From Cyanobacteria bacterium P01_A01_bin.123 (lineage in GTDB: Bacteria > Cyanobacteriota > Cyanobacteriia > Phormidesmidales > Phormidesmidaceae), in contig JBCBZT010000025.1 of assembly GCA_039815185.1 (NCBI GenBank), positions 45,416 to 109,415 on the forward strand: 64,000 nucleotides of DNA, read 5' to 3'. Position 1 is the first letter of the stretch; every line of letters begins with the position of its first letter. This document shows positions 1 through 64,000 of this stretch, one piece after another. A program made the position numbers and the translations under genes. The notes beneath the pieces were generated by a model, which was not told where the DNA came from, made no database searches, and worked only from the letters and a program-made list of their open reading frames with translations.

Positions 1-264
1 AATTTTGTCGATTTGTGCGTCTTTGGCCGTGAGCAATAAAATCGGCACGCCATAACCTTCATGTCGCAAGCGTTGACAGAGGTTGATGCCTTCTAGCTGA
101 GGCAACATCCAATCTAAGATAATCAGGTCATAGTCAAAGGTAGAGCTATAGGCCCAACCCGTTTCGCCATCGGCCACCCGATCAACCACGTAATTTTGAG
201 CCGTTAACTGCTGGGTTAGCAGCGTAACTAAAGCTTCATCATCCTCAACCAATAAAACTCTCAT
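1..264 (-). CDS. rcaC: OmpR-type response regulator N-terminus, RcaC-like (runs off the window edge)
   Basis: Not in the ORF track. Manual translation from the ATG at 264 gives MRVLLVEDDEALVTLLTQQLTAQNYVVDRVADGETGWAYSSTFDYDLIILDWMLPQLEGINLCQRLR, a receiver domain. It lies directly downstream of rcaE/rcaF-like genes. The symbol is inferred from context. Confidence 0.65.
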   Translation of the reverse strand, partial: MRVLLVEDDEALVTLLTQQLTAQNYVVDRVADGETGWAYSSTFDYDLIILDWMLPQLEGINLCQRLRHEGYGVPILLLTAKDAQIDKI

Positions 265-273
265 TAACTCACC

Positions 274-654
274 CTACGTTGACCAATTCAGTAATTTGGC
301 GATTTGGCTGGCTAGGGTGAGGGGATTAAAGGGTTTGGTAATCACCCCAGCCACGCCAATCTTCTGAAACAGCCGTTTTTCAGCAGTTCGTGTTTTAGCC
401 GTTAGCAAAATAACTGGAATAGACTGGGTTTTGGCATTGTCATGGAGTGCCTCAAAAGTGGCAATGCCGTCAATTTCAGGCATCATGACATCTAATAAAA
501 TGGCGTCTGGCTGGTGTATTTCAGCCTGACGAATGCCATCTCTGCCAGAAGATGCGGTGACAATGTCCCAGTTGGCTTCCATCTTTAAGCTGAGGCTAAC
601 CACTTTTTGAATCGACTCTTCATCATCAACAACCAGAATTTGTTTTGATTGCAT
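274..654 (-). CDS. rcaF: Single-domain CheY-like response regulator, RcaF-like
   Basis: MQSKQILVVDDEE...LLDVMMP...LLTAK...ITKPF is a receiver domain only. ATG at 654 is preferred over the longer ORF. It sits between the CBCR kinase and the OmpR-type regulator. Confidence 0.7.
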   Translation of the reverse strand: MQSKQILVVDDEESIQKVVSLSLKMEANWDIVTASSGRDGIRQAEIHQPDAILLDVMMPEIDGIATFEALHDNAKTQSIPVILLTAKTRTAEKRLFQKIGVAGVITKPFNPLTLASQIAKLLNWST

Positions 655-659
655 GGTCT

Positions 660-2885
660 TTACGATGCCTTTGTGGTGGCAAGGGGTAAGGTGAAATAAA
701 AACAACTGCCAATACCCATCTGGCTTTCTGCCCAAATTTGACCGCCGTGTTGTTCGACGATTTTGCGGCAGATGGTCAGCCCAAGCCCAGTGCCACCCTT
801 TTTGCGCGAGTCAGAAGAATCCACCTGCTGAAATCGTTCAAAGACGCTGTTCAGCTTGTCTTGGGGGATGCCTTGACCGTGATCTTGGACGCAGAAGAGG
901 GCCATTGCTGCGGGATCTTGGTGATGGCGCGGGGTGCTATCAGACTTTGGGGATGGCAGAACGGGTTCGGAATTAGGCCGGGCGATGAGGTGAATGACAT
1001 TACCGGGGGTCGAAAATTTGATCGCGTTACCAATCAAATTGGTCAAGGTTTGGACAATGTAATCTGGATCGGCCCAAATAGAGAAAGTAGATACGGGTTC
1101 TGATTGAATTTGAATCGTAATCTCGTGCTCTTGAGCAATCGACTGCATCGCCTCGGCTGCTTGGCCCATTAAGTCAGCGGCGTCACAGGCGTGAGCATCC
1201 ACGGTGACCTCACCGGACTCTATTCGCTGGAGATCGAGCACATTGTTGACTAGACGCACGAGTCGATCAGTGTTTTCATCAGCGACTTCAAGCATCTGCT
1301 GCCCTGCTTCAGACAGTTGGCCCAAACGGCCTGTTGCCATCAGTTTTAGAGAGCCGTGAATCGAGGTGAGCGGAGTCCTTAATTCGTGACTAACAACAGC
1401 AATAAATTCATCTTTCATGCGTTCGATTGCTTTGCGATCGCTGATATCAGTCGTGAGGGCGAAGAATCCCTTGATCTTGAGTGAGCCTTTTGAACCCGCT
1501 TCAACATGGGGAATGTAAGTCACACTCACCGAACGACATCGCCCATCTTGAAAGGCCAGTTCGCTCTCATAGGTCACTGGATCTCCCACTAGGACAGTTT
1601 CAATGTAGGGCTTGATGTGTTGATAGTAGGCAGACCCCAGTACGGTTTTAATGGATGTGCCATAGATGTCCTTTGGGGTTTGCCCGAGCCAATGTTCATA
1701 GGCTTCGTTATTAAATCGATAGCGCTGATGACGATCGACATAGGCAATCAGCACTGGCAAATTGTTCGTGATCAGGCGTAATTGCTCCTCACTTTGACGC
1801 AGGGCCGCTTCTACTTGCTTACGTTCTTGAATCTCTTGTTGCAAGGTGAGGTTCGTTTGAGTCAACTCAGCTGTCCGTAGCTTGACTCGCTCTTCGAGAT
1901 ATTCCAGCATTTGCCCTTGCGAAAGCGCGATGCTGATTTGATCGGCGAGTTGCTGCATCAGATCTAATTCAAACTCGCTCCATTGCCGAGGACTGCGACA
2001 TTGGTGGGCGATCAGCAATCCCCAGAGATGCTTACGGATGGGGGCTTTGCCGATAGACATTTCTGGCTTGAGGGGATGTACGATGGGGACAATCAACTTA
2101 GATTGAATGCCCCATTGCTCAATAAACTCCACCAAGCAATCGGCTAGTCCTGAATCGGGGGCATGGACATCGGCGATCGCTTGCACTCGTCCTTGGGCAT
2201 AGAGGGTCTGGTATTCTTCGGGAAAAACTTCTTCGGGGAAGGAAATCCCTAAGATTGCTGGATAAGGAGGCACGACGGCTTCACTGATGGGTTGACCAGT
2301 GCCATCGGGCAAAACTTGATAAATCAACACCCGATCGGCTTTGAGGAGACGCTGCACCTCGTTAACCGTGGTTTGCAAGATCTCTTTAAGTTGTAAAGAT
2401 TGGCGAATTTTGAGTGTGATTTCTGCAAAGAGTTGGGCTTTTTGATGCTGACGATGCATTTGGGCTTCAACACCCTGCTCGTGCAATACCCGCAATAAAC
2501 GGTCTTGGTCAATCAAGCCAACCAGATGGGCATGGTCATCCACGATGGGGAGGTGGCTAATCTGGTGATGATCAAAGAGCTCTAGCAGGGGAGCAACTGC
2601 CTTCAGCGCCAACGGTGACACAGTAATCACGGGACGGGTCACAACCTCAGCCAAGCGCATGTGAGACCATTTGGGGGTTTGGGCCATCGCTTGAATGAGA
2701 TTGCGTCGTGTGGCAATGCCAATCACCTTACGACGATGCAACGCTAAAAAGCAGTTTTTCTCTGGATGAGATGCCATCCGAGCTAAAACCTTTGGCAACC
2801 CAGTTTGGCTGGAGGCAGTTAGTGGATTGGGATCCACAATCGCGCTCCAGAAGGAAAGTTCGCACGCCCCTTGATTCAATGACAT
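660..2885 (-). CDS. rcaE: Green/red cyanobacteriochrome histidine kinase (CBS pair-GAF-PAS-HisKA-HATPase), RcaE-like
   Basis: GAF domain with EEVFP...CLVEFIEQWGIQSKL and WGLLIAHQC; one PAS domain; H-box SHELRTPL; N/G boxes NAIKF, DHGQG and GTGLGL; N-terminal CBS-like pair (HLPIVDD). Confidence 0.75.
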   Translation of the reverse strand: MSLNQGACELSFWSAIVDPNPLTASSQTGLPKVLARMASHPEKNCFLALHRRKVIGIATRRNLIQAMAQTPKWSHMRLAEVVTRPVITVSPLALKAVAPLLELFDHHQISHLPIVDDHAHLVGLIDQDRLLRVLHEQGVEAQMHRQHQKAQLFAEITLKIRQSLQLKEILQTTVNEVQRLLKADRVLIYQVLPDGTGQPISEAVVPPYPAILGISFPEEVFPEEYQTLYAQGRVQAIADVHAPDSGLADCLVEFIEQWGIQSKLIVPIVHPLKPEMSIGKAPIRKHLWGLLIAHQCRSPRQWSEFELDLMQQLADQISIALSQGQMLEYLEERVKLRTAELTQTNLTLQQEIQERKQVEAALRQSEEQLRLITNNLPVLIAYVDRHQRYRFNNEAYEHWLGQTPKDIYGTSIKTVLGSAYYQHIKPYIETVLVGDPVTYESELAFQDGRCRSVSVTYIPHVEAGSKGSLKIKGFFALTTDISDRKAIERMKDEFIAVVSHELRTPLTSIHGSLKLMATGRLGQLSEAGQQMLEVADENTDRLVRLVNNVLDLQRIESGEVTVDAHACDAADLMGQAAEAMQSIAQEHEITIQIQSEPVSTFSIWADPDYIVQTLTNLIGNAIKFSTPGNVIHLIARPNSEPVLPSPKSDSTPRHHQDPAAMALFCVQDHGQGIPQDKLNSVFERFQQVDSSDSRKKGGTGLGLTICRKIVEQHGGQIWAESQMGIGSCFYFTLPLATTKAS

Positions 2886-3254
2886 TCGTGATGGACTCCT
2901 GATTGGAATCGCTATCCCCTTAATTTATGAGGCCCTAGACAAAATCTTTGAGGAATTGTTTTTAATCTTTAAGTTTTAGGCCGCTAAAGGTAAAGAAATA
3001 TAAATAAATATTTTACTTTCTTAAGCCATGAGGTTAGGTGCTTAAGAGAAATGGCTGCAAGTCTTTCGGTGGTCATTGCGCTGATCTCTATGAGTCTGTC
3101 GAGTTTGCTTGACTAGGTGCAGAACATTGAGCCAATTTTCGGAATTGAGATTGTGGACGAGTATCTATGCGTAGAAAAATACTCCACTCCATCAGTCCAA
3201 TCTGGCGGCCTAGTCTGGCAGTCCAGTCAATCTAGCTTTGAGGGGACATTTGCG

Positions 3255-3587
3255 ATGAAGATTCAAGGACTTGAAGACATCACCAATCATGAACTCTCCA
3301 TGGAGATTCAGAATGGCGGCAAGTTCGTTATCTTTCAGTACTGCATTTCTGTGGTGCTTTTGACGTTTAAGCGATCTTCCGACATTTATTTCATCCGCGC
3401 TGATGAAAGCCCTGGTAAACAGGCGCTACCGTTTACCTTGATCTCTATATTTCTAGGCTGGTGGGGTATCCCTTGGGGGCCGATTTACACGATTCAATCG
3501 CTGCATACCAACTTCACTGGCGGCAAAGATGTCACTCAACCTGTGTTGTCTGCCCTGGCTAATCCCAATCCTGGGGGGCAAAGCTAA
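3255..3587 (+). CDS. Hypothetical small membrane protein
   Basis: ATG at 3255 follows GAGGGG. Hydrophobic segments with a GWWGIPWGPIYT motif. Confidence 0.7.
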   Translation: MKIQGLEDITNHELSMEIQNGGKFVIFQYCISVVLLTFKRSSDIYFIRADESPGKQALPFTLISIFLGWWGIPWGPIYTIQSLHTNFTGGKDVTQPVLSALANPNPGGQS

Positions 3588-3681
3588 ACAGTTTTATATT
3601 ACTTAATTACAGGATCTGATTTTTTCTAGCAGACAGCTTACACTCTTCTCGATATTGTTAGTCTTGATCGAGGAGAGTGCT

Positions 3682-4407
3682 ATGTTGGGGTTCTTGCTAG
3701 CCGTTTGTCTGGCCTTACTACACCTGTTTGTTGGAAAGTTGAGCGGCTTTAAGTATGTTTCCCATCGCCGCTGGATCTCTTTAGCAGGTGGCGTTTCCAT
3801 TGCTTACATTTTTCTTGATGTTTTTCCAGAATTGGCCCACGCCCAAGAAGAGATAGAGCACTCAGAAATCTCGATCTTGGCCTATCTAGAACAGCATGTG
3901 TATTTATTGGCGCTGCTGGGATTAGTGCTGTTTTATGGCTTAGATAAATTAGCGCTGCGATCGCGAACTCACAATCAAAAAATGAGCCAAGTAGATGCCA
4001 CTGGTGTGGGCGTTTTCTGGGTTCATATTGCGGCCTTTGCCATCTATAACGCCATTTTGGGCTATCTGTTCCGAGAATCAGCAGATCATGGACTTGTCGC
4101 TTGCCTGCTGTTATTTATCACGCTAGGGCTACATTTCTTAGTCAATGATCTAGGCATGAGAGAACACCATAAGCACAGCTACGACCGATTGGGGCGGTGG
4201 ATTCTCGCGGCTGCCATTATTGCGGGATGGGCTGTTGCGCAGGCGGTCATTTTCAACCCTGCTGCGATCGCCGTGATTTGGGCCATCGTTGCAGGCGGCA
4301 TTATTCTAAATGTTTTGAAAGAAGAATTGCCCGAACAACGTGAAAGTGATTTTATTACTTTCCTGACCGGGGCACTAGGGTATGGTGCGCTGCTGTTAAT
4401 TGTTTAA
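3682..4407 (+). CDS. Multi-pass membrane protein, possibly ZIP-like metal transporter related
   Basis: AGGAG RBS before the ATG at 3682; about 7-8 hydrophobic helices; His-containing motif LHFLVND..MREHH and an LKEELP motif. Confidence 0.6.
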   Translation: MLGFLLAVCLALLHLFVGKLSGFKYVSHRRWISLAGGVSIAYIFLDVFPELAHAQEEIEHSEISILAYLEQHVYLLALLGLVLFYGLDKLALRSRTHNQKMSQVDATGVGVFWVHIAAFAIYNAILGYLFRESADHGLVACLLLFITLGLHFLVNDLGMREHHKHSYDRLGRWILAAAIIAGWAVAQAVIFNPAAIAVIWAIVAGGIILNVLKEELPEQRESDFITFLTGALGYGALLLIV

Positions 4408-4450
4408 GAAAAGGGGCCGTCCTGTTTATCTGCGAATGATTAAAAATTAA

Positions 4451-4485
4451 CTTTCCCTGACCGAATTTAAACGCTTTCCCTGACC
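4451..4485 (+). promoter_or_regulatory. 12-bp direct repeat CTTTCCCTGACC x2 (23-bp period) upstream of the Rieske cluster
   Basis: Exact copies at 4451-4462 and 4474-4485 in an AT-rich intergenic region. A regulatory role is inferred. Confidence 0.4.
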
Positions 4486-4629
4486 AACTTTACTTTCTGT
4501 TGTCGGGTGAACTCCACTTTAAAAGAAAACCTTAGGAGCTGTACTAAAACTGCAATGACCTGATAGATTCTCGGTTAATTAGGGAGATGAACCCGTCCAT
4601 GAAATCAATGTTCAAAAGGCAGCAAATCT

Positions 4630-6243
4630 GTGAATAAAGTTAAAGCGGCGATGTGGGCAGACTTACGCGATCGCCAACCTGCTGGAGCCATCATTGAAGG
4701 CGTTGATTTGGTGATCATTCGTTGGGATGATCAGGTTTCCGTCCTCTATGGACGCTGTCAGCATCGAGGCGCATTGATGGCTGATGGCCATGTTGAAGGC
4801 GAAAACCTAATTTGCGGTGTTCACCAGTGGGACTACCGGGTTGACACTGGCGTTAGCGCTTACAACAACAGCGAATTTTTGCCCAAATTCCAGGCCTGGG
4901 TAGAAGACGGTAGTGTCTATGTCGATGCCAATGAAATACTTGCCTGGAAGCAAACCCATCCCCAGCCCTACCAACGGGATGAGTATCAAGGCGAATATGC
5001 CGATATCCACGGCACCGTCGAAGAGCCAGCGACGAAATACATCCATGCCCTGGCGAAAGATGGCCTCTCTAAAGTGGGGCATCATGGCTCAGTGTCGGCC
5101 ATGGGTGTGGCAGCGCCAGATCTGCCAAAGTGGGACGATTTGCAATTTATTACTGCCCAATTGGCCCGTTTGCCCCAGCTGGAAGATGTGGAAGTCGGTA
5201 CCGAACTTGTAATTGGACCAAAAGCGAATCAACCGTTGAAGCTTGATATTCCCATCTTTGTCTCGGATATGAGCTTTGGGGCGCTCTCAGAAGAAGCCAA
5301 AGTTGCCCTGGCAAAAGGGGCAGAACTGGCAGGGACGGGCATCTGCTCCGGCGAAGGCGGTATGTTGCCCGAAGAACAAGGCAATAACAGTCGCTATTTT
5401 TACGAACTGGCTTCAGCCCGCTTCGGCTTTGCGCTTGAAAAACTGATGCAGGTGCAGGCGTTTCACTTCAAATGTGGCCAGGGGGCCAAAACGGGAACGG
5501 GGGGTCACCTGCCTGGTCACAAGGTGAAAGGCAAAATCGCTGAGGTTCGGGGTTTGAAGGAAGGCCAACCTGCTGTGTCTCCCCCCCGCTTCCCCGATTG
5601 GGAATCGATTGACGATTTTCGCAACTTTGCCGACACCGTTCGCGACACCACTGGGGGTATTCCCATTGGCGTAAAGTTATCGGCCCAGCATATCGAGCAA
5701 GATATCGACGCGGCCCTGCACATTGGGGTTGACTACATCATTTTGGATGGACGCGGCGGCGGCACCGGGGCAGCTCCGCTAATCTTCCGCGACAACATTT
5801 CAGTGCCGACCATCCCGGCTTTGGCACGGGCCAGACGCTACCTAGATCAGCGCGGTGCCAACCACGTCACCCTGATTGTCACGGGCGGGCTACGTACCCC
5901 AGCAGATTTTGCTAAAGCCTTGGCATTAGGGGCAGACGGCATTGCCGTGTCTAACGCAGCGATTCAGGCCATTGGCTGTCTTGGTATGCGGGCCTGTCAC
6001 ACCAACAACTGCCCGGTCGGTATCGCAACGCAGCGGGAAGATCTGCGATCGCGCCTAATTATCGACGAAGCCGCCCAACGCCTCGATCGCTTTTTCCGCG
6101 CCTCAGTCGAACTCATGGCCATCATGGCTCGCGCCTGTGGTCACACCCACCTGAGTCAGTTTTGCCCTGACGACCTCACCACCTGGAAACGGGATATGGC
6201 GTATTTGAGTGGGGTGAGTTATGGCGGGGTGATGCCTTTGTAG
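4630..6243 (+). CDS. Rieske [2Fe-2S] domain fused to FMN-binding glutamate synthase domain
   Basis: N-terminal CQH...CGVH Rieske ligands; MSFGALS, SGEGG, KCGQGAK and DGRGGGTGAAP FMN-domain motifs; CLGMRACHTNNCPVG [3Fe-4S] motif. No glutamine amidotransferase domain. Confidence 0.88.
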   Translation: MNKVKAAMWADLRDRQPAGAIIEGVDLVIIRWDDQVSVLYGRCQHRGALMADGHVEGENLICGVHQWDYRVDTGVSAYNNSEFLPKFQAWVEDGSVYVDANEILAWKQTHPQPYQRDEYQGEYADIHGTVEEPATKYIHALAKDGLSKVGHHGSVSAMGVAAPDLPKWDDLQFITAQLARLPQLEDVEVGTELVIGPKANQPLKLDIPIFVSDMSFGALSEEAKVALAKGAELAGTGICSGEGGMLPEEQGNNSRYFYELASARFGFALEKLMQVQAFHFKCGQGAKTGTGGHLPGHKVKGKIAEVRGLKEGQPAVSPPRFPDWESIDDFRNFADTVRDTTGGIPIGVKLSAQHIEQDIDAALHIGVDYIILDGRGGGTGAAPLIFRDNISVPTIPALARARRYLDQRGANHVTLIVTGGLRTPADFAKALALGADGIAVSNAAIQAIGCLGMRACHTNNCPVGIATQREDLRSRLIIDEAAQRLDRFFRASVELMAIMARACGHTHLSQFCPDDLTTWKRDMAYLSGVSYGGVMPL

Positions 6244-6505
6244 GGGAGAGGGAGTGGGGGAGTGGGGGAGTAAGGGAGTTGATGTGAGGAAGATGGGGCA
6301 GGTGGGGAGGAATTTACCAAAGGTTCTACCCGATCCCCCGATCACGCCAACCCTGAGGGACACCGCTGTCATATCTACACCCGATCCTCCCATCCCCCCA
6401 CCTTCCCCATCCCTCCACCATCCCTTCTACCCGATCCCCCCATCCCTCCACCAGCCCTTCTACCCGATCACCCCCCACCCTCCCCTGCTCCCCCTCCTCC
6501 CTTAC
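6244..6505. repeat. G-rich then C-rich low-complexity spacer containing a 33-bp tandem repeat
   Basis: G-runs at 6243-6310 and C-runs at 6380-6505. Units CCCCATCCCTCCACCA(T/G)CCCTTCTACCCGATC(C/A) at 6405-6437 and 6438-6470. Confidence 0.8.
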
Positions 6506-6530
6506 CCAAATCACTAATGCGAGACTCACC

Positions 6531-8486
6531 ATGACAACCTCTTCCCCCCACTGGCATCGCATACTCGATCTGGATGAACTCCCCGAAGGTCGAGTCAAAA
6601 CTGTAACGGTTGGCCACAAAAGTCTGGCGGTGACCCACCACGACGGGCAGTACGGGGCCTTAGACAACCACTGCCCCCACCAGGGGGGGCCATTGGGGGA
6701 GGGTTCGATTGAGAATGGACTGTTGCGATGTCCCTGGCACGGGTGGGACTACTGTCCCCTGACAGGTAAGGCTCCTGGTGACTTAGAGGTGGACGATGCC
6801 CTCGAAACCTTTGCTACAGAGGTACGAGCGGACGGGGTTTATGTGGCCATGCCAGAGGAGGAAACCCACATCCGCACGGTTACCGATGTGATGGCGGAAA
6901 CCCTGGTGAACTGGGGCGTGACCCATATTTTTGGCATGGTGGGCCACTCTAATTTGGGCTTGGCCGATGCCCTGCGTCGTCAAGAAAAACAGGGCAAGCT
7001 GACGTTCATTGGTATTCGTCACGAGGGGGCAGGGGCGTTTGCGGCTTCGGCCTATGCCAAATTGACGGGTCGCCCGGCGGCTTGTTTGACCATTGCCGGG
7101 CCAGGGGCGACGAACCTGCTGACAGGCATGTGGGACGCCAAGGTCGATCGCGCCCCGATTTTGGCCCTAACTGGGCAAGTGAAATCCCAGGTGTTGGGTA
7201 CGGGCAACTTTCAAGAATGTGATTTGGCGGCGGCATTTAGCGGCGTTGCGGTTTGGAGCCAAACGGTATTAAGCCATAGCAAGCATGCTGAGCTCGTGAG
7301 TCAGGCGGTGAAGCATGCGCTACTTCAGCGAGATGTGGCCCATCTGATTTTCCCCGATGAGGTACAGACTGAGCCCGCCGTGGCTGAGGCTAAAGCTGCT
7401 AGCCCGGTGGGGCGGTTGACACCGCTGCAAATTGCGCCGCCACCAGAATCTTTGGATCAGGCTCTGACCTTACTGAAATCGGCTAAGCGTCCGGTGATTA
7501 TTGTCGGGCATGGCGCTCGGTTTACCATGCCGCCGATCATTGCTCTGGCAGAATTGTTGAACGCGCCCGTGTTAACCACGTTTAAGGGGAAGGGGCAAAT
7601 TTCTGACCGTCATCCCCTAGGCTGTGGGGTGTTGGGACGCAGCGGTACCCCGATTGCTTCTTGGTTTATGAACGAGTCTGATCTATTGCTGGTATTTGGC
7701 GCATCTTTCTCAAACCATACGGGGATTTATTCAGGCAAACCCACCATTCAAGTAGACTTTGACCCGATGGCATTGGGCAAATTTCATCCCGTAACGGTGC
7801 CCGTGTGGGGGGAAATCAGCGTGGTGGTAGAGCAATTCAAAACAGCGCTGGTGGATCACAACGGTACTGAAGATCAGCGGCCTCAAGTGGCGGAACGCTG
7901 GGCTATCTGGCGGGCGGAAAAACTGCGTCGTGAACGGGATGATCGGGGTAACGGGGTGAATTCAGCGGCGATCTTTGCGGCGATGACTCGCCAGGTGCCT
8001 GCCAATGCCGTGATTTCAGTCGATGTGGGCAACAATACTTATTCTTTTGGACGCTACTTTGAGTGCGAGGCCCAGTCGGTGCTGATGTCGGGGTATCTGG
8101 GCTCTATTGGCTTTGGATTTCCGGGGGCGATGGGGGCTTGGGCAGCGGCAGGCCATGAACGCCCGATTGTCTCTGTCTCTGGAGATGGTGGGTTTGGGCA
8201 GTATATGGGCGACTTCAACACGGCGGTGAAATACGGCATGAACATCACCCACATCCTGCTGAACAACAGTGAACTCGGCAAAATTAGCAAAGAGCAGCGA
8301 GCCGGGGAATGGGATGTGTGGCAAACGTCGCTGCATAATCCTGATTTTTCTAAATATGCCGAAATTTGTGGGGGGTTTGGGGTGCGAGTGATCCAATCGG
8401 ATGAGTTGGATAACGCGATCGCGTCCGCATTGGCCTACAATGGCCCAGCCATCGTCGAGGTGATGGCTGATGTGGATTTGATTTAA
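6531..8486 (+). CDS. Rieske [2Fe-2S] domain fused to TPP-dependent pyruvate oxidase/acetolactate-synthase-family enzyme
   Basis: CPHQGGPLGEG...CPWHGW Rieske motif; IRHE catalytic Glu; GPGATN; TPP motif GDGG...LLNN. Confidence 0.88.
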   Translation: MTTSSPHWHRILDLDELPEGRVKTVTVGHKSLAVTHHDGQYGALDNHCPHQGGPLGEGSIENGLLRCPWHGWDYCPLTGKAPGDLEVDDALETFATEVRADGVYVAMPEEETHIRTVTDVMAETLVNWGVTHIFGMVGHSNLGLADALRRQEKQGKLTFIGIRHEGAGAFAASAYAKLTGRPAACLTIAGPGATNLLTGMWDAKVDRAPILALTGQVKSQVLGTGNFQECDLAAAFSGVAVWSQTVLSHSKHAELVSQAVKHALLQRDVAHLIFPDEVQTEPAVAEAKAASPVGRLTPLQIAPPPESLDQALTLLKSAKRPVIIVGHGARFTMPPIIALAELLNAPVLTTFKGKGQISDRHPLGCGVLGRSGTPIASWFMNESDLLLVFGASFSNHTGIYSGKPTIQVDFDPMALGKFHPVTVPVWGEISVVVEQFKTALVDHNGTEDQRPQVAERWAIWRAEKLRRERDDRGNGVNSAAIFAAMTRQVPANAVISVDVGNNTYSFGRYFECEAQSVLMSGYLGSIGFGFPGAMGAWAAAGHERPIVSVSGDGGFGQYMGDFNTAVKYGMNITHILLNNSELGKISKEQRAGEWDVWQTSLHNPDFSKYAEICGGFGVRVIQSDELDNAIASALAYNGPAIVEVMADVDLI

Positions 8487-8612
8487 ACCTTATTCAAGTT
8501 CAGACCTGGAATTTTGCCTATAGGAAAAGTCCACATTCCGAGCTGAACTTGGTATAGGTCAATTCTTTGGCCGATTTACAGAACTGTTTTGCAAGGTTGA
8601 GAGGTAATCAAA

Positions 8613-8888
8613 ATGGATGGGGTTGGGGTTGCGATCGCAGAAACGATTATCAAAATTGTGCGGGGCTATTTGTTCGCCGGATTGGTTTTTTCTGTACCCT
8701 TCTTAATTTTTGGCATTCAGCGCGTAGATCCGTCGGTGCGCTGGCATAACATCCTGTTTCGGGTTTTCATTTTGCCCGGTCTTTGCGTCTTCTGGCCGCT
8801 GTTTGCCGTGCGTTTAGTGCGGGGTAAGCGCCACCCGGTTGAACGCAATGCCCACCGCATTGCTGCTGGCCAAAACCATCCAGCTTAG
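8613..8888 (+). CDS. Small two-TM hypothetical membrane protein
   Basis: GAGG RBS; two hydrophobic helices with RVDP and FRVFILPGLCVFWPL; first gene of a tightly spaced run. Confidence 0.75.
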   Translation: MDGVGVAIAETIIKIVRGYLFAGLVFSVPFLIFGIQRVDPSVRWHNILFRVFILPGLCVFWPLFAVRLVRGKRHPVERNAHRIAAGQNHPA

Positions 8889-8899
8889 GGAGAGTCACG

Positions 8900-9400
8900 A
8901 TGATTTTAGAAGAACGTCGAGTGCATTTCTACGCCTTTTCAGGGCTGGCTGTGGTGTTGCCCATCGTGTTCATTGCTGGGTTAGTGCTGCGCCCCAACTA
9001 TGATGCTGTGAGCAATGAAGCAACTACCGATCTCTTTGCCCAAGCCGGATTTGCCACGGGGGAGGCTGGAGAGGCGATCGCCTCTGACACCCTCTCCCTA
9101 AAGGGAATTACCCTCACGGCAGAGTCAACTCGCAGCTCTGAGGGCGCTGTAATTTTGACCCTCCAACCCCAGCGCGACCCTGAAGTTGCTGATTTGTTGG
9201 TCTATTGGATGGCAGGTGAGGGCGAACCCGAAACCATTGATGCTGATGTCGTACTGCTGGGCCAGTTGGCCGGCACCGCCCGCCGCCAGTTTGAGGTACC
9301 CGCAGGGATTCAGGGGCAGGCTGGGCAACTGGTGTTTTATAGCCAAGGCCAACAGCAGGTCATTGGCACCGCACCGCTATCGGCAGAGATGACTCAGTAA
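8900..9400 (+). CDS. Hypothetical protein with N-terminal TM anchor and acidic soluble domain
   Basis: 11 bp after the previous gene; one TM helix (GLAVVLPIVFIAGLVL); DLLVYW and LLGQL motifs. Confidence 0.75.
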   Translation: MILEERRVHFYAFSGLAVVLPIVFIAGLVLRPNYDAVSNEATTDLFAQAGFATGEAGEAIASDTLSLKGITLTAESTRSSEGAVILTLQPQRDPEVADLLVYWMAGEGEPETIDADVVLLGQLAGTARRQFEVPAGIQGQAGQLVFYSQGQQQVIGTAPLSAEMTQ

Positions 9401-9411
9401 GGGATTGAACT

Positions 9412-10494
9412 ATGAGTACGGCCTACAAATCGATTCAGTGGAATCGTCAAAAAATTATTTATGACCTGGTGCTGTGGGCAGCGGTGGCGGCTTACATTGT
9501 GCTGTTTATGAGGGTGACCCAAAACATCGGCAGCGACCTAGACCTACGCGGTGTCCGGATTCGCGCCTACGGGTCGGCGGCGTTTATTTTGCTGCACGTA
9601 ATTCTTTCCATTGGTCCCCTGACCCGCCTTAGCCCCAAGTTTTACCCCCTGCTGTTTAACCGACGGCACATGGGGGTGACGATGTTTTTCTTAGCCCTGG
9701 TGCATGTGGTGGGGTTAGAGTTACCGCTCTTGCCCTGGAAGTTTGACGGTGCTCTCACCTGGTACCACGATTTTGGCAATCTCGACCCATTGGTGAGCCT
9801 ATTTGTCGGCAATAGCCACTATGGCGACTTTATCCAGTTTCCGTTTGAAATGCTGGGTGTTGTCGCGTTGGCAATCTTGTTTGTGATGGCGGCCACGAGC
9901 CATGATTTTTGGTTGGTTAACCTCACGGCTCCGATTTGGAAGGCGCTGCACATGGGGGTATATCTGGCCTATGGGTTGCTGGTAGGGCACGTGGTGCTGG
10001 GGGCGCTGCAAAGCAACCGCCATCCGCTATTGACTGTTGCCGTAGGTGTCGGATTTGTGTGGATTGTGGGTCTGCATTGGCTGGCTGGTAAGCGAGAATT
10101 CGATCGCGATAAATCCCCAATTTCCGCCCCTCAAGATGGATTTGTTGAGGTGGGCAGCGTTAGCGATATTCCTGAGAGTCGCGCCAAAATCGTTACCCTG
10201 GCCGGAGAACGGGTAGCCATCTTTAAGTACGACGGCGAAATTTCGGCAGTGTCCAATGTGTGCCAGCACCAAAACGGCCCCCTGGGCGAGGGCAAAGTGG
10301 TGGATGGCTGCATCACCTGTCCCTGGCATGGCTATCAGTATTTGCCAGAGGAAGGGGCATCCCCACCCCCCTTTACCGAGCGCATTCCCACCTTTGATGT
10401 GAAACTCAACGGCGATCGCATCTGGGTCAAAACCACCCCAAATCCACCGGGTACCCATACCCCTGCTGCCGTGATTCCCCCTCAATTTGTCTAG
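9412..10494 (+). CDS. Ferric-reductase/MsrQ-like heme-b transmembrane domain fused to C-terminal Rieske domain
   Basis: RRHMG...ALVH and WKALH.GVY......GHV, a YedZ/MsrQ-like His pattern; C-terminal CQHQNGPLGEG...CPWHGY Rieske motif. Confidence 0.85.
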   Translation: MSTAYKSIQWNRQKIIYDLVLWAAVAAYIVLFMRVTQNIGSDLDLRGVRIRAYGSAAFILLHVILSIGPLTRLSPKFYPLLFNRRHMGVTMFFLALVHVVGLELPLLPWKFDGALTWYHDFGNLDPLVSLFVGNSHYGDFIQFPFEMLGVVALAILFVMAATSHDFWLVNLTAPIWKALHMGVYLAYGLLVGHVVLGALQSNRHPLLTVAVGVGFVWIVGLHWLAGKREFDRDKSPISAPQDGFVEVGSVSDIPESRAKIVTLAGERVAIFKYDGEISAVSNVCQHQNGPLGEGKVVDGCITCPWHGYQYLPEEGASPPPFTERIPTFDVKLNGDRIWVKTTPNPPGTHTPAAVIPPQFV

Positions 10495-10515
10495 GATTTT
10501 TGTCTGAGAACCGCC

Positions 10516-11274
10516 ATGAGCACTCCAACCAACGACGAGTTTTACGTCAATTACGGTAAGATTCCCCCCAGCTATCGCCGCTTCTTGGTGAAATTTATCC
10601 CCCTTTTGGTGATTGGGGCGATTCTATTTGCATTAATCTTTCCCCGCGTCCACGACCAGTTCAATTTGGGCAAAATCCAGGGCGTTAAAGAATATGAGGG
10701 TTTTCTAGCGACCAACCCGGTTCCCCACATCATCGTGCCTCGACCTGGCAATACCGCAGGCGAAGCCGCCTTTTCTCGCTACATTCTCTCAGCGACCAAT
10801 AAGGCTGGCCCGAGCCCCAGAATTCTGGAGCAAGCGGGTAACTGGGTCACCCTCAGCGGCATTTTAGTCTCGCGCAATAACCTGTCGGTAGTAGCTGTAC
10901 GCTCTGCCGAACCGCTCGATCCGCCTGCAGGGGTGACCGTGCGCCCTGACGAGGGCGTCTCGCTCGGCGAATTTGCTTTGGATGGCGAAATCGTGGATGG
11001 CAAATGCTATCCCGGTATTATGAAACCGGGGCGAACTAAAACCCACCGAGCCTGTGCTATTCGCTGCATTAGCGGCGGCGTACCCGCTGTATTTCGCGTC
11101 AGCAACGGTGGTGATGTGATGTATTTCTTGCTGGCTGATTTAGCAGGAGAAGCCGTCAATGATCGGGTTTTGGATTTAGTCGCCGATGATGTGCGCATCA
11201 CTGGAGAAGTCATTCAATATGACGACATGTATGTGATTCAGTCTGACCCAGCCAGCTATGAGCGGTTGGGCTAG
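10516..11274 (+). CDS. Membrane-anchored hypothetical protein with C-x12-H-x2-C-x3-C motif
   Basis: One TM helix near the N-terminus; GEIVDGKCYPGIMKPGRTKTHRACAIRCISGG. Confidence 0.8.
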   Translation: MSTPTNDEFYVNYGKIPPSYRRFLVKFIPLLVIGAILFALIFPRVHDQFNLGKIQGVKEYEGFLATNPVPHIIVPRPGNTAGEAAFSRYILSATNKAGPSPRILEQAGNWVTLSGILVSRNNLSVVAVRSAEPLDPPAGVTVRPDEGVSLGEFALDGEIVDGKCYPGIMKPGRTKTHRACAIRCISGGVPAVFRVSNGGDVMYFLLADLAGEAVNDRVLDLVADDVRITGEVIQYDDMYVIQSDPASYERLG

Positions 11275-11300
11275 TTATTTAAACAGGGTTGACAGGCGTT

Positions 11301-11999
11301 ATGGGGCTAGAACTGAAAAGTGTTGTCCCATGGGGGCGCTGTTTTGATGAATATCGTCGCATGTTCGAGCTCAGTGATGCTGACTTGGCCCGCACCCTGC
11401 TGGACTGTGGTGGTGGCCCTGCCAGCTTTAACACCGAGATGACTCAGCGGGGATACACCATCACCTCTTGCGACCCGATTTATCAGTTCTCCGCTGTCGA
11501 AATTGCCCAACGGATTGACGCCACCTATGCCACCATCATCAGTGGCGTTCTAGAAAATCTGGATCACTACGTTTGGCGTGAGATTCCCAATCCAGAGGTA
11601 CTGGGCAAAGTTCGGATGGCTGCCATGACCCAGTTTTTAGCCGACTTTCCAACCGGGCTGGCGGCAGGTCGCTACCAGGTGGCAGCTTTGCCCAACCTGC
11701 CCTTTGCCGATCACCAGTTTGACTTGGCCTTGTGTAGCCATTTGCTTTTTACCTATTCTGACCAGTTGTCGCTGGCATTTCATTTAGAGGCGATAGAAAG
11801 CCTGTGTCGTGTTGCCTCAGAAGTGCGAATTTTCCCGTTGTTGCGTTTGGATGGGGAAGCCTCACCTTGGTTACCCCCCATTCTTGACCGTCTACAAACC
11901 CAGAACTTAGAATACGAAGTCAGAATCACGGCCTACGAATTTCAAATGGGTGGCAATCAGCTATTAAAAATTTTTTCTGGCAATCGCGGCAAAGCATGA
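11301..11999 (+). CDS. Class I SAM-dependent methyltransferase-like protein
   Basis: LLDCGGGPASF motif I; LPFADHQFDLALCSH motif II. Confidence 0.8.
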   Translation: MGLELKSVVPWGRCFDEYRRMFELSDADLARTLLDCGGGPASFNTEMTQRGYTITSCDPIYQFSAVEIAQRIDATYATIISGVLENLDHYVWREIPNPEVLGKVRMAAMTQFLADFPTGLAAGRYQVAALPNLPFADHQFDLALCSHLLFTYSDQLSLAFHLEAIESLCRVASEVRIFPLLRLDGEASPWLPPILDRLQTQNLEYEVRITAYEFQMGGNQLLKIFSGNRGKA

Positions 12000-12424
12000 A
12001 AGCGAATCCTACAGAACCTATACCGGCAGAAGCTATTCAACGACTCCACTCTGGCGCACCGTGGGAATCTCAAGTGGGGTATTGTCGAGCCGTGCGGGTG
12101 GGTAACTTTATTACCGTTTCCGGTACTGCCCCCATTGACGAACAGGGTCAAACCTATGCCCCTGGCGATGCCTATGCCCAGGCCCGCCGCTGCCTAGAAC
12201 TGATTCAGCAGATCTTAGAAAAAATGGATTCGGGCTGCGATCGCGTGATTCGCACTCGTATGTTTGTCACCGACATTAGCCGCTGGGCCGAATATGGCAA
12301 AGCCCACGGTGAGTTTTTTGCTGCCCATCCCCCCGCCACGTCAATGGTGGAAGTGAAGGCGTTAATTGATCCTGAAATGCTGATCGAGATTGAGGCGGAG
12401 GCCTTTGTTACCCTGCCTGATTAA
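11996..12424 (+). CDS. Rid (YjgF/YER057c/UK114) family protein
   Basis: GYCRAVRVG..ITVSGT, HGEFF..HPPATSMVEV..LI...MLIEIEA; ATGA overlap with the methyltransferase gene. Confidence 0.88.
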   Translation: MKANPTEPIPAEAIQRLHSGAPWESQVGYCRAVRVGNFITVSGTAPIDEQGQTYAPGDAYAQARRCLELIQQILEKMDSGCDRVIRTRMFVTDISRWAEYGKAHGEFFAAHPPATSMVEVKALIDPEMLIEIEAEAFVTLPD

Positions 12425-12550
12425 TGCTATCGCTTAGGAAAACGCCACATCCCGAATTGGACAGGGGTTAAGCCTATGAACCTGAATGGATAGGCTAGAC
12501 ATTGCCAGGCTCACCCGATAGGCTAGTCGAGTATGCCAAGGCTGAGAGCG

Positions 12551-12742
12551 ATGATTAATGCTGGCGATCTGGTAAAAGCCATTCTCTGCCGAGGCCCTGA
12601 ATGCCCCCAGTGGAGAGTTGAGGCTGTAGAAGGTAATGAGGTGCTATTGCGCCATCACTCTGGTTCAAGGATTGATGTCTTACAGTACGGCTGGACTAAT
12701 TGTGAAGAATACACTGTGATTCGGCGGGCTTCTGATTTCTAA
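12551..12742 (+). CDS. Small hypothetical protein
   Basis: Short ORF with no competing gene; MINAGDLVKAILCRGPEC; start could be 12533 or 12551. Confidence 0.45.
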   Translation: MINAGDLVKAILCRGPECPQWRVEAVEGNEVLLRHHSGSRIDVLQYGWTNCEEYTVIRRASDF

Positions 12743-12781
12743 AGCCCAACTGTCTAATCGTGCGATCGCGCCCAAACAAAA

Positions 12782-13522
12782 TCACCCATCAAACGCGGCC
12801 TTAAAGAACGCAATAATTTCTACCCAGGCTGCATCTGTCGCCACTGGATCGTAGCGGTAGCCATCATCTCGCATGAAGGTGTGATTGGCTTCATACAGCA
12901 GGCTTTTATGCTGTGTCCCTGCATCCTCTAAAGCCTTGAGAATTTGGACTCTGCCCTCTAATGGCACGTGGGGATCTAGCGTCCCAAAGACAGTTAACAC
13001 TGGCCCGGTAAGTTCGCTTACCCGCTCAATCGTATCGGCGACGCCCCGCCCTAACTTGCCGCTATGAATGCCAGTGGGATAACAACACGCTGACGCTTTT
13101 ACCTCTGACTGCAAGGCTGCTCGAAAAGCTAAATGTCCACCAATACAGAACCCCATGGTGCCGATTTTGCCAGCTGCAACGCTGTTTTCAGCCGCTAACC
13201 AATCCAGCACTGCGCGGGCATCGGCATCATAGTCAGCAATCGCGGTGCGTCGGGCTGCGTCGTTGCCTCGCAACCGCCCTAGATCGTTGGGTTCAATGAT
13301 GGTGCCGATGGGTTCGAGCCGATGGAAGATTTCGGGAGCTGCCACCACATAACCGTAACCAGCCAGCCGGTCTGCTAATAGCGTGATGGGTTTGCCTAAT
13401 TGATAAATGTCGGAATAAAACAAGATGCCAGGATACTGGCCCTCAGGTTGTGGGGATGCCACATAGACTCGCATGAGGCTGTCATCTACGGTCAACCCAA
13501 TGTTTTGCTGCTTGATCTGCAT
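12782..13522 (-). CDS. Dienelactone hydrolase family (carboxymethylenebutenolidase)
   Basis: GFCIGG nucleophile elbow; DPHVP; HTFMRD.G.RYDP. Confidence 0.92.
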   Translation of the reverse strand: MQIKQQNIGLTVDDSLMRVYVASPQPEGQYPGILFYSDIYQLGKPITLLADRLAGYGYVVAAPEIFHRLEPIGTIIEPNDLGRLRGNDAARRTAIADYDADARAVLDWLAAENSVAAGKIGTMGFCIGGHLAFRAALQSEVKASACCYPTGIHSGKLGRGVADTIERVSELTGPVLTVFGTLDPHVPLEGRVQILKALEDAGTQHKSLLYEANHTFMRDDGYRYDPVATDAAWVEIIAFFKAAFDG

Positions 13523-13566
13523 AGGGGTAGTTTCTGGTAGGTTGAGGACTTCATGCTATGAATCGG

Positions 13567-13604
13567 ACAATTAGGGTTGCTGTCCCTCGCGCAACCCTAA
13601 TTGT
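13567..13604. repeat. Perfect 14-bp inverted repeat, 10-nt loop
   Basis: ACAATTAGGGTTGC (13567-13580) and GCAACCCTAATTGT (13591-13604). Confidence 0.85.
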
Positions 13605-13673
13605 GACCAGAGTGCAAATATCACCAAGAGAATCGCGATCCAAGATTCCAGCAAGATGAGGATATTCATCTTC

Positions 13674-13704
13674 AAAAAGCCCCCAACAATGATGTCGGGG
13701 GCTT
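13674..13704 (-). terminator. Rho-independent terminator
   Basis: The minus strand reads AAGCCCCCGACA-tcat-TGTTGGGGGCTT-TTT downstream of the small gene at 13775-13954. Confidence 0.7.
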
Positions 13705-13751
13705 AATCATAATCATTCGAGTCCAAGCTAGCCATGACTGAGAAGCTCGAT

Positions 13752-13789
13752 CTGATCATGCCGCTTCAGACTGATCATGCCGCTTCAGA
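13752..13789. repeat. Perfect 19-bp tandem duplication CTGATCATGCCGCTTCAGA
   Basis: Copies at 13752-13770 and 13771-13789; the second copy contains the stop codon of the adjacent gene. Confidence 0.9.
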
Positions 13790-13954
13790 ATCCTCTGATT
13801 CAGACATTTGCCGTTCCATCGTTTGGATAGCAGCATTAGTGGCTGCTAGGCGAGTTTCGAGGGAATCACGGACGGCCTTCAGATGCTTCAACTTAAACTG
13901 CTGATAATCCTTGAAAGAAGGGGCTTGGGAGCCATGGCAAAAGGGAAAGAACAT
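13775..13954 (-). CDS. Small coiled-coil hypothetical protein
   Basis: MFFPFCH...LKAVRDSLETRLAATNAAIQTMERQM; followed by a terminator. Confidence 0.65.
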   Translation of the reverse strand: MFFPFCHGSQAPSFKDYQQFKLKHLKAVRDSLETRLAATNAAIQTMERQMSESEDSEAA

Positions 13955-14145
13955 GTTTAGAGACCGAAGCGACAACACATACCAGTTAACCAGAGCCGGT
14001 CTTAATATGTCGGTAAAGTGCTAGACAAAGGCAGGTCATCAACTGACAAGCATGATTTCTCGGCAGTGAGATGCTTCTTAGCAGGTTTGTTGGCGCAGGT
14101 CTCTTGCTGCAGCGCGTGGATGAAGCGATCGCGATCGCCAATCGA

Positions 14146-14415
14146 CTAAAACACCTGGTTCCAGGCATAGACTTCATAGTCTGTCCAGATGCCGTTTTGC
14201 CAGTAAGGGTCGCCTTCGACCAGTTGGCGTATCGTTCCCTCGTCCTCCGCCTCGTAAATGCCGAACACCTTTGTGTTATCTACTGTTGGCCCCAATGCTG
14301 TCAGAATCCCTTGATCCTTTTGAGATTGCAGCCCCTTCAAATGGGCCTCACGATAGGGGGTGCGCTTTTCTAGGGCGTTTTCGCAGTAGCTGCCCCACAT
14401 CACAAACTTGGCCAT
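14146..14415 (-). CDS. YciI family protein
   Basis: R.PYREAHL, LGPT and DPYWQNGIW motifs. Confidence 0.9.
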   Translation of the reverse strand: MAKFVMWGSYCENALEKRTPYREAHLKGLQSQKDQGILTALGPTVDNTKVFGIYEAEDEGTIRQLVEGDPYWQNGIWTDYEVYAWNQVF

Positions 14416-14497
14416 CAGTCCAGTTTCCTCACTTGTCTAACCCTGTTGAACCGATTACAGCTCCTGCAAAATTATGCCTGATTGCGTGTCGGTTGGG

Positions 14498-15739
14498 TTA
14501 AGGGCTGCTGGCTTCGCAGGCGATCAGCTTTTCTAGAATCGCGATCGCCTCCGGATTTCCCCCCTGCCTCACCTGATCTTCCATGGCCACATTTAGCAAC
14601 TCCATTTGCAACCGCATGAGGTAAGCCTGCTCAACGTCATAGCTCTCTGGTTCTACCACTTTGCCCGTGCGGGTGAGATTTTGCTGGTAGGACAAACCAA
14701 CGTCAAACTCTACCTCATCGGCTAAGGCATTGAGCACAAACTGTTGTTCTGGACGGCTGATCGCGGCTAGATCGGCCATGGGTTGATTCAAAATGCGATC
14801 GCGCTCAGCTTCGGTCACCTGCCGTTGCAACCAAGCTTCCACCGTGGAGATTGGCCAGTCTGAAGTTTGCTCATCGATCTTGGCAAACGCATGGGCTTCC
14901 GCAAAAGACACCGTCCCATTGTTGTCATAGTCGGCGGAGTCTACCGTTTCTCCAGTGCGATCGACGCCACTGAGTCCGGCAAAGAAGCTAGAACTGTAGT
15001 CTCTATAGTCAGCTTCATCAACTTTTGGGGTACAGCCCACTGAGGGACGCGTGGCCACAGTGGCAAAAAAGCCACAGCGGGTTTGCAAGGCTACGGGCTG
15101 GTCAGGGTCGCCCCCTTCATAAATCAAATTGGTAAAGGAACCTGAAAAGCACTGGGCCATCATAGTAACAAAGGGCTGCTCTGAAGATTGATTGAGCTCG
15201 GTGCGATCGAGCAGACGGGCTAGGGTGCGTACAGAGTAAGCGTCATCGCCCCAGAGCAACAAGGCATTATCGTCAGCGTTGCGGCGGTTGAATGAACCGT
15301 GCCCAGTGAAATAGAAAAAGGTAGGACAGTCCGTTGATTGATTGGCCACCCACTGGCTTAAATTACGACGGGTTGAAGCTCCTTCCAAACCTGGAATTTC
15401 TGGCGGCTTAAACCGTTCGCGTCCCCAGTTGTTGAGGTAGCGAACGGTCGCTTGACCGTCGTTACCATTGGCAAAAAACAGGCTGGCCGAGGCGGGGTCA
15501 AAGCCCAAAACGCTCAGAGTGCGCTGAAAATACAGTACGTTCTTTTCTAGGGCGATCTCATTGTAAGACGGGTCACCGCCGCCGCCCATCACCAAAAAAT
15601 TAAAGGACTGAGTCTGCCCCTGAGACCTGGAATCTAACGATTGGTCCAACGATTGATATGAGGAGGTCGATCGCCCCAAGGCAGTTAACCCTAACGCAAT
15701 CGCGCCGACTATCCCCAGAACTCGCCAATGTTTCACCAT
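14498..15739 (-). CDS. Exported clan CD (caspase/C13-like) cysteine peptidase with EF-hand loop
   Basis: N-terminal signal/TM segment; FYFTGHG and MAQCFSG His-Cys dyad motifs; DYDNNGTVSFAE. Confidence 0.7.
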   Translation of the reverse strand: MVKHWRVLGIVGAIALGLTALGRSTSSYQSLDQSLDSRSQGQTQSFNFLVMGGGGDPSYNEIALEKNVLYFQRTLSVLGFDPASASLFFANGNDGQATVRYLNNWGRERFKPPEIPGLEGASTRRNLSQWVANQSTDCPTFFYFTGHGSFNRRNADDNALLLWGDDAYSVRTLARLLDRTELNQSSEQPFVTMMAQCFSGSFTNLIYEGGDPDQPVALQTRCGFFATVATRPSVGCTPKVDEADYRDYSSSFFAGLSGVDRTGETVDSADYDNNGTVSFAEAHAFAKIDEQTSDWPISTVEAWLQRQVTEAERDRILNQPMADLAAISRPEQQFVLNALADEVEFDVGLSYQQNLTRTGKVVEPESYDVEQAYLMRLQMELLNVAMEDQVRQGGNPEAIAILEKLIACEASSP

Positions 15740-15828
15740 AGTCCTGACCCAACTTGCCAGCCATCTTCAGTGTACCGTCCTAAAATCAGGCCCATTAAGA
15801 TTCTTTTGATCCCTATTCAAACGTGCTT

Positions 15829-17181
15829 ATGTCCCAAGCCATTCCCGACTACTCCCCAGATTTCCTGACCGAACAAGGCATTCGTTTTGTCCGTATCGTG
15901 TGGTGTGACAATGCTAATGTGATTCGGGCAAAAGCGATTCACGTTGATGCTTTGAACCGCGAAAGCCAAAATGGCGTTGGGCTCTCTGCTGCCCAGCAAG
16001 CCGTGCCCGTCATGATGGATGCCCCAGTTCCTGGAGGCGGCCTGGGGCCAGTGGGAGAAGTCTGGCTGGTGCCCGACTGGTCAACGCTAGCTGTGCTGCC
16101 CTATGCTCCTGGTCACGCCCGCGTCATGGGCATGATGCAGCACCAGGGTAATCCCTGGCCCTGGTGTCCCCGGCAATTTTTACAGCGGATGGTGCAGGCA
16201 ACGGCGGTGTTTGGGCTAACGGTGCAAGCGGCTTTTGAAAGCGAGTTCTATTTGCTGAAGCCAGGGGAAGCCGGGCCAATCCCCGCCGATAACACGCTGT
16301 TTTCTGCGACGGCATCCATGGATCAGCACTACGCCGTAATCAACGCCATCGCTGATGCCCTAGTGGCTCAAAACATTGCTGTTGAGCAGTATTACCCTGA
16401 ATCTGGTCCCGGTCAGCAAGAGCTGTCTATTCGCTATGGTCCGGCGATGCAGGCTGCCGATCAGCACATTGCATTTCGCGAAACAGTTCGCGCCGTTGCC
16501 CGTCAGCACGGTCTGATCGCTTCCTTTGTCCCCAAACTGTTTGAACACATTGCTGGGAGTGGCTGCCACTTGCATCTGAGTTTGTGGCGAGATGACCATA
16601 ATCTGATGTTTAACGATGATCCAGGCAAAGCAGGGCAGCTTTCTGATCAAGCCAGTGCCTTTGTCGCTGGGATTTTGCGTCACTTACCAGCGCTGATGGC
16701 GATTACCACCCCCATCCCTAACTCCTACCGCCGCATTCAACCCCACTGTTGGAGCGGTGCCTTTCGCACTTGGGGCTACGACAATCGGGAAGCGGCGGTG
16801 CGTGTACCGAGCAGTCTCAACGGCCCTAGTCCTAACCAAATTGAACTCAAAACCGTGGACAATGCAGCTAATCCCTACCTGGCCTTGGGTTGCGTCATTG
16901 CGGCTGGGCTCGATGGCCTCAAACATAGACTGCGCCTAGAGTCTCCCGTCAATATCGACCCCGGCTCAATATCTGACGCGGAACGCAGCCAACGGGGCAT
17001 TAACCCATTGCCGAATGATCTCAAAGACGCGATCGCCCATTTGCGCCAAAACACACTGCTGACTCGCGCCCTGGGCAAATCGTTAACCCAAACTTTTCTG
17101 GCTGTCCGGCAAGCTGAGTGGGAAGCCATGCATGACCTGTCTTTAGAAGCAGAAGTCAAGCTGCTATTGGAGCGATACTAG
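15829..17181 (+). CDS. Glutamine synthetase-family (gamma-glutamylating) protein
   Basis: FESEFYL, PESGPGQQE, GSGCHLHLSL, NSYRR, NREAAVRVP and ANPYLA motifs. It does not look like canonical GlnA. Confidence 0.88.
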   Translation: MSQAIPDYSPDFLTEQGIRFVRIVWCDNANVIRAKAIHVDALNRESQNGVGLSAAQQAVPVMMDAPVPGGGLGPVGEVWLVPDWSTLAVLPYAPGHARVMGMMQHQGNPWPWCPRQFLQRMVQATAVFGLTVQAAFESEFYLLKPGEAGPIPADNTLFSATASMDQHYAVINAIADALVAQNIAVEQYYPESGPGQQELSIRYGPAMQAADQHIAFRETVRAVARQHGLIASFVPKLFEHIAGSGCHLHLSLWRDDHNLMFNDDPGKAGQLSDQASAFVAGILRHLPALMAITTPIPNSYRRIQPHCWSGAFRTWGYDNREAAVRVPSSLNGPSPNQIELKTVDNAANPYLALGCVIAAGLDGLKHRLRLESPVNIDPGSISDAERSQRGINPLPNDLKDAIAHLRQNTLLTRALGKSLTQTFLAVRQAEWEAMHDLSLEAEVKLLLERY

Positions 17182-17182
17182 A

Positions 17183-18961
17183 CTAGTTGCCCCGAGACTG
17201 AGTGATCCGAACAAAGGATGATCCCACAATGCGGGGTTGGCCCTCAGTTATCTGTACTGTGTAGGTACGCTCTTCCCGTTGCGTACTGCCATCTGGATAA
17301 ACATAAGTGTTTTGACCGATTAACTCTATGGCTTCGTCGGTTTGATTGGTAACCCGTAAATTTTCTACTGTTACCTGCTGGAACTGCCCGAAGAAGTTGG
17401 GGTCAAATTGTTGTGCTAAAGTACCACCCGTCAAAGATCGAGCCGCATCCCAAGTCTGATTTGACACGTGACTATAAAAATTCCCCACCGTTGTTTGGGC
17501 TTCTGCTGGCGTAAGCGCTACCGCTGATTCTGGCGGATCTACAGCAGCTGCATCATCAGTAGGTGGATCTGTCGGCTCAGATTCTGGCGTTGTTTCTGCT
17601 GTTGGGGGAACAACAGGTGCTGGCGTTGGCTCAGGATTTTGCGTCTCCTCTGACGGTGGTGCATTCGGTTCTGTTGGTGTGTCCGGAATGATTGCGTCTA
17701 TATCGGGTTCTGGGGATGAGTCTAAGGACGACGATTCTGGGTTTGGAGTAGCGGTCTCGACCGTGGGGGTAGGCGTGCAGGCCCGCCATGTGAATAAGCC
17801 TAAAACCAGCAGCGTGCCGATGCCAATGCCAATGGGTAGAGCCAGTTTTCGAGGGGGCTGGGGGTGGCTTGAACGGGGTGCTGCATAGGGGCTAGGCGTA
17901 CGCTCGGTTACTGCTGCCTTAGCAGGACGCCGTCCCACAGCGACGGTTCGGACTGCCATAGAGGGCGATGGCTGAGGCGTATTGCCCGCTCCAGCGTGAG
18001 GGGGCAAGGCATTGTTGGGTTGAGGGTAGGCCGTTGATTCGGACTGCCCATAACTTAGGGCAGGGTTAGTGTTTGCAACGGGGGGTGTAGATTGGCTGCG
18101 GTCAGGAAATGCCGATCGGAGGGCTGCTAAAGCCTCTCCTGCAGTGGAATAGCGACTGCGGAAGTCATATCGCACCATGTAGTCTAACAACGCGATTAGG
18201 CTAGGGTGGCTGTGGGGGGCCAGGGTGTGCCAGTCAAGTTCACCCGTTTGAGGATGGGGTTGAATCATGATTGGGTGTTGGCCTGTTAGGGCCTGCACGG
18301 CAATCATGCCAGCAGCATAGACATCGCTACTAAACTGGGGGCGACCCGCGATTTGTTCATTCGGCATGTAACCCCGAGTGCCAATCGAAATGGTTTGACT
18401 GACATTCGAGGATGATACAGAGGTTTGAGTGCTGACCTGTTTCACGGCACCAAAATCAATCAGCACAATTCGATTATCGCGGCTTCTCCGAATCAGATTA
18501 GAGGGTTTCAGGTCGCGATGAATCACACTTTGCTCGTGGACGAAGGCTAAGGTACCCAAGATGTCGTCCAAAAAGGCGACCACCTGACTGTCAGTCCAGG
18601 GGGTTGCCGTCGTGAGTTCGGCATCTAAGGCATGACCCTCAATTAGTTCTTGGGCCAGGTAAAATTCTTGGTTGTCCTCGAAGTGGGCCAGCAGGCGAGG
18701 AATTTGAGGGTGGGAGCCTAGCTGGTAAAGCGTTTGCGCTTCGGTATCAAAGAGGCGTCTGGCCACCTCTAGATCTTTAGCACTGTTGACCTGGGGCTGG
18801 AGCTGTTTGACAACGCATGACGGATGTCCGGGAAGATGAAGATCTTGAGCGACAAAGGTCTGCCCAAAACCGCCAGCGCCAAGTTGCTGAACGATTTGGT
18901 AGCGTCCGCCCAGAGATTTAGCTGACTCCGAGCGAAAATGCCGAAGAAAATTGAGTGCCAT
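17183..18961 (-). CDS. Membrane Ser/Thr protein kinase with Pro-rich linker and C-terminal extracytoplasmic domain
   Basis: GAGGFG, VVK, HRDLKPSN, DFG, GTRGYMPNEQ; TM helix LALPIGIGIGTLLVLGLFTW. Confidence 0.93.
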   Translation of the reverse strand: MALNFLRHFRSESAKSLGGRYQIVQQLGAGGFGQTFVAQDLHLPGHPSCVVKQLQPQVNSAKDLEVARRLFDTEAQTLYQLGSHPQIPRLLAHFEDNQEFYLAQELIEGHALDAELTTATPWTDSQVVAFLDDILGTLAFVHEQSVIHRDLKPSNLIRRSRDNRIVLIDFGAVKQVSTQTSVSSSNVSQTISIGTRGYMPNEQIAGRPQFSSDVYAAGMIAVQALTGQHPIMIQPHPQTGELDWHTLAPHSHPSLIALLDYMVRYDFRSRYSTAGEALAALRSAFPDRSQSTPPVANTNPALSYGQSESTAYPQPNNALPPHAGAGNTPQPSPSMAVRTVAVGRRPAKAAVTERTPSPYAAPRSSHPQPPRKLALPIGIGIGTLLVLGLFTWRACTPTPTVETATPNPESSSLDSSPEPDIDAIIPDTPTEPNAPPSEETQNPEPTPAPVVPPTAETTPESEPTDPPTDDAAAVDPPESAVALTPAEAQTTVGNFYSHVSNQTWDAARSLTGGTLAQQFDPNFFGQFQQVTVENLRVTNQTDEAIELIGQNTYVYPDGSTQREERTYTVQITEGQPRIVGSSFVRITQSRGN

Positions 18962-19095
18962 GGCTGTCCAGGTCAACGACGCTGAGTGAACTTGTCATCC
19001 ATTGAGCAATGTTACTGTATGACACTATGGATCTGGATATGGCCAAGGTGTATTTTGAAAATTGTTAGACTTCGAGTTAGCAAGTCGCCAATGTC

Positions 19096-19377
19096 ATGCA
19101 AGTCAAGGTCATTGAAGAATACAGAACGCCTTATCATGACCCGATCACATTTGCAGCAGGCGAAGCTGTAGACGTTGGTCACCGGGATGATGAGTATCCT
19201 GGCTGGATCTGGGCAAAGACCAAAAGTGGCAATCAGGGTTGGGTATCCGAATCCATTCTGAAAATTGACAGCCTAGGTTCACAAGCGATCGCCCTTGAGG
19301 CCTATTCGGCTAAAGAACTCAATACCTACTCTGGTGAATGGCTGATGGTTCATCGAGCGCTCAATCAGAAGGCATAG
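19096..19377 (+). pseudogene. Tandem-SH3 domain protein, apparently C-terminally truncated
   Basis: The first SH3-like unit is complete (YPGWIWA...GWVSE). The second starts (YSAKEL...GE.L.V) but stops before its GW.W/GWVP half. Confidence 0.55.
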
Positions 19378-19547
19378 CTCTCAACAGGCTTTACGCTTAC
19401 CATATGGTTAGAAATCCAGGTTCAGGTAAGGTTCTAGCAAAAAATGGGTTTACCCAGGAAGGTGTTCTACACCAACGGGTACGAAAGTGGGGAATCTATG
19501 AAGATGTGAAATTATGGGCCATTCTTCGGAAAAACTGGCATGGCTAG
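19371..19547 (+). pseudogene. C-terminal fragment of a RimJ/RimL GNAT acetyltransferase
   Basis: LNRLYAYHMVRNPGSGKVLAKNGFTQEGVLHQRVRKWGIYEDVKLWAILR is a typical GNAT C-terminus with no N-terminal part. Confidence 0.7.
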
Positions 19548-19637
19548 TTGCGTAGTACTGATTATGTTGGGTGCAATATGATACGTCCCGCTAAGCTCCG
19601 GGAAAAATGATGGCAAATAGACATTTACAGATGTGCA

Positions 19638-20246
19638 ATGAACCCGCAACAAACTGCGCTGATCTTGATCGGTTATCAAAACGACTACTTTTCATCTGAT
19701 GGCATCCTGCATACCGTCATTGAAGAGTCCTCTAAAGTTACCAATATTTTGACCAACACCGTTCGCCTGCTAGAAGCCTTAGCTAGCACCCCGGTTTTGA
19801 CGATTTCAACGCCTATTTTCTTTACCCCCGCCTACGAAGAACTCTCAGATCCGGTTGGTATCCTCAAAACCATCAAGGATGTTGGGGCGTTTCAAGCCAA
19901 TAAATCCGGATCTGCTGCCATTCAAGAACTCCAGCCTTTTCAATCGAAGATCGTTGAAGTTCCTGGCAAACGTGGACTCAATGCCTTTGTGAACACTCCC
20001 TTGGCCGGTCTGCTCAAGCAGAACCAGATTACTGACGTGGTGTTGGCGGGTGCGGTCACCTCCATTTGCATCGATTCCACGGGTCGCTCAGCCCACGAGC
20101 AAGGCTTTAACGTTGCCATCTTGTCAGACTGCACCTCTGCGCGGACGACCTTCGAACAAAATTTCTACTGCGAGAGCATTTTTCCGCTCTATGCCAATGT
20201 GATGACCCATGAGGAGTTATTGCAGCAGTTTGCCGTAGCCCCATGA
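19638..20246 (+). CDS. Isochorismatase/cysteine hydrolase family protein (catalytic Asp position is Gly)
   Basis: TALILIGYQNDY, GKRGLNAF, LAGAVTSICIDST.R.A...GF..AILSDCT. Confidence 0.88.
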   Translation: MNPQQTALILIGYQNDYFSSDGILHTVIEESSKVTNILTNTVRLLEALASTPVLTISTPIFFTPAYEELSDPVGILKTIKDVGAFQANKSGSAAIQELQPFQSKIVEVPGKRGLNAFVNTPLAGLLKQNQITDVVLAGAVTSICIDSTGRSAHEQGFNVAILSDCTSARTTFEQNFYCESIFPLYANVMTHEELLQQFAVAP

Positions 20247-21658
20247 TTGGAGAATCAGGTGTTGTGTCAAATGATGAACTCCACACCCAAATTCAATATC
20301 GCCTGATTGAAAGACTTTCCGAATCGGAACGTCGCTATCGGGAACTGGTTGAAAACCTCTCCGAAATTGTCTTTCGCTGTGATAGCAACGGTCAGCTTGT
20401 TTTCTTAAATCGGTCTTGGACAGAGACTTTAGGGTACGGTGAAGCAGATTCTTTAGGGCGATCGCTAACGGATTTTTTAGCGATCAACCAGCCAGAGCAT
20501 CATCAACAGCTTGAAAACTGGCAACAGCAGAGGCTGACTGTCACTGCTGAGGAACTACCCTTTTGCCATCAGTCAGGGAAAATTTTGTGGCTAGAACTCT
20601 CAGCTCGTGCGGATAAAAGCGGCGGATATGCAGGATCCCTGGTGAATATTACCGAGCGCAAACAGGCTGAAATTGCACTCTCAGAGCTCAACGAAACCCT
20701 TGAACATCGAATCAATCAGCGCACCCATCAACTCCAACAAGCCAATCAACAACTCCAAACCTCAGAGAAGCAGCTGAGAGCTCAGGCAGCGGAGCTGGAT
20801 CAGACCCTCCAGCATCTAAAGGAAACCCAATCTCAACTGGTTCAAACCGAAAAGATGTCGAGTTTGGGGCAGCTAGTTGCCGGAATTGCCCATGAAATCA
20901 ATAATCCCGTCAACTTTATTGAAGGCAATCTGATTCATGCCCATAGCTATACTCAGACCCTCTTAAAGATTTTGTCGCTTTATCAAACCCAATATCCCAC
21001 TCCCCATCCCCAAATTCAGGCTGAAATTGAGGGGGATGAGCTTGAATTTTTGGCCGATGACTTCCCCAAATTGCTAGCCTCTATGCAGACTGGGGCAGCG
21101 CGTATTAGCCAAATTGTCACCTCTTTGCGCAACTTTTCGCGCCTAGACGAAACGGGCATTAAACGGGTTGATATTCACCAGGGTATTGAAAATACATTGC
21201 TCATCTTGGCCCATCGTTTGCGGTCAACTCCTCTCCGCCCTGCCATTGAAGTCATCAAGGACTACAGCACGCTACCCCTCATTGAATGCTTTGCTGGACG
21301 ACTCAACCAAGTATTTATGAATCTGCTCAGCAATGCCATCGATGCACTAGATTACCCACCCGTCTCTGCGACTGAGTGGCAACCCACGCTCCGCATCCAC
21401 ACGGCAAACGCTGAGAACAACCAGATCAAAATTGCGATCGCAGACAATGGCATTGGGATGACAGATAGTGTGAGGCAGCGGATCTTCGAGCCTTTTTTCA
21501 CGACTAAACCCATCGGCCGGGGGACGGGCTTGGGGCTATCCATGAGCTACCAAATTATTGTTGAGCAGCACCAGGGCTCGCTAACCTGCCGATCGACCCC
21601 TAATCAAAGCAGCGAATTTTGCATCGTACTGCCCATCATGCACCCAGTTTGGGGATAA
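20243..21658 (+). CDS. PAS-domain sensor histidine kinase (NtrB/C4-type H-box)
   Basis: PAS domain, coiled coil, EKMSSLGQLVAGIAHEINNP, NAIDA, DNGIG, FFTTKPIGRGTGLGL; ATGA overlap with the upstream gene. Confidence 0.93.
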   Translation: MIGESGVVSNDELHTQIQYRLIERLSESERRYRELVENLSEIVFRCDSNGQLVFLNRSWTETLGYGEADSLGRSLTDFLAINQPEHHQQLENWQQQRLTVTAEELPFCHQSGKILWLELSARADKSGGYAGSLVNITERKQAEIALSELNETLEHRINQRTHQLQQANQQLQTSEKQLRAQAAELDQTLQHLKETQSQLVQTEKMSSLGQLVAGIAHEINNPVNFIEGNLIHAHSYTQTLLKILSLYQTQYPTPHPQIQAEIEGDELEFLADDFPKLLASMQTGAARISQIVTSLRNFSRLDETGIKRVDIHQGIENTLLILAHRLRSTPLRPAIEVIKDYSTLPLIECFAGRLNQVFMNLLSNAIDALDYPPVSATEWQPTLRIHTANAENNQIKIAIADNGIGMTDSVRQRIFEPFFTTKPIGRGTGLGLSMSYQIIVEQHQGSLTCRSTPNQSSEFCIVLPIMHPVWG

Positions 21659-21693
21659 CTAGTGCGAAGTTTCAGGGCCACAGAGCGAGTCAT

Positions 21694-22641
21694 TTACAGA
21701 TCTGCGAAGCGATCTGTAGCATGAATCAATGCGTCTGTAATACCAGCTTCTGTGACAGAGTGGCCGGCATCTGGAATGACGATAAACTCCGCTTCTGGCC
21801 AAGCGCAGTGCAGTTCCCAAGCAGAAACCATAGGGCACACCACATCGTATCGACCTTGGACAATCACGGCTGGAATCTGACGAATTCGATCAACGTTGCG
21901 TAATAGCTGATCAGGTGGGTCGAAAAAGCCCCCGTTAACAAAATAGTGGCATTCAATTCGGGCAAAGGCGGCGGCAAACTCAGCATCGCCGAATTTGTCC
22001 ATCAATGTCGGATCTTGAATCAGCTTGCTGGTACTGGCTTCCCAAATCGACCAGGCTTTAGCAGCCGAGGTTCGCACGCCAGCATCTGGACTGGTTAACC
22101 GTCGGTAATAGGCATTGACCAAGTCATCTTGTTCTTCTGGGGGAATTGGGGCAAGGTAAGCTTGCCAAGCATCGGGAAAGATGAAGCTGGTGCCTTGCTG
22201 ATAAAACCAGTGAATTTCTTGGGGTCGCAACATGAAAATGCCCCGCAAAATTAACGCGCTGCAACGCTGGGGATGGGTCTGGCTGTAGGCCAGGGCCAGG
22301 GTGCTGCCCCAACTGCCTCCAAACACGGCCCATTGATTAATGCCCAAATGCGATCGCAGTTTTTCGATATCTTCTACCAAATCCCAAGTGGTATTGCCCT
22401 CTAGCTCAGCATGGGGTGTGCTTTTGCCACATCCCCGCTGATCAAACAGCACAATCCGCCAGCGTTCGGGGTCAAAAAACTGCCGATAGAGGGGCATTGT
22501 GCCTCCGCCTGGGCCACCGTGTAAAAAGACGACAGGCTTGCCACCAGGATTACCAGACTCTTCAAAATACAGCGTGTGCAGCTCTGAAACTTGCAGCTTG
22601 CCCTGACGGTAAGGTTGAATTGGCGGATAGAGTTCTCGCAT
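21694..22641 (-). CDS. pip: Proline iminopeptidase (prolyl aminopeptidase)
   Basis: LHGGPGGG, FDQRGCGKS, FGGSWGSTL, ARIECHYF, GRYD, AGHS. Confidence 0.95.
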   Translation of the reverse strand: MRELYPPIQPYRQGKLQVSELHTLYFEESGNPGGKPVVFLHGGPGGGTMPLYRQFFDPERWRIVLFDQRGCGKSTPHAELEGNTTWDLVEDIEKLRSHLGINQWAVFGGSWGSTLALAYSQTHPQRCSALILRGIFMLRPQEIHWFYQQGTSFIFPDAWQAYLAPIPPEEQDDLVNAYYRRLTSPDAGVRTSAAKAWSIWEASTSKLIQDPTLMDKFGDAEFAAAFARIECHYFVNGGFFDPPDQLLRNVDRIRQIPAVIVQGRYDVVCPMVSAWELHCAWPEAEFIVIPDAGHSVTEAGITDALIHATDRFADL

Positions 22642-22726
22642 TACTCCTTTGGTACCCTCGCTCAAACATCGCCATTGTGGCAGGTTTGAAAAGATGGGTA
22701 AATAGCGCGATCGCGTTATTTAATCC

Positions 22727-23359
22727 TCAAAAACAACTGGGATCACTGAGCAAAGCGGTCGCCACATAGCCGATTTGACCACTGGCAAGTTCTACCTGGG
22801 TCCAATTGCCTGCCTCACCCATAAAGCGAACTTCGGTACCGTTAGCCAGCGGCTCAAGCACCGGGCCATTGGGTGACTGGCGTAGGTTGGCGTAGGTGTC
22901 CTGGGGATCTTCAACCTGGTAGTAAGTCCGGCGGATGAGATCTTGCCAGATATATCCCCACCGATCTTGATCGACAACATAGACATAGTTCCAACCCGGC
23001 TCGATGAAGGCCGGCCCTTCCGCATTCAAGGGGGTGAGGTTTGGCAAACTGGTGAGCACGCTGCCATCAGGCTGGTCGCGCAGATTGACTGACGTGTCAT
23101 CCGGGTCATAGGCCAGCATAACCAAGCATTTATCACCCGCATTTTCAGCTGGATCCCATCCAGCTTGCTTGGGAGCAACCGAGGGGGACTGGTTTGGTGT
23201 AGGTGTAGCCTGTGTTTCGGCTGAAAGCGGTGAGACGGACGCAGTTGTTGGCGCGGAAGATGGGCTAATGTCGGGAGCACTCGTGCCTGTCTCATCTGCC
23301 GGTTGACAGGCGATTAGACTCAGCAGTAGCAGAGACAGGCAGGTTGTCTTGAAGCGCAT
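22727..23359 (-). CDS. Lipoprotein with two bacterial SH3-like domains
   Basis: Lipobox LIAC; two NLR..P.G units, the second ending W..V....GQIGYV. Confidence 0.8.
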   Translation of the reverse strand: MRFKTTCLSLLLLSLIACQPADETGTSAPDISPSSAPTTASVSPLSAETQATPTPNQSPSVAPKQAGWDPAENAGDKCLVMLAYDPDDTSVNLRDQPDGSVLTSLPNLTPLNAEGPAFIEPGWNYVYVVDQDRWGYIWQDLIRRTYYQVEDPQDTYANLRQSPNGPVLEPLANGTEVRFMGEAGNWTQVELASGQIGYVATALLSDPSCF

Positions 23360-23470
23360 ACCTAGACCTCCAATTAAGTCTCAAACTGCCAATAACTTCA
23401 TCAGCACTGGTGCGAATTCCAAACTGTAGATGAACTAACATCATAAAAACGCTGTCACGTCTTACCGTTT

Positions 23471-24802
23471 ATGGTTGCTGCCACTGCCAAACGCCCTGAG
23501 AAAGGCCACATGCGCGAGATGCGTCAAGACATGATTGGCTACCTCACGAATTTATCCCAACAGGGCGATTTTCTCAAAGTCCCGCTGGGACTAGGGACGG
23601 CCTACTACCTCAACCACCCAGACGACATCCGCGAGATCTTGGTACACCAGGCCGAGTTTTTCCATAAGCCCGCAACCCTCAAATATGCTGCCAAGGGTCT
23701 ATTCGGCGAAAATCTCTTCACCACTGACGGCAGATTATGGGAGGTGCTGAGACAAACGCTACAGCCAGCCTTTCAGTCGAAACAAATTAAAGCCCACGCG
23801 CAGATCATGGTTGATGCCACTGCCGACATGATGAACCAGTGGCAACCGGGGCAAACCCTCGAAGTCTGCAAAGCGATGATGGATTTGACCATGGGGATCA
23901 CCAGCCAAGCTTTTTTCGGGGTGGACCTGCGCGATCAGCCCACAGCTCAAAACATTGTCCGGTTCATCGAGCTATTCAACCAGCGGATTTCGGGACTGCC
24001 TGTCCCGAACTGGGTGCCCCTGCCCAGCACCTTAGAGATGAAGCGGATGCTGGCTGAATCTGATCAATTCTTCACGCCTCTGATTGCCGAACGTCGAACC
24101 GCTACCGAAACGCACACGGATATTCTGGCTATGCTGGTGAACGCCCAAGCAGCGGATGACACTGGGTTGATTACTGAACATCAGGTGCGCAACGAAGTCA
24201 CGAACCTATTTGCTGCCGGTTACGAAGTGACTGCCAACTCCTTAGCCTTTGCCCTCTATCTGATTCATAAGCATCCTGCTGTGGAGACCCGGCTGCGGTC
24301 AGAGATTGATCGGGTGCTGGGTGATCGCTTGGTTACAGTTGAAGATCTGGCTCAGATGCCGTATCTAGAATGCGTGCTTAAAGAATCAATGCGGTTATTG
24401 CCAGTGACGACCGTCTTCACGCGGCAAAGTACTCAAACGGTAGCCTGGGCAGACCGTTTAATTCCTAAAAATGCGGTAGTTCTCATATCGCCCTGGACGC
24501 TTCACCGTCGCACCGATATCTTTCCAGAGCCGCTCACGTTCAATCCCGATCGATTTGCAGTCAATGCCCACAATCCTATTCCCAAATTTGCCTACCTGCC
24601 CTTTTCTGGCGGGCCTCGCATCTGCTTGGGGCAGGCTTTTGCCATGACCCAAATGCGCATTAACCTGGCGATCATACTGCAACGCTACTGCTTAACCACT
24701 GCGCCAGCCTATGAGCTAAAGCCCTACTTCAGCTTTAATACACGTCCACAAGATGGGCTGCCAATGCAGCTAACGGCAGTTGAGAGTGGCAAAAACACTT
24801 GA
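23471..24802 (+). CDS. Cytochrome P450
   Basis: ExxR (ESMR), FNPDRF, heme motif FSGGPRICLG; I-helix AAGYEVT. Confidence 0.95.
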   Translation: MVAATAKRPEKGHMREMRQDMIGYLTNLSQQGDFLKVPLGLGTAYYLNHPDDIREILVHQAEFFHKPATLKYAAKGLFGENLFTTDGRLWEVLRQTLQPAFQSKQIKAHAQIMVDATADMMNQWQPGQTLEVCKAMMDLTMGITSQAFFGVDLRDQPTAQNIVRFIELFNQRISGLPVPNWVPLPSTLEMKRMLAESDQFFTPLIAERRTATETHTDILAMLVNAQAADDTGLITEHQVRNEVTNLFAAGYEVTANSLAFALYLIHKHPAVETRLRSEIDRVLGDRLVTVEDLAQMPYLECVLKESMRLLPVTTVFTRQSTQTVAWADRLIPKNAVVLISPWTLHRRTDIFPEPLTFNPDRFAVNAHNPIPKFAYLPFSGGPRICLGQAFAMTQMRINLAIILQRYCLTTAPAYELKPYFSFNTRPQDGLPMQLTAVESGKNT

Positions 24803-24809
24803 TCTCAGG

Positions 24810-25424
24810 CTAGTTAGCGCTATTGACGGTTAACTCAGGATACTCATCATCCATAGAGGTGCGGAAAAAGAACTGACAGCCACCGGGCGTATGGGGTGCA
24901 TGGCTAGAACCGGGCGAAGAGTGCAGGTAATCCCCTGCGCAAATTACCTCATCTCCTACCACCAATTCCCCTTCCATCATGAAAATTTCTTCGGTTGCAG
25001 CATGGCGATGGAAGGGATAGCGGGTTCCGGGTGCAGCCTTAAGAAATCCAGCGATTTCTCGTTTGACCTCATCAGTGTGCACAATGGCGATCAGAATTCC
25101 AGGTATGTCGTTGGGTTGCCAGTCTAAATCCTGCGATCGCACCACATGAGCATTTGGCACTGCTTTCGAAGCAGGTGCAACTACTGGAGCCTCTAGTCCT
25201 AATCGATCAAACAGCCGATCTTTGAGATCGGCTGCTATCGGCAATGGGGGTTGACTGTAGGGCAATGCTGTTGCCGCAGATTGATAGGTTGCTAATTCCT
25301 CTGCTAAATCTGGGCAATCTGCAACTTGCTGCTCAACCCAAGCTTTTTCCTGATCACTGAGCAGGTCAAGGGCATAGAGTGGAGCCAGTTCACAAAAACA
25401 GCGGGTTTCAGTATCCATATCCAA
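24810..25424 (-). CDS. ChrR-like anti-sigma factor/cupin protein
   Basis: N-terminal ELAPLYALD.L...E...VE...ADCP; cupin HRH...EEIFMMEG and SHAPHTPGGC. Confidence 0.85.
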   Translation of the reverse strand: MDMDTETRCFCELAPLYALDLLSDQEKAWVEQQVADCPDLAEELATYQSAATALPYSQPPLPIAADLKDRLFDRLGLEAPVVAPASKAVPNAHVVRSQDLDWQPNDIPGILIAIVHTDEVKREIAGFLKAAPGTRYPFHRHAATEEIFMMEGELVVGDEVICAGDYLHSSPGSSHAPHTPGGCQFFFRTSMDDEYPELTVNSAN

Positions 25425-25788
25425 TCAACTCACGTTCCAGGCTGTGGAACGGCTGTCAGCTATCCTATCCGGTAGCGTTAACCTCTAATGGCTCAATCGT
25501 AACCGAATCAGCGGTCTACTGGCTGGTGTTTTCCAGGCTGGGCAAGTCTTGCCCTGGACATCGCCTGATCGCCTCTACATAACAATTCAGGTGCTTGTCT
25601 TGCCACTATGCGTTCCTTATTGTGCTTCCTGCTCAAATAGGTATACGACATCAACAAGAATTTGGATCTCTGTAGCCGTGTAATGCCACCATTTCGCATT
25701 TTGATAGCGGCAATTGGCGAGACTGAAAGCCTATTAGGATAAGACGTCTACAGTCCAAAATCGTAAATCTAAAATCGGTAGCTCAACT

Positions 25789-27051
25789 TTAGGTGGCCAA
25801 TGGAAAACGCTGAAAGACTATTGTTGTGTTGTGTCCGCCAAAGCCAAAGCCATTCGATAAGGCAACTTTGACTTCATGGGTCTGAGGTTTGCCAACCGTG
25901 TAGTCAAGGTCACAAGCCTCATCCAGGGATTCCACATTGATCGTGGGCGGAATTTCATTGTATTGAATGGCAAGCACGGTCGCGATCGCCTCAATTGCAC
26001 CCGCTGCTCCGAGTAAATGCCCGGTCATACTTTTGGTTGCAGACAATTTCATCTGGTGAGCATGGGAGCCAAACACCTGCTTGATGGCATTGGATTCTGC
26101 GATATCTCCCAAAGGGGTCGATGTCGCGTGTAGATTGATATAGTCCACCGCTTGGGGAGTCAGACCTGTATCCTCAAGTGCCCGTCGCATAGCCAGCACC
26201 ACACCTGAGCCAGAAGGGTCAGGGGCAGCATAGTGATAGGCATCAGAGGATGACCCAAACCCTAAAACCTCGGCATAAATCTTTGCGCCTCTAGCCTGGG
26301 CGTGGCTCAACGTTTCTAGCAGGATTGCCCCTGCCCCCTCGCCTACGACAAAGCCATCCCGGTTCGTATCAAAGGGACGACTCGCCGTTTGTGGATCGTC
26401 ATTGCGAGTTGAGAGCGCTCGCATGGCGGCGAATCCCCCTACGCCTAAGGGCGTAATCGAGGCTTCACTACCGCCGCACACCATAGCATCGGCATAGCCC
26501 TGGCGCATTAGCAAGATGGCATCTCGAAAGGCATCATTGCTTGTGGTGCAGGCGGAGACAACCCCATGATTGGGGCCTCGTAGGCCATGCTGCATCGCAA
26601 TCATGCCAGCTGCCATGTTGCCAATCATCATCGGAATCATAAAGGGTGACAACGAATTTGGCCCCTTCTCGGCTAAGACCTTGGCTTGTGTTTCTAACAC
26701 TTGTAGGCCGCCAATACCGGAGCCGAAGACGACGCCGATGCGATCGCGCGCTTCCTGCTCAAGTTCAGTTGGATTCAGTTGGGCATCGGCGATCGCCTGT
26801 TGAGCCGCTACCAATGCATACTGACAAAATGAATCAAGCCGTGTCGCCTGCTTACGCTCCAGGTAGTCTGTAGGGTTAAAGTCTTTTAGTTCGCAGGCAA
26901 AGCGCGTCTTGAAGGGGCTGGCATCAAAATGGGTAATGGGGGCAGCACCGCTTTCTCCCTGCATCATGCTCTTCCAGAAGGCATCGATGGAGAGACCAAT
27001 GGGGGTCACGGCTCCCATGCCGGTAACGACAATTCTCGCCTGGGCGTTCAT
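25789..27051 (-). CDS. fabF: Beta-ketoacyl-ACP synthase II
   Basis: RIVVTGMGAVTPIG, SAC (Cys), HATST, GHLLGAAG, NGFGFGGHN. Confidence 0.92.
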   Translation of the reverse strand: MNAQARIVVTGMGAVTPIGLSIDAFWKSMMQGESGAAPITHFDASPFKTRFACELKDFNPTDYLERKQATRLDSFCQYALVAAQQAIADAQLNPTELEQEARDRIGVVFGSGIGGLQVLETQAKVLAEKGPNSLSPFMIPMMIGNMAAGMIAMQHGLRGPNHGVVSACTTSNDAFRDAILLMRQGYADAMVCGGSEASITPLGVGGFAAMRALSTRNDDPQTASRPFDTNRDGFVVGEGAGAILLETLSHAQARGAKIYAEVLGFGSSSDAYHYAAPDPSGSGVVLAMRRALEDTGLTPQAVDYINLHATSTPLGDIAESNAIKQVFGSHAHQMKLSATKSMTGHLLGAAGAIEAIATVLAIQYNEIPPTINVESLDEACDLDYTVGKPQTHEVKVALSNGFGFGGHNTTIVFQRFPLAT

Positions 27052-27090
27052 AGGGCAACACTAAAGACTTCACTAAGTTCACTGTAGTAT

Positions 27091-27110
27091 AGTACCGACC
27101 GATCGGTATT
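27091..27110. promoter_or_regulatory. Putative TetR operator palindrome AGTACCGACCGATCGGTATT
   Basis: TACCGA-N4-TCGGTA inverted repeat in the 76-bp spacer between divergent fabF and TetR genes. Confidence 0.7.
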
Positions 27111-27127
27111 TTTTGCTCTGGTGACTT

Positions 27128-27763
27128 ATGGGCAAAGGTGACAAAACTCGACAAGACATTCTTCAAAAGGTAGTCGTTCTGTTTAATGAAAAGGGCTATG
27201 CGGCAACCTCAATGCAAGATATTACGACGGTCACAGGTGTTCAACGCGGGGGCATCTACAACCATTTTGCCAGCAAAGAAGAACTTGCCCTAGCTAGTTT
27301 CGAGTATGCTTGCTCGGTGCTGGCAAAATGCTTAATCCGGGGTGTCCGTCCTCAAAAAACCGCCGTTGGGCGATTGAACGCGATCGCTAGCAGTTTTGTC
27401 GAACTCTACACTCAAAATCCGCTGTTTCCGTTTGGTTGCCAGGTAATGAATACGACAGTCGAAGCAAAGCGCCAGATGCTACCGCTGCGTCAAAAAGCGC
27501 AGGAGGCCATGAACCAGCTTAAACAACTGATTACTGACACAACGCTGCGAGGCATTGAGCAAGCTGAACTCTTAGGGCCAACCAACCCTAATGCCGTGGC
27601 GGCGGTCTTTATCTCTACTTTAGAAGGCGCAATGCTGTTAAGCGTTTTGTATGATGATCCGACTTATCTGGATCATGCGGTCAACCACCTCCATTGGTAT
27701 GTTGAAACCCTATCAGTGAACCCAAATCCCACCTTAAAAGTTCTGGACGTGGAAACAGTTTAG
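27128..27763 (+). CDS. TetR/AcrR family transcriptional regulator
   Basis: N-terminal HTH F.EKGYAATSMQDI...GV.RGGIYNHFASKEEL; GCQVMN C-terminal motif. Confidence 0.93.
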   Translation: MGKGDKTRQDILQKVVVLFNEKGYAATSMQDITTVTGVQRGGIYNHFASKEELALASFEYACSVLAKCLIRGVRPQKTAVGRLNAIASSFVELYTQNPLFPFGCQVMNTTVEAKRQMLPLRQKAQEAMNQLKQLITDTTLRGIEQAELLGPTNPNAVAAVFISTLEGAMLLSVLYDDPTYLDHAVNHLHWYVETLSVNPNPTLKVLDVETV

Positions 27764-27800
27764 AACGCTAAACTTGTGTCAACTCGACTTCGTTTGGCTT

Positions 27801-28574
27801 ATGCCCTCACCGTTCCCTGGAATGGATCCCTACCTAGAAGGTTACCTTTGGCCGGATGTGCATAATGCTCTGGCAGCAAAAATTCGACAGCAGCTAGCGC
27901 CTCAGCTTCAACCCCGTTACGTGGCTCGATTAGAAATTTATGTTGTCGAAGACGAATTTCCAGAGAATGAGGTTGGCATTCTTTACCCAGATGTAGAAGT
28001 CATGCAAAGAAAGCAGGCTCAGACATCACCTGCTCTAAAATCGACTGGGAATCTTGCCATTACGCCTGCACCATTGACGCTGCCATTCCTCAGCTCCATT
28101 CCGGTCAGAATTCCTACGGTTGAAATTCGAGACACACGGGAGAACCTTTTAGTCACCTGTATTGAGATTCTCTCGCCCGTTAATAAACGGAATCCTGGTT
28201 TAACGCGTTATCGCCAAAAGCGACAACGACTACATCAAGCAGGGGTTCACCTCTTAGAAATTGACTTTTTACGCCGGGGACAGCGCCCCTTTGCCATTCA
28301 AAAATTGCCATCTGTTGCCTATGTGGTGGCGTTAACCCGCGCAGAGCAGAATCTCATGGAGATTTGGCCGCTGCGGTTGCCAGATCCGTTGCCTATTGTC
28401 CCAGTGCCCTTAAAAGATGACGATCCAGATGCCGCTTTAGATTTGCCTGAGGCACTAACGGCAATCTACGAGGAAGCGTTTTACCGGCTTTCCATTGATT
28501 ATGCCCAGGCCCCACCGCCTCCAGACTTGTCGGAATTTGAGCTTGGCTGGATAAAGGATTTGGTCAGTCAATAG
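27801..28574 (+). CDS. DUF4058 family protein (PD-(D/E)xK-like)
   Basis: MPSPFPGMDPYLE start; IEILSPVNK; HLLEIDFLRRG. Confidence 0.85.
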   Translation: MPSPFPGMDPYLEGYLWPDVHNALAAKIRQQLAPQLQPRYVARLEIYVVEDEFPENEVGILYPDVEVMQRKQAQTSPALKSTGNLAITPAPLTLPFLSSIPVRIPTVEIRDTRENLLVTCIEILSPVNKRNPGLTRYRQKRQRLHQAGVHLLEIDFLRRGQRPFAIQKLPSVAYVVALTRAEQNLMEIWPLRLPDPLPIVPVPLKDDDPDAALDLPEALTAIYEEAFYRLSIDYAQAPPPPDLSEFELGWIKDLVSQ

Positions 28575-28624
28575 TTGAAGTTGATCTGGAGCAGAACAGC
28601 CAAAACCTGAAAAGTTAACTGACT

Positions 28625-28810
28625 TCAATTCCTGCTCACTGCGATTGAGGTCTTTTGCTGTTCGCGGCGTTCCTGTAGTGCCTTATCAATCAATTTGCCA
28701 ACTAGCCAAGAGACCGAGCGCTCGTCAGCCTCTGCCCACGCTTCCAGCTCTTTTTTCGACTCTGGAGGAATGTAAGCAACCACTCTGTCTAAGTCTGTTT
28801 TGCCGCCCAT
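28625..28810 (-). CDS. Ribbon-helix-helix (CopG/Arc-like) DNA-binding protein
   Basis: RVVAYIPPESKKELEAWAEADERSVSWLVGKLIDKAL fits a beta-helix-helix pattern. Confidence 0.8.
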   Translation of the reverse strand: MGGKTDLDRVVAYIPPESKKELEAWAEADERSVSWLVGKLIDKALQERREQQKTSIAVSRN

Positions 28811-28870
28811 ATTTACGTCTTACCTTGCTGTTGCTTGACTCCAGCATACAAGCTACCTGCTGATCTGCAC

Positions 28871-28907
28871 TTTGCTATGCCGTGCTGTGCTAGCATGGCA
28901 TAGCAAA
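28871..28907. promoter_or_regulatory. 37-bp palindrome, putative operator between the RHH gene and map
   Basis: TTTGCTATGCCGTGCT-gtgct-AGCATGGCATAGCAAA: 16-bp arms with 1 mismatch. Confidence 0.65.
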
Positions 28908-28926
28908 ACATTCAGAAACTCCAGCC

Positions 28927-29763
28927 ATGACCCTTCAAAATTTGCCTACGATCACGACGAATCAGAAATCCAATCCAGGCCAACAGCGCAGTCACTCAGG
29001 ACTTGTCTTGCTTTCAGCCAGAGAACTCAACAAAATGCGTCGGGTCGGAAAACTCGCTGCAACGCTGCTCAACCATCTTGAACCCATGGTGCAACCCGGT
29101 GTCAGCACCCAAGCTTTAAATGATGAAGCCGCCCGCTGGATGCAGGCCCATGGTGCCATTAGTGCCACACTAGGCTATGCCCCACCGGGTTATCCGCCGT
29201 TCCAGGGTTCCATCTGCACCAGCATTAATGACGTGGTCTGTCATGGCATTCCCCATGCCAAACAAATCCTAAAGGATGGCGATATCATCAACATCGATGT
29301 TACGCCGATTCTAGATGGCTATCACGGTGATACCTCTAGAACATTTGGGGTGGGTAATGTATCTGCCAAGGCTCGAAAACTCGTCGAGGTGACTCAGGCA
29401 GCCATGATGCGGGGCATTGCCGCAATCAAACCCGGAGCCAGAATTGGAGATATTGGGGCTGCGATTGAAACCTACGCTGAGGCCCATGGATTCTCAGTGG
29501 TTCGAGAGATGGTGGGTCATGGCGTCGGCAGGCAGTTTCATGCCGAACCGCAAGTTCCTCACTTCGGTCAGCCCGGACGAGGATTGAAACTCCGACCAGG
29601 CATGGTTTTTACAGTTGAACCGATGCTCAATGAAGGAACTCGGGAGCTTAAGTTTTTAGCCGATGGCTGGACTGTGATCACAAAAGACCGAAAACGCTCT
29701 GCCCAGTTTGAACATACGGTTGCAGTTACTCAGAACGGTGTAGAAATTCTGACGCTGGCTTAA
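28927..29763 (+). CDS. map: Type I methionine aminopeptidase
   Basis: CTSINDVVCHGIP, DIINIDVT, HGDTSRT, GHGVG..FH, TVEPM, SAQFEHT. Confidence 0.95.
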   Translation: MTLQNLPTITTNQKSNPGQQRSHSGLVLLSARELNKMRRVGKLAATLLNHLEPMVQPGVSTQALNDEAARWMQAHGAISATLGYAPPGYPPFQGSICTSINDVVCHGIPHAKQILKDGDIINIDVTPILDGYHGDTSRTFGVGNVSAKARKLVEVTQAAMMRGIAAIKPGARIGDIGAAIETYAEAHGFSVVREMVGHGVGRQFHAEPQVPHFGQPGRGLKLRPGMVFTVEPMLNEGTRELKFLADGWTVITKDRKRSAQFEHTVAVTQNGVEILTLA

Positions 29764-29797
29764 TCCACCAAGGGCCAACTCATCGACGTTATCAGCA

Positions 29798-30460
29798 TTA
29801 GTGAATCACCAAGCCGTCTTGAATTCTAATTTGTCGCTTGGCTTGGGCAGCTACCTCGGTCTCATGGGTGATGATTACGATGGTGATGTCTTGTTGATTA
29901 AGTTCGTGAAACAATGCCATCACTTCTTGAGACGTGTGAGTATCTAGTGCCCCGGTCGGTTCGTCTGCCAATAGCAGGGCGGGTTGATTGACTAACGCAC
30001 GGGCGATCGCGACCCGCTGCTGCTGCCCACCCGAGAGTTGACTGGGACGGTTAGACAAGCGATCGCCGAGACCGACTTTAGTCAACGCAGCTTTGGCTCG
30101 GTGACGGCGTTCTGCTTTAGGGACTCCCGCATAAACCATCGGCAACATGACATTTTCTAGGGCAGTAGCTCGCGGCAGTAAGTTGAACTGCTGAAACACA
30201 AAACCAATCTTTTGATTGCGCATGTAGGCTAACTCATCTTTAGCAAGGGTGGTCAGGTCGCGGCCTTCCAGATGATATATCCCTGATGTGGGTCGATCTA
30301 AGCAGCCAATGATATTCATTAGCGTGGATTTTCCAGACCCAGACATGCCCATGATGGAGACATATTCACCGGCTGAAATATCTAAATCAATTCCCTTTAA
30401 AATCAAGACACTTGATTCACCAAGCTGATAGCGTTTGGTGATATTTTCCATTTTGATCAT
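29798..30460 (-). CDS. ABC transporter ATP-binding protein (MacB/LolD-like)
   Basis: GMSGSGKST, LSGGQQQRVAIARAL, LLADEPTG. Confidence 0.95.
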   Translation of the reverse strand: MIKMENITKRYQLGESSVLILKGIDLDISAGEYVSIMGMSGSGKSTLMNIIGCLDRPTSGIYHLEGRDLTTLAKDELAYMRNQKIGFVFQQFNLLPRATALENVMLPMVYAGVPKAERRHRAKAALTKVGLGDRLSNRPSQLSGGQQQRVAIARALVNQPALLLADEPTGALDTHTSQEVMALFHELNQQDITIVIITHETEVAAQAKRQIRIQDGLVIH

Positions 30461-30516
30461 GGCTATCAATTTTGGATTTTGGACTTCATCGTGAGCGCTC
30501 AGTCGAACGATGATGA

Positions 30517-31815
30517 TTAATCACTTCTTAGGGCAACAATGGGATCAAGTTTGGAGGCATTGCGAGCTGGGATGACGCCAGCGACTAACCCGGTAGCACT
30601 TGACAACCCAAAACCCACGATCACTGCACTGCTCGACACCACAAAGGGGAAGCCAAAGGCAATCGCAGCAATGAAGGTAATCCCAATTCCCGTAACAATG
30701 CCAATACCGCCACCAATCACAGAAATCACAACAGATTCGGTTAAAAATTGGCTGAGGACATCGCGATCCGTGGCACCCAATGCCTTGCGAATGCCAATTT
30801 CGCGGGTGCGTTCAACTACAGAAACAAGCATGATGTTGGCAATGCCAATGCCGCCGACCACTAGCGATATGCCCGCGATCGCCACAATCATAGTTGTCAG
30901 CAAGCCCAACACCGTTGACAGCGTTTCTAGAATATCTGCTTGATTAGTAATGCGGAAATCATCGTCTTCTGGTGATGCAATGTCATGGCGAAGCCGCAAA
31001 ATATTCTCGACCTGAAACTTCACAATTTCCAGTTGATCTTCATCTTCGCCTTTAACGTAAATCCCATTCACAGAAACCCCCATCAACGAGTTATTGCCGA
31101 TAATTCGAGCTGACATACTGGTTAGGGGAATATAAACGGCATCATCGCGATCCATGGGACCTTGCGAACCTTTGGCCTCCATCACCCCAATCACGTCATA
31201 AATCTCCCCCTGAATCCGAATCTTTTGGCCAACGGGATCGACATTGGCAGAAAACAGATTTTCCTGAACGGTGGGTGCAATCACGACTACCGATGCAGAC
31301 GTTTCTAGCTCCGCTTGGGTAAAAAAGCGGCCCTGAGCTGGGAACGTGTTGCGCGCCTCAGGATGGCTTAAGTCGGTTCCGTAGACTGTGGTTGAGGTAT
31401 TGTTCTCGCCATACACAACTTGGGTATTGCGTTGTAGATAGGCCGAAACCACGGTTGCAGAGGGGGCTTGTTCCGCGATCGCTTGGGCATCTTCCCACGT
31501 GAGTGTTGTGATTGACCCTTGTCCCTGACTAATGCCACCACTTTCAGCCGAACCCGCCATCACCTGCAATACATCAGTTCCCAAGCTGCGAATGCTCTCT
31601 TCTGTCGATTTTTGAATGCCTTGGCCAATTGAGGTCAGCGAAATGACTGACCCAATACCGATAATGACCCCCAGCATAGTCAGACCACTGCGGAGCTTAT
31701 TACTCCAGAGGGCTTCCACCGCCATTTCGGCTATTTCTAATTTGGAAACGTGGTGGGATTTTTGAGTCGATGGGGGAGGCTGTTGTGCTGACGTATTTTC
31801 TGTTGATAAAGCCAT
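30517..31815 (-). CDS. MacB/FtsX-type ABC permease
   Basis: LRSGLTMLGVIIG, VGGIGIANIMLVSVVERTREIGIRKALGA, LDPIVALR. Confidence 0.95.
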   Translation of the reverse strand: MALSTENTSAQQPPPSTQKSHHVSKLEIAEMAVEALWSNKLRSGLTMLGVIIGIGSVISLTSIGQGIQKSTEESIRSLGTDVLQVMAGSAESGGISQGQGSITTLTWEDAQAIAEQAPSATVVSAYLQRNTQVVYGENNTSTTVYGTDLSHPEARNTFPAQGRFFTQAELETSASVVVIAPTVQENLFSANVDPVGQKIRIQGEIYDVIGVMEAKGSQGPMDRDDAVYIPLTSMSARIIGNNSLMGVSVNGIYVKGEDEDQLEIVKFQVENILRLRHDIASPEDDDFRITNQADILETLSTVLGLLTTMIVAIAGISLVVGGIGIANIMLVSVVERTREIGIRKALGATDRDVLSQFLTESVVISVIGGGIGIVTGIGITFIAAIAFGFPFVVSSSAVIVGFGLSSATGLVAGVIPARNASKLDPIVALRSD

Positions 31816-31847
31816 GGTTGATGTCTGCTCCTTGGAATTGACTGAAT

Positions 31848-33362
31848 CTACTCGGGTGCAGGCGGGAAATTGAATCCACGCTCTTCCTGTGCCTCTGTTG
31901 AGGGTGGGCTGATTAAGACTTGCTCATCCCCTTCAAGTCCTGATTTCACCTCTGTTTGGCCTCCGGCAGTTGCGCCAGTTTCAATGGCTTGAAAGACAGG
32001 CTCGCGATCGTGCCCCAAAATATAAACGCCTTCACCATCGGGTCTTCGAACCACAGCAGCATTTGGTACTAGCAGCGCATTGTCTAAACTGTCCACCTCA
32101 AATTCTGCTTCCACGTTCATGCCAATCTTTAATTTTTCGGCCGCAGGTAGGTCGATTGACACCCGCACCTCAAAACTGGTGACGTTTTGGCTCACCGTGG
32201 CTTGGGCGGCAATCAATTCAACCCTGCCGGTAAATTCTTCGCCCGGAAATGCATCCGCTTTAAATACGACAGATTGCCCCGGTTCAACTCGGGCAATTTG
32301 AGATTCTGGGAGATTCACCACAACTTGATTGCGGGCACTTGAGAGCAGCAAAATGGACGATGATGAATCCGATTCACTACCCCCACCCGCCATGGACGGA
32401 CTAACGAAAGACCCTACCTCTGCATAAATTTGGGTGATGATGCCATCGAAAGGGGCCACCACGCGGGTGTCGTTGAGTTGGGCCTCAACGGTTTGCAATG
32501 ACCCTTCAGCAGACCGCACCTGAGCCCGAGCTTGCTCAATATCTTCTGAACGCGTCCCAGCTCTGAGTGCAGCAACGGTTTGTCGTTGTTGTTCAACTCG
32601 CGCTGCAGATTGCTCAATTTGCTCAGATCGGGTGCCAGCATTTTGTAGGGCTAACGCCTCTTCTGCCTCGATCACCTGGGCATCGGCCACATCTCGATCG
32701 GTGCGTTTTTGGTCTAACTCTTCCCGCGAAATTGCCCCTTCACTGTAAAGCCTTTCATAGCGCTGAAGATCGGTCGCGCGCTGCTGTAGGGTAGCCTCTG
32801 CCTGCTGCAGGCGAGCAGAGGCTTGGGCGATGTCTTGGGCGCGATTACCCGATTGCATTTCCTGTAAGTTTGCCTCGGCCTCAGCCAGTTGGGCCTCTGC
32901 TTTGGCGATATCCTCTGGGCGATCGCCGGCAATCAGCCGGTCTAAGTTTGCGTTCTGCTGTGCCAACTGTCCTTCCATTTGCAGGAGTTCTCCGCTTAGG
33001 TTGGAGTCATCCATCATGGCAATGACCTGATCTTTTTCAACGCGATCGCCCTCTTCTACCAGCAAGTTTTCAATCACCCCCGAGTTTTTAGGACTGAGGT
33101 TAATCGACTGCGCCGGATCGACTGTGCCATTGGCCGTGATGACCACGGGAACTGTTTTGCGTTCAACAGATTGGGTTAACACTTCCGTTTGGGATGACCG
33201 GCCACCCGTGATTAGCGTCATGCCAAACCGGAGACCCAAGAGCAACAAGACCGGCACCACAAACCTGAGCCACTTATTCCGGTTTAGCGATAGCTTTTTA
33301 GGCCAAGTTAGTTTTGACGGCAAGATCAATGAAAAATTAGACCGCACAATTGTTCTCCTCAA
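31848..33362 (-). CDS. Efflux periplasmic adaptor (HlyD/MacA-like MFP)
   Basis: TM anchor, VEEGDRV lipoyl half, long coiled coil, APFDGII, LLVPNAAV. Start codon uncertain. Confidence 0.9.
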   Translation of the reverse strand: MRRTIVRSNFSLILPSKLTWPKKLSLNRNKWLRFVVPVLLLLGLRFGMTLITGGRSSQTEVLTQSVERKTVPVVITANGTVDPAQSINLSPKNSGVIENLLVEEGDRVEKDQVIAMMDDSNLSGELLQMEGQLAQQNANLDRLIAGDRPEDIAKAEAQLAEAEANLQEMQSGNRAQDIAQASARLQQAEATLQQRATDLQRYERLYSEGAISREELDQKRTDRDVADAQVIEAEEALALQNAGTRSEQIEQSAARVEQQRQTVAALRAGTRSEDIEQARAQVRSAEGSLQTVEAQLNDTRVVAPFDGIITQIYAEVGSFVSPSMAGGGSESDSSSSILLLSSARNQVVVNLPESQIARVEPGQSVVFKADAFPGEEFTGRVELIAAQATVSQNVTSFEVRVSIDLPAAEKLKIGMNVEAEFEVDSLDNALLVPNAAVVRRPDGEGVYILGHDREPVFQAIETGATAGGQTEVKSGLEGDEQVLISPPSTEAQEERGFNFPPAPE

Positions 33363-33561
33363 AATGGCCAGATTGCTGACTGTAACCAGTATCGATAGTG
33401 AGTGATTACTTACTTATTAACTTGCATCTCTTAAATCGTCAAGCCCAAAGTTTGCATGAAGTCTAAATTTGAATGGCGTCTGAATAATGTGGATTTCCCT
33501 ACTGGGCAGCTTCACGGCTAATTCGGCAGAATCTTTCTAAACTCCTCCTCGCTGCAGAATT

Positions 33562-34605
33562 ATGAACGTTAAGCCCCAGCTTATTTCAGACACTAATCAA
33601 CCCAGAAATTCCCCACCTTCCGATGGGCATGAGGACAGCTATGACGAGGTGCTCCTTGATGCCTATTCACGGTCGGTCACCCACGTGGTTGAAACCGTCA
33701 GTCCAGCCGTTGTCAATATTGAGGTTCGTCGTCTGCGATTGAGAGCCGATATGCGCCGCCCCTTAGAAACGGGGGGCAACGGGTCTGGCTTTATCTTTAC
33801 GCCAGATGGCTACATCCTGACGAACAGCCATGTAGTCCACAATACGGATGTGATCGATGTCACGCTAGCAGACGGACAGCAGTACCGAGCTGAACTGATT
33901 GGCGATGATCCGGATACCGATCTGGCGATTATTCGCATTGCTGGCGCAGATTTTACCCATGCAGCCCTCGGCAACTCCAATTCGCTGCGGGCTGGGCAGT
34001 TGGTGATTGCGATTGGCAATCCGCTGGGATTTCAGTGTACGGTTACCGCTGGTGTGGTGAGTGCATTGGGGCGATCGTTTCGCTCCAAAACCGGACGGCT
34101 AATCGACAACGTGATTCAAACCGATGCGGCGCTCAATCCTGGTAACTCGGGTGGGCCCCTGGTGAATTCTCGAGGGCAGGTGATTGGTGTGAATACAGCG
34201 GTAATTCAAGCTGCCCAGGGCATCTGTTTTGCGACGCCAATTGAGACTGCCAAGCGAGTGATTGGGCCGTTGATGCAGATGGGTCGAGTCCGTCGAGGTC
34301 GGATTGGTGTTGGGGGGCAAACGGTGCCGTTGCCACAGCGGTTGGTTCGTGCCCATCAGTTAACAGCAGAGAGTGGGGTTTTGGTGACCTGGTTGGAGTC
34401 GGGCAGTCCGGCTGAAAGGGCTGGGGTACGCGATCGCGATGTGATTGTTGCCTTCTCTGGAGAAGCCGTCAGCAATGTCGATGATCTACATCGGCTATTA
34501 ACGGAGAAAACCATTGGCGTGCGATCGCGTTTGACCCTGATCCGTCAAGAGCAAACGTTGGACCTCAGTGTTGTCCCTACTGAATCATCGCTCCGCGCAG
34601 AGTAA
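33562..34605 (+). CDS. HtrA/DegP-like trypsin protease with one PDZ domain
   Basis: GSGFI, LTNSHVV, TDLA, IQTDAALNPGNSGGPL. Confidence 0.93.
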   Translation: MNVKPQLISDTNQPRNSPPSDGHEDSYDEVLLDAYSRSVTHVVETVSPAVVNIEVRRLRLRADMRRPLETGGNGSGFIFTPDGYILTNSHVVHNTDVIDVTLADGQQYRAELIGDDPDTDLAIIRIAGADFTHAALGNSNSLRAGQLVIAIGNPLGFQCTVTAGVVSALGRSFRSKTGRLIDNVIQTDAALNPGNSGGPLVNSRGQVIGVNTAVIQAAQGICFATPIETAKRVIGPLMQMGRVRRGRIGVGGQTVPLPQRLVRAHQLTAESGVLVTWLESGSPAERAGVRDRDVIVAFSGEAVSNVDDLHRLLTEKTIGVRSRLTLIRQEQTLDLSVVPTESSLRAE

Positions 34606-34628
34606 TGAGCTGCTTTGAGATGAGCCAT

Positions 34629-35249
34629 TTACGCTTTAGTTTTGAGTTGGTGCAAAATCCTGAGAACATCCCAAAGTTCATTGCGTCTTCGGTTCAAGGA
34701 AAAGTCATCGGAGAAAGCATATTGACCTTGATCTAGCTTGACAAAGATGGAGTATTCGCCATTGCTGACCAACCCAAACTTGGACCCTTCTTGAGTGCCA
34801 GATGCCATGTAGGCAAGTGCTTGAGGGAGTGCCGTCGTCATATTGAACGAGGTTCGCTTTGCCTCTACCAGCACAATCCATAAATTTCGCTGGACGATTA
34901 ATGCATCAATACGACCCTGATAAACCTGCTCGTTGTTATCTGCCCACTCAAACTGGACTGAGACTTCTGACCTGAGCAAAAATGGCGGATCATAGAACCC
35001 TGCTAGTTCCAGTAGCGGTGAGATAACGAGAAAATTGACGGCATTTTCTAGTAAATGCCCGTGCTGACGGTGATACAGATAACGACGCTTAAGCAGATCG
35101 AACCGTGCTTGCTCAGCATGGGTTAGGGGGTTGAGCGGAGCCGTCCATTCCGAAAAAAAGTTGGGATCAGAACTCGCAGTCATCCCATAGATACGCTCAG
35201 CTTCGGCAAGGCTGGTAATGTACTCGGTAACGGCTAACGGTTGAACCAT
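34629..35249 (-). CDS. Stand-alone HsdR-N-like PD-(D/E)xK nuclease-fold protein
   Basis: GRIDALIV...VLVEAKR...ALPQALAYM...GLVSNG. Confidence 0.75.
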   Translation of the reverse strand: MVQPLAVTEYITSLAEAERIYGMTASSDPNFFSEWTAPLNPLTHAEQARFDLLKRRYLYHRQHGHLLENAVNFLVISPLLELAGFYDPPFLLRSEVSVQFEWADNNEQVYQGRIDALIVQRNLWIVLVEAKRTSFNMTTALPQALAYMASGTQEGSKFGLVSNGEYSIFVKLDQGQYAFSDDFSLNRRRNELWDVLRILHQLKTKA

Positions 35250-35304
35250 CGCTACTAGATTGGCTGCCTGCAATCTTGAAGAACTTCCTCCTAGTGTTGA
35301 GCCC

Positions 35305-36426
35305 TCATTCAGGACTCAACACTAGGTTATCGCGATGAACCACGGTTTCAGCGCCAGCGTAGCCTAGGATGTGGGCAATCTTGTCGGAATGATGGCCGCG
35401 AATCTGTTGCAACTCGCTGTGGCTATAGTTCACGATACCGCGCGCAACTTCTTGCCCCTGAGCGCTGCAAAGCACCACCGCATCTTGCTGTTGAAATTCG
35501 CCTTCCACTTCGGAAATGCCTGCAGCGAGGAGGGATTTTCCCAACTGGCGAATGGCTTTGACTGCCCCAGGATCGAGGTAAAGACGGCCAGCGGGCATTA
35601 GGCTGTGGGCAATCCAGCGCTTGCGAGCATTGGGCAATTGAGGCTGGGCTGCAAACTGGGTGCCCAGGGGTTCTCCAGCCAAGATTGGGTGGATGTTGCT
35701 AGGCTGACGGCCCTCCGTGATCACAGTCCGGACGCCAGCGTTGGTGGCAATGCGGGCCGCTTCAATTTTGGTGACCATGCCGCCTGTGCCCCAGTTAGAA
35801 CCGCGATCGCCCACTTCAATTTTTAACTCAGCCAGTTGCTGCATCGTATCTACCAGGCTAATGGGTTTGGCATCAGGGTTAGAGCGGGGGTCAGCGGAAT
35901 ATAGCCGATCAACATCAGTGAGCAAGAACAGCCAATCTGCGCCAACCAAACTGGCAACCAGGGCCGACAAAGTATCGTTGTCACCAAACCTCAGTTCATC
36001 GATCGCAACCGTATCGTTTTCATTGACGATGGGGATCACGCCCAGCTTGAGCAATTGTCGGAAGGTGCGGTAGCTATTGACATAGCGCGATCGCTGCACC
36101 AAGTCACTCCGGGTCAGCAATACCTGGGCGATAGGTTGCCTTAACTCGGTAAACAGGTCATCGTAGGTTCGCATCAAGCGCCCCTGCCCCACCGCCGCTA
36201 CAGCCTGCTTCATAGCCATCGTGCGGGGGCGCTCTGTTAAGCCCAACCGGGCACAGCCCACCCCTACTGCGCCAGAGGAAACCAAAATTACCTGATGCCC
36301 TTGGCGAATTAAGCTACACAGGGTTTCGACCAAACTCGCGATCGTTGATAGAGCCAGATGCCCCGTATCGGGTCGGGTCAGGCTCGACGTACCAATCTTG
36401 ACGACAACGATTTTGGAAGTAACCAT
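35305..36426 (-). CDS. proB: Glutamate 5-kinase
   Basis: [39 protein letters not shown]-terminal PUA domain. Confidence 0.97.
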
Positions 36427-36463
36427 GGGTTTGGCAGCCTACGCGATCGCGAAAATATGCCCC

Positions 36464-36501
36464 AAAAAAACACCGGGGCAACCGCTATAGCCGTTGCCCC
36501 G
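36464..36501 (-). terminator. Rho-independent terminator upstream of proB
   Basis: The minus strand reads CGGGGCAAC-loop-GTTGCCCCG followed by GTG and T7. Confidence 0.75.
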
Positions 36502-36700
36502 CATATTTGTTTATTTATAAATTAGAGCCTTTATATTGGCTGGCTCCATTTGATATGTCAATGATCCTAGATATTTGCAGGTGATCCCCCAATCTATAAT
36601 GTTTTCTTCAGATTTAGTTTTCTTTCGATTAAAAGACATTCTCAAAGTTTTGTTGCAGACTCTCAGTCTCTTACTGTCGGAGAAGATTTCTAGTTGCGTT
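36464..36700 (-). ncRNA. Candidate small RNA in the yqeG-proB spacer (5' end uncertain)
   Basis: 340-bp spacer with no ORF in the track. It has a GAGCC..GGCTC hairpin, an A/U-rich linker and a strong terminator. Confidence 0.4.
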
Positions 36701-36766
36701 TTGAGTTTTAGATCCAGACTTCTGAATTTTGACTGATTCCTCCTCTCGCGTGCCCTTTACCCCTCA

Positions 36767-37288
36767 TCACCCCAACCTTTTCAAAGACACCCCCAGCAGT
36801 TGGGAAACCGTCACTTCAACGGAGCGGATAGGATAATTACGCATGACCTGGCCCGGGCGGATCATTGGGTCGACCAAAATTGTAAACATGCCCAGACGGT
36901 TGCCGGCAAGCACATCGGTAAATAAGCGATCGCCGACCATTGCAACCCGGTGAATGGGTAAATTCATGGCATTAGTGGCGCGTCTGAGTTTACGACGCGA
37001 CGGTTTTCCAGCTCCCGTGATGTAAGGAACGCCTAAGGAGTCTGCAATGCGACGAATGCGCGTTTGGTTCAGGTTATTACTCACTAGCCAAAGCCTGACC
37101 AAGGGTTTAAGGCTGATTAACCAACTCCGCACTTCATCGGTGATATTCCGCTCGTTGAAGGGCACTAAGGTTTCATCAACATCTAATACGAGTCCTTGGA
37201 GTGCAAACTTCTGAACTAAGTCAGGGGTGAGGGACAGCACAGAGCTGCCCAGAACTAAATCCGGTTGTAACAGTTTGCACCAAGCCAT
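36767..37288 (-). CDS. yqeG: YqeG family HAD IIIA phosphatase
   Basis: LDVDETL, LVSNN, AGKP, MVGDRLFTDVLAGNRLG. Confidence 0.92.
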   Translation of the reverse strand: MAWCKLLQPDLVLGSSVLSLTPDLVQKFALQGLVLDVDETLVPFNERNITDEVRSWLISLKPLVRLWLVSNNLNQTRIRRIADSLGVPYITGAGKPSRRKLRRATNAMNLPIHRVAMVGDRLFTDVLAGNRLGMFTILVDPMIRPGQVMRNYPIRSVEVTVSQLLGVSLKRLG

Positions 37289-37415
37289 AAGCAGCAGCAG
37301 CAGATCCCTTAAAGCATTACAGGGTGTTTATCATAGCCCAAACTGTTGCTCAAACTGTCGGTTGCTAGGAGTGGTTTTGGTTTTGGCGCTTTAGACCTGG
37401 TTGCGACTTAAGACC

Positions 37416-38534
37416 CTAGGAATCGGGAGAACTCCCCGCTTGGCCCTCTGCCCCCTGGGCTTGTCCAGCATTGGCCTCGACCTCGGCTCGAATTTGCGCT
37501 TGGGCCGCTTCATGTTCAGCCAGGGTTTTGCTGAATACGTGGGTGCCGTCATAGCGAGCCACAAAATACAGGTAGTCAGTGGCGGCGGGGGTGAGGGTTG
37601 CCTCTAGGCTAGGCTTGCCGGGGCTAGCGATGGGAGTTGGGGGTAATCCGGGATTAATGTAAGTGTTGTATGGGTTAGGGGTTTGAACCTGAGCATAGGT
37701 CAGAGGGGTCTCGGGGGTTTGGGTAACGCCTAAACCATATTCCACCGTTGGATCAGCACCTAAGGGAATGCCTTGATTCAATCGATTGGTAAATACCCCA
37801 GCAATGGTTGCCCGTTCATCTGGGACAACTGACTCTTTTTCAACAATGCTGGATAGGGTTACCCAGTCCACTAAGTTTAGCGCTCGTGCCTCGGCTTGAT
37901 AAGCTGGCAAAGCAACCTGTTCAAAGCGCTGAAGCATCAGGGCTACCACCGCCTCGGGGGTAACCTGTTCTGCTGGAAGCTGGTAGGTATCAGGGTAGAG
38001 AAATCCCTCTAGGTGGGGCAGGGTATCCGGTAACCAGGGAAACTGCTCGGTGGGAATGGTTTCGGTGGCGGTGAGGAATGACTGAGCCGGAAAGAATCCT
38101 TCAGCTTCCAGAGCGGCGGCAATTTGCCGTCGATTCCAGCCCTCTGGAATGGTAAAACCTTCGGTCACTACATCTCCGACCCAAACCTGATCGGCAATGG
38201 TTTTAAGCGACTGGGTTGGGGATAACTGATAGGTACCGGCTTGGTAGCCGCCACTCGGGTCACGGAATGCCCGCCAGCGTGTCCATATATTCCAAGCTGT
38301 TGTGGACTTGATTAACCCAGCGGCTTCCAGGTCTCGGCCAATTTGCTGGCCTGATGTACCTGAGGGAATGCTGACTTGAATGGCGGTTTCGCCATCGCTG
38401 CCCGAGGCAACGGCTTCAGGTTGAATAGGGGCGATGGCCCAACTCCACCACGACCAACCCTGCCAGCCCCCTAACGCAATCACAGCGGGCAGAATAAGCA
38501 GGTAGAACAGTCCTTTTGAGAGGCGAGCTTTCAT
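37416..38534 (-). CDS. mltG: Endolytic transglycosylase MltG
   Basis: TIPEG, LEGFLYPDTY, SIVEKE, NPYNTY..PGLPPTPIASPG, YLYFVA. Confidence 0.95.
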   Translation of the reverse strand: MKARLSKGLFYLLILPAVIALGGWQGWSWWSWAIAPIQPEAVASGSDGETAIQVSIPSGTSGQQIGRDLEAAGLIKSTTAWNIWTRWRAFRDPSGGYQAGTYQLSPTQSLKTIADQVWVGDVVTEGFTIPEGWNRRQIAAALEAEGFFPAQSFLTATETIPTEQFPWLPDTLPHLEGFLYPDTYQLPAEQVTPEAVVALMLQRFEQVALPAYQAEARALNLVDWVTLSSIVEKESVVPDERATIAGVFTNRLNQGIPLGADPTVEYGLGVTQTPETPLTYAQVQTPNPYNTYINPGLPPTPIASPGKPSLEATLTPAATDYLYFVARYDGTHVFSKTLAEHEAAQAQIRAEVEANAGQAQGAEGQAGSSPDS

Positions 38535-38641
38535 CGTATGCAAGGGATAATTGACAACAGGTAACCCACAAACGCGATCGCAAATCGACTGCCCAATGAC
38601 TAGGCTGACATATTCTAGCGATGATCCGCGAAATTTGTCCT

Positions 38642-39460
38642 TTACACTAGCGGTTGATTGCCAAAGCAGGCGATCGCTTGGTGCAATTCATCCTCAGATA
38701 AGGGTTGAACGATCCATGTGGTTGAAAAACAGTGATTTGCTGCTACGGTTAGCGCGTCTATGACGGTTTGGTTCAAGGCGTTAGCACTAAGGGACTGAAG
38801 TCGTTCAGGGAAGTTAGGGATAACGAGCGGTTCGGCAAAAATTTTCTGATGCAGTGCAACGTCTGGATGTAACCGCATTGAACCATGCTGTAGCACAGTA
38901 TGATTGGCACTTAGAGGCGATCGCGCCTTTTCGGAGGTACGACGCCCCTCTCGTTTGACTTGAGCGCTGCCGATGAGCTTGTAACCGTCAGTCATGACTA
39001 AATCAGCCGCTGTGGGTGAGCTAAAGCAGTTATCTGTTTTTTCGTAGCCGCGCTGCTGGTGGCCGTAAGTCAGCGGGATACCCAGGGTAGCCCAACCGTC
39101 AATCAAAAACTGACAAATGGCTTGATAGACCTCAATTCGCCGTCCTTGAAATGCTGAGGTAATCACGCTATATGTCAGATCACCCTGATGTAACACGGCT
39201 CGCCCCCCGGTAGGGCGTCTCACCAGATCTAGCGGTTGGTCTCCAGCGACCATCTGGTGCCACTCATTGGGCCACCGCCGCTGGTGATAGCCTAAAGAAA
39301 TTGCCGCTGGTGACCACGTGTAAAATCGCAGGCAGTTTGGCTGTCTATCTTGACAATGCTGTGCCAGTAACCACTGATCAACCGCCATCTGTACTGCCCC
39401 TGGTGCTTTAATGGGCGGCAGTAATCGCCAAGGATGGCTGCTTTCAGACCGCACACCCAA
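38642..39460 (-). CDS. Lipoate-protein ligase A family protein
   Basis: LRFYTW...ISLGYHQ, VRRPTGGRAVLH, KLIGSAQ, LQHGS. Confidence 0.9.
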   Translation of the reverse strand: MGVRSESSHPWRLLPPIKAPGAVQMAVDQWLLAQHCQDRQPNCLRFYTWSPAAISLGYHQRRWPNEWHQMVAGDQPLDLVRRPTGGRAVLHQGDLTYSVITSAFQGRRIEVYQAICQFLIDGWATLGIPLTYGHQQRGYEKTDNCFSSPTAADLVMTDGYKLIGSAQVKREGRRTSEKARSPLSANHTVLQHGSMRLHPDVALHQKIFAEPLVIPNFPERLQSLSANALNQTVIDALTVAANHCFSTTWIVQPLSEDELHQAIACFGNQPLV

Positions 39461-39484
39461 TCCACCGTGTTAATTTGATGTGCT

Positions 39485-40219
39485 TCAAGCCGGACTCTGA
39501 TAATTGACAATGCGGGCAAAGCTATCGGGTTGTAGACTGGCGCCGCCGACTAAAGCCCCATCGATCTCGGGCTGAGCCATAATCTCATCGACGTTATTGG
39601 GTTTGACTGAGCCACCGTATTGAATCGGGACATCGGGATTTTTGAGCTGGCGGCGAATCAAACCAATGACGCGGTTGGCTTCAGCAGATTCACACGTGTC
39701 TCCGGTGCCAATCGCCCAAATCGGTTCGTAGGCAATGACCAAATTGGACTGATCTATCCCTTCGAGCCCTCGTTTGATTTGACCAATAATCACAGCTTCG
39801 GTTTCATTCGCGTCCCGCTGTTGCTTAGTTTCACCCACACATAAAATCGGAATCAAGCCTGCTTCTTGGGCAGCTTGCAACCGGAGATTCGCGGTTTCAT
39901 CGGTTTCGCCGAAATATTCACGTCGCTCGCTGTGGCCGATCACCACATAGCGAACGCCCAACTCTAACAGCATTGCCGCTGAGATCTCGCCGGTGTAAGC
40001 CCCTGATTCTTCCCAGTGAATATTTTGAGCGCCCACCTTGATCCGAACGCCGTGGAGGCTTTTAGAGAGCAGACTTAATGCTGTGTAAGGGGCACACAGT
40101 AAAACCTCTCTATCCTCTGGGGTTTCGCTGAGGTGCCCCAAAAAGTCTTTCAAAAACTCCAGGGCTTCTGCCTGAGTTTTATGCATTTTCCAGTTGCCAG
40201 CGATCACAATCTTACGCAC
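39485..40219 (-). CDS. tpiA: Triosephosphate isomerase
   Basis: [39 protein letters not shown] start at 40219 is assumed; an upstream ATG at 40255 is possible. Confidence 0.97.
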
Positions 40220-40367
40220 AGGTCTTTCCGTCAGAACAGCGACTCGAGTCATCATTGCATCCTACAAGCAAAGGTTAACCAGAAGCAATTCTAGTTAGCG
40301 AGTACATCGTGCATCGCCTGCCGTGAGTAGAGTTGAAGCCCATCGTCTTGACAGTCTTGATTGTGAA

Positions 40368-40844
40368 TTAGCTAGCAATTCCAAATTCGGCCTTGAGGGG
40401 ATCATCGTTTTCATCTGCCACGGTGGCGACAATTGTCATCAAGCGAGAAATTTCCCCCGCAGAAATATCTGCCAAAATTCGACTGGTGAGCACTACCACC
40501 TCATCGCCCAAAATTCCAAAGCAGGCTTCAAAGGTTTCCCCACAGTTCATCTCTAAGAGTCGCTGCATCAAATCAGGCTTGGGTGAGGAGGGCAAGGCGA
40601 GTACGGGAGCCCAGACGGTCAAGGTGTCTGTGTCTTCGATGCCGGTGAGCTGTACATAAACCTCTACGCTGCCATAGGCAAATTTCCAAAGGTGCTCTTC
40701 CTCAGAGTGAAGAACCATTGCACTTTGGTCCTGCTCTAGGCTGGAAATGACGGTTTCTATCGTGTCAACGTAGTTCAAGGTGTCATCACCATTATCCGAA
40801 TTGTCAGAGGAGGCTGCCTTGAGATCCACTGGAGTAGTAACCAT
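40368..40844 (-). CDS. YbjN/CesT-like domain protein
   Basis: WKFAYGSVEVYVQLTG, LLEMN, EISRLMTIVATVADENDD. Confidence 0.8.
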   Translation of the reverse strand: MVTTPVDLKAASSDNSDNGDDTLNYVDTIETVISSLEQDQSAMVLHSEEEHLWKFAYGSVEVYVQLTGIEDTDTLTVWAPVLALPSSPKPDLMQRLLEMNCGETFEACFGILGDEVVVLTSRILADISAGEISRLMTIVATVADENDDPLKAEFGIAS

Positions 40845-41004
40845 AGGTCGTTTGTAACGTTCCGATATCAACAGAGCACCCCTAATTTATCGCTACTCTG
40901 GCAGTTTATCCGGAGTTTGTATCCTTTTTTAGGGTTTCTCCAATTCATGGCATCTATTGGGATGGGGTAGGCTTGAGCTGTGTCTCCGTTCTGCATCAAC
41001 CCCT

Positions 41005-42258
41005 ATGCCTCTATCTTCATCGACCAATACGGCTACACTCCAGCAGTTTCGGGCCCAGTTTCCAGCCCTCGAAACCAAGTACTACTTCAACTATGGCGGT
41101 CAGGGGCCGATGAGTCAGGCAGCCTTGACACACATGAGCCAAATGCACCAGTATATCCAGGCGATTGGGCCGTTTTCGAGGCGGGTGAATCAGTGGATTC
41201 AGAATCAAGCTGCTGAAACCCGCCAGATGCTTGCGGCTGAGTTGGGGACGACGACTGATGCGATCGCGTTGACAGAAGATGTCACCGTGGGTTGTAATAT
41301 TCCGCTTTGGGGGCTTGACTGGCGAGCAGGCGACCACATTTTGCTCACTGACTGCGAACATCCCGGCGTGATTGCGGCGGTGCAAGAAATCAGTCGGCGG
41401 TTTCAGGTGGAGGTTTCTACCTGCCCGATTTTGGCAACTTGCCGTGGCGGTGATCCGGTGACGGTGATTGCTGAGCATTTACGCTCTAATACCCGGCTGC
41501 TGGTGATCAGCCATATTCTTTGGAATACAGGGCAAGTGATGCCTCTGGCAGAGATTGTGGCTCGATGTCATATCCACCAACCCCATCCGGTCTTAGTGTT
41601 GGTGGATGCAGCCCAGTCTGTCGGCATGATGCCCCTAGATTTACCTGCAACTGGGGTGGATTTTTATGCCTTTACGGGACATAAGTGGTACTGTGGCCCG
41701 GCTGGGCTGGGGGGGCTCTACATTAAGCCTGAGGTAATGTCACAGCTTCGCCCCACGTTTATTGGTTGGCGCGGCATTACCACTGACGAAGCCGCTAACC
41801 CGACGGGTTGGAAACCTAATAGTCAGCGGTTCGAGATTGCCACCTCTGATTTTGCCCTTTACGGGGGACTCCGCAGTGCGATCGCGATTCATAATCAATG
41901 GGGCACCCCCCAACATCGCTACAATCGCATTTGTGAATTGAGCCAATTGCTTTGGCAAAAGCTGAGAGATATGGGAGCGGTCCTTCAAAACAACGCTTTG
42001 ACCATCGCACCCCTCAGCCCTACTCCCCCTGCGTCTGGATTAGTGTCGTTCCGGGTGATGCTCAAGGGTCAACCCTCCCCCAAGCACCATGTGCAGCTGG
42101 TGCAAACCCTAGAAGCAAAGGGCTATCTACTCAGAACTTTGCTGCATCCCCATTGCGTTCGTGCTTGCCTCCATTATTTCACTTTGGAGTCTGATATTGA
42201 ACAACTGGTGGCTAATATTGCAGACTACTGCAGCCGTCATGACCCCAGCGTTTTATAA
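41005..42258 (+). CDS. Class V PLP enzyme (cysteine/cystine lyase, C-DES-like)
   Basis: YFNYGGQGP, EHPG, VDAAQSVG, FTGHKW..GP.G.GGLY. Confidence 0.9.
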   Translation: MPLSSSTNTATLQQFRAQFPALETKYYFNYGGQGPMSQAALTHMSQMHQYIQAIGPFSRRVNQWIQNQAAETRQMLAAELGTTTDAIALTEDVTVGCNIPLWGLDWRAGDHILLTDCEHPGVIAAVQEISRRFQVEVSTCPILATCRGGDPVTVIAEHLRSNTRLLVISHILWNTGQVMPLAEIVARCHIHQPHPVLVLVDAAQSVGMMPLDLPATGVDFYAFTGHKWYCGPAGLGGLYIKPEVMSQLRPTFIGWRGITTDEAANPTGWKPNSQRFEIATSDFALYGGLRSAIAIHNQWGTPQHRYNRICELSQLLWQKLRDMGAVLQNNALTIAPLSPTPPASGLVSFRVMLKGQPSPKHHVQLVQTLEAKGYLLRTLLHPHCVRACLHYFTLESDIEQLVANIADYCSRHDPSVL

Positions 42259-42452
42259 AATCCATAAAGAGCAAGACTGGCCATCGTCAATGCAAAGTCG
42301 ACTGCTGGCAGCTTTGGTCTATCGGCTTTAGTCTATTGGAAAGTTAAGTATCAATTCGATGCGCCAACATTTTTGTCTATGCTGAATAGACTGGTTAGGT
42401 ATCCCTGAATACCGATGTCATTTGTCGTCTACCCCGATCAAGTTGTATCGTC

Positions 42453-42701
42453 ATGACCTTCCTGAACTGCATCGTCATCCCTTATGTTTCCGTTGCAATA
42501 GTACTATTGCTCTTTACCCTGCGAGTCTTCTTGGCTGATAAGATGACCCCCAAAACCCATTTGAATAGCTGGGGTTTTTTGATTGAAATTTCAGTCCTCT
42601 GGCCGCTAACGCTACCGTTTATTCTTAGAAAGCGGTTATTTCTAGCTTCTAAAGATGCAACGGATTTAACTCAAAATCCTCCGTTTAATCAGCCTGTTTA
42701 A
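42453..42701 (+). CDS. Small hypothetical membrane protein
   Basis: Two hydrophobic segments; D..TPKTHL.SW and LWP..LP motifs. Confidence 0.6.
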   Translation: MTFLNCIVIPYVSVAIVLLLFTLRVFLADKMTPKTHLNSWGFLIEISVLWPLTLPFILRKRLFLASKDATDLTQNPPFNQPV

Positions 42702-42784
42702 TCGATTTGGCAAGCCTGGAAATCGATCCTCCCCTGAGCCAATACGTTACAAGCCAATCATTGGCATGGCATTAGGGGAGCCCC

Positions 42785-43090
42785 TTAAATCAGCTTGCGA
42801 GAACGATAATGGCGACACCCATCACAGGGGCCGCAAGGGTTGATAGCGCAACGCAAATAGGGCGATCGCGCGTTAAATTCACAGCTAATATCTCCCACAA
42901 TTGTGCCCACTCCCTCAATCATCTGACTATTGGGGAGGCGGGTTACTATTGTTGAAAACCTACGTCGAGTGGCGGCTTCCATGGCTAAAGTAATCTGGGT
43001 TTGAGTCTGGCGATCATTACGACGACTAATCAGCCAGGACGCGATCGCTGGAGAAAACCCGACCGCAAAAATCATTAATACAGTGATCAT
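42785..43090 (-). CDS. DUF6464-like cyanobacterial protein
   Basis: C-terminal GD.SC.FNARSPYLRCAINP.GPC.GC.HY Cys cluster; N-terminal TM helix. Confidence 0.8.
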   Translation of the reverse strand: MITVLMIFAVGFSPAIASWLISRRNDRQTQTQITLAMEAATRRRFSTIVTRLPNSQMIEGVGTIVGDISCEFNARSPYLRCAINPCGPCDGCRHYRSRKLI

Positions 43091-43146
43091 TGGCTTACCT
43101 AGGCTTGATCGGCACTCGACAGATGGCCCTATGGTAGCAAGCCCCA

Positions 43147-44955
43147 CTAATGGTCTTGGGGGAGCGCTTTATCTTTGGGCTTGTAGGTAGATTTCACTTC
43201 CAACTCTTTAAGCTGCTTTGCAGACACGCCAGCCGGCGCATTGGTTAGCAAAGAGCGTGCTTGTTGCGTCTTCGGAAACGCGATCGCGTCGCGAATGGAC
43301 TCTTCTCCGGCTAGCAGCATGACAAAGCGATCCAGGCCATAGGCGATACCGCCATGGGGCGGGGTACCGTATTCAAAGGCTTCTAGCAAGAAGCCAAACT
43401 TGTCTTGGGCTTCTGCCTCAGACAGCCCAATGGCGTCGAATACCTGCTGCTGTAAGTCAGGTTGATAAATTCGCAAGCTCCCCCCCCCAAGTTCAAAGCC
43501 GTTAAAGACCAGGTCGTAGGCCACAGCGCGGGCGGTTTTAAGATCGTCAATATCTTCCGGATGGGGAGCAGTGAAGGGGTGATGCAAGGCCTCTAGGCGC
43601 TGATCGTCAGCATTCCACTCAAACATCGGAAAGTCGGTGACCCACAGCAAGTTCAGCGCATCGGCAGGAATCAAATTGAGTTCTTTAGCCACAACCTGCC
43701 GGACTCGATCGAGGGTGGCGTTGACAATATCCGTCGGGCCAGCCCCAAACAACAGTAGGTGGCCGTCTGCTGCCCCAGTCCGTTTTAGCAAGGTCTGCAT
43801 TTGCTCAGGGCTGAGGTTATCTCTAATCGCACCGATGGTGTCAACTTTGCCGCCGTCGCGCACGCGAATATAAGCCAAGCCCTTAGCGCCAGCTTCCGAA
43901 GCCACCTTAAACAAATCACCACCAGGCTTAATCCGCACATTGGAGATGGCGTCGTTGCCACCGGGAATCGGCAGCACTTTAACCAGCCCCCCCGCTTTTA
44001 CGGCCCCAGAGAAGACTTTAAAGCCAGAGTCGGCAACCAAGTCTGACACGTTCACGAGCTCTAGGCCATAGCGGGTATCTGGCTTATCTGTGCCGTAGCG
44101 ATCGAGGGCCTCGGCATAGGTTAATCGAGGTAGGGGCGTCGGTAAATCAATCCCTTTTACCTGTTTGAACACGTGAACCACCAGAGCTTCATTCAGTGCC
44201 AAGATCTCCTCTTGGTTCATGAAGCTCATTTCCATGTCCAGTTGGGTGAATTCGGGTTGGCGATCGGCCCGCAAATCTTCGTCACGAAAGCAGCGGGCGA
44301 TTTGATAATAGCGATCGACGCCAGAGACCATTAGCAATTGCTTAAACAACTGAGGCGATTGGGGCAGGGCATACCACTCGCCCGGATTCACCCGCGATGG
44401 CACCAAATAATCACGCGCCCCTTCTGGGGTAGAGCGGGTGAGGATGGGGGTTTCGACTTCTACAAAGCCTTCTTGATCTTCTAAAAAGCGACGCATGGCT
44501 TTGATCACGGCGTGACGCAACTGGAGGTTTTGGCTCATGCGTTCCCGACGCAGGTCGAGGTAGCGATAGCGCAGGCGCAATTCTTCTTTTACCGATTCGG
44601 GTTCGGCAGTGGACACTTGGAACGGCAGCTGTTTGCGAACTGGGTTCAGCAGTTCAATGGTAGCGGCGTAGATTTCGATCTCCCCAGTGGCCAGTTTAGG
44701 ATTAATGGCGCCGTCTTGACGGGGGCTGACGCGACCCGTGATTTTGACCACGTATTCGTTGCGCAGTTGGTCAGCCGTGCCGTAGGAGTCGGGGGTACGC
44801 TCTGGATCGCTAACGATTTGCACAATCCCGCTGCGATCGCGTAAGTCAATAAAAATCACGCCCCCATGGTCGCGACGGCGATCGACCCAGCCAAACAGGG
44901 TGACAGTGTCGTCAATGTGCTCTGCTCGCAGATGGGCGCAATAGTGGGTTCGCAT
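43147..44955 (-). CDS. aspS: Aspartate--tRNA ligase
   Basis: [59 protein letters not shown]. Confidence 0.98.
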
Positions 44956-45325
44956 ATTCGACGCTAACGCAACTTCTACCAAAACCCCTTCATTATCCGT
45001 TACAGCTTGCGATCTGATTCAAGAAAATTTTGAAGAGAGAGCAGGGTACCAATGAGTATCCCGATCAGGAACATACAGCGACACGCCCATCAAAAATACT
45101 TAGTCTTCTTTTACCTTCACAGTAGCCTGTCACATCAAGGCAACCAGTAGACACAAGACACCATGTCATTAATTTCACTGAATCGTCAGCCAAGTTGCGT
45201 ATGCACATTATATGCAACTAACGACAAAGCCCCTTGTCTACCCATCCCAAAAGAGAAACGTCGAGAAAGGTTTATATATATTAATTTGAAGCAATTGCAG
45301 AGAATTCACTGGATCTTTATCCTCC

Positions 45326-45339
45326 GTAATAAGACTTAC
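45326..45339. promoter_or_regulatory. GTA-N8-TAC palindrome (NtcA-like or other regulator site)
   Basis: GTAATAAGACTTAC lies within CGTAA-N6-TTACG in the AT-rich spacer upstream of the TpsA gene. Confidence 0.3.
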
Positions 45340-45575
45340 GTATTTATACTCATACGATAGGCCTATCTAAAACTATAAGCTGGTTGGTATACGCTAAATG
45401 ACTGAGTATAAAGTTAAGCTGAAAGACCTCAGTGTTTGAACATCAGTAATCTACGATCTAGTCTTCGAATCTACCAGCACTAATTGAGAGATAGCTCAAA
45501 ACTTATTGACTCTAGGCAGAGTGATCTCTCTGGGTTATCGATTGGTCTTTTTGTCCCCTGAGAATATTGACTGCC

Positions 45576-48500
45576 ATGAGAAATATGACATCACTTTTTG
45601 GGCTTCGGGCCGGACTGGTCTTACTCCTAGGATGTGGCCCTTCACTAGGGGTAACCGTTCCGGCTTTTGCACAAACCTCTGTAACGTCTGCTTCGGATGG
45701 GACAGGTACCGCAGTCACCTTCGATGCGGCTAGCCAAATTTACACCATTAATGGCGGCACCCAAGTCGATGCCAACCTGTTCCATAGCTTTCAACAATTT
45801 GGCTTGAATGCCAATGAAATTGCCAACTTCTTAGCGAATCCAGATGTCGCTAACATCCTGGCGCGGGTCAGCGGCGGCCACGCCTCAGTGATTGATGGTT
45901 TACTGCAGGTCAGCGGCGGCAACAATGCCAATCTCTTTATCCTCAACCCGGCTGGAGTCTTGTTGGGTCGCAACGCCAACTTGAACCTAGCGGGGTCGTT
46001 TTCTGTTAGCACTGCCAGTGGTCTGGTCTTTGGTGACAACGTCTTCAACGCCTCAGGCAGCAACGACTACAGTGCGCTGACGGGTAATCCCACGGGCTAT
46101 GTTTTTTTAGGCCATGAAGGCGTATTGCTGAATGAAGCAGACCTGTCAGTAAACGCTGGCGAAAGTCTGACGTTGGCAGGGGGCACGGTGATTAACACGG
46201 GGAACCTAGACGCACCTGAGGGCAACGTGTCGATTGTGGCCATGCCAGAAGAAGGCATCCTGCGCATTTCTCAAGACGGCTTGGTGATGAGTTTGGCAGT
46301 ACCCACTGACGCGTTGAACAATTTGATTGACAGCGGCATCACCCCGTTAGACCTACCCAGTTTGCTGGCTGGAGAATGGGGCGGTGATGCTACCACGGTC
46401 AGCACCCAAGCGGATGGCACGGTGGTGCTGTCTACAGGGGGGGCTGTGAATGCTGAACCTGGGGCAGTGATCTCAACCGGGACAGTGGATGTCTCTGGGG
46501 TACAGGGCGGTCGGGTGGTTTTCATCGGTGAAGATATTGCCTTGCCAGCGGGGTTGATTGATATTTCAGGAACTGCGGCTGGGGGAGACTTGGCGGTCTA
46601 TGCCCGAGATGATTTGAGGTTAGGCGTGAGCGTGGATGCCGTTGGGGGAGGCCAGGCCCTGTTTGACCCAGCCACGCTGAATATCGATGGGGCAGCCGCA
46701 AACACCATTGTGACCACACTGGCAGGTGGGAATGCCATTGTGGAGGCGACTGAGACCATCAACGTTAATGCGGTGATCGATAGTAGTGCCCAAGCCAACA
46801 ACAACACCCTCACCTTTAGGGATGAAAATGCTGATAATACCCTCACCATTAACCTGAATGCGGGGATTGAGTTGGGCGCAAATCAAACGCTGACGGGTGA
46901 GGGCACAACAGTTAACGTCAACACGACGACCGCAGGAATTGTGCAGAACGGGGTGGATGTAGCCGCTGCTGACGCGACGGTGAACTTGGGAGAAGGGATT
47001 TACCAAGAGGGACAGCCGGTCACCATTAACCGTGCCCTAACGCTGAATGGGGCCGGGGCAGGCAGCACCATCCTGGATAGCCAAGGAAACCATCGAGTGC
47101 TAGAGATTGCCAATGGCGTGACGGGAAATGTCAATATCAACCAGTTGACCATCTCGAATGGGAGCACGACTGGTAATGGGGGTGGAATTTTGAATAATGC
47201 TGCTGGTGCCACCCTCTCTTTAAGCAATGCCACTGTCTCGGGCAATTCGGCAGGCGATCGGGGCGGCGGCATTTATACCCTTGGTGCAGTGACTCTGAGC
47301 AATGCCACCGTTTCGGGTAATTCGTCAACCGGCAACGGCGGCGGCATCTATGCCCGTAATGGTGCGATCGCCATGACGAATTCAACGGTGTCGGGTAACT
47401 CGTCAAATCAATATGGTGGCGGCATTTATACCCGTAGTGTGATCACCGTGACAAATTCAACGGTGTCGGGTAACTCGTCGCGTCGCAACGGTGGGGGGCT
47501 TTATAGCCGTAGTGGTGCGATCACCGTGACGAATTCAACGGTGTCGGGGAATTCGTCAAACCGTCATGGTGGGGGTATTTGGAGCCGCAATCGTTCGATT
47601 ACCCTAACTGATTCCACGGTGTCGGGGAATTCAGCAAGGGTTTCTGTCGGTGGGGCTTACTCTAGCCACATCACAGTGACAAATTCAACCGTGTCGGGCA
47701 ATTCAGCGGGCGATTTGGGGGGTGGCCTTTATGCCACAGGTTCGCTCACCATAACCAACTCTACGGTGTCGGGGAATTCGGCAACGAATAAAGGCGGTGG
47801 GGCTTATCACCGTAATCATGCCACCATCACCAATTCGACGATATCGGGTAATTCATCCAATCGAGGGGGTGGCATGTATGCCCGTGGCGGTGGCGATGTC
47901 ACCGTGATCAACTCTACGGTGTCGGGGAATTCAGCGAATGATCGGGGGGGTGGGATTTTTATGCGCAACAGAAATGGAGGTGACCTCATCCTGAGCAACG
48001 CCACTGTTGGCTTTAACACCGCCAATGTAGATGGTGGTGGTATTTTTGTGAACACTACAAGAAATAACATTATCAACAACAGCATCGTTGCCAACAACAA
48101 TGCTGGAAGGAGCGGCCCCGATATCAGCGCTAACCTCAACAGCAGTACTATCACCAACAGCCTCATTCAAGACACCACAGGCATCACTGCCGGGGCACCC
48201 ACCAATGGAGTCGATGGCAATATCATCGGTCAAGATCCGCTGCTGGCTCCTTTAGTCAATAATGGTGGCCCCACCCAAACCCATGCCCTTTTAGCAGGTA
48301 GTCCCGCAATCAACGGCAGTGGAGTTGGCGCTACCCCAAACGACCAACGAGGTGTTGCAGCCATCGACACCCGTGACATTGGGGCATTTGAATTCGTTGC
48401 AGTGGCGGATCAGTCTACCCTAGATCCCGACATCCTCTTCAATCGTCTTGCCCCCTTAACGGTAGGTGAGGGGCCTGGTCGCCCTATTCTCAGGCTCTCT

Positions 48501-48698
48501 ACTGAATTAGCAGCAGAACTTGGCCTGCTAGAGTTGCTCAACGATGACGGCACCCTTACCCCAGCTGGAGAGGAGGATGCCACTAACCGCCCTGCGACAA
48601 CCCAGCCAACCGCAAACGACCCCGAAGGGGGTACCGATAACCTCTGCTTCAATGGGGCTGACCCCAACCTTGGAGACTGTGTCCAGTCCACCCCGTAA
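45576..48698 (+). CDS. Two-partner secretion passenger (filamentous haemagglutinin N-terminal domain, beta-helix repeats, choice-of-anchor Q-like end)
   Basis: Signal peptide; NLFHSFQQF and NPAGV TPS motifs; more than 10 NSTVSGNS..GGG repeats; DPLLAPL.NNGGPTQTHALL.GSPAI. Confidence 0.9.
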   Translation: MRNMTSLFGLRAGLVLLLGCGPSLGVTVPAFAQTSVTSASDGTGTAVTFDAASQIYTINGGTQVDANLFHSFQQFGLNANEIANFLANPDVANILARVSGGHASVIDGLLQVSGGNNANLFILNPAGVLLGRNANLNLAGSFSVSTASGLVFGDNVFNASGSNDYSALTGNPTGYVFLGHEGVLLNEADLSVNAGESLTLAGGTVINTGNLDAPEGNVSIVAMPEEGILRISQDGLVMSLAVPTDALNNLIDSGITPLDLPSLLAGEWGGDATTVSTQADGTVVLSTGGAVNAEPGAVISTGTVDVSGVQGGRVVFIGEDIALPAGLIDISGTAAGGDLAVYARDDLRLGVSVDAVGGGQALFDPATLNIDGAAANTIVTTLAGGNAIVEATETINVNAVIDSSAQANNNTLTFRDENADNTLTINLNAGIELGANQTLTGEGTTVNVNTTTAGIVQNGVDVAAADATVNLGEGIYQEGQPVTINRALTLNGAGAGSTILDSQGNHRVLEIANGVTGNVNINQLTISNGSTTGNGGGILNNAAGATLSLSNATVSGNSAGDRGGGIYTLGAVTLSNATVSGNSSTGNGGGIYARNGAIAMTNSTVSGNSSNQYGGGIYTRSVITVTNSTVSGNSSRRNGGGLYSRSGAITVTNSTVSGNSSNRHGGGIWSRNRSITLTDSTVSGNSARVSVGGAYSSHITVTNSTVSGNSAGDLGGGLYATGSLTITNSTVSGNSATNKGGGAYHRNHATITNSTISGNSSNRGGGMYARGGGDVTVINSTVSGNSANDRGGGIFMRNRNGGDLILSNATVGFNTANVDGGGIFVNTTRNNIINNSIVANNNAGRSGPDISANLNSSTITNSLIQDTTGITAGAPTNGVDGNIIGQDPLLAPLVNNGGPTQTHALLAGSPAINGSGVGATPNDQRGVAAIDTRDIGAFEFVAVADQSTLDPDILFNRLAPLTVGEGPGRPILRLSTELAAELGLLELLNDDGTLTPAGEEDATNRPATTQPTANDPEGGTDNLCFNGADPNLGDCVQSTP
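47140..48050 (+). repeat. Intragenic tandem beta-helix repeats (about 66-75 bp)
   Basis: Recurrent ACGGTGTCGGG(G/T)AA(T/C)TC units encoding T-V-S-G-N-S. Confidence 0.85.
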
Positions 48699-48727
48699 CC
48701 CCTAACAATTATTCAGAGCCCAAAATC

Positions 48728-50377
48728 ATGTCCTGCCCTCTGGTCACTGCGATGCTGCCCATTGGTCTGTTATTGCTCGGCCTCGTTAACCCTGCTTACA
48801 GCCAAGTTGACCCCTCTGTTGACCCCCTACCCATCCCCGACCCGCTGCCCCAAGACACCCCGCTAGATCCGCCCACAATTCCCTTAGACCCTGGTCAAGC
48901 CGACGATACTACCCCCATTCCCGTCACCCAAATCCAAGTCGTTGGCAGCACCGTCTTTAGCGCGGCAGATCTGGCAGATCTGGTTGCCCCCTTGGAAAAT
49001 CGCACCACCACCCTGGCCGAACTGCAAACCCTCGCCGATGCCATCAACCAGCGCTACTTAGATGCTGGCTACATCACCACTCAGGTGCGCATCCCCGAGC
49101 AAACCCTCACCGATGGCATCGTCACCATTGAAGTACTAGAGGGACGCTTAGCAGCCATTAACGTCGAAGGAACAGAACGCTACCAAGACTATGTCACAAG
49201 CCGCCTCAACCAAGCCAGCACTGACCCATTGAGCCAACCCGAAATTGAAGATCAACTCCAACTGCTGCAGCTTGACCCCCTGTTTGATGACGTTGAGGCA
49301 GAACTCAGGCAGGGTGATGTCCCTGGGGAAAGTGTCTTAGCTGTGCAACTGCAAGAAGCTAATCCCTTCAGTGGGCGGGTATTTTTTGACAACCAGTCGC
49401 CCCGTAGCGTAGGCAACCTGAGGGCAGGCACAACCTTGGCCTATCGCAGTTTGATTACCCCAGGCGATGCCCTTACGGCTGCTGCCAGCATCACTACTAC
49501 AGGTGGGGCTCAGGCCTATGCTCTGGGCTATCAAGTGCCCGTGAGTCCCAACAACAGCACTGTACGGTTAGGCTTTACCTATGAAGACTTCAACATTACC
49601 GATCGGGATAATCCTGCCTTTGTCCTGGGGGTACGTGGCGACACCCAAATCTATGAAGCGGAATATCGTCATCCCTTGATTCGCACCCCCCGAGAAGAGC
49701 TGGTCTTGTCCCTGGGCTTCCGTCATCGGGATGGGGAAAGTGTAATTCTCAACACTATTACCACCCCCAGCCGCACCAGCGTGTTTCAGTTTGGGCAAGA
49801 TTATCTACGTCGGGATGGCTCAGGCGCTTGGGCGTTGCGCTCCCAGTTTAATCTAGGCACAGGGTTGTTAAATGCCACCATTAACTCTGCTCCCCAAGCT
49901 GATGGCCTCTTTTTCAATTGGCTGGGACAGGTGCAGCGAGTGCAGGTATTAAGTCCAGATAATTTGCTGATTGTGCGGGCAGACCTACAACTATCAGACG
50001 ATTCGCTGCTAGGCAGTGAGCAGTTTGTGATTGGTGGGGCACAGACGGTGCGTGGCTACAGTCAAAATGTGCGAGCGGGTGACAGCGGCTTTCGGCTTTC
50101 GATTGAAGATCGAATTGTGCTGAGTCGCCATCCAGATGGGAGTCCGTTGTTCCAACTGGTGCCGTTTACTGATTTAGGCGCGGTTTGGTTTAGCAACAGC
50201 GGTACTCAACCGACGCAGCAGAATTTCTTATGGGGCGCTGGCTTGGGCATCATTCTGAATCCAGTCCCTGACTTAGAGGCTCGCTTTGATGTGGGGATTC
50301 CTTTAGTGAGACTGAATGAGGTAACCGATCTAGATACCGGGACACAAATCCACTTTTCGTTGGGTTATACGTTTTAG
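48728..50377 (+). CDS. ShlB/FhaC/HecB family TpsB outer-membrane transporter
   Basis: POTRA domain (YLDAGYITT..IPEQ...G.V.I.VLEG), VRGY motif, C-terminal Phe; adjacent to TpsA. Confidence 0.92.
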   Translation: MSCPLVTAMLPIGLLLLGLVNPAYSQVDPSVDPLPIPDPLPQDTPLDPPTIPLDPGQADDTTPIPVTQIQVVGSTVFSAADLADLVAPLENRTTTLAELQTLADAINQRYLDAGYITTQVRIPEQTLTDGIVTIEVLEGRLAAINVEGTERYQDYVTSRLNQASTDPLSQPEIEDQLQLLQLDPLFDDVEAELRQGDVPGESVLAVQLQEANPFSGRVFFDNQSPRSVGNLRAGTTLAYRSLITPGDALTAAASITTTGGAQAYALGYQVPVSPNNSTVRLGFTYEDFNITDRDNPAFVLGVRGDTQIYEAEYRHPLIRTPREELVLSLGFRHRDGESVILNTITTPSRTSVFQFGQDYLRRDGSGAWALRSQFNLGTGLLNATINSAPQADGLFFNWLGQVQRVQVLSPDNLLIVRADLQLSDDSLLGSEQFVIGGAQTVRGYSQNVRAGDSGFRLSIEDRIVLSRHPDGSPLFQLVPFTDLGAVWFSNSGTQPTQQNFLWGAGLGIILNPVPDLEARFDVGIPLVRLNEVTDLDTGTQIHFSLGYTF

Positions 50378-50500
50378 CAATTAAGCCGTAGACAAGCAGA
50401 AATCATTCACGATAAGAGGCTATTGATTGGCTCAACTGGTATCGGCGGCTCAGCAAAGACTATGAACGCCTTAACTCCAACAAGGCTTCATCGGTTGCTG

Positions 50501-50935
50501 TTATTGATAGACGACCGCTTCGAGACTGTCGTCTGCATCAGCATCTGAGTTTGTGAGATGATCATCGTAAGGGCCGATCTTGTTAACGTTGAGCCCATTC
50601 TTGAAGACAATTTGCAGGCCATGTTCTTCTTCCCAATCGCAATTGCACTCAAGTGAGATGTAGATACCTTTATCGCGATAAGTGCGGCGTCTGGATATGT
50701 TGCCATACCTCGCTAGGTGATCTAATCTCCATGAATTCATCTTCGTCAGGTTGCCAGTTATTGTTACAGTCCCGGTAGTACTGAAAAATATAGGGTTCAG
50801 CTTCCGTAAGCACAGATTTTGGTATTGACAAGAAATTTGCGATCGCAGCGTGAAAATCATCCTTATTAGGATCTTTATCATACCCTTCAAGAACGATCTG
50901 ACAGAGCTTTCCGCCAAGTGCTGCTAATGATAACT
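50501..50935 (-). pseudogene. Frameshifted, 5'-truncated DUF6985-like gene
   Basis: One frame reads LGGKLCQIVLEGYDKDPNKDDFHAAIANFLSI...SEVWQHIQ and stops near 50670. A second frame continues SRRRTYRDKGIYISLECNCDWEEEHGLQIVFKNG. Confidence 0.65.
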
Positions 50936-50957
50936 GTACGCTCTCGATTAAATACAG

Positions 50958-51392
50958 TTATTGATAGGTTTCACCGTTGTGCTGAATCCATCCGTCAACA
51001 TGACGTCCTTCCGGATCATGATGCGTCCAATGGATGACCCCGCCTTCAGGATTCCACTCATATTTACCGTAGAACATAATTAAATCGCCCTCTTGAAGTG
51101 AATTAATCCTCGGGGCTAAGTCGATATTATGGGCAATCAATAAGGTCTGTCCTGAACTGAGCCTGATGATAAATCTTTGATGTCTACTGCCATCCAGATC
51201 ATCTGAAAGAATTCTGATTACGGTTCCTTCACCTTCGACTTGAAAATTACTTGTTTGATTTTCAAAAGCATCTTCTAATAATTGCTCATTGTTCTTCGTT
51301 GTAATTAAAATGTTTGAGTCAGGAGTCAATGTGCCTTGAGTACATCCATAAGATGCGGCAATCAACACAATCAAAATCAGAAATTTGCGCAT
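50958..51392 (-). CDS. DUF3465-like exported OB-fold protein
   Basis: Signal/lipobox YGC; DDLDGSRHQRFI, AHNIDLAPRI, YEWN..GGVIHWTHHDP; visibly AT-rich. Confidence 0.85.
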   Translation of the reverse strand: MRKFLILIVLIAASYGCTQGTLTPDSNILITTKNNEQLLEDAFENQTSNFQVEGEGTVIRILSDDLDGSRHQRFIIRLSSGQTLLIAHNIDLAPRINSLQEGDLIMFYGKYEWNPEGGVIHWTHHDPEGRHVDGWIQHNGETYQ

Positions 51393-51477
51393 ATTAAACC
51401 TTTATATATCTTTTGTATATCTATAGATGATCATGGCTTTGCAAAAGTTTTTTCTATGATTGGCCGAATAATTGGCT

Positions 51478-53532
51478 CTAAATTCCCAGTTTTAACCGCC
51501 ATGTCAAAATTTTACCCGTGTTAAGTGGGGCATGATCAATGGCTTTGAGTCGCCATGGCCCGTTGGCAGTATGCCCCAATAGACTCGTCAGGCAAGGGGT
51601 GGTTGCTAGAGAATAGATCTTTTGCAGCTGGGTTTGGCGACCTAGCGTACGCCCTTCTAGTAAAACGGTTTCCCCATTGGGTGCAATCAGGCTCAAGCTG
51701 AGGTCGCCGAGGTAATCGTGGGCGAGTTCTACCTCGATTTGAATGTCTTGAACAGTGCCGTTTTGGGTTCCTGAAATCGTGCTAGTTGCGCCGTTGCGGT
51801 TGTCATCTGGAATTGTCACTGCGACCAGATTTTCAGCTTCGAAGACTTGAGTAATGCGGCGATCACGTCTTTTCTGCCGTGCAGCCTGCACTGCTTTGTT
51901 GGCATTCACTTTACCGTAGCCAAACCAGCGGGAATGACTATTGTTGTCATAGGTGCCATATTGCAACTTAAGCTGTGGGTCGGGGGCATTATCTACGATT
52001 TTGTCTGCGGTGGTTTGCAAAATTTGCCGCACTTCACGTGCAGTTAACTCTGGGTTTGCCGATAGGACTAAAGCTGCCACCCCAGCCGCGACCGGGCAAG
52101 CACTAGAAGTGCCGCCAAATCCACTGGTATAGCTGTTGGTGCTGTAGCCTGCGTCACCGCTGCGATCGCTGGTGACCATGCCCCGACCCGGGAGTGACGT
52201 ATTAATCTCTGGCCCGGTGTTAACGGTGCCGACCTGGGGTAAAGACATGTTGGGTTTGCCGTTGTTGCTGGGGGCCGCGATCGCGATTTGATCTCCCCAG
52301 TTGCTGTAAGCGGCCTTTTGGTTCAAGCTGGTACAAGCTGATACCACCAACACATCTGGGTGGACTGCAAAGCCGTTTAGCCAAGTTGTGCTGCCCCGCA
52401 GTGCCCCTTGAGGCCAGCCCTTTTCTGCAATATCGCCCTGTACTGGGCGATTGGCATTACCCGCTGAAAATAGCACCACACATCCTTTACCGCCCCGTCC
52501 CTGGGTCGCCGCTCGGTTAATGGCAAGACTTTGTCGCCTGCTGAGTGGAAAGTAAGTTGCCGCCGGAGACCAACTACAGGAAATCACTGCAGCGCCTTGG
52601 GCCACGGCCCAGTCAAACACCTGCTCAATGGATCTGTCGTCCAAAAAACCCGTGGTTTGAATCGGCATCCAGCTACATCCAGGGGCGACCCCGACGATAC
52701 CATCGCCGTTTTCTTCGCCAATGGCTAAGCCAGAAACCGCCGTGCCATGGTTATCGTTGTCATCCGTTGGGGAGGGCAACCCATCGCGGTTTTTCAAATC
52801 TCTAGGCGCGACGAGCTTCCCCGCTCCCTGCAAATCGGGATGGCTCAGGTCAAAGGCATCGTCTGAGATGGCGACGACAACCGAGCGACTACCGCGAGTG
52901 ATGTCCCAAGCGGACTCGGCAAAAATGTGGGAATTTGCCCGCAGAGATTGTCCACCGCTGTGGTTGAGGTGCCACTGGTTGGGGTAGAACGGATCTTGGG
53001 GACGATAGGTAAGCGCACTGTGGATGATGATATTAGGTTCGGCTACCATCACTTGGGATAAAGTGGCGAGCTGATTGGCAATTTTGATCGGGTTGTCTTT
53101 AGCTGTGGCGGTAATCCGAAAGGCGATCGCGTTGGGAATGCCAGTGATCGGTTCTAATTGCGCTAATCCCAAAGGCTGAACCAACTGGGTGATCACATGA
53201 CGAGCGACGGTCGGGACAAACTGCACCGTCAGTTCATCTGTCAGATACACCAGGGTTTGGGCGCTGGCTTTGAGGCGATAGACATGGCTAGCAAAATCGA
53301 CCCCAGCAGTTTGACGTGCTTGGGTCATGGCCGATTCCAGATGTCTGGGCAAAACGGTCCATTCCAACAAGCGTCCTGCTGCCACGAGGGTGACATTCTG
53401 GGGACGAATTTGGTTCATTAGGGTTTGCTGCAATGCTGCCGACAGCCCAGGTGTGGTAAACCGATCGACAAGCTTGATTAGCAACAGCTCTTCTCCGCCG
53501 CGCTGGAGTGTAATGGTAGATGGCTCGGTCAT
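51478..53532 (-). CDS. S8 subtilisin-like serine protease with C-terminal proprotein-convertase P domain
   Basis: Triad motifs DDAFD, HGTAVSG and GTSSACP; P domain IPD...H.YLGDL...G.WRL...D. Confidence 0.93.
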   Translation of the reverse strand: MTEPSTITLQRGGEELLLIKLVDRFTTPGLSAALQQTLMNQIRPQNVTLVAAGRLLEWTVLPRHLESAMTQARQTAGVDFASHVYRLKASAQTLVYLTDELTVQFVPTVARHVITQLVQPLGLAQLEPITGIPNAIAFRITATAKDNPIKIANQLATLSQVMVAEPNIIIHSALTYRPQDPFYPNQWHLNHSGGQSLRANSHIFAESAWDITRGSRSVVVAISDDAFDLSHPDLQGAGKLVAPRDLKNRDGLPSPTDDNDNHGTAVSGLAIGEENGDGIVGVAPGCSWMPIQTTGFLDDRSIEQVFDWAVAQGAAVISCSWSPAATYFPLSRRQSLAINRAATQGRGGKGCVVLFSAGNANRPVQGDIAEKGWPQGALRGSTTWLNGFAVHPDVLVVSACTSLNQKAAYSNWGDQIAIAAPSNNGKPNMSLPQVGTVNTGPEINTSLPGRGMVTSDRSGDAGYSTNSYTSGFGGTSSACPVAAGVAALVLSANPELTAREVRQILQTTADKIVDNAPDPQLKLQYGTYDNNSHSRWFGYGKVNANKAVQAARQKRRDRRITQVFEAENLVAVTIPDDNRNGATSTISGTQNGTVQDIQIEVELAHDYLGDLSLSLIAPNGETVLLEGRTLGRQTQLQKIYSLATTPCLTSLLGHTANGPWRLKAIDHAPLNTGKILTWRLKLGI

Positions 53533-53813
53533 ACGGGACGGCTCAGGCGTGTGCCACTGATTCTAACGGCCACTCGGTTTAGCATGACTCGTTTCGCGAT
53601 AGAGGATAAGCGATTAAAGGAAAAACGCGATCGCAATTGGAACTTGACTGTTACCCTAGCAGTCTAGGTGGGAACCCGGTAGCCTAATCGGGTGATGCGA
53701 CGGTGATGATCGCCTCCTAGATGAAACCCGGACATCTCATGGTTGAATTAAGGAATGTGTCAACAACCGTCAGCCTTGGATTAAATTCATTTCGCAGCCT
53801 TTTTATCAGAACT

Positions 53814-54806
53814 ATGGCAATGCCCCTTTTCAACTCTCTTCAGATTCGTCAATCCCTTCAAATTGGCTTGCCTGTGGGCCTGCTTTTGGGGCTGTGGGCA
53901 CCCGTTCCTGCCCTGGCTCAAGTTGTCTCCCAGGTCGGCTCTCAAGATAGCACCCCCCAGTTGGAGCAAGCCCGCCCTGAAGCCGCTGGCACGTTTAATA
54001 TTGCCACTGGGCAACAGTTGGTGACAGAAGCCGAAGCGGCGATCGCGAATCAAAATTACACCACTGCTGTGAGCAAGCTGACTCAGGCGCGTCAGGTTTT
54101 CGAGCAGCTTTCCAATTACTACAGTGACCTTTCCGGTGTGTTTTCCGGCATCGATAATCGTCTGAGGGACAGCAATCGTGCCCAAGCCTTAGAAGCCGCT
54201 GAGTTGCGAGATGCCACTTCCTACCAATTAGCTTCGGTTTACCAGGCCCAAGACACCCTAGATTTGGCAATTCCGCTGCTGATTGAAGTGATTAACAGTC
54301 AGCAGCCCACCCGCGAACTGGGTGAGCAAGCGTTCACCAAACTGTGTGAGATTGGCTTTACTAACTGTGCCGAGCAGACCGAAACCACTGGTAACTATAA
54401 CGTTAGCGCTGGGCAGCAGTTGATGGCGGAAGCTGAAGGCGCGATCGCGGTGCAGAATTACGCGGTTGCTTTAGAAAAGTTGAACGCAGCCCGCGACATG
54501 TTCAACGCACTTTCGGATCATTATCAAAGCCTCTCCCAAGCGTTTATTGGCATTGACGGTGAGGTTTCCGAGAGCAGCCGTTCCCAAGCGCTAGAGTCAG
54601 CCCAGCTGCGTGACGAAACGTCTTACCAAATGGCGCTCATTCATCGCAACCAAGGTAGCCCAGAACGGTCTATTCCTCTCCTGATCGAAGTGGTTCGGAG
54701 TCAGCAGCCCACCCGTGACTTGGGTCAACAAGCCTATCAGCAGCTGTTTGAGCTAGGCTTTGTAGACAGTCCTTTCCCGAGCCGCAGTTCTCGGGCAAAT
54801 CGCTAA
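53814..54806 (+). CDS. Exported helical (TPR-like) protein with internally duplicated domain
   Basis: Signal peptide ending ALA-Q; two similar ~125-aa units, each ending IPLLIEV..SQQPTR.LG.QA...L.E.GF. Confidence 0.8.
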   Translation: MAMPLFNSLQIRQSLQIGLPVGLLLGLWAPVPALAQVVSQVGSQDSTPQLEQARPEAAGTFNIATGQQLVTEAEAAIANQNYTTAVSKLTQARQVFEQLSNYYSDLSGVFSGIDNRLRDSNRAQALEAAELRDATSYQLASVYQAQDTLDLAIPLLIEVINSQQPTRELGEQAFTKLCEIGFTNCAEQTETTGNYNVSAGQQLMAEAEGAIAVQNYAVALEKLNAARDMFNALSDHYQSLSQAFIGIDGEVSESSRSQALESAQLRDETSYQMALIHRNQGSPERSIPLLIEVVRSQQPTRDLGQQAYQQLFELGFVDSPFPSRSSRANR

Positions 54807-54979
54807 GGCGATTGGTAGAAACTCAGCCAAGCATTCTGGCTTAAGCAAACATTTAGGCTGGTTCAATCTGCCAAAGAATTGGCTAGACTAAAGGGATACA
54901 GCCTGATTACAGCGGGCTGTAATTCTATAGGTTCTATAGATTTTATTGACTAGCGTTCATATCAGGTTGAGGAGCAAGC

Positions 54980-55231
54980 ATGGTCAGCCCTGATCAAGTT
55001 GAAGTAATGATTAAAGCAGGATTGCCCGACGCCCAAGTGGAGGTTCAAGACCTTACTGGCGGTGGCGATCATTATCAGGTCACTGTTGTGTCGAGTGAAT
55101 TTGAAGGGCGATCGCTGGTGCAGCAGCATCAATTGGTATACGGTGCCGTCCGTCAGGCGATGTCTTCAGAGGCAATCCATGCCCTGGCCCTAAAAACCTA
55201 TACCCCAGACACCTGGGCTGCTAAAGCCTAA
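54980..55231 (+). CDS. bolA: BolA family protein
   Basis: GGGDHY...[33 protein letters not shown]. Confidence 0.95.
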
Positions 55232-55302
55232 GGGATTTGGCAGCTCACCCTCAAAGGCTTGATTCGGCCACTTTTTCTGTTGTTTGTTTCTTACTAAATC
55301 CT

Positions 55303-55626
55303 ATGACCCCTGAACTTAAAGCACGCCTTGACGACCTCCTGCAAAGGAACAAAATCATGGTGTTCATGAAGGGCAATAAGCTGATGCCCCAGTGTGGTTT
55401 TTCGAACAATGTGGTTCAGATTCTCAACATGTTGGGTGCATCCTACGAAACCGTAGACGTGCTAGATGACTATGACATTCGTCAGGGCATCAAAGAATAT
55501 TCCAACTGGCCCACGATTCCCCAGGTTTATATCAATGGCGAATTTGTGGGTGGTTCAGACATTTTGATTGAGCTGTATCAAAACGGCGAATTGCAGCAAA
55601 TGGTTGAAGTGGCTTTAGCCTCTTAA
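55303..55626 (+). CDS. grxD: Monothiol CGFS glutaredoxin
   Basis: [19 protein letters not shown]; directly downstream of bolA. Confidence 0.95.
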
Positions 55627-55713
55627 CCTTTTCTTTCAAGTGCTAATTGAGACCCAAATCGCTCCTCTTTGCCCCCCAATCCTGGGGGGTTCTGAGATTC
55701 AAGAGGTTGATTG

Positions 55714-56853
55714 GTGCAGCCAGAAATTACTATTGTCCCTTTGATGCAGATGGCGTCAGGCGATCGCTTGTCGCTTCAAACCTATTGCTTTCAAGGGGCA
55801 ACACCGGGCAAAAAAGTTTACATTCAAGCCAACTTACATGGGGCGGAACTGGCGGGTAATGCTGTTGTTTATGCGCTGATTGAATTTTTTAGCCAGCTTG
55901 ATGCAGCTCAGCTGAAGGGTGAGGTGTTGCTACTGCCCCTATGCAATCCACTAGGGGTAAATCAGCGTACTCATCACTTTGTCTCTGGACGGTTTAATCC
56001 TTACGATGGCCGCGACTGGAACCGCATTCATTGGGACTACGAAAAAACTGGGGCCGATATTCCTGCTTTTGCTAAGGCTCACCTCAAAGACAGTCCTGAG
56101 CAAATCATTCATGCCTTTCGCCAGCAAATTGGCTTGGCTTTTCAAAGAGAGCTCGAGACGCTGCGATCGCCAGCAGGGGTACCGATTCATCAGCTTTATC
56201 GCACTCAGCTTCAGGCGTTAGCCCTTGACGCTGATTACCTGGTGGATTTGCACAGTTCCACGAATGAAGGGTTGACCTATCTCTATTATTTCGATCGTCG
56301 AGCTGACAGTGCCCGGACGTTTGGGTTAGATTTCGGTACGCTGCTTGACCAGTACGATGGGGATGCCTTCGACGAAGCTTTTATCAAACCCTGGTTGGCT
56401 TTAGAGATGGCCTTTGAACAGTTGCATCATCCGCTCCGGCTCGATATTGAAGCCTTCACCCTAGAATTGGGGACAGGGATGCAGATCGATGCCGATGCGG
56501 TAAAGCGGGGCATCGCAGGGGTGCAAAATTATTTGGTGCACAAAGGCATGTTGCCGTCGATTGAACCCCCCAGGGTGAACGAATCGGCAGTCAAATTTGC
56601 CCACCATAGCCGCGTGATTAAGTATTATGCAACCGCTGGGGGGTTGGTGCAGCAGCGCCTTAAACCAGGAACTACGGTGAAAAAAGACCAGCGGCTATAT
56701 CAATTGCTGGTTTACAACAAATCTGGAGATTTGCCCCAGGTGGTCGATACGGATGCGATCGCAGATGGTTTGATCTTCGATGTTTCCACTAACCATGCGG
56801 TCAACCAGGGGGAATATGTGATGGCGGTGGTTCCGTTTGATGAGTCACTTTAA
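55714..56853 (+). CDS. Succinylglutamate desuccinylase/aspartoacylase (M14-like) family protein
   Basis: HGAE, NPLG, DWNR, DLHS, TLELG. Confidence 0.88.
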   Translation: MQPEITIVPLMQMASGDRLSLQTYCFQGATPGKKVYIQANLHGAELAGNAVVYALIEFFSQLDAAQLKGEVLLLPLCNPLGVNQRTHHFVSGRFNPYDGRDWNRIHWDYEKTGADIPAFAKAHLKDSPEQIIHAFRQQIGLAFQRELETLRSPAGVPIHQLYRTQLQALALDADYLVDLHSSTNEGLTYLYYFDRRADSARTFGLDFGTLLDQYDGDAFDEAFIKPWLALEMAFEQLHHPLRLDIEAFTLELGTGMQIDADAVKRGIAGVQNYLVHKGMLPSIEPPRVNESAVKFAHHSRVIKYYATAGGLVQQRLKPGTTVKKDQRLYQLLVYNKSGDLPQVVDTDAIADGLIFDVSTNHAVNQGEYVMAVVPFDESL

Positions 56854-56912
56854 TTTGACAAGTCACTCTAAAAGGATTCATCGACATAAGAAAAGTTATG
56901 GGTTCATCCTTA

Positions 56913-57077
56913 CTAATTTTTCTTGGCAATGATCCAAACTGCATGCACGATGCCCAAAATGTAGAAGCCCAAAATAGTCAATAGCAAATTAATCCAGAAG
57001 TCTTTACCTAAACCGACTTGTAGGAATACCCCAAGCGGTGGCAATAGAATGGCACATATAATGCGAACAAGATCCAT
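56913..57077 (-). CDS. yqaE: YqaE/Pmp3 family small membrane protein
   Basis: Below the ORF-track cutoff. Manual translation: MDLVRIICAILLPPLGVFLQVGLGKDFWINLLLTILGFYILGIVHAVWIIAKKN*. Confidence 0.92.
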   Translation of the reverse strand: MDLVRIICAILLPPLGVFLQVGLGKDFWINLLLTILGFYILGIVHAVWIIAKKN

Positions 57078-57206
57078 GTATCTCTACTCCGCAAACTACA
57101 CAAAGCCCATATTTAACTATATCAAGCTGGAGTTCGGGGTATCGCGCCCACTCTCAGCCTCCTACCCTAATGCGATAGGATTCTAAGGTAAAGCGCTGCG
57201 ACCGAA

Positions 57207-57446
57207 ATGACTAACGTGCCAGAATCTCGCCTAGATCGGCTAGAAGCCCTAGCAGAAACAACATTGCTAGCCATTCAGCAACAGCAAGGGCAAATTAATG
57301 AGTTGCGAGAAGGCATTGGCGAAGTCGTTAGCATGTTTTCTCAGCAGGCGGTTCAAGTTGCTGAGATGCAGTCTGAGATTCGCGGGTTGCAAGTTGAAAA
57401 CCGTCGCATCCTAGACCATCTGTTTGGACAGCAGGGTGAGGGGTAA
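57207..57446 (+). CDS. Small coiled-coil hypothetical protein
   Basis: SRLDRLEALAE...EIRGLQVENRRILDHLFG heptad pattern. Confidence 0.7.
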   Translation: MTNVPESRLDRLEALAETTLLAIQQQQGQINELREGIGEVVSMFSQQAVQVAEMQSEIRGLQVENRRILDHLFGQQGEG

Positions 57447-57609
57447 CCGGGGCGATCGCTTTTTTCTGATCCTCCAGTATTATTACAATACGTTTGCCCT
57501 CTGTTGAGCGCCCTTATGCATCTGTTAAAATCGATTGCTCGAAGGGGAACCCCCGATATCCCTGCATTGGGTACGACGTCAATCAAGTTCAAAAAACCTA
57601 GAATCTCCT

Positions 57610-57807
57610 ATGACTACCGGTAACGTTAAATTCTTCAACTCGACAAAGGGCTTTGGCTTCATCACACAAAGTGATGGCGGTAAAGATCTCTTTTTTCATG
57701 TGTCAGATATTGATGGACAGGAACCTCGCGAGGGGGATAGTGTCGAGTTCGATATCACAGAAGGCAGAAAAGGGCCTCAAGCCTCTAACGTCCGTGTTAC
57801 CTCCTAA
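57610..57807 (+). CDS. Cold-shock domain protein (CspA family)
   Basis: [14 protein letters not shown] (RNP1), DLFFHVSDI (RNP2), [10 protein letters not shown]; 65 aa. Confidence 0.95.
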
Positions 57808-58084
57808 TCAATTGAGTTTGTATAGATAGGACTCCGCCAAGTCAAATCTTGATGAGGTAGCTGGATTATATCTATGCGACTGTATTCTCATTAATCATTC
57901 AAAACGCATTCACTTTACCCGTCAGCCCTCCCCTTAGCTGTTCGGGGTGTGTTTTGGCAGATAAGCCACGATCGTCCTATGCGCAATTCAGCATAGGGCG
58001 ACTTTCGATTTCGTTATCGATCCCCTAAGTTTTCTTACGCGTGCCCTCAAGGCAGAATTTTAGGGGAGGCGAAAATCATTTATA

Positions 58085-58115
58085 GCCGTAGCCACAAAGC
58101 TTTGTGCGCTACGGC
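58085..58115. repeat. Palindromic element GCCGTAGC-CACAAAGCTTTGTG-C-GCTACGGC
   Basis: Nested inverted repeat preceded by TATA, in the spacer between convergent genes. Confidence 0.6.
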
Positions 58116-58190
58116 GAGCCAGATTGCCTGTGTATTGAGCATCCCAGTGATACCAGGTGCATTAAGCAATCTGGCCAGCGCGATATTTTG

Positions 58191-59750
58191 CTAAGCCCGT
58201 ACGGGCTGACCTAAGGTCGTGATATATAGCACTGCTTCATCCGCCGGAATACCCAACACTTCATTCACCTGATTATCAAAGAAGCCGCCAATACCACTGA
58301 CGCCCAAACCCAGGCGAATTGCTGCTAGATTGAGTCGCTGCCCGAGGTGGCCGGCATCCATGTGCAAATAACGATAAACGCGATCGCCGTAGCGTGTCAC
58401 TGCTTTCTTCAGATCCGCCGTGTGAAACAGCACTGCCGCTGCGTCTCGGCCCAAAGGTTGCTGCAAACAGAGATAGTGGAGTTCTGACCGAAAGTTTTTA
58501 AACCGCACCTGCCTGAGTTCTTGGGCCTGGGGGGCGTAGTAGTAGCAGCCTTCATCAAGCCCGGCTACCCCAGACACGGCCAAGAAGGTTTCAATCAGAT
58601 TGACGTCAAAATAGTCGGGATCAGTGTCAATCCCCTGATCGCGGTAGCCTTCTGGGTGGTAAGTAAAGTTCAGCAGTTGTTTGAGTTGATTGAGACTAAT
58701 GTCAGCACCGCTGTAATGACGGGTAGAGCGGCGGCGCAAGAGGGTGTGTTCTAGGGCTTCTAAAGCGTTACCCCAATCGATTGGGGTAGTTTTTGTATCA
58801 ATCTTGAGGCAAAACGGAAAATTGTATTGGTCTTCTGATTTAGCCTTGGACTCGGAGGCTGGTGTCGATTTTAATCGAGCTTGTAGGGCGGAGTAGTCTA
58901 CGTCGGCATCAATGCAGGTCGCTTGGTGCAGGTAGGTGAGCAGTTCGCCATCGGCGATCGCAGGATAGTCCAACTGGGTTGAACTGGGGAGGGCGGTGCA
59001 ACCGTGGGGCAGATTTTGTTCGACTTTGAGCAAATCGGCTAGGGCGATGACGGCGAGTGCCCCTTCTTGTTCTTCATCCAGATATAAAATCTGATTCACA
59101 GCACTATCGACAAAACCACCAATGACATGGGGGCGATAGTCGCTCAGTGAGCCAGCCAACTCTAAATTGCCCAACAGGTGTCCTGCATCTAAAAACACAC
59201 GGCGGTAGGCTCGGTCTTCGTAGCGCCAAGCTGACCGTTGAAACACTGCCGTCATTACCAGCGCCAGATGCGTTTTTTCAAAGGCTGGATGCCAAAAGCA
59301 AGCCGCTTGCAACGACTGCCACACATGGTCATCCCAAAATCGCCACAGGCTGTGGGTGCGCACCTGATAGTTGTATAACCCCGCAGGCAATAGGGAAGTG
59401 CCCCGAGAAATCAGATACAGTTCAGCGGGATATAAGCCACCCGCTGAGGGGGCTGCCCGCAAGTAGAAGGGTTTGCCTGATGCGGTTGCCAGTTTTGCGG
59501 TGAGGCCATAGCTGTCCACCAGCAGTTTAGACAATCGTTGCCACCACACCTGTTGGGCCTGGGGTTCATCGGTTTCTGGGGCTGCGGGCAAGTAGGGCTG
59601 TAAGTCGACGGTTGTCCCGAGTTGATAGCGTTTGTAGGGATCAGGTTGCTGGGAGAAATCCAGTCTACGACCTTGACTTGCCAGTCGTTCCGGCATGTAT
59701 TTCGTACGTTCGTGGTAATGCTGGGCGATGGAAACGTGCAGTTCAGGCAT
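58191..59750 (-). CDS. SagB/ThcOx family (double nitroreductase-domain) dehydrogenase
   Basis: YHERTKY, RAAPSAGGLYPAE, WRYEDRAYR...DAGH, RRRSTRHY, RYGDRVYR..MDAGHLGQ. Confidence 0.9.
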   Translation of the reverse strand: MPELHVSIAQHYHERTKYMPERLASQGRRLDFSQQPDPYKRYQLGTTVDLQPYLPAAPETDEPQAQQVWWQRLSKLLVDSYGLTAKLATASGKPFYLRAAPSAGGLYPAELYLISRGTSLLPAGLYNYQVRTHSLWRFWDDHVWQSLQAACFWHPAFEKTHLALVMTAVFQRSAWRYEDRAYRRVFLDAGHLLGNLELAGSLSDYRPHVIGGFVDSAVNQILYLDEEQEGALAVIALADLLKVEQNLPHGCTALPSSTQLDYPAIADGELLTYLHQATCIDADVDYSALQARLKSTPASESKAKSEDQYNFPFCLKIDTKTTPIDWGNALEALEHTLLRRRSTRHYSGADISLNQLKQLLNFTYHPEGYRDQGIDTDPDYFDVNLIETFLAVSGVAGLDEGCYYYAPQAQELRQVRFKNFRSELHYLCLQQPLGRDAAAVLFHTADLKKAVTRYGDRVYRYLHMDAGHLGQRLNLAAIRLGLGVSGIGGFFDNQVNEVLGIPADEAVLYITTLGQPVRA

Positions 59751-60160
59751 GAAACTTTTTACGGGTCGGATCTGAGAACGGCAAGGGCTTTCCCGCAGTA
59801 GGCGGCTCTAAAGACATTTTAGTGGGGATAGAAACCATATCCGATTTGAAAAGTTGAGTTTTTAATTTTGCAGAGAAAGTTGTGGATTTGGATGGAGATG
59901 AAATTGAAGTGACCTGTAAACGTAAAAGAATACTTAAAGCTGAGTCAAAATCAGCCCTGCTCCATTAAATTAACTTTCATTAAGCATGAGTATGAATGCT
60001 TAGTCGCGCTCTGTTCATGCCTAATCAGGCGATCGCTTGTCGTTCAGCGATCGCTCGTGGGAAGAAACAGCCAAGGAGCAACGAGCTTCTCGGCTACGCG
60101 GCCACGGCATCTATAGCTCAAGACGTTGGAGGGGTGTCTAGCCCCGGCCAAGGTTTAGTA

Positions 60161-60706
60161 ATGGACATGTGTATGGAGAAACTATCAGCTTCGACGTTGC
60201 TGGCAGCATACCAATCAGGTCGGTTAGATTTCGCCAGTGTGACGCTCAACGGAGTCGATTTGTTTGAACAAGACCTGCGGGGGATTGTGCTGTCCCAAGC
60301 GGTGATTCAACGGGCCTATTTGCCCTATGTCAATCTCAGCAACGCTACCCTCGATCAAACCCAGTTCCAAGGGAGTGAGTTGAGTGACGCCAAGCTCTAT
60401 AACGTCGATGCACGCAAGAGCAACTTCCAAGGGGCGATGATGGCGCGAGCCAATCTGCGTAAAGGCAATTTTCAAGGGGCTATTCTGGCGGGGGCCAACC
60501 TCTATGGTGCAGATCTGCGATCTGCCGATCTCCGGCATGCCGATTTGCGGGGGGCGGATCTCACCCGTGCTGATTTGACAGGAGCCCTGCTGGCCCAGGC
60601 AGATTTGGCCGGATGCAACTTGTTTCGGGCCCAACAGGTAGATGTTAGCGAGGCTCTCTGCGATCGCACGACGGTTTTTCCCGACGGTCATCGCAACTAT
60701 CCCTAG
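60161..60706 (+). CDS. Pentapeptide repeat protein
   Basis: LLAAYQSG..DF N-cap; A(D/N)LxG repeats. Start is one of the ATGs at 60161, 60167 or 60173. Confidence 0.9.
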   Translation: MDMCMEKLSASTLLAAYQSGRLDFASVTLNGVDLFEQDLRGIVLSQAVIQRAYLPYVNLSNATLDQTQFQGSELSDAKLYNVDARKSNFQGAMMARANLRKGNFQGAILAGANLYGADLRSADLRHADLRGADLTRADLTGALLAQADLAGCNLFRAQQVDVSEALCDRTTVFPDGHRNYP

Positions 60707-60754
60707 CGGTTCAGCTATGCTAAGCGTAGTTGAACCCCTTAACCGCCGCGATTC

Positions 60755-63700
60755 ATGACCGAGCGCTCCCGAAAAGATTGTTCTCCTATTTCTCAGGCGA
60801 ATCGGCTAATGCCTGCTGATTTTGGTTTGGGCCTGTGGTTGTGGTTCAAGTCTGGGTGGATTGGGCGGCAGCAGGGGGAGCAGCGGAGGCAGGAGGAGCG
60901 GAAGAGGCAGAGGGAGCGGAGGAGGCAGGGGAGGCTGTTGTTGGCTGCGACCTGTTTGCTTTCAGGCAGTGTTGCGATCGCGCCAGTTCAAGCCGTTCAA
61001 GCAAACCCCTCAATTTTACTGGCTCAGGCTGTCAGCCCATCTGCAGACCTGGAAGCTCGACAAAGGGAAGCTGATTTAGCACTGAGTCGAGCGACGACGC
61101 TGTTTGTGGTGTTATTGGGCACGTTGATTTTGTTGATTGGGGTCGGCGTCGTTATGCTGTGGCTGCTGCGTCGCTCGGTGGTCAAAGAAGTGGCTGAGGT
61201 GGTGCGGGGTCAGCTCAATGAGATGACTGATCTAGAAGGCAAGATTCGCACTGCGACGAAAGATTTAGACGTGATTTTGCGGGATGCTGATGCGGCAGCT
61301 GACGATCTTGACCATCGAGCTGGAGACTTTGCCGATCAGGTGGCAAATCAGCGCCAAAGCCTGTCAAAACTGGTGGAAGAACTGACTCAGTTTAAGACCC
61401 GGACCCTAGCTTCCTGGGAGGAGCAGGTGACCACGGTGCGTCAGACCTTAGCGACGGCTGAGTCTGATTTTGCCAGCCACGTCAACCAGCTCCAGGAAAC
61501 GGCCCAAGCTAAACTGACCCAGTTTGAACAAGACACGGCTAGTCAACGCGATCGCACCTTAGAAACGCTCCAGGCATCAGAGACCACCGTCACTGAACGC
61601 CTCGCCCAGGTTGAAACGGCCAGTGAACAGGCTCAAGCTCGTTTAGACGAGCAGGTGACTCAATCGGCCTCGACGTTTAGCCAGCAGTTAGAAAACCTCA
61701 GTACTACCGCGAGCCAGCAGTTGGAAACGCTCAGTGCCAGTGCCACAGAACAGCGCGATCGCACCTTAGAAGACCTGACCCAGCTCAAGACAGACTTTCC
61801 CGATCGCCTGGCGGCTTTGCAAAACGAGGTTCAGGGGGAAATTCAAACCCAAGGCGATCGCGCTCTGGAAGCGCTGCAGCGGCAGCAGCAGGATGTCAGT
61901 AGCCAACTCGACGAAATTCAGGCCAGCACCTATGGGCATAAAGAACTGGCGCTGAAAAATATTGAGCAGGCCAACCGCGAATTTCAGCAGCAGTTTGAAA
62001 TGCTGAAACAGACCATCGAAGCAGAAAAAGTTCGGGTCTTAGCAGATCTCAAAGGCTCTACCGATGATTTCTTTGCGCAGTTTGGTGGCTTCAAGGCAGA
62101 CATCGAAGGGCGCAAGACCAATATTTTGATTGACCTGGATCGCTCGGCTGAAGAGTTCCTCAGCCAGTTTAGTGGCCTTCAAGCCGAAGTCGAGGAGCAA
62201 AAGCAAGACTTGCTGGATTCTCTGCGTCAGCAGGGCCAGTCGTTCCTGAATCAGTTTGAAGCCTTACAAACTGACGTTGTGGCAGAAAAGCAGCGTACCT
62301 TAACCGCCTTACAAGGAACCGCCAGCGACTTTTCTGCTCAGCTAAACGACCTGCGCGCCGAACTGGCGGATCAAAAATCGACGTTGTTTGACGGTCTGAC
62401 CCAGACCGCCACGGCCTTTACTGACCAAGTGAACCAGCTCCGTACGGGCCTAGACGGTCAAGAAGGCAGCGCTGCTGCTACGCTGCAGCGCCTGGAAGCT
62501 GAATTTACCGATCAGCTTGCGGCAGTGCGGGATGTGGTGTTTAGTCGCCGCGATCGTGTCTTAGACAAACTCGACGAATTTGGTAATCGATTGGGTGAGC
62601 AGCTCTCTGTGCTTGAGACCGAAGCCGCTGAACGGCAGCAGGGAGCCCGTCAACGTCTGGAACAACTCGAAGGCGATTTTGCCAATCAGCTAATCGATCT
62701 GCAATCGACCTTAGCAGGGCAAAAAGACTCTACCCTGGGGGATTTGGATCGGTTACGGCTTGACTTTAGCGATCGCATCAATGCCCTCCAAGCCGAAGCT
62801 CAGCGCCAAAAAGATGAGATTATGAGCACGTTGGGCGAAGTCACGCCCCAATTTGTGGCCGACTCCTTTGTGGCCGATGCCCAACAGCAGCTCAAGCAAT
62901 TTTCAGATCAACTCGGCAAACTTGAATCGAACCGCCCCGAACTGTTCCTCACCGCTGAAGATTACATCACCCGGGGCGATCAGTTGCTCGAACAAGGTGA
63001 CTACGCAGCGGCCCTAAAAGAATATGATAGTGCCCTGGAAATTCGCCCCAGCAATGTCGGAGTGTGGCTAAACCGCAGTCGAGTGCTGAGCGAACTGGGC
63101 CGGACTGAAGACGCCCTAGCCAGCTTGGACAAAGTGGTTGAACTCACCCCCGCTGACACCGATGCCTGGTATCAGCGGGGGATGACGCTGCGAGAACTGC
63201 GTCGCTATGAAGAAGCAGTAGCGGCCTTTGACCAGGTGTTGAGTCGTAAACCGGAAACTGACCCAGAAAATGCTAAGGTTTGGCTGAGTAAAGGACTGGC
63301 ACTGAGTCGGTTGCGGCAGCGTGAGGAAGCGATCGCAGCCTTTGATCAAGCCTTAGAAATCAACCCTGAATACCATGAGGCTTGGGTTAACCGAGGGGTG
63401 GCCTACGGTATTTTGCAACAGCACCAGGCGGCCTTTGAGTCATTTGACAAAGCGGTTGAGTTTCAAGCTAATGATGCGGTGGCCTGGTTGAATCGCGGCC
63501 TAGCGCTGATTGAATTGGAACGGTTTGAAGATGCTTTGGCTTCTTTTGATAAAGCTACCCGATTTAACCCCAGTGCGCCGAAAGGCTGGGATAATCGGGG
63601 CTATGTATTGATGAAATTGGGTCGTGATAATGAGGCGATTCGCAGCTTTGATAAAGCGATTGAGGCTGACCCAGATTATGCCAAGGCGTATTACAATCGG

Positions 63701-63859
63701 GCCACTTGTTATGCGTTGCAGCGAGAGAGTGATGTGGCGTTAGAGAGTTTACAGCAGGCGATTCGGTTGGAGCCAGGGTATCGGGAAGAAGCGAAGACTG
63801 AAGGTGCGTTTGATTCGCTACTGGATGATGATTGGTTTAAAGATCTAGTTGGGGCTTAA
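60755..63859 (+). CDS. Membrane-anchored long coiled-coil protein with C-terminal TPR array
   Basis: Signal-like segment, TM helix (LFVVLLGTLILLIGVGVVMLWLL), long helical repeat region, about 7-8 TPRs (AW.NRG..L..L.R.EEA...FD.A). Start uncertain. Confidence 0.9.
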   Translation: MTERSRKDCSPISQANRLMPADFGLGLWLWFKSGWIGRQQGEQRRQEERKRQRERRRQGRLLLAATCLLSGSVAIAPVQAVQANPSILLAQAVSPSADLEARQREADLALSRATTLFVVLLGTLILLIGVGVVMLWLLRRSVVKEVAEVVRGQLNEMTDLEGKIRTATKDLDVILRDADAAADDLDHRAGDFADQVANQRQSLSKLVEELTQFKTRTLASWEEQVTTVRQTLATAESDFASHVNQLQETAQAKLTQFEQDTASQRDRTLETLQASETTVTERLAQVETASEQAQARLDEQVTQSASTFSQQLENLSTTASQQLETLSASATEQRDRTLEDLTQLKTDFPDRLAALQNEVQGEIQTQGDRALEALQRQQQDVSSQLDEIQASTYGHKELALKNIEQANREFQQQFEMLKQTIEAEKVRVLADLKGSTDDFFAQFGGFKADIEGRKTNILIDLDRSAEEFLSQFSGLQAEVEEQKQDLLDSLRQQGQSFLNQFEALQTDVVAEKQRTLTALQGTASDFSAQLNDLRAELADQKSTLFDGLTQTATAFTDQVNQLRTGLDGQEGSAAATLQRLEAEFTDQLAAVRDVVFSRRDRVLDKLDEFGNRLGEQLSVLETEAAERQQGARQRLEQLEGDFANQLIDLQSTLAGQKDSTLGDLDRLRLDFSDRINALQAEAQRQKDEIMSTLGEVTPQFVADSFVADAQQQLKQFSDQLGKLESNRPELFLTAEDYITRGDQLLEQGDYAAALKEYDSALEIRPSNVGVWLNRSRVLSELGRTEDALASLDKVVELTPADTDAWYQRGMTLRELRRYEEAVAAFDQVLSRKPETDPENAKVWLSKGLALSRLRQREEAIAAFDQALEINPEYHEAWVNRGVAYGILQQHQAAFESFDKAVEFQANDAVAWLNRGLALIELERFEDALASFDKATRFNPSAPKGWDNRGYVLMKLGRDNEAIRSFDKAIEADPDYAKAYYNRATCYALQRESDVALESLQQAIRLEPGYREEAKTEGAFDSLLDDDWFKDLVGA

Positions 63860-64000
63860 TTTTTGGCTCAATCTGGGTTTTGAGGAGCTAAGCCAGTACG
63901 GTTTCTAACAGATTACCAAGCAAGGCTTTGCCCCGGCTTCGTACATTATGTACAAACTCAAAGAAGCCGAGATAAAGCGGTAGATGCTCTTGGGAAATCC

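Follow-up and report, generated by a model that had tools for sequence, protein, structure and literature searches.

Organization of the locus

The window analyzed here is a 64,000-nucleotide stretch of a contig from Cyanobacteria bacterium P01_A01_bin.123. Six co-oriented open reading frames (ORFs) were called on the + strand within positions 4630 to 11274, separated in order by gaps of 287, 126, 11, 11, and 21 bp (Table 1). An earlier note on this DNA had described six co-oriented genes with three intact Rieske domains, and ORF, Pfam, and ligand checks agreed with this description. The Pfam matches of RGlt, RTPP, and FRR all exceeded the gathering score, and the Pfam search of the window ORFs gave no family for s91, s166, or CH252. 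Comparison of loci indicated that the six genes are two separable modules, B (four membrane genes) and A (RGlt and RTPP), rather than a single fixed circuit.

Table 1. Positions of genes and Rieske ligand motifs in the window
Feature	Positions	Strand	Length	Description	Basis
ZIP-like membrane protein	3682..4407	+		Accessory neighbor	Weak Pfam Zip match, 20 bits, below cut-off
RGlt (module A1)	4630..6243	+	537 aa	N-terminal Rieske + glutamate-synthase-type FMN barrel with [3Fe-4S]; amidotransferase domain absent	PF00355 + PF01645
Rieske ligand motif 1 (RGlt, C43-H65)	4756..4824	+		Divergent type	
RTPP (module A2)	6531..8486	+	651 aa	N-terminal Rieske + ThDP/FAD enzyme, POX/AHAS superfamily	Pfam Rieske + TPP N/M/C
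Rieske ligand motif 2 (RTPP, C48-H70)	6672..6740	+			
s91 (module B1)	8613..8888	+	91 aa	Small 2-TM membrane protein	Hydropathy
s166 (module B2)	8900..9400	+	166 aa	N-terminal TM helix + periplasmic beta-sandwich	Structure model
FRR (module B3)	9412..10494	+	360 aa	6-TM MsrQ/STEAP-type flavocytochrome domain + cytoplasmic C-terminal Rieske	PF01794 + PF00355
Rieske ligand motif 3 (FRR, C284-H306)	10261..10329	+			
CH252 (module B4)	10516..11274	+	252 aa	N-terminal TM anchor + two periplasmic OB-fold domains	Residue conservation, structure model

Ten other loci, all of them cyanobacterial, have the ZIP-like gene next to either module, and it was seen only in cyanobacteria. A Rid gene lies downstream (11996-12424), but of 80 loci only L001 and L054 gave a Rid match, and the gene is thus not conserved with the cluster. 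Its product has Thr at the motif position of Arg105, which we take to be the catalytic residue of the RidA imine deaminase, and was not assigned to RidA. A downstream methyltransferase gene likewise had no conservation alongside the cluster across the loci compared. Scanning for promoters and terminators performed at chance level (4 versus 7.9 promoters and 14 versus 12 terminators).

Rieske domains

The CxH..CxxH ligands were intact in RGlt (C43/H45/C62/H65), RTPP (C48/H50/C67/H70), and FRR (C284/H286/C303/H306), as well as in all 38 RGlt and all 85 FRR relatives. The ligand pattern was present in 92 of 99 RTPP relatives; six more had a longer loop, and one row was a different enzyme. By topology, all three domains lie on the cytoplasmic side. 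The motif HQxGPLGEG..CPWHG, which had been reported as common to two of the domains, is present in Rieske 2 (R2, RTPP) and Rieske 3 (R3, FRR). The claim that the domains are matched fared less well, since unrelated stand-alone ferredoxins are equally similar: identity was 36% between R2 and R3, 22 to 24% for R1 (RGlt), and 35 to 43% for these ferredoxins, and sisterhood of R2 and R3 received 90/65, unstarred, in the tree run. Judged by sequence, R1 is unrelated to R2 and R3 at the subfamily level. The CxH..CxxH ligands are those of dioxygenase Rieske ferredoxins and NirD, and the best PDB matches were BphF, NahAb, and CarAc. In contrast to those proteins, the domains here are fused as tags to three unrelated catalytic domains, and the cluster encodes neither an oxygenase nor an NAD(P)H reductase. 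A fourth Rieske-tagged flavoprotein (Rieske + FMN_red) was detected downstream of module B in one locus (L064).

Soluble enzymes of module A

Alignment of RGlt to glutamate synthase (GltS) large chains was limited to residues ~856 to 1190. Within this region it shares with the GltS large subunit (PDB 7MFM, 1EA0, and 1LLW) the FMN barrel, a Lys/Arg/Thr-Gly set, and the [3Fe-4S] cysteines, which are intact (C450/C456/C461); these cysteines and E242, K287, R307, T379, and G380 were invariant in 38 of 38 relatives. The Lys/Arg/Thr-Gly residues presumably form the 2-oxoglutarate site. Unlike the GltS FMN domain, RGlt carries a Rieske domain at its N terminus. The glutamine amidotransferase, central, and GXGXG domains are missing, with matches only to PF01645 and PF00355 and a PRK11750 score of 157 versus a cut-off of 1047, and RGlt would therefore receive no glutamine-derived ammonia. 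No partner amidotransferase was detected among the recurrent neighbor families scanned. Stand-alone FMN-domain relatives of GltS include MgsC and archaeal GltS. Fusion of CDGSH FeS domains to Glu_synthase is also described in the available part of PMC5859297.

The best PDB matches of RTPP were Escherichia coli PoxB (pyruvate:ubiquinone oxidoreductase; 3EY9/3EYA) and Lactobacillus pyruvate oxidase (E 1e-63). RTPP has in common with PoxB the ThDP motif (GDG..N), the catalytic Glu, a Phe-Gln pair, and FAD-domain motifs conserved by alignment, and E165, D552, and N579 were present in 97 of 97 relatives. Scores were below the NCBIfam equivalog cut-offs for PRK08611 (the best, 423/742), PRK09124 (294/792), and TIGR02720 (290/638). 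RTPP differs from PoxB in its N-terminal Rieske domain, its active site, and its C terminus. The invariant non-PoxB residues are H139, N501-N502, K584, and K587, versus D27, T382-P383, F465, and M468; K584 occupied the position of F465, which we take to be an active-site residue, in 97 of 97 relatives, and H139 that of D27 in 96 of 97. Because these residues depart from those of PoxB, pyruvate, which had been proposed as the substrate, is doubtful, and RTPP probably represents a new ThDP activity. The protein stops ~40 residues short, so that the tail of PoxB, presumably membrane binding, is missing and a different exit for electrons would be needed. Loss of this anchor fits the proposal that the catalytic enzymes are soluble dehydrogenases. 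RTPP was conserved at 59 to 87% identity across bacterial phyla and was also found in haloarchaea. A role for RTPP and RGlt as stand-ins for missing core enzymes was rejected, as the genome encodes IlvB, a PRK08322-type enzyme, and two further GltB-like genes elsewhere.

Membrane proteins of module B

Hydropathy analysis of FRR indicated six TM segments with positive-inside termini. The FMN-site residues of MsrQ are R77, R78, and H151 by experiment and L131, S135, and W147 by modeling, according to the available part of PMC12525009. These correspond, in the same order, to R84, R85, H180, M159, S163, and W176 of FRR, of which five were invariant in 83 of 83 relatives and position 159 was M or L; T162 was also present in 83 of 83. 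The heme pair H98/H193 was equally conserved (83/83) and aligned to MsrQ H91 and H164. In the part of PMC3591440 consulted, the MsrQ/STEAP branch of the FRD superfamily is marked by an Arg in TM3 where the first canonical heme His would be, and FRR has this Arg as R84, at the position of MsrQ R77, in 83 of 83. FRR thus retains the MsrQ FMN site and one heme pair and is of the MsrQ/STEAP type, not di-heme. A di-heme assignment (H86/H98/H180/H193) was rejected because R84, rather than H86, occupies the canonical position in the alignment. NOX/FRE di-heme FRD proteins have four canonical heme histidines and an FAD/NADPH dehydrogenase domain; in FRR, the first His position is R84, H86 is two residues off, and the C terminus carries a Rieske domain. 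The earlier description of an MsrQ-like heme-b membrane protein therefore stands as to type, with the correction that FRR has one canonical heme pair and an FMN site rather than two hemes.

Module B shares with MsrPQ (YedYZ) of E. coli the 6-TM domain, the Arg-for-His replacement, the FMN-site residues, the heme pair on the periplasmic side, and an adjacent gene for a dedicated partner in the periplasm (PMC12525009 and PMC3591440, each in part). It differs in that FRR has a built-in cytoplasmic Rieske domain, whereas MsrPQ uses a separate Fre reductase; in the extra invariant H86 and H164 of FRR; in two additional membrane subunits; and in its partner, a membrane-anchored Cys3His OB-fold protein instead of the molybdoenzyme MsrP. 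FRR scored 33 bits against a cut-off of 130 for the MsrQ equivalog NF003831, and MsrP was absent from the ten window ORFs scanned and from the recurrent neighbor families. The legend to Figure 3 of PMC3591440 names an FRD+Rieske architecture without any study of it; this may or may not be the family of FRR.

A membrane-anchored Cys/His protein had been noted at the end of the cluster, and CH252 indeed has an N-terminal TM anchor, faces the periplasm, and is often fused to FRR. Residues C164, M169, H177, C180, and C184 were invariant in 65 of 65 sequences. The structure model (pLDDT 89.3) gave OB-fold matches with a best Z of 8.1 for the N-terminal domain; fold searches returned only generic OB folds and beta-sandwiches that barely covered the C-terminal Cys/His domain, and no sequence relative was found in the PDB. 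CH252, with at least 587 confirmed relatives in hundreds of species, is a new Cys3His protein of the periplasm that belongs to no known family. All 14 longer relatives were fusions to FRR. Of the 65 full-length representatives of FRR, 38 carried the fusion, which was seen also in loci L040, L063, and L148.

Of the "two small membrane proteins" noted previously, both are membrane proteins, but s91 has two TM segments and s166 a single TM helix with a periplasmic beta-sandwich. The s91 protein, which had no Pfam or NCBIfam match, has invariant G23, W61, and P62 in 62 sequences and lacks cofactor ligands. In s166, R6 and H9 of the TM helix are conserved, and the modeled sandwich (pLDDT 91.6) resembles the SOD/PmoD-like sandwich at a Z of only 7.4 to 7.9. 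The sandwich is dispensable, as all that remains of s166 is a TM peptide of ~30 aa in loci L216 and L142 and 54 aa in L259. An Atlas lead to the electron-transfer domain DM13 (PF10517) scored 0.79, below 0.9, with no Pfam match and an hhalign probability of 0.2 against a four-sequence alignment with one badly cut row. Complex prediction for the four B proteins (0.80, versus 0.73 for the control) counted neither for nor against a complex.

Distribution and linkage of the modules

All four genes of module B were present in 68 of the 71 loci that were informative, which came from many phyla; together with the FRR-CH252 fusions, this indicates that B is a unit. The six-gene set recurs in Cyanobacteriota, Acidobacteriota, Planctomycetota, and low-GC metagenome contigs with varying gene order. 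Because the same genes recur together in different orders, their clustering is beyond chance, and the proposed cross-phylum co-occurrence was supported. Among 80 metagenome loci with RTPP, modules A and B were adjacent in 21, and flank filtering and de-duplication left 10 of 29. The adjacent modules occurred in at least six gene orders, one with B inserted between both A genes. A second sample of phyla contained 16 B regions, and in 13 of them the run of genes also included RGlt, RTPP, or both. RTPP was found in 23 of 78 B genomes versus 0 of 300 evenly drawn Cyanobacteriota, a baseline unmatched for habitat and genome size. In the family of the source organism, FRR was present in 11 of 13 RTPP genomes; within genus g4, the association was not significant (6/1/7/8, P = 0.16).

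Of 42 B loci with wide flanks, only 3 had module A adjacent. Neither A gene was found in 53 of 78 B genomes, many of them incomplete MAGs and some single-chromosome records, and two of two haloarchaeal RTPP loci had no B or RGlt gene. On these grounds, the dedicated six-gene circuit of the earlier note is unsupported. On the RTPP tree, adjacency flips at least 8 times (13 changes). Redox-stress neighbors of B in 41 non-cyanobacterial loci included MsrAB (8), YHS (12), and ECF (10), versus none in 39 cyanobacterial loci. In Rhizobium, B is accompanied by ECF sigma, NrsF-family, and chlorite-dismutase family genes; control of the YedY chlorine response by SigF/NrsF is described in the part of PMC4436054 consulted.

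Proposed electron route and alternatives

The two units are both widespread and often, though not always, occur together. Their probable joint function would be to move electrons released by oxidation of amino acids or keto acids outward across the cell membrane. Tentatively, and with a confidence just short of even, we favor a facultative partnership in which B is an MsrQ/STEAP-like conduit and A an optional donor. Electrons would enter B at the cytoplasmic Rieske domain of FRR, cross the membrane by way of FMN and a single b heme, both predicted to be bound, and end at the Cys3His(+Met) site of periplasmic CH252, placed as MsrP is in MsrPQ, with s91 and the s166 helix as putative structural subunits. 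RGlt and RTPP would be soluble flavo-dehydrogenases, each discharging electrons through its own Rieske domain. The most likely reaction of RGlt is oxidation of glutamate to 2-oxoglutarate and ammonia; RTPP would catalyze the oxidative decarboxylation of a 2-oxo acid, with 2-oxoglutarate or another diacid more likely than pyruvate. Genomes with both modules would use A as one of the donors to B, and in the others B would be supplied by different flavin or ferredoxin donors. The likely purpose would be extracytoplasmic reducing power for envelope redox defense or repair.

An unlikely but credible alternative is that A and B are independent stress-responsive units gathered in the same mobile redox-stress islands, sharing regulation and exchanging no electrons directly. 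The absence of A from most B genomes, the repeated flips of adjacency, the varied stress genes collected around both modules, and the lack of special matching among the Rieske domains are consistent with this. It is opposed by the placement of B between or directly against A genes in the same orientation, which recurs with different gene orders in several lineages, by ferredoxin-type Rieske domains on all three catalytic proteins and on the further flavoprotein adjoining B in L064, and by the lack of a membrane anchor in RTPP. That same missing anchor could mean that B is a respiratory sink, in which A passes electrons through FRR to the quinone pool, or that flow is inward from a CH252-bound periplasmic donor. 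Ferredoxin-type Rieske centers have potentials near -150 mV. In MsrQ, the potentials are -340 mV for FMN and about -250 mV for heme, and ubiquinone is bound and proposed as acceptor (available part of PMC12525009). Such low flavin and heme potentials would favor flow toward the Rieske domain, and outward flow would start uphill unless the extra invariant H86/H164 retune the flavin. However, an obligatory and often fused periplasmic partner would be needless for a quinone sink, and characterized FRD proteins export electrons (PMC3591440, in part), so that we consider a sink or inward flow improbable.

The STEAP-type signature of FRR (PMC3591440, in part), the Cys/His/Met ligand set of CH252, and the ZIP-like gene of cyanobacterial loci could point instead to a Fe3+/Cu2+ reductase for uptake, with metal held by CH252 and imported by the ZIP-like neighbor. 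This is quite improbable: the Zip match is below cut-off and confined to cyanobacteria, and no metal transporter or TonB receptor was found among the recurrent neighbor families scanned. An obligate six-protein circuit with coevolved Rieske docking domains is very improbable, although all six genes do occur together in several phyla; the modules separate freely, R1 stands apart from R2 and R3, and complete genomes with one module largely refute it.

No study of Rieske-GltS, Rieske-TPP, or Rieske-ferric-reductase proteins or of the cluster was found in the open-access literature searched; the assertion that no characterized system has this architecture held to that extent. Module B represents a third kind of partner arrangement for an MsrQ/STEAP conduit, in hundreds of species. 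If A feeds B, bacteria would couple the oxidation of amino acids or keto acids directly to redox reactions at the envelope, independently of NAD(P)H. An unlikely extension is a widespread, undescribed electron bus, with Rieske domains as interchangeable docking tags through which a glutamate oxidoreductase, a 2-oxoglutarate oxidase, and a Rieske-FMN reductase would bypass NAD(P)H; electrons from glutamate through 2-oxoglutarate to succinate would pass via a one-heme/FMN conduit to a new periplasmic class of Cys3His/Met OB-fold protein. Transfer from A to B is directly testable, since the parts are small and expressible and there are culturable hosts, namely, Rhizobium (B), haloarchaea (RTPP), and marine cyanobacteria (both).

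Beside RTPP, RGlt and a RosB-like flavodoxin were mutually exclusive (39 and 8 loci, respectively, with 13 having neither and 0 both; n = 60), which hints at a shared glutamate/2-oxoglutarate link.

Layout of the six-gene cluster

Six co-oriented open reading frames lie where the earlier note had placed them, separated in order by gaps of 287, 126, 11, 11 and 21 bp. RGlt and RTPP are termed module A, and s91, s166, FRR and CH252 are termed module B. The CxH..CxxH ligand sets of the Rieske domains of RGlt, RTPP and FRR (R1, R2 and R3, respectively) were intact in all three cases, as claimed previously. Each cluster gene was present as one copy in the genome, which elsewhere encodes two GltB-like proteins, IlvB and a PRK08322-type enzyme, and hence the cluster is accessory. 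The host is a cyanobacterium, as judged from nearest relatives that were cyanobacterial and from the 9,048 HIP1 sites detected in its genome.

The two longest gaps contained repeated elements matching elsewhere in the genome (12 and 6 BLAST matches, respectively, self included), and the first consisted of a G-rich and then a C-rich tract. The ZIP-like gene directly upstream also adjoined module A or B in 10 further cyanobacterial loci (L007, L025, L026, L028, L038, L110, L236, L246, L247 and L252). The methyltransferase and Rid-family genes downstream were tightly coupled (gaps of 14 and -4 bp); a check for conservation of these genes with the cluster detected none, and the Rid-family protein lacked the catalytic Arg.

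Coordinates of the cluster and of genes discussed in the text (L numbers are other loci compared)
Feature	Location	Position	Strand	Length (aa)	Pfam
RGlt	window	4630..6243	+	537	Rieske + Glu_synthase
RTPP	window	6531..8486	+	651	Rieske + three TPP domains
s91	window	8613..8888	+	91	no family
s166	window	8900..9400	+	166	no family
FRR	window	9412..10494	+	360	Ferric_reduct + Rieske
CH252	window	10516..11274	+	252	no family
ZIP-like His-rich membrane gene	window	3682-4407
First gap	window	6244-6530
Second gap	window	8487-8612
Methyltransferase + Rid-family genes	window	11289-12424
Rieske + FMN_red fusion	L064 (Lentisphaerae record)	11175-12275
Flavodoxin-like protein	L038	11587-12342
WPHHFD-motif family	L123	6894-7721
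WPHHFD-motif family	L007	6524-7447
WPHHFD-motif family	L216	8893-9684
NAD(P)HX epimerase (YjeF_N)	L140	3241-3924
NAD(P)HX epimerase (YjeF_N)	L260	10101-10832
CPA1 Na+/H+ antiporter	L124	8748-10016
EamA to cysteine-dioxygenase-like genes	L009	10885-14665

Constancy of module B

When a species-genome collection was searched with a CH252 profile, at least 587 relatives were detected, of which the best 80 loci were retained. The four genes of module B form a fixed unit; s91, s166 and FRR were also present in 68 of the 71 CH252 loci having more than 2.3 kb of upstream sequence, the exceptions being L010, without an s91 match, and L047 and L054, with CH252 alone. These best 80 loci spanned Cyanobacteriota, Nitrospirota, Verrucomicrobiota, Planctomycetota, Acidobacteriota, Bacteroidota, Calditrichota and other phyla, and the block was also found on a Rhizobium plasmid. 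FRR and CH252 were fused as a single polypeptide in L040, L063 and L148, in 14/14 longer CH252 relatives and in 38 of 65 full-length representatives of FRR, taken from the best 150 matches listed.

Hydropathy and positive-inside counts predicted six helices in FRR with both termini inside, which would therefore place its Rieske domain in the cytoplasm, while the soluble portions of both s166 and CH252 were predicted to lie outside; the FRR-CH252 fusions agreed with this topology. The predicted beta-sandwich of s166 gave middling fold matches at best. As s166 was cut down to its transmembrane helix in some lineages, with ~30 aa in L216 and L142 (two of five loci examined) and 54 aa in L259, the beta-sandwich is dispensable. 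In many cyanobacteria, module B was followed by genes for an EamA transporter, a glutathione-synthetase-like ATP-grasp protein, a GNAT protein and a cysteine-dioxygenase-like protein (CDO) (L009 and relatives), with EamA, ATP-grasp and CDO near module B in 15, 13 and 9 of 39 cyanobacterial loci.

A di-heme FRR with four His ligands was considered and dropped, as it was contradicted by alignment with Escherichia coli MsrQ. FRR residues R84, R85, H98, S163, W176, H180 and H193, each present in 83/83 relatives, aligned with MsrQ R77, R78, H91, S135, W147, H151 and H164, and M159 (Met in 77, Leu in 6) aligned with L131. H86 (83/83 relatives) and H164 (invariant in 59 sequences) were additional to the MsrQ-type set. 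The available text of PMC12525009 describes R77, R78 and H151 as required for FMN binding by MsrQ, with L131, S135 and W147 placed around the flavin by modelling, and the signature of YedZ/STEAP proteins is an Arg at the position of the first heme His (PMC3591440, in part). Together, these alignments and this signature indicated that FRR most likely contains a single heme and a single FMN.

CH252 belongs to no known family and had no sequence relative in the PDB. Its predicted structure (pLDDT of 89) comprised a transmembrane helix and two beta domains, the first of which matched OB folds (best Z of 8.1). Residues K96, D161, K163, C164, M169, H177, C180 and C184 were invariant (65/65), and this conservation suggests a redox site of the metal or thiol type.

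Linkage of modules A and B

Among 80 metagenome loci found via RTPP, RGlt was present in 45, module B in 21 and all three in 17; with 4-kb flanks and near-duplicates removed, these values were 20/29, 10/29 and 9/29. The modules were arranged as A-B (window, L007, L046, L127 and L124), B-ZIP-A (L026), RGlt-B-RTPP (L113, L119, L142 and L216), B-RTPP (L148 and L217), RGlt-B (L223 and others) or divergently (L058). RTPP was detected in 14/37 cyanobacterial and 9/41 other genomes with module B (excluding L001, near-self, and L034, a duplicate) and in 0/300 evenly drawn Cyanobacteriota. The window's family (172 genomes, without genome G000) contained RTPP in 13, FRR in 21 and both in 11, and the two genomes with RGlt also carried RTPP and FRR. 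In 300 genomes from the phylum of genome G383, RTPP was found in 6, FRR in 16 and both, adjacently, in 4; RGlt (10), RTPP (4) or both occurred in 13 of the 16 module B regions, but most belonged to one clade with flanking genes in common.

Viewed from module B, RGlt was present in 17/78 genomes and either module A gene in 25. Module A adjoined module B in only 8/80 loci (one near-self) and in 3/42 of those widely flanked, the association within genus g4 was not significant (P = 0.16) and two haloarchaeal RTPP loci lacked module B and RGlt genes. In a 55-row tree of RTPP, with near-duplicates dropped and five module B rows found through module B, adjacency to module B changed 13 times, at least 8 of these being forced. 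The A-B link is thus recurrent but optional. The observation in the earlier note was borne out, and its interpretation was supported in part: linkage recurred in several orders, but a dedicated six-gene circuit was not supported, since 53/78 module B genomes had neither module A gene.

The proposal of matched Rieske domains was weakly supported. In a Rieske tree that used only 13 outgroups, all from the same genome, R2 and R3 were sisters (unstarred, support of 90/65), and their mean identity was 36%, against 22 to 24% for R1 to either; stand-alone plasmid ferredoxins, however, were 35 to 43% identical to R2 or R3, and the HQxGPLGEG..CPWHG motif therefore marks a broad subfamily and is no private code. 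In L064, the gene next to module B on the downstream side encodes another Rieske-tagged protein, a Rieske and FMN_red fusion, which fits a module B that would accept electrons from such flavoproteins generally. An electron bus built on Rieske tags appears rather unlikely.

Purpose of module B and relation to known systems

Neighbors of module B in 41 non-cyanobacterial loci included MsrAB (8), YHS-domain proteins (12), ECF sigma factors (10) and DinB (16), none of which occurred near module B in 39 cyanobacterial loci. Downstream of module B in Rhizobium lay genes for an ECF sigma factor, a pair of NrsF/DUF1109 proteins and a member of the chlorite-dismutase family, and in Azospira the YedY response to reactive chlorine is driven by SigF/NrsF (PMC4436054, in part). 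From the MsrAB, YHS and ECF neighbors, the Rhizobium context and the Azospira parallel, our best guess is that module B serves envelope redox defence. Metal reduction and a role as a quinone sink are the rival explanations. Ferredoxin-type Rieske centres typically have a potential of about -150 mV. The MsrQ potentials in the available text of PMC12525009, -340 mV for FMN and near -250 mV for heme, lie below this value, which is a difficulty for envelope redox defence.

Every part of the cluster operates in the manner of a known type, yet not one qualifies as the MsrQ of MsrPQ, PoxB or GltS. Targeted full-text searches, covering the main text of openly available papers, found no paper on this Rieske/module A-B system, in agreement with the earlier view of the architecture as uncharacterised. 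In the portions available, PMC3591440 names the FRD and Rieske architecture and nothing more, PMC5859297 names CDGSH-Glu_synthase fusions, PMC8238504 deals with other MsrQ-like clusters without mentioning Rieske, and PMC5676040 holds nothing further on this system.

Predicted activities of module A

Alignment of RGlt to glutamate synthases was confined to the FMN/[3Fe-4S] part. E242, K287, R307, T379, G380 and C450/C456/C461 were present in 38/38 relatives, the Lys, Arg and Thr-Gly being substrate-site residues of glutamate synthases. No amidotransferase was fused to RGlt (Pfam) or found among recurrent neighbors, which leaves amination with free ammonia or oxidation of glutamate; we infer that RGlt would oxidise glutamate and deliver the electrons to its own Rieske centre.

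The closest PDB relative of RTPP was PoxB, but the scores of RTPP fell under all NCBIfam cut-offs. RTPP ends ~40 residues before the C terminus of PoxB, the tail of which mediates membrane binding. H139 (96/97 relatives) occupied the position of PoxB D27, and N501, N502, K584 and K587 (97/97) those of T382, P383, F465, the PoxB relay residue, and M468. This basic active site suggests a dicarboxylic 2-oxo acid as the substrate. A flavodoxin-like protein adjoined RTPP in 12 loci, never alongside RGlt; in 60 loci with 3-kb flanks, a count that includes related genomes, RTPP adjoined RGlt only in 39, the flavodoxin only in 8, neither in 13 and both in 0. This protein matched PDB 5MJI (E value of 3e-38), which we take to be RosB. 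RosB uses thiamine, and glutamate and 2-oxoglutarate appear in a pathway figure legend (PMC12541554, in part). This context and the mutual exclusion are a hint, not proof, that RTPP may act on 2-oxoglutarate.

A family of ~270 aa with a WPHHFD motif, matching no Pfam or NCBIfam entry, occurred near RTPP in 30/80 metagenome loci and after CH252 in the G383-phylum clade, and may be a seventh cluster member lost from the window. A stand-alone NAD(P)HX epimerase near RTPP in eight metagenome loci and Haloferax hints at a metabolite-damage or stress context. A CPA1 antiporter gene adjoined RTPP in 23/80 metagenome loci, mostly of low GC content.
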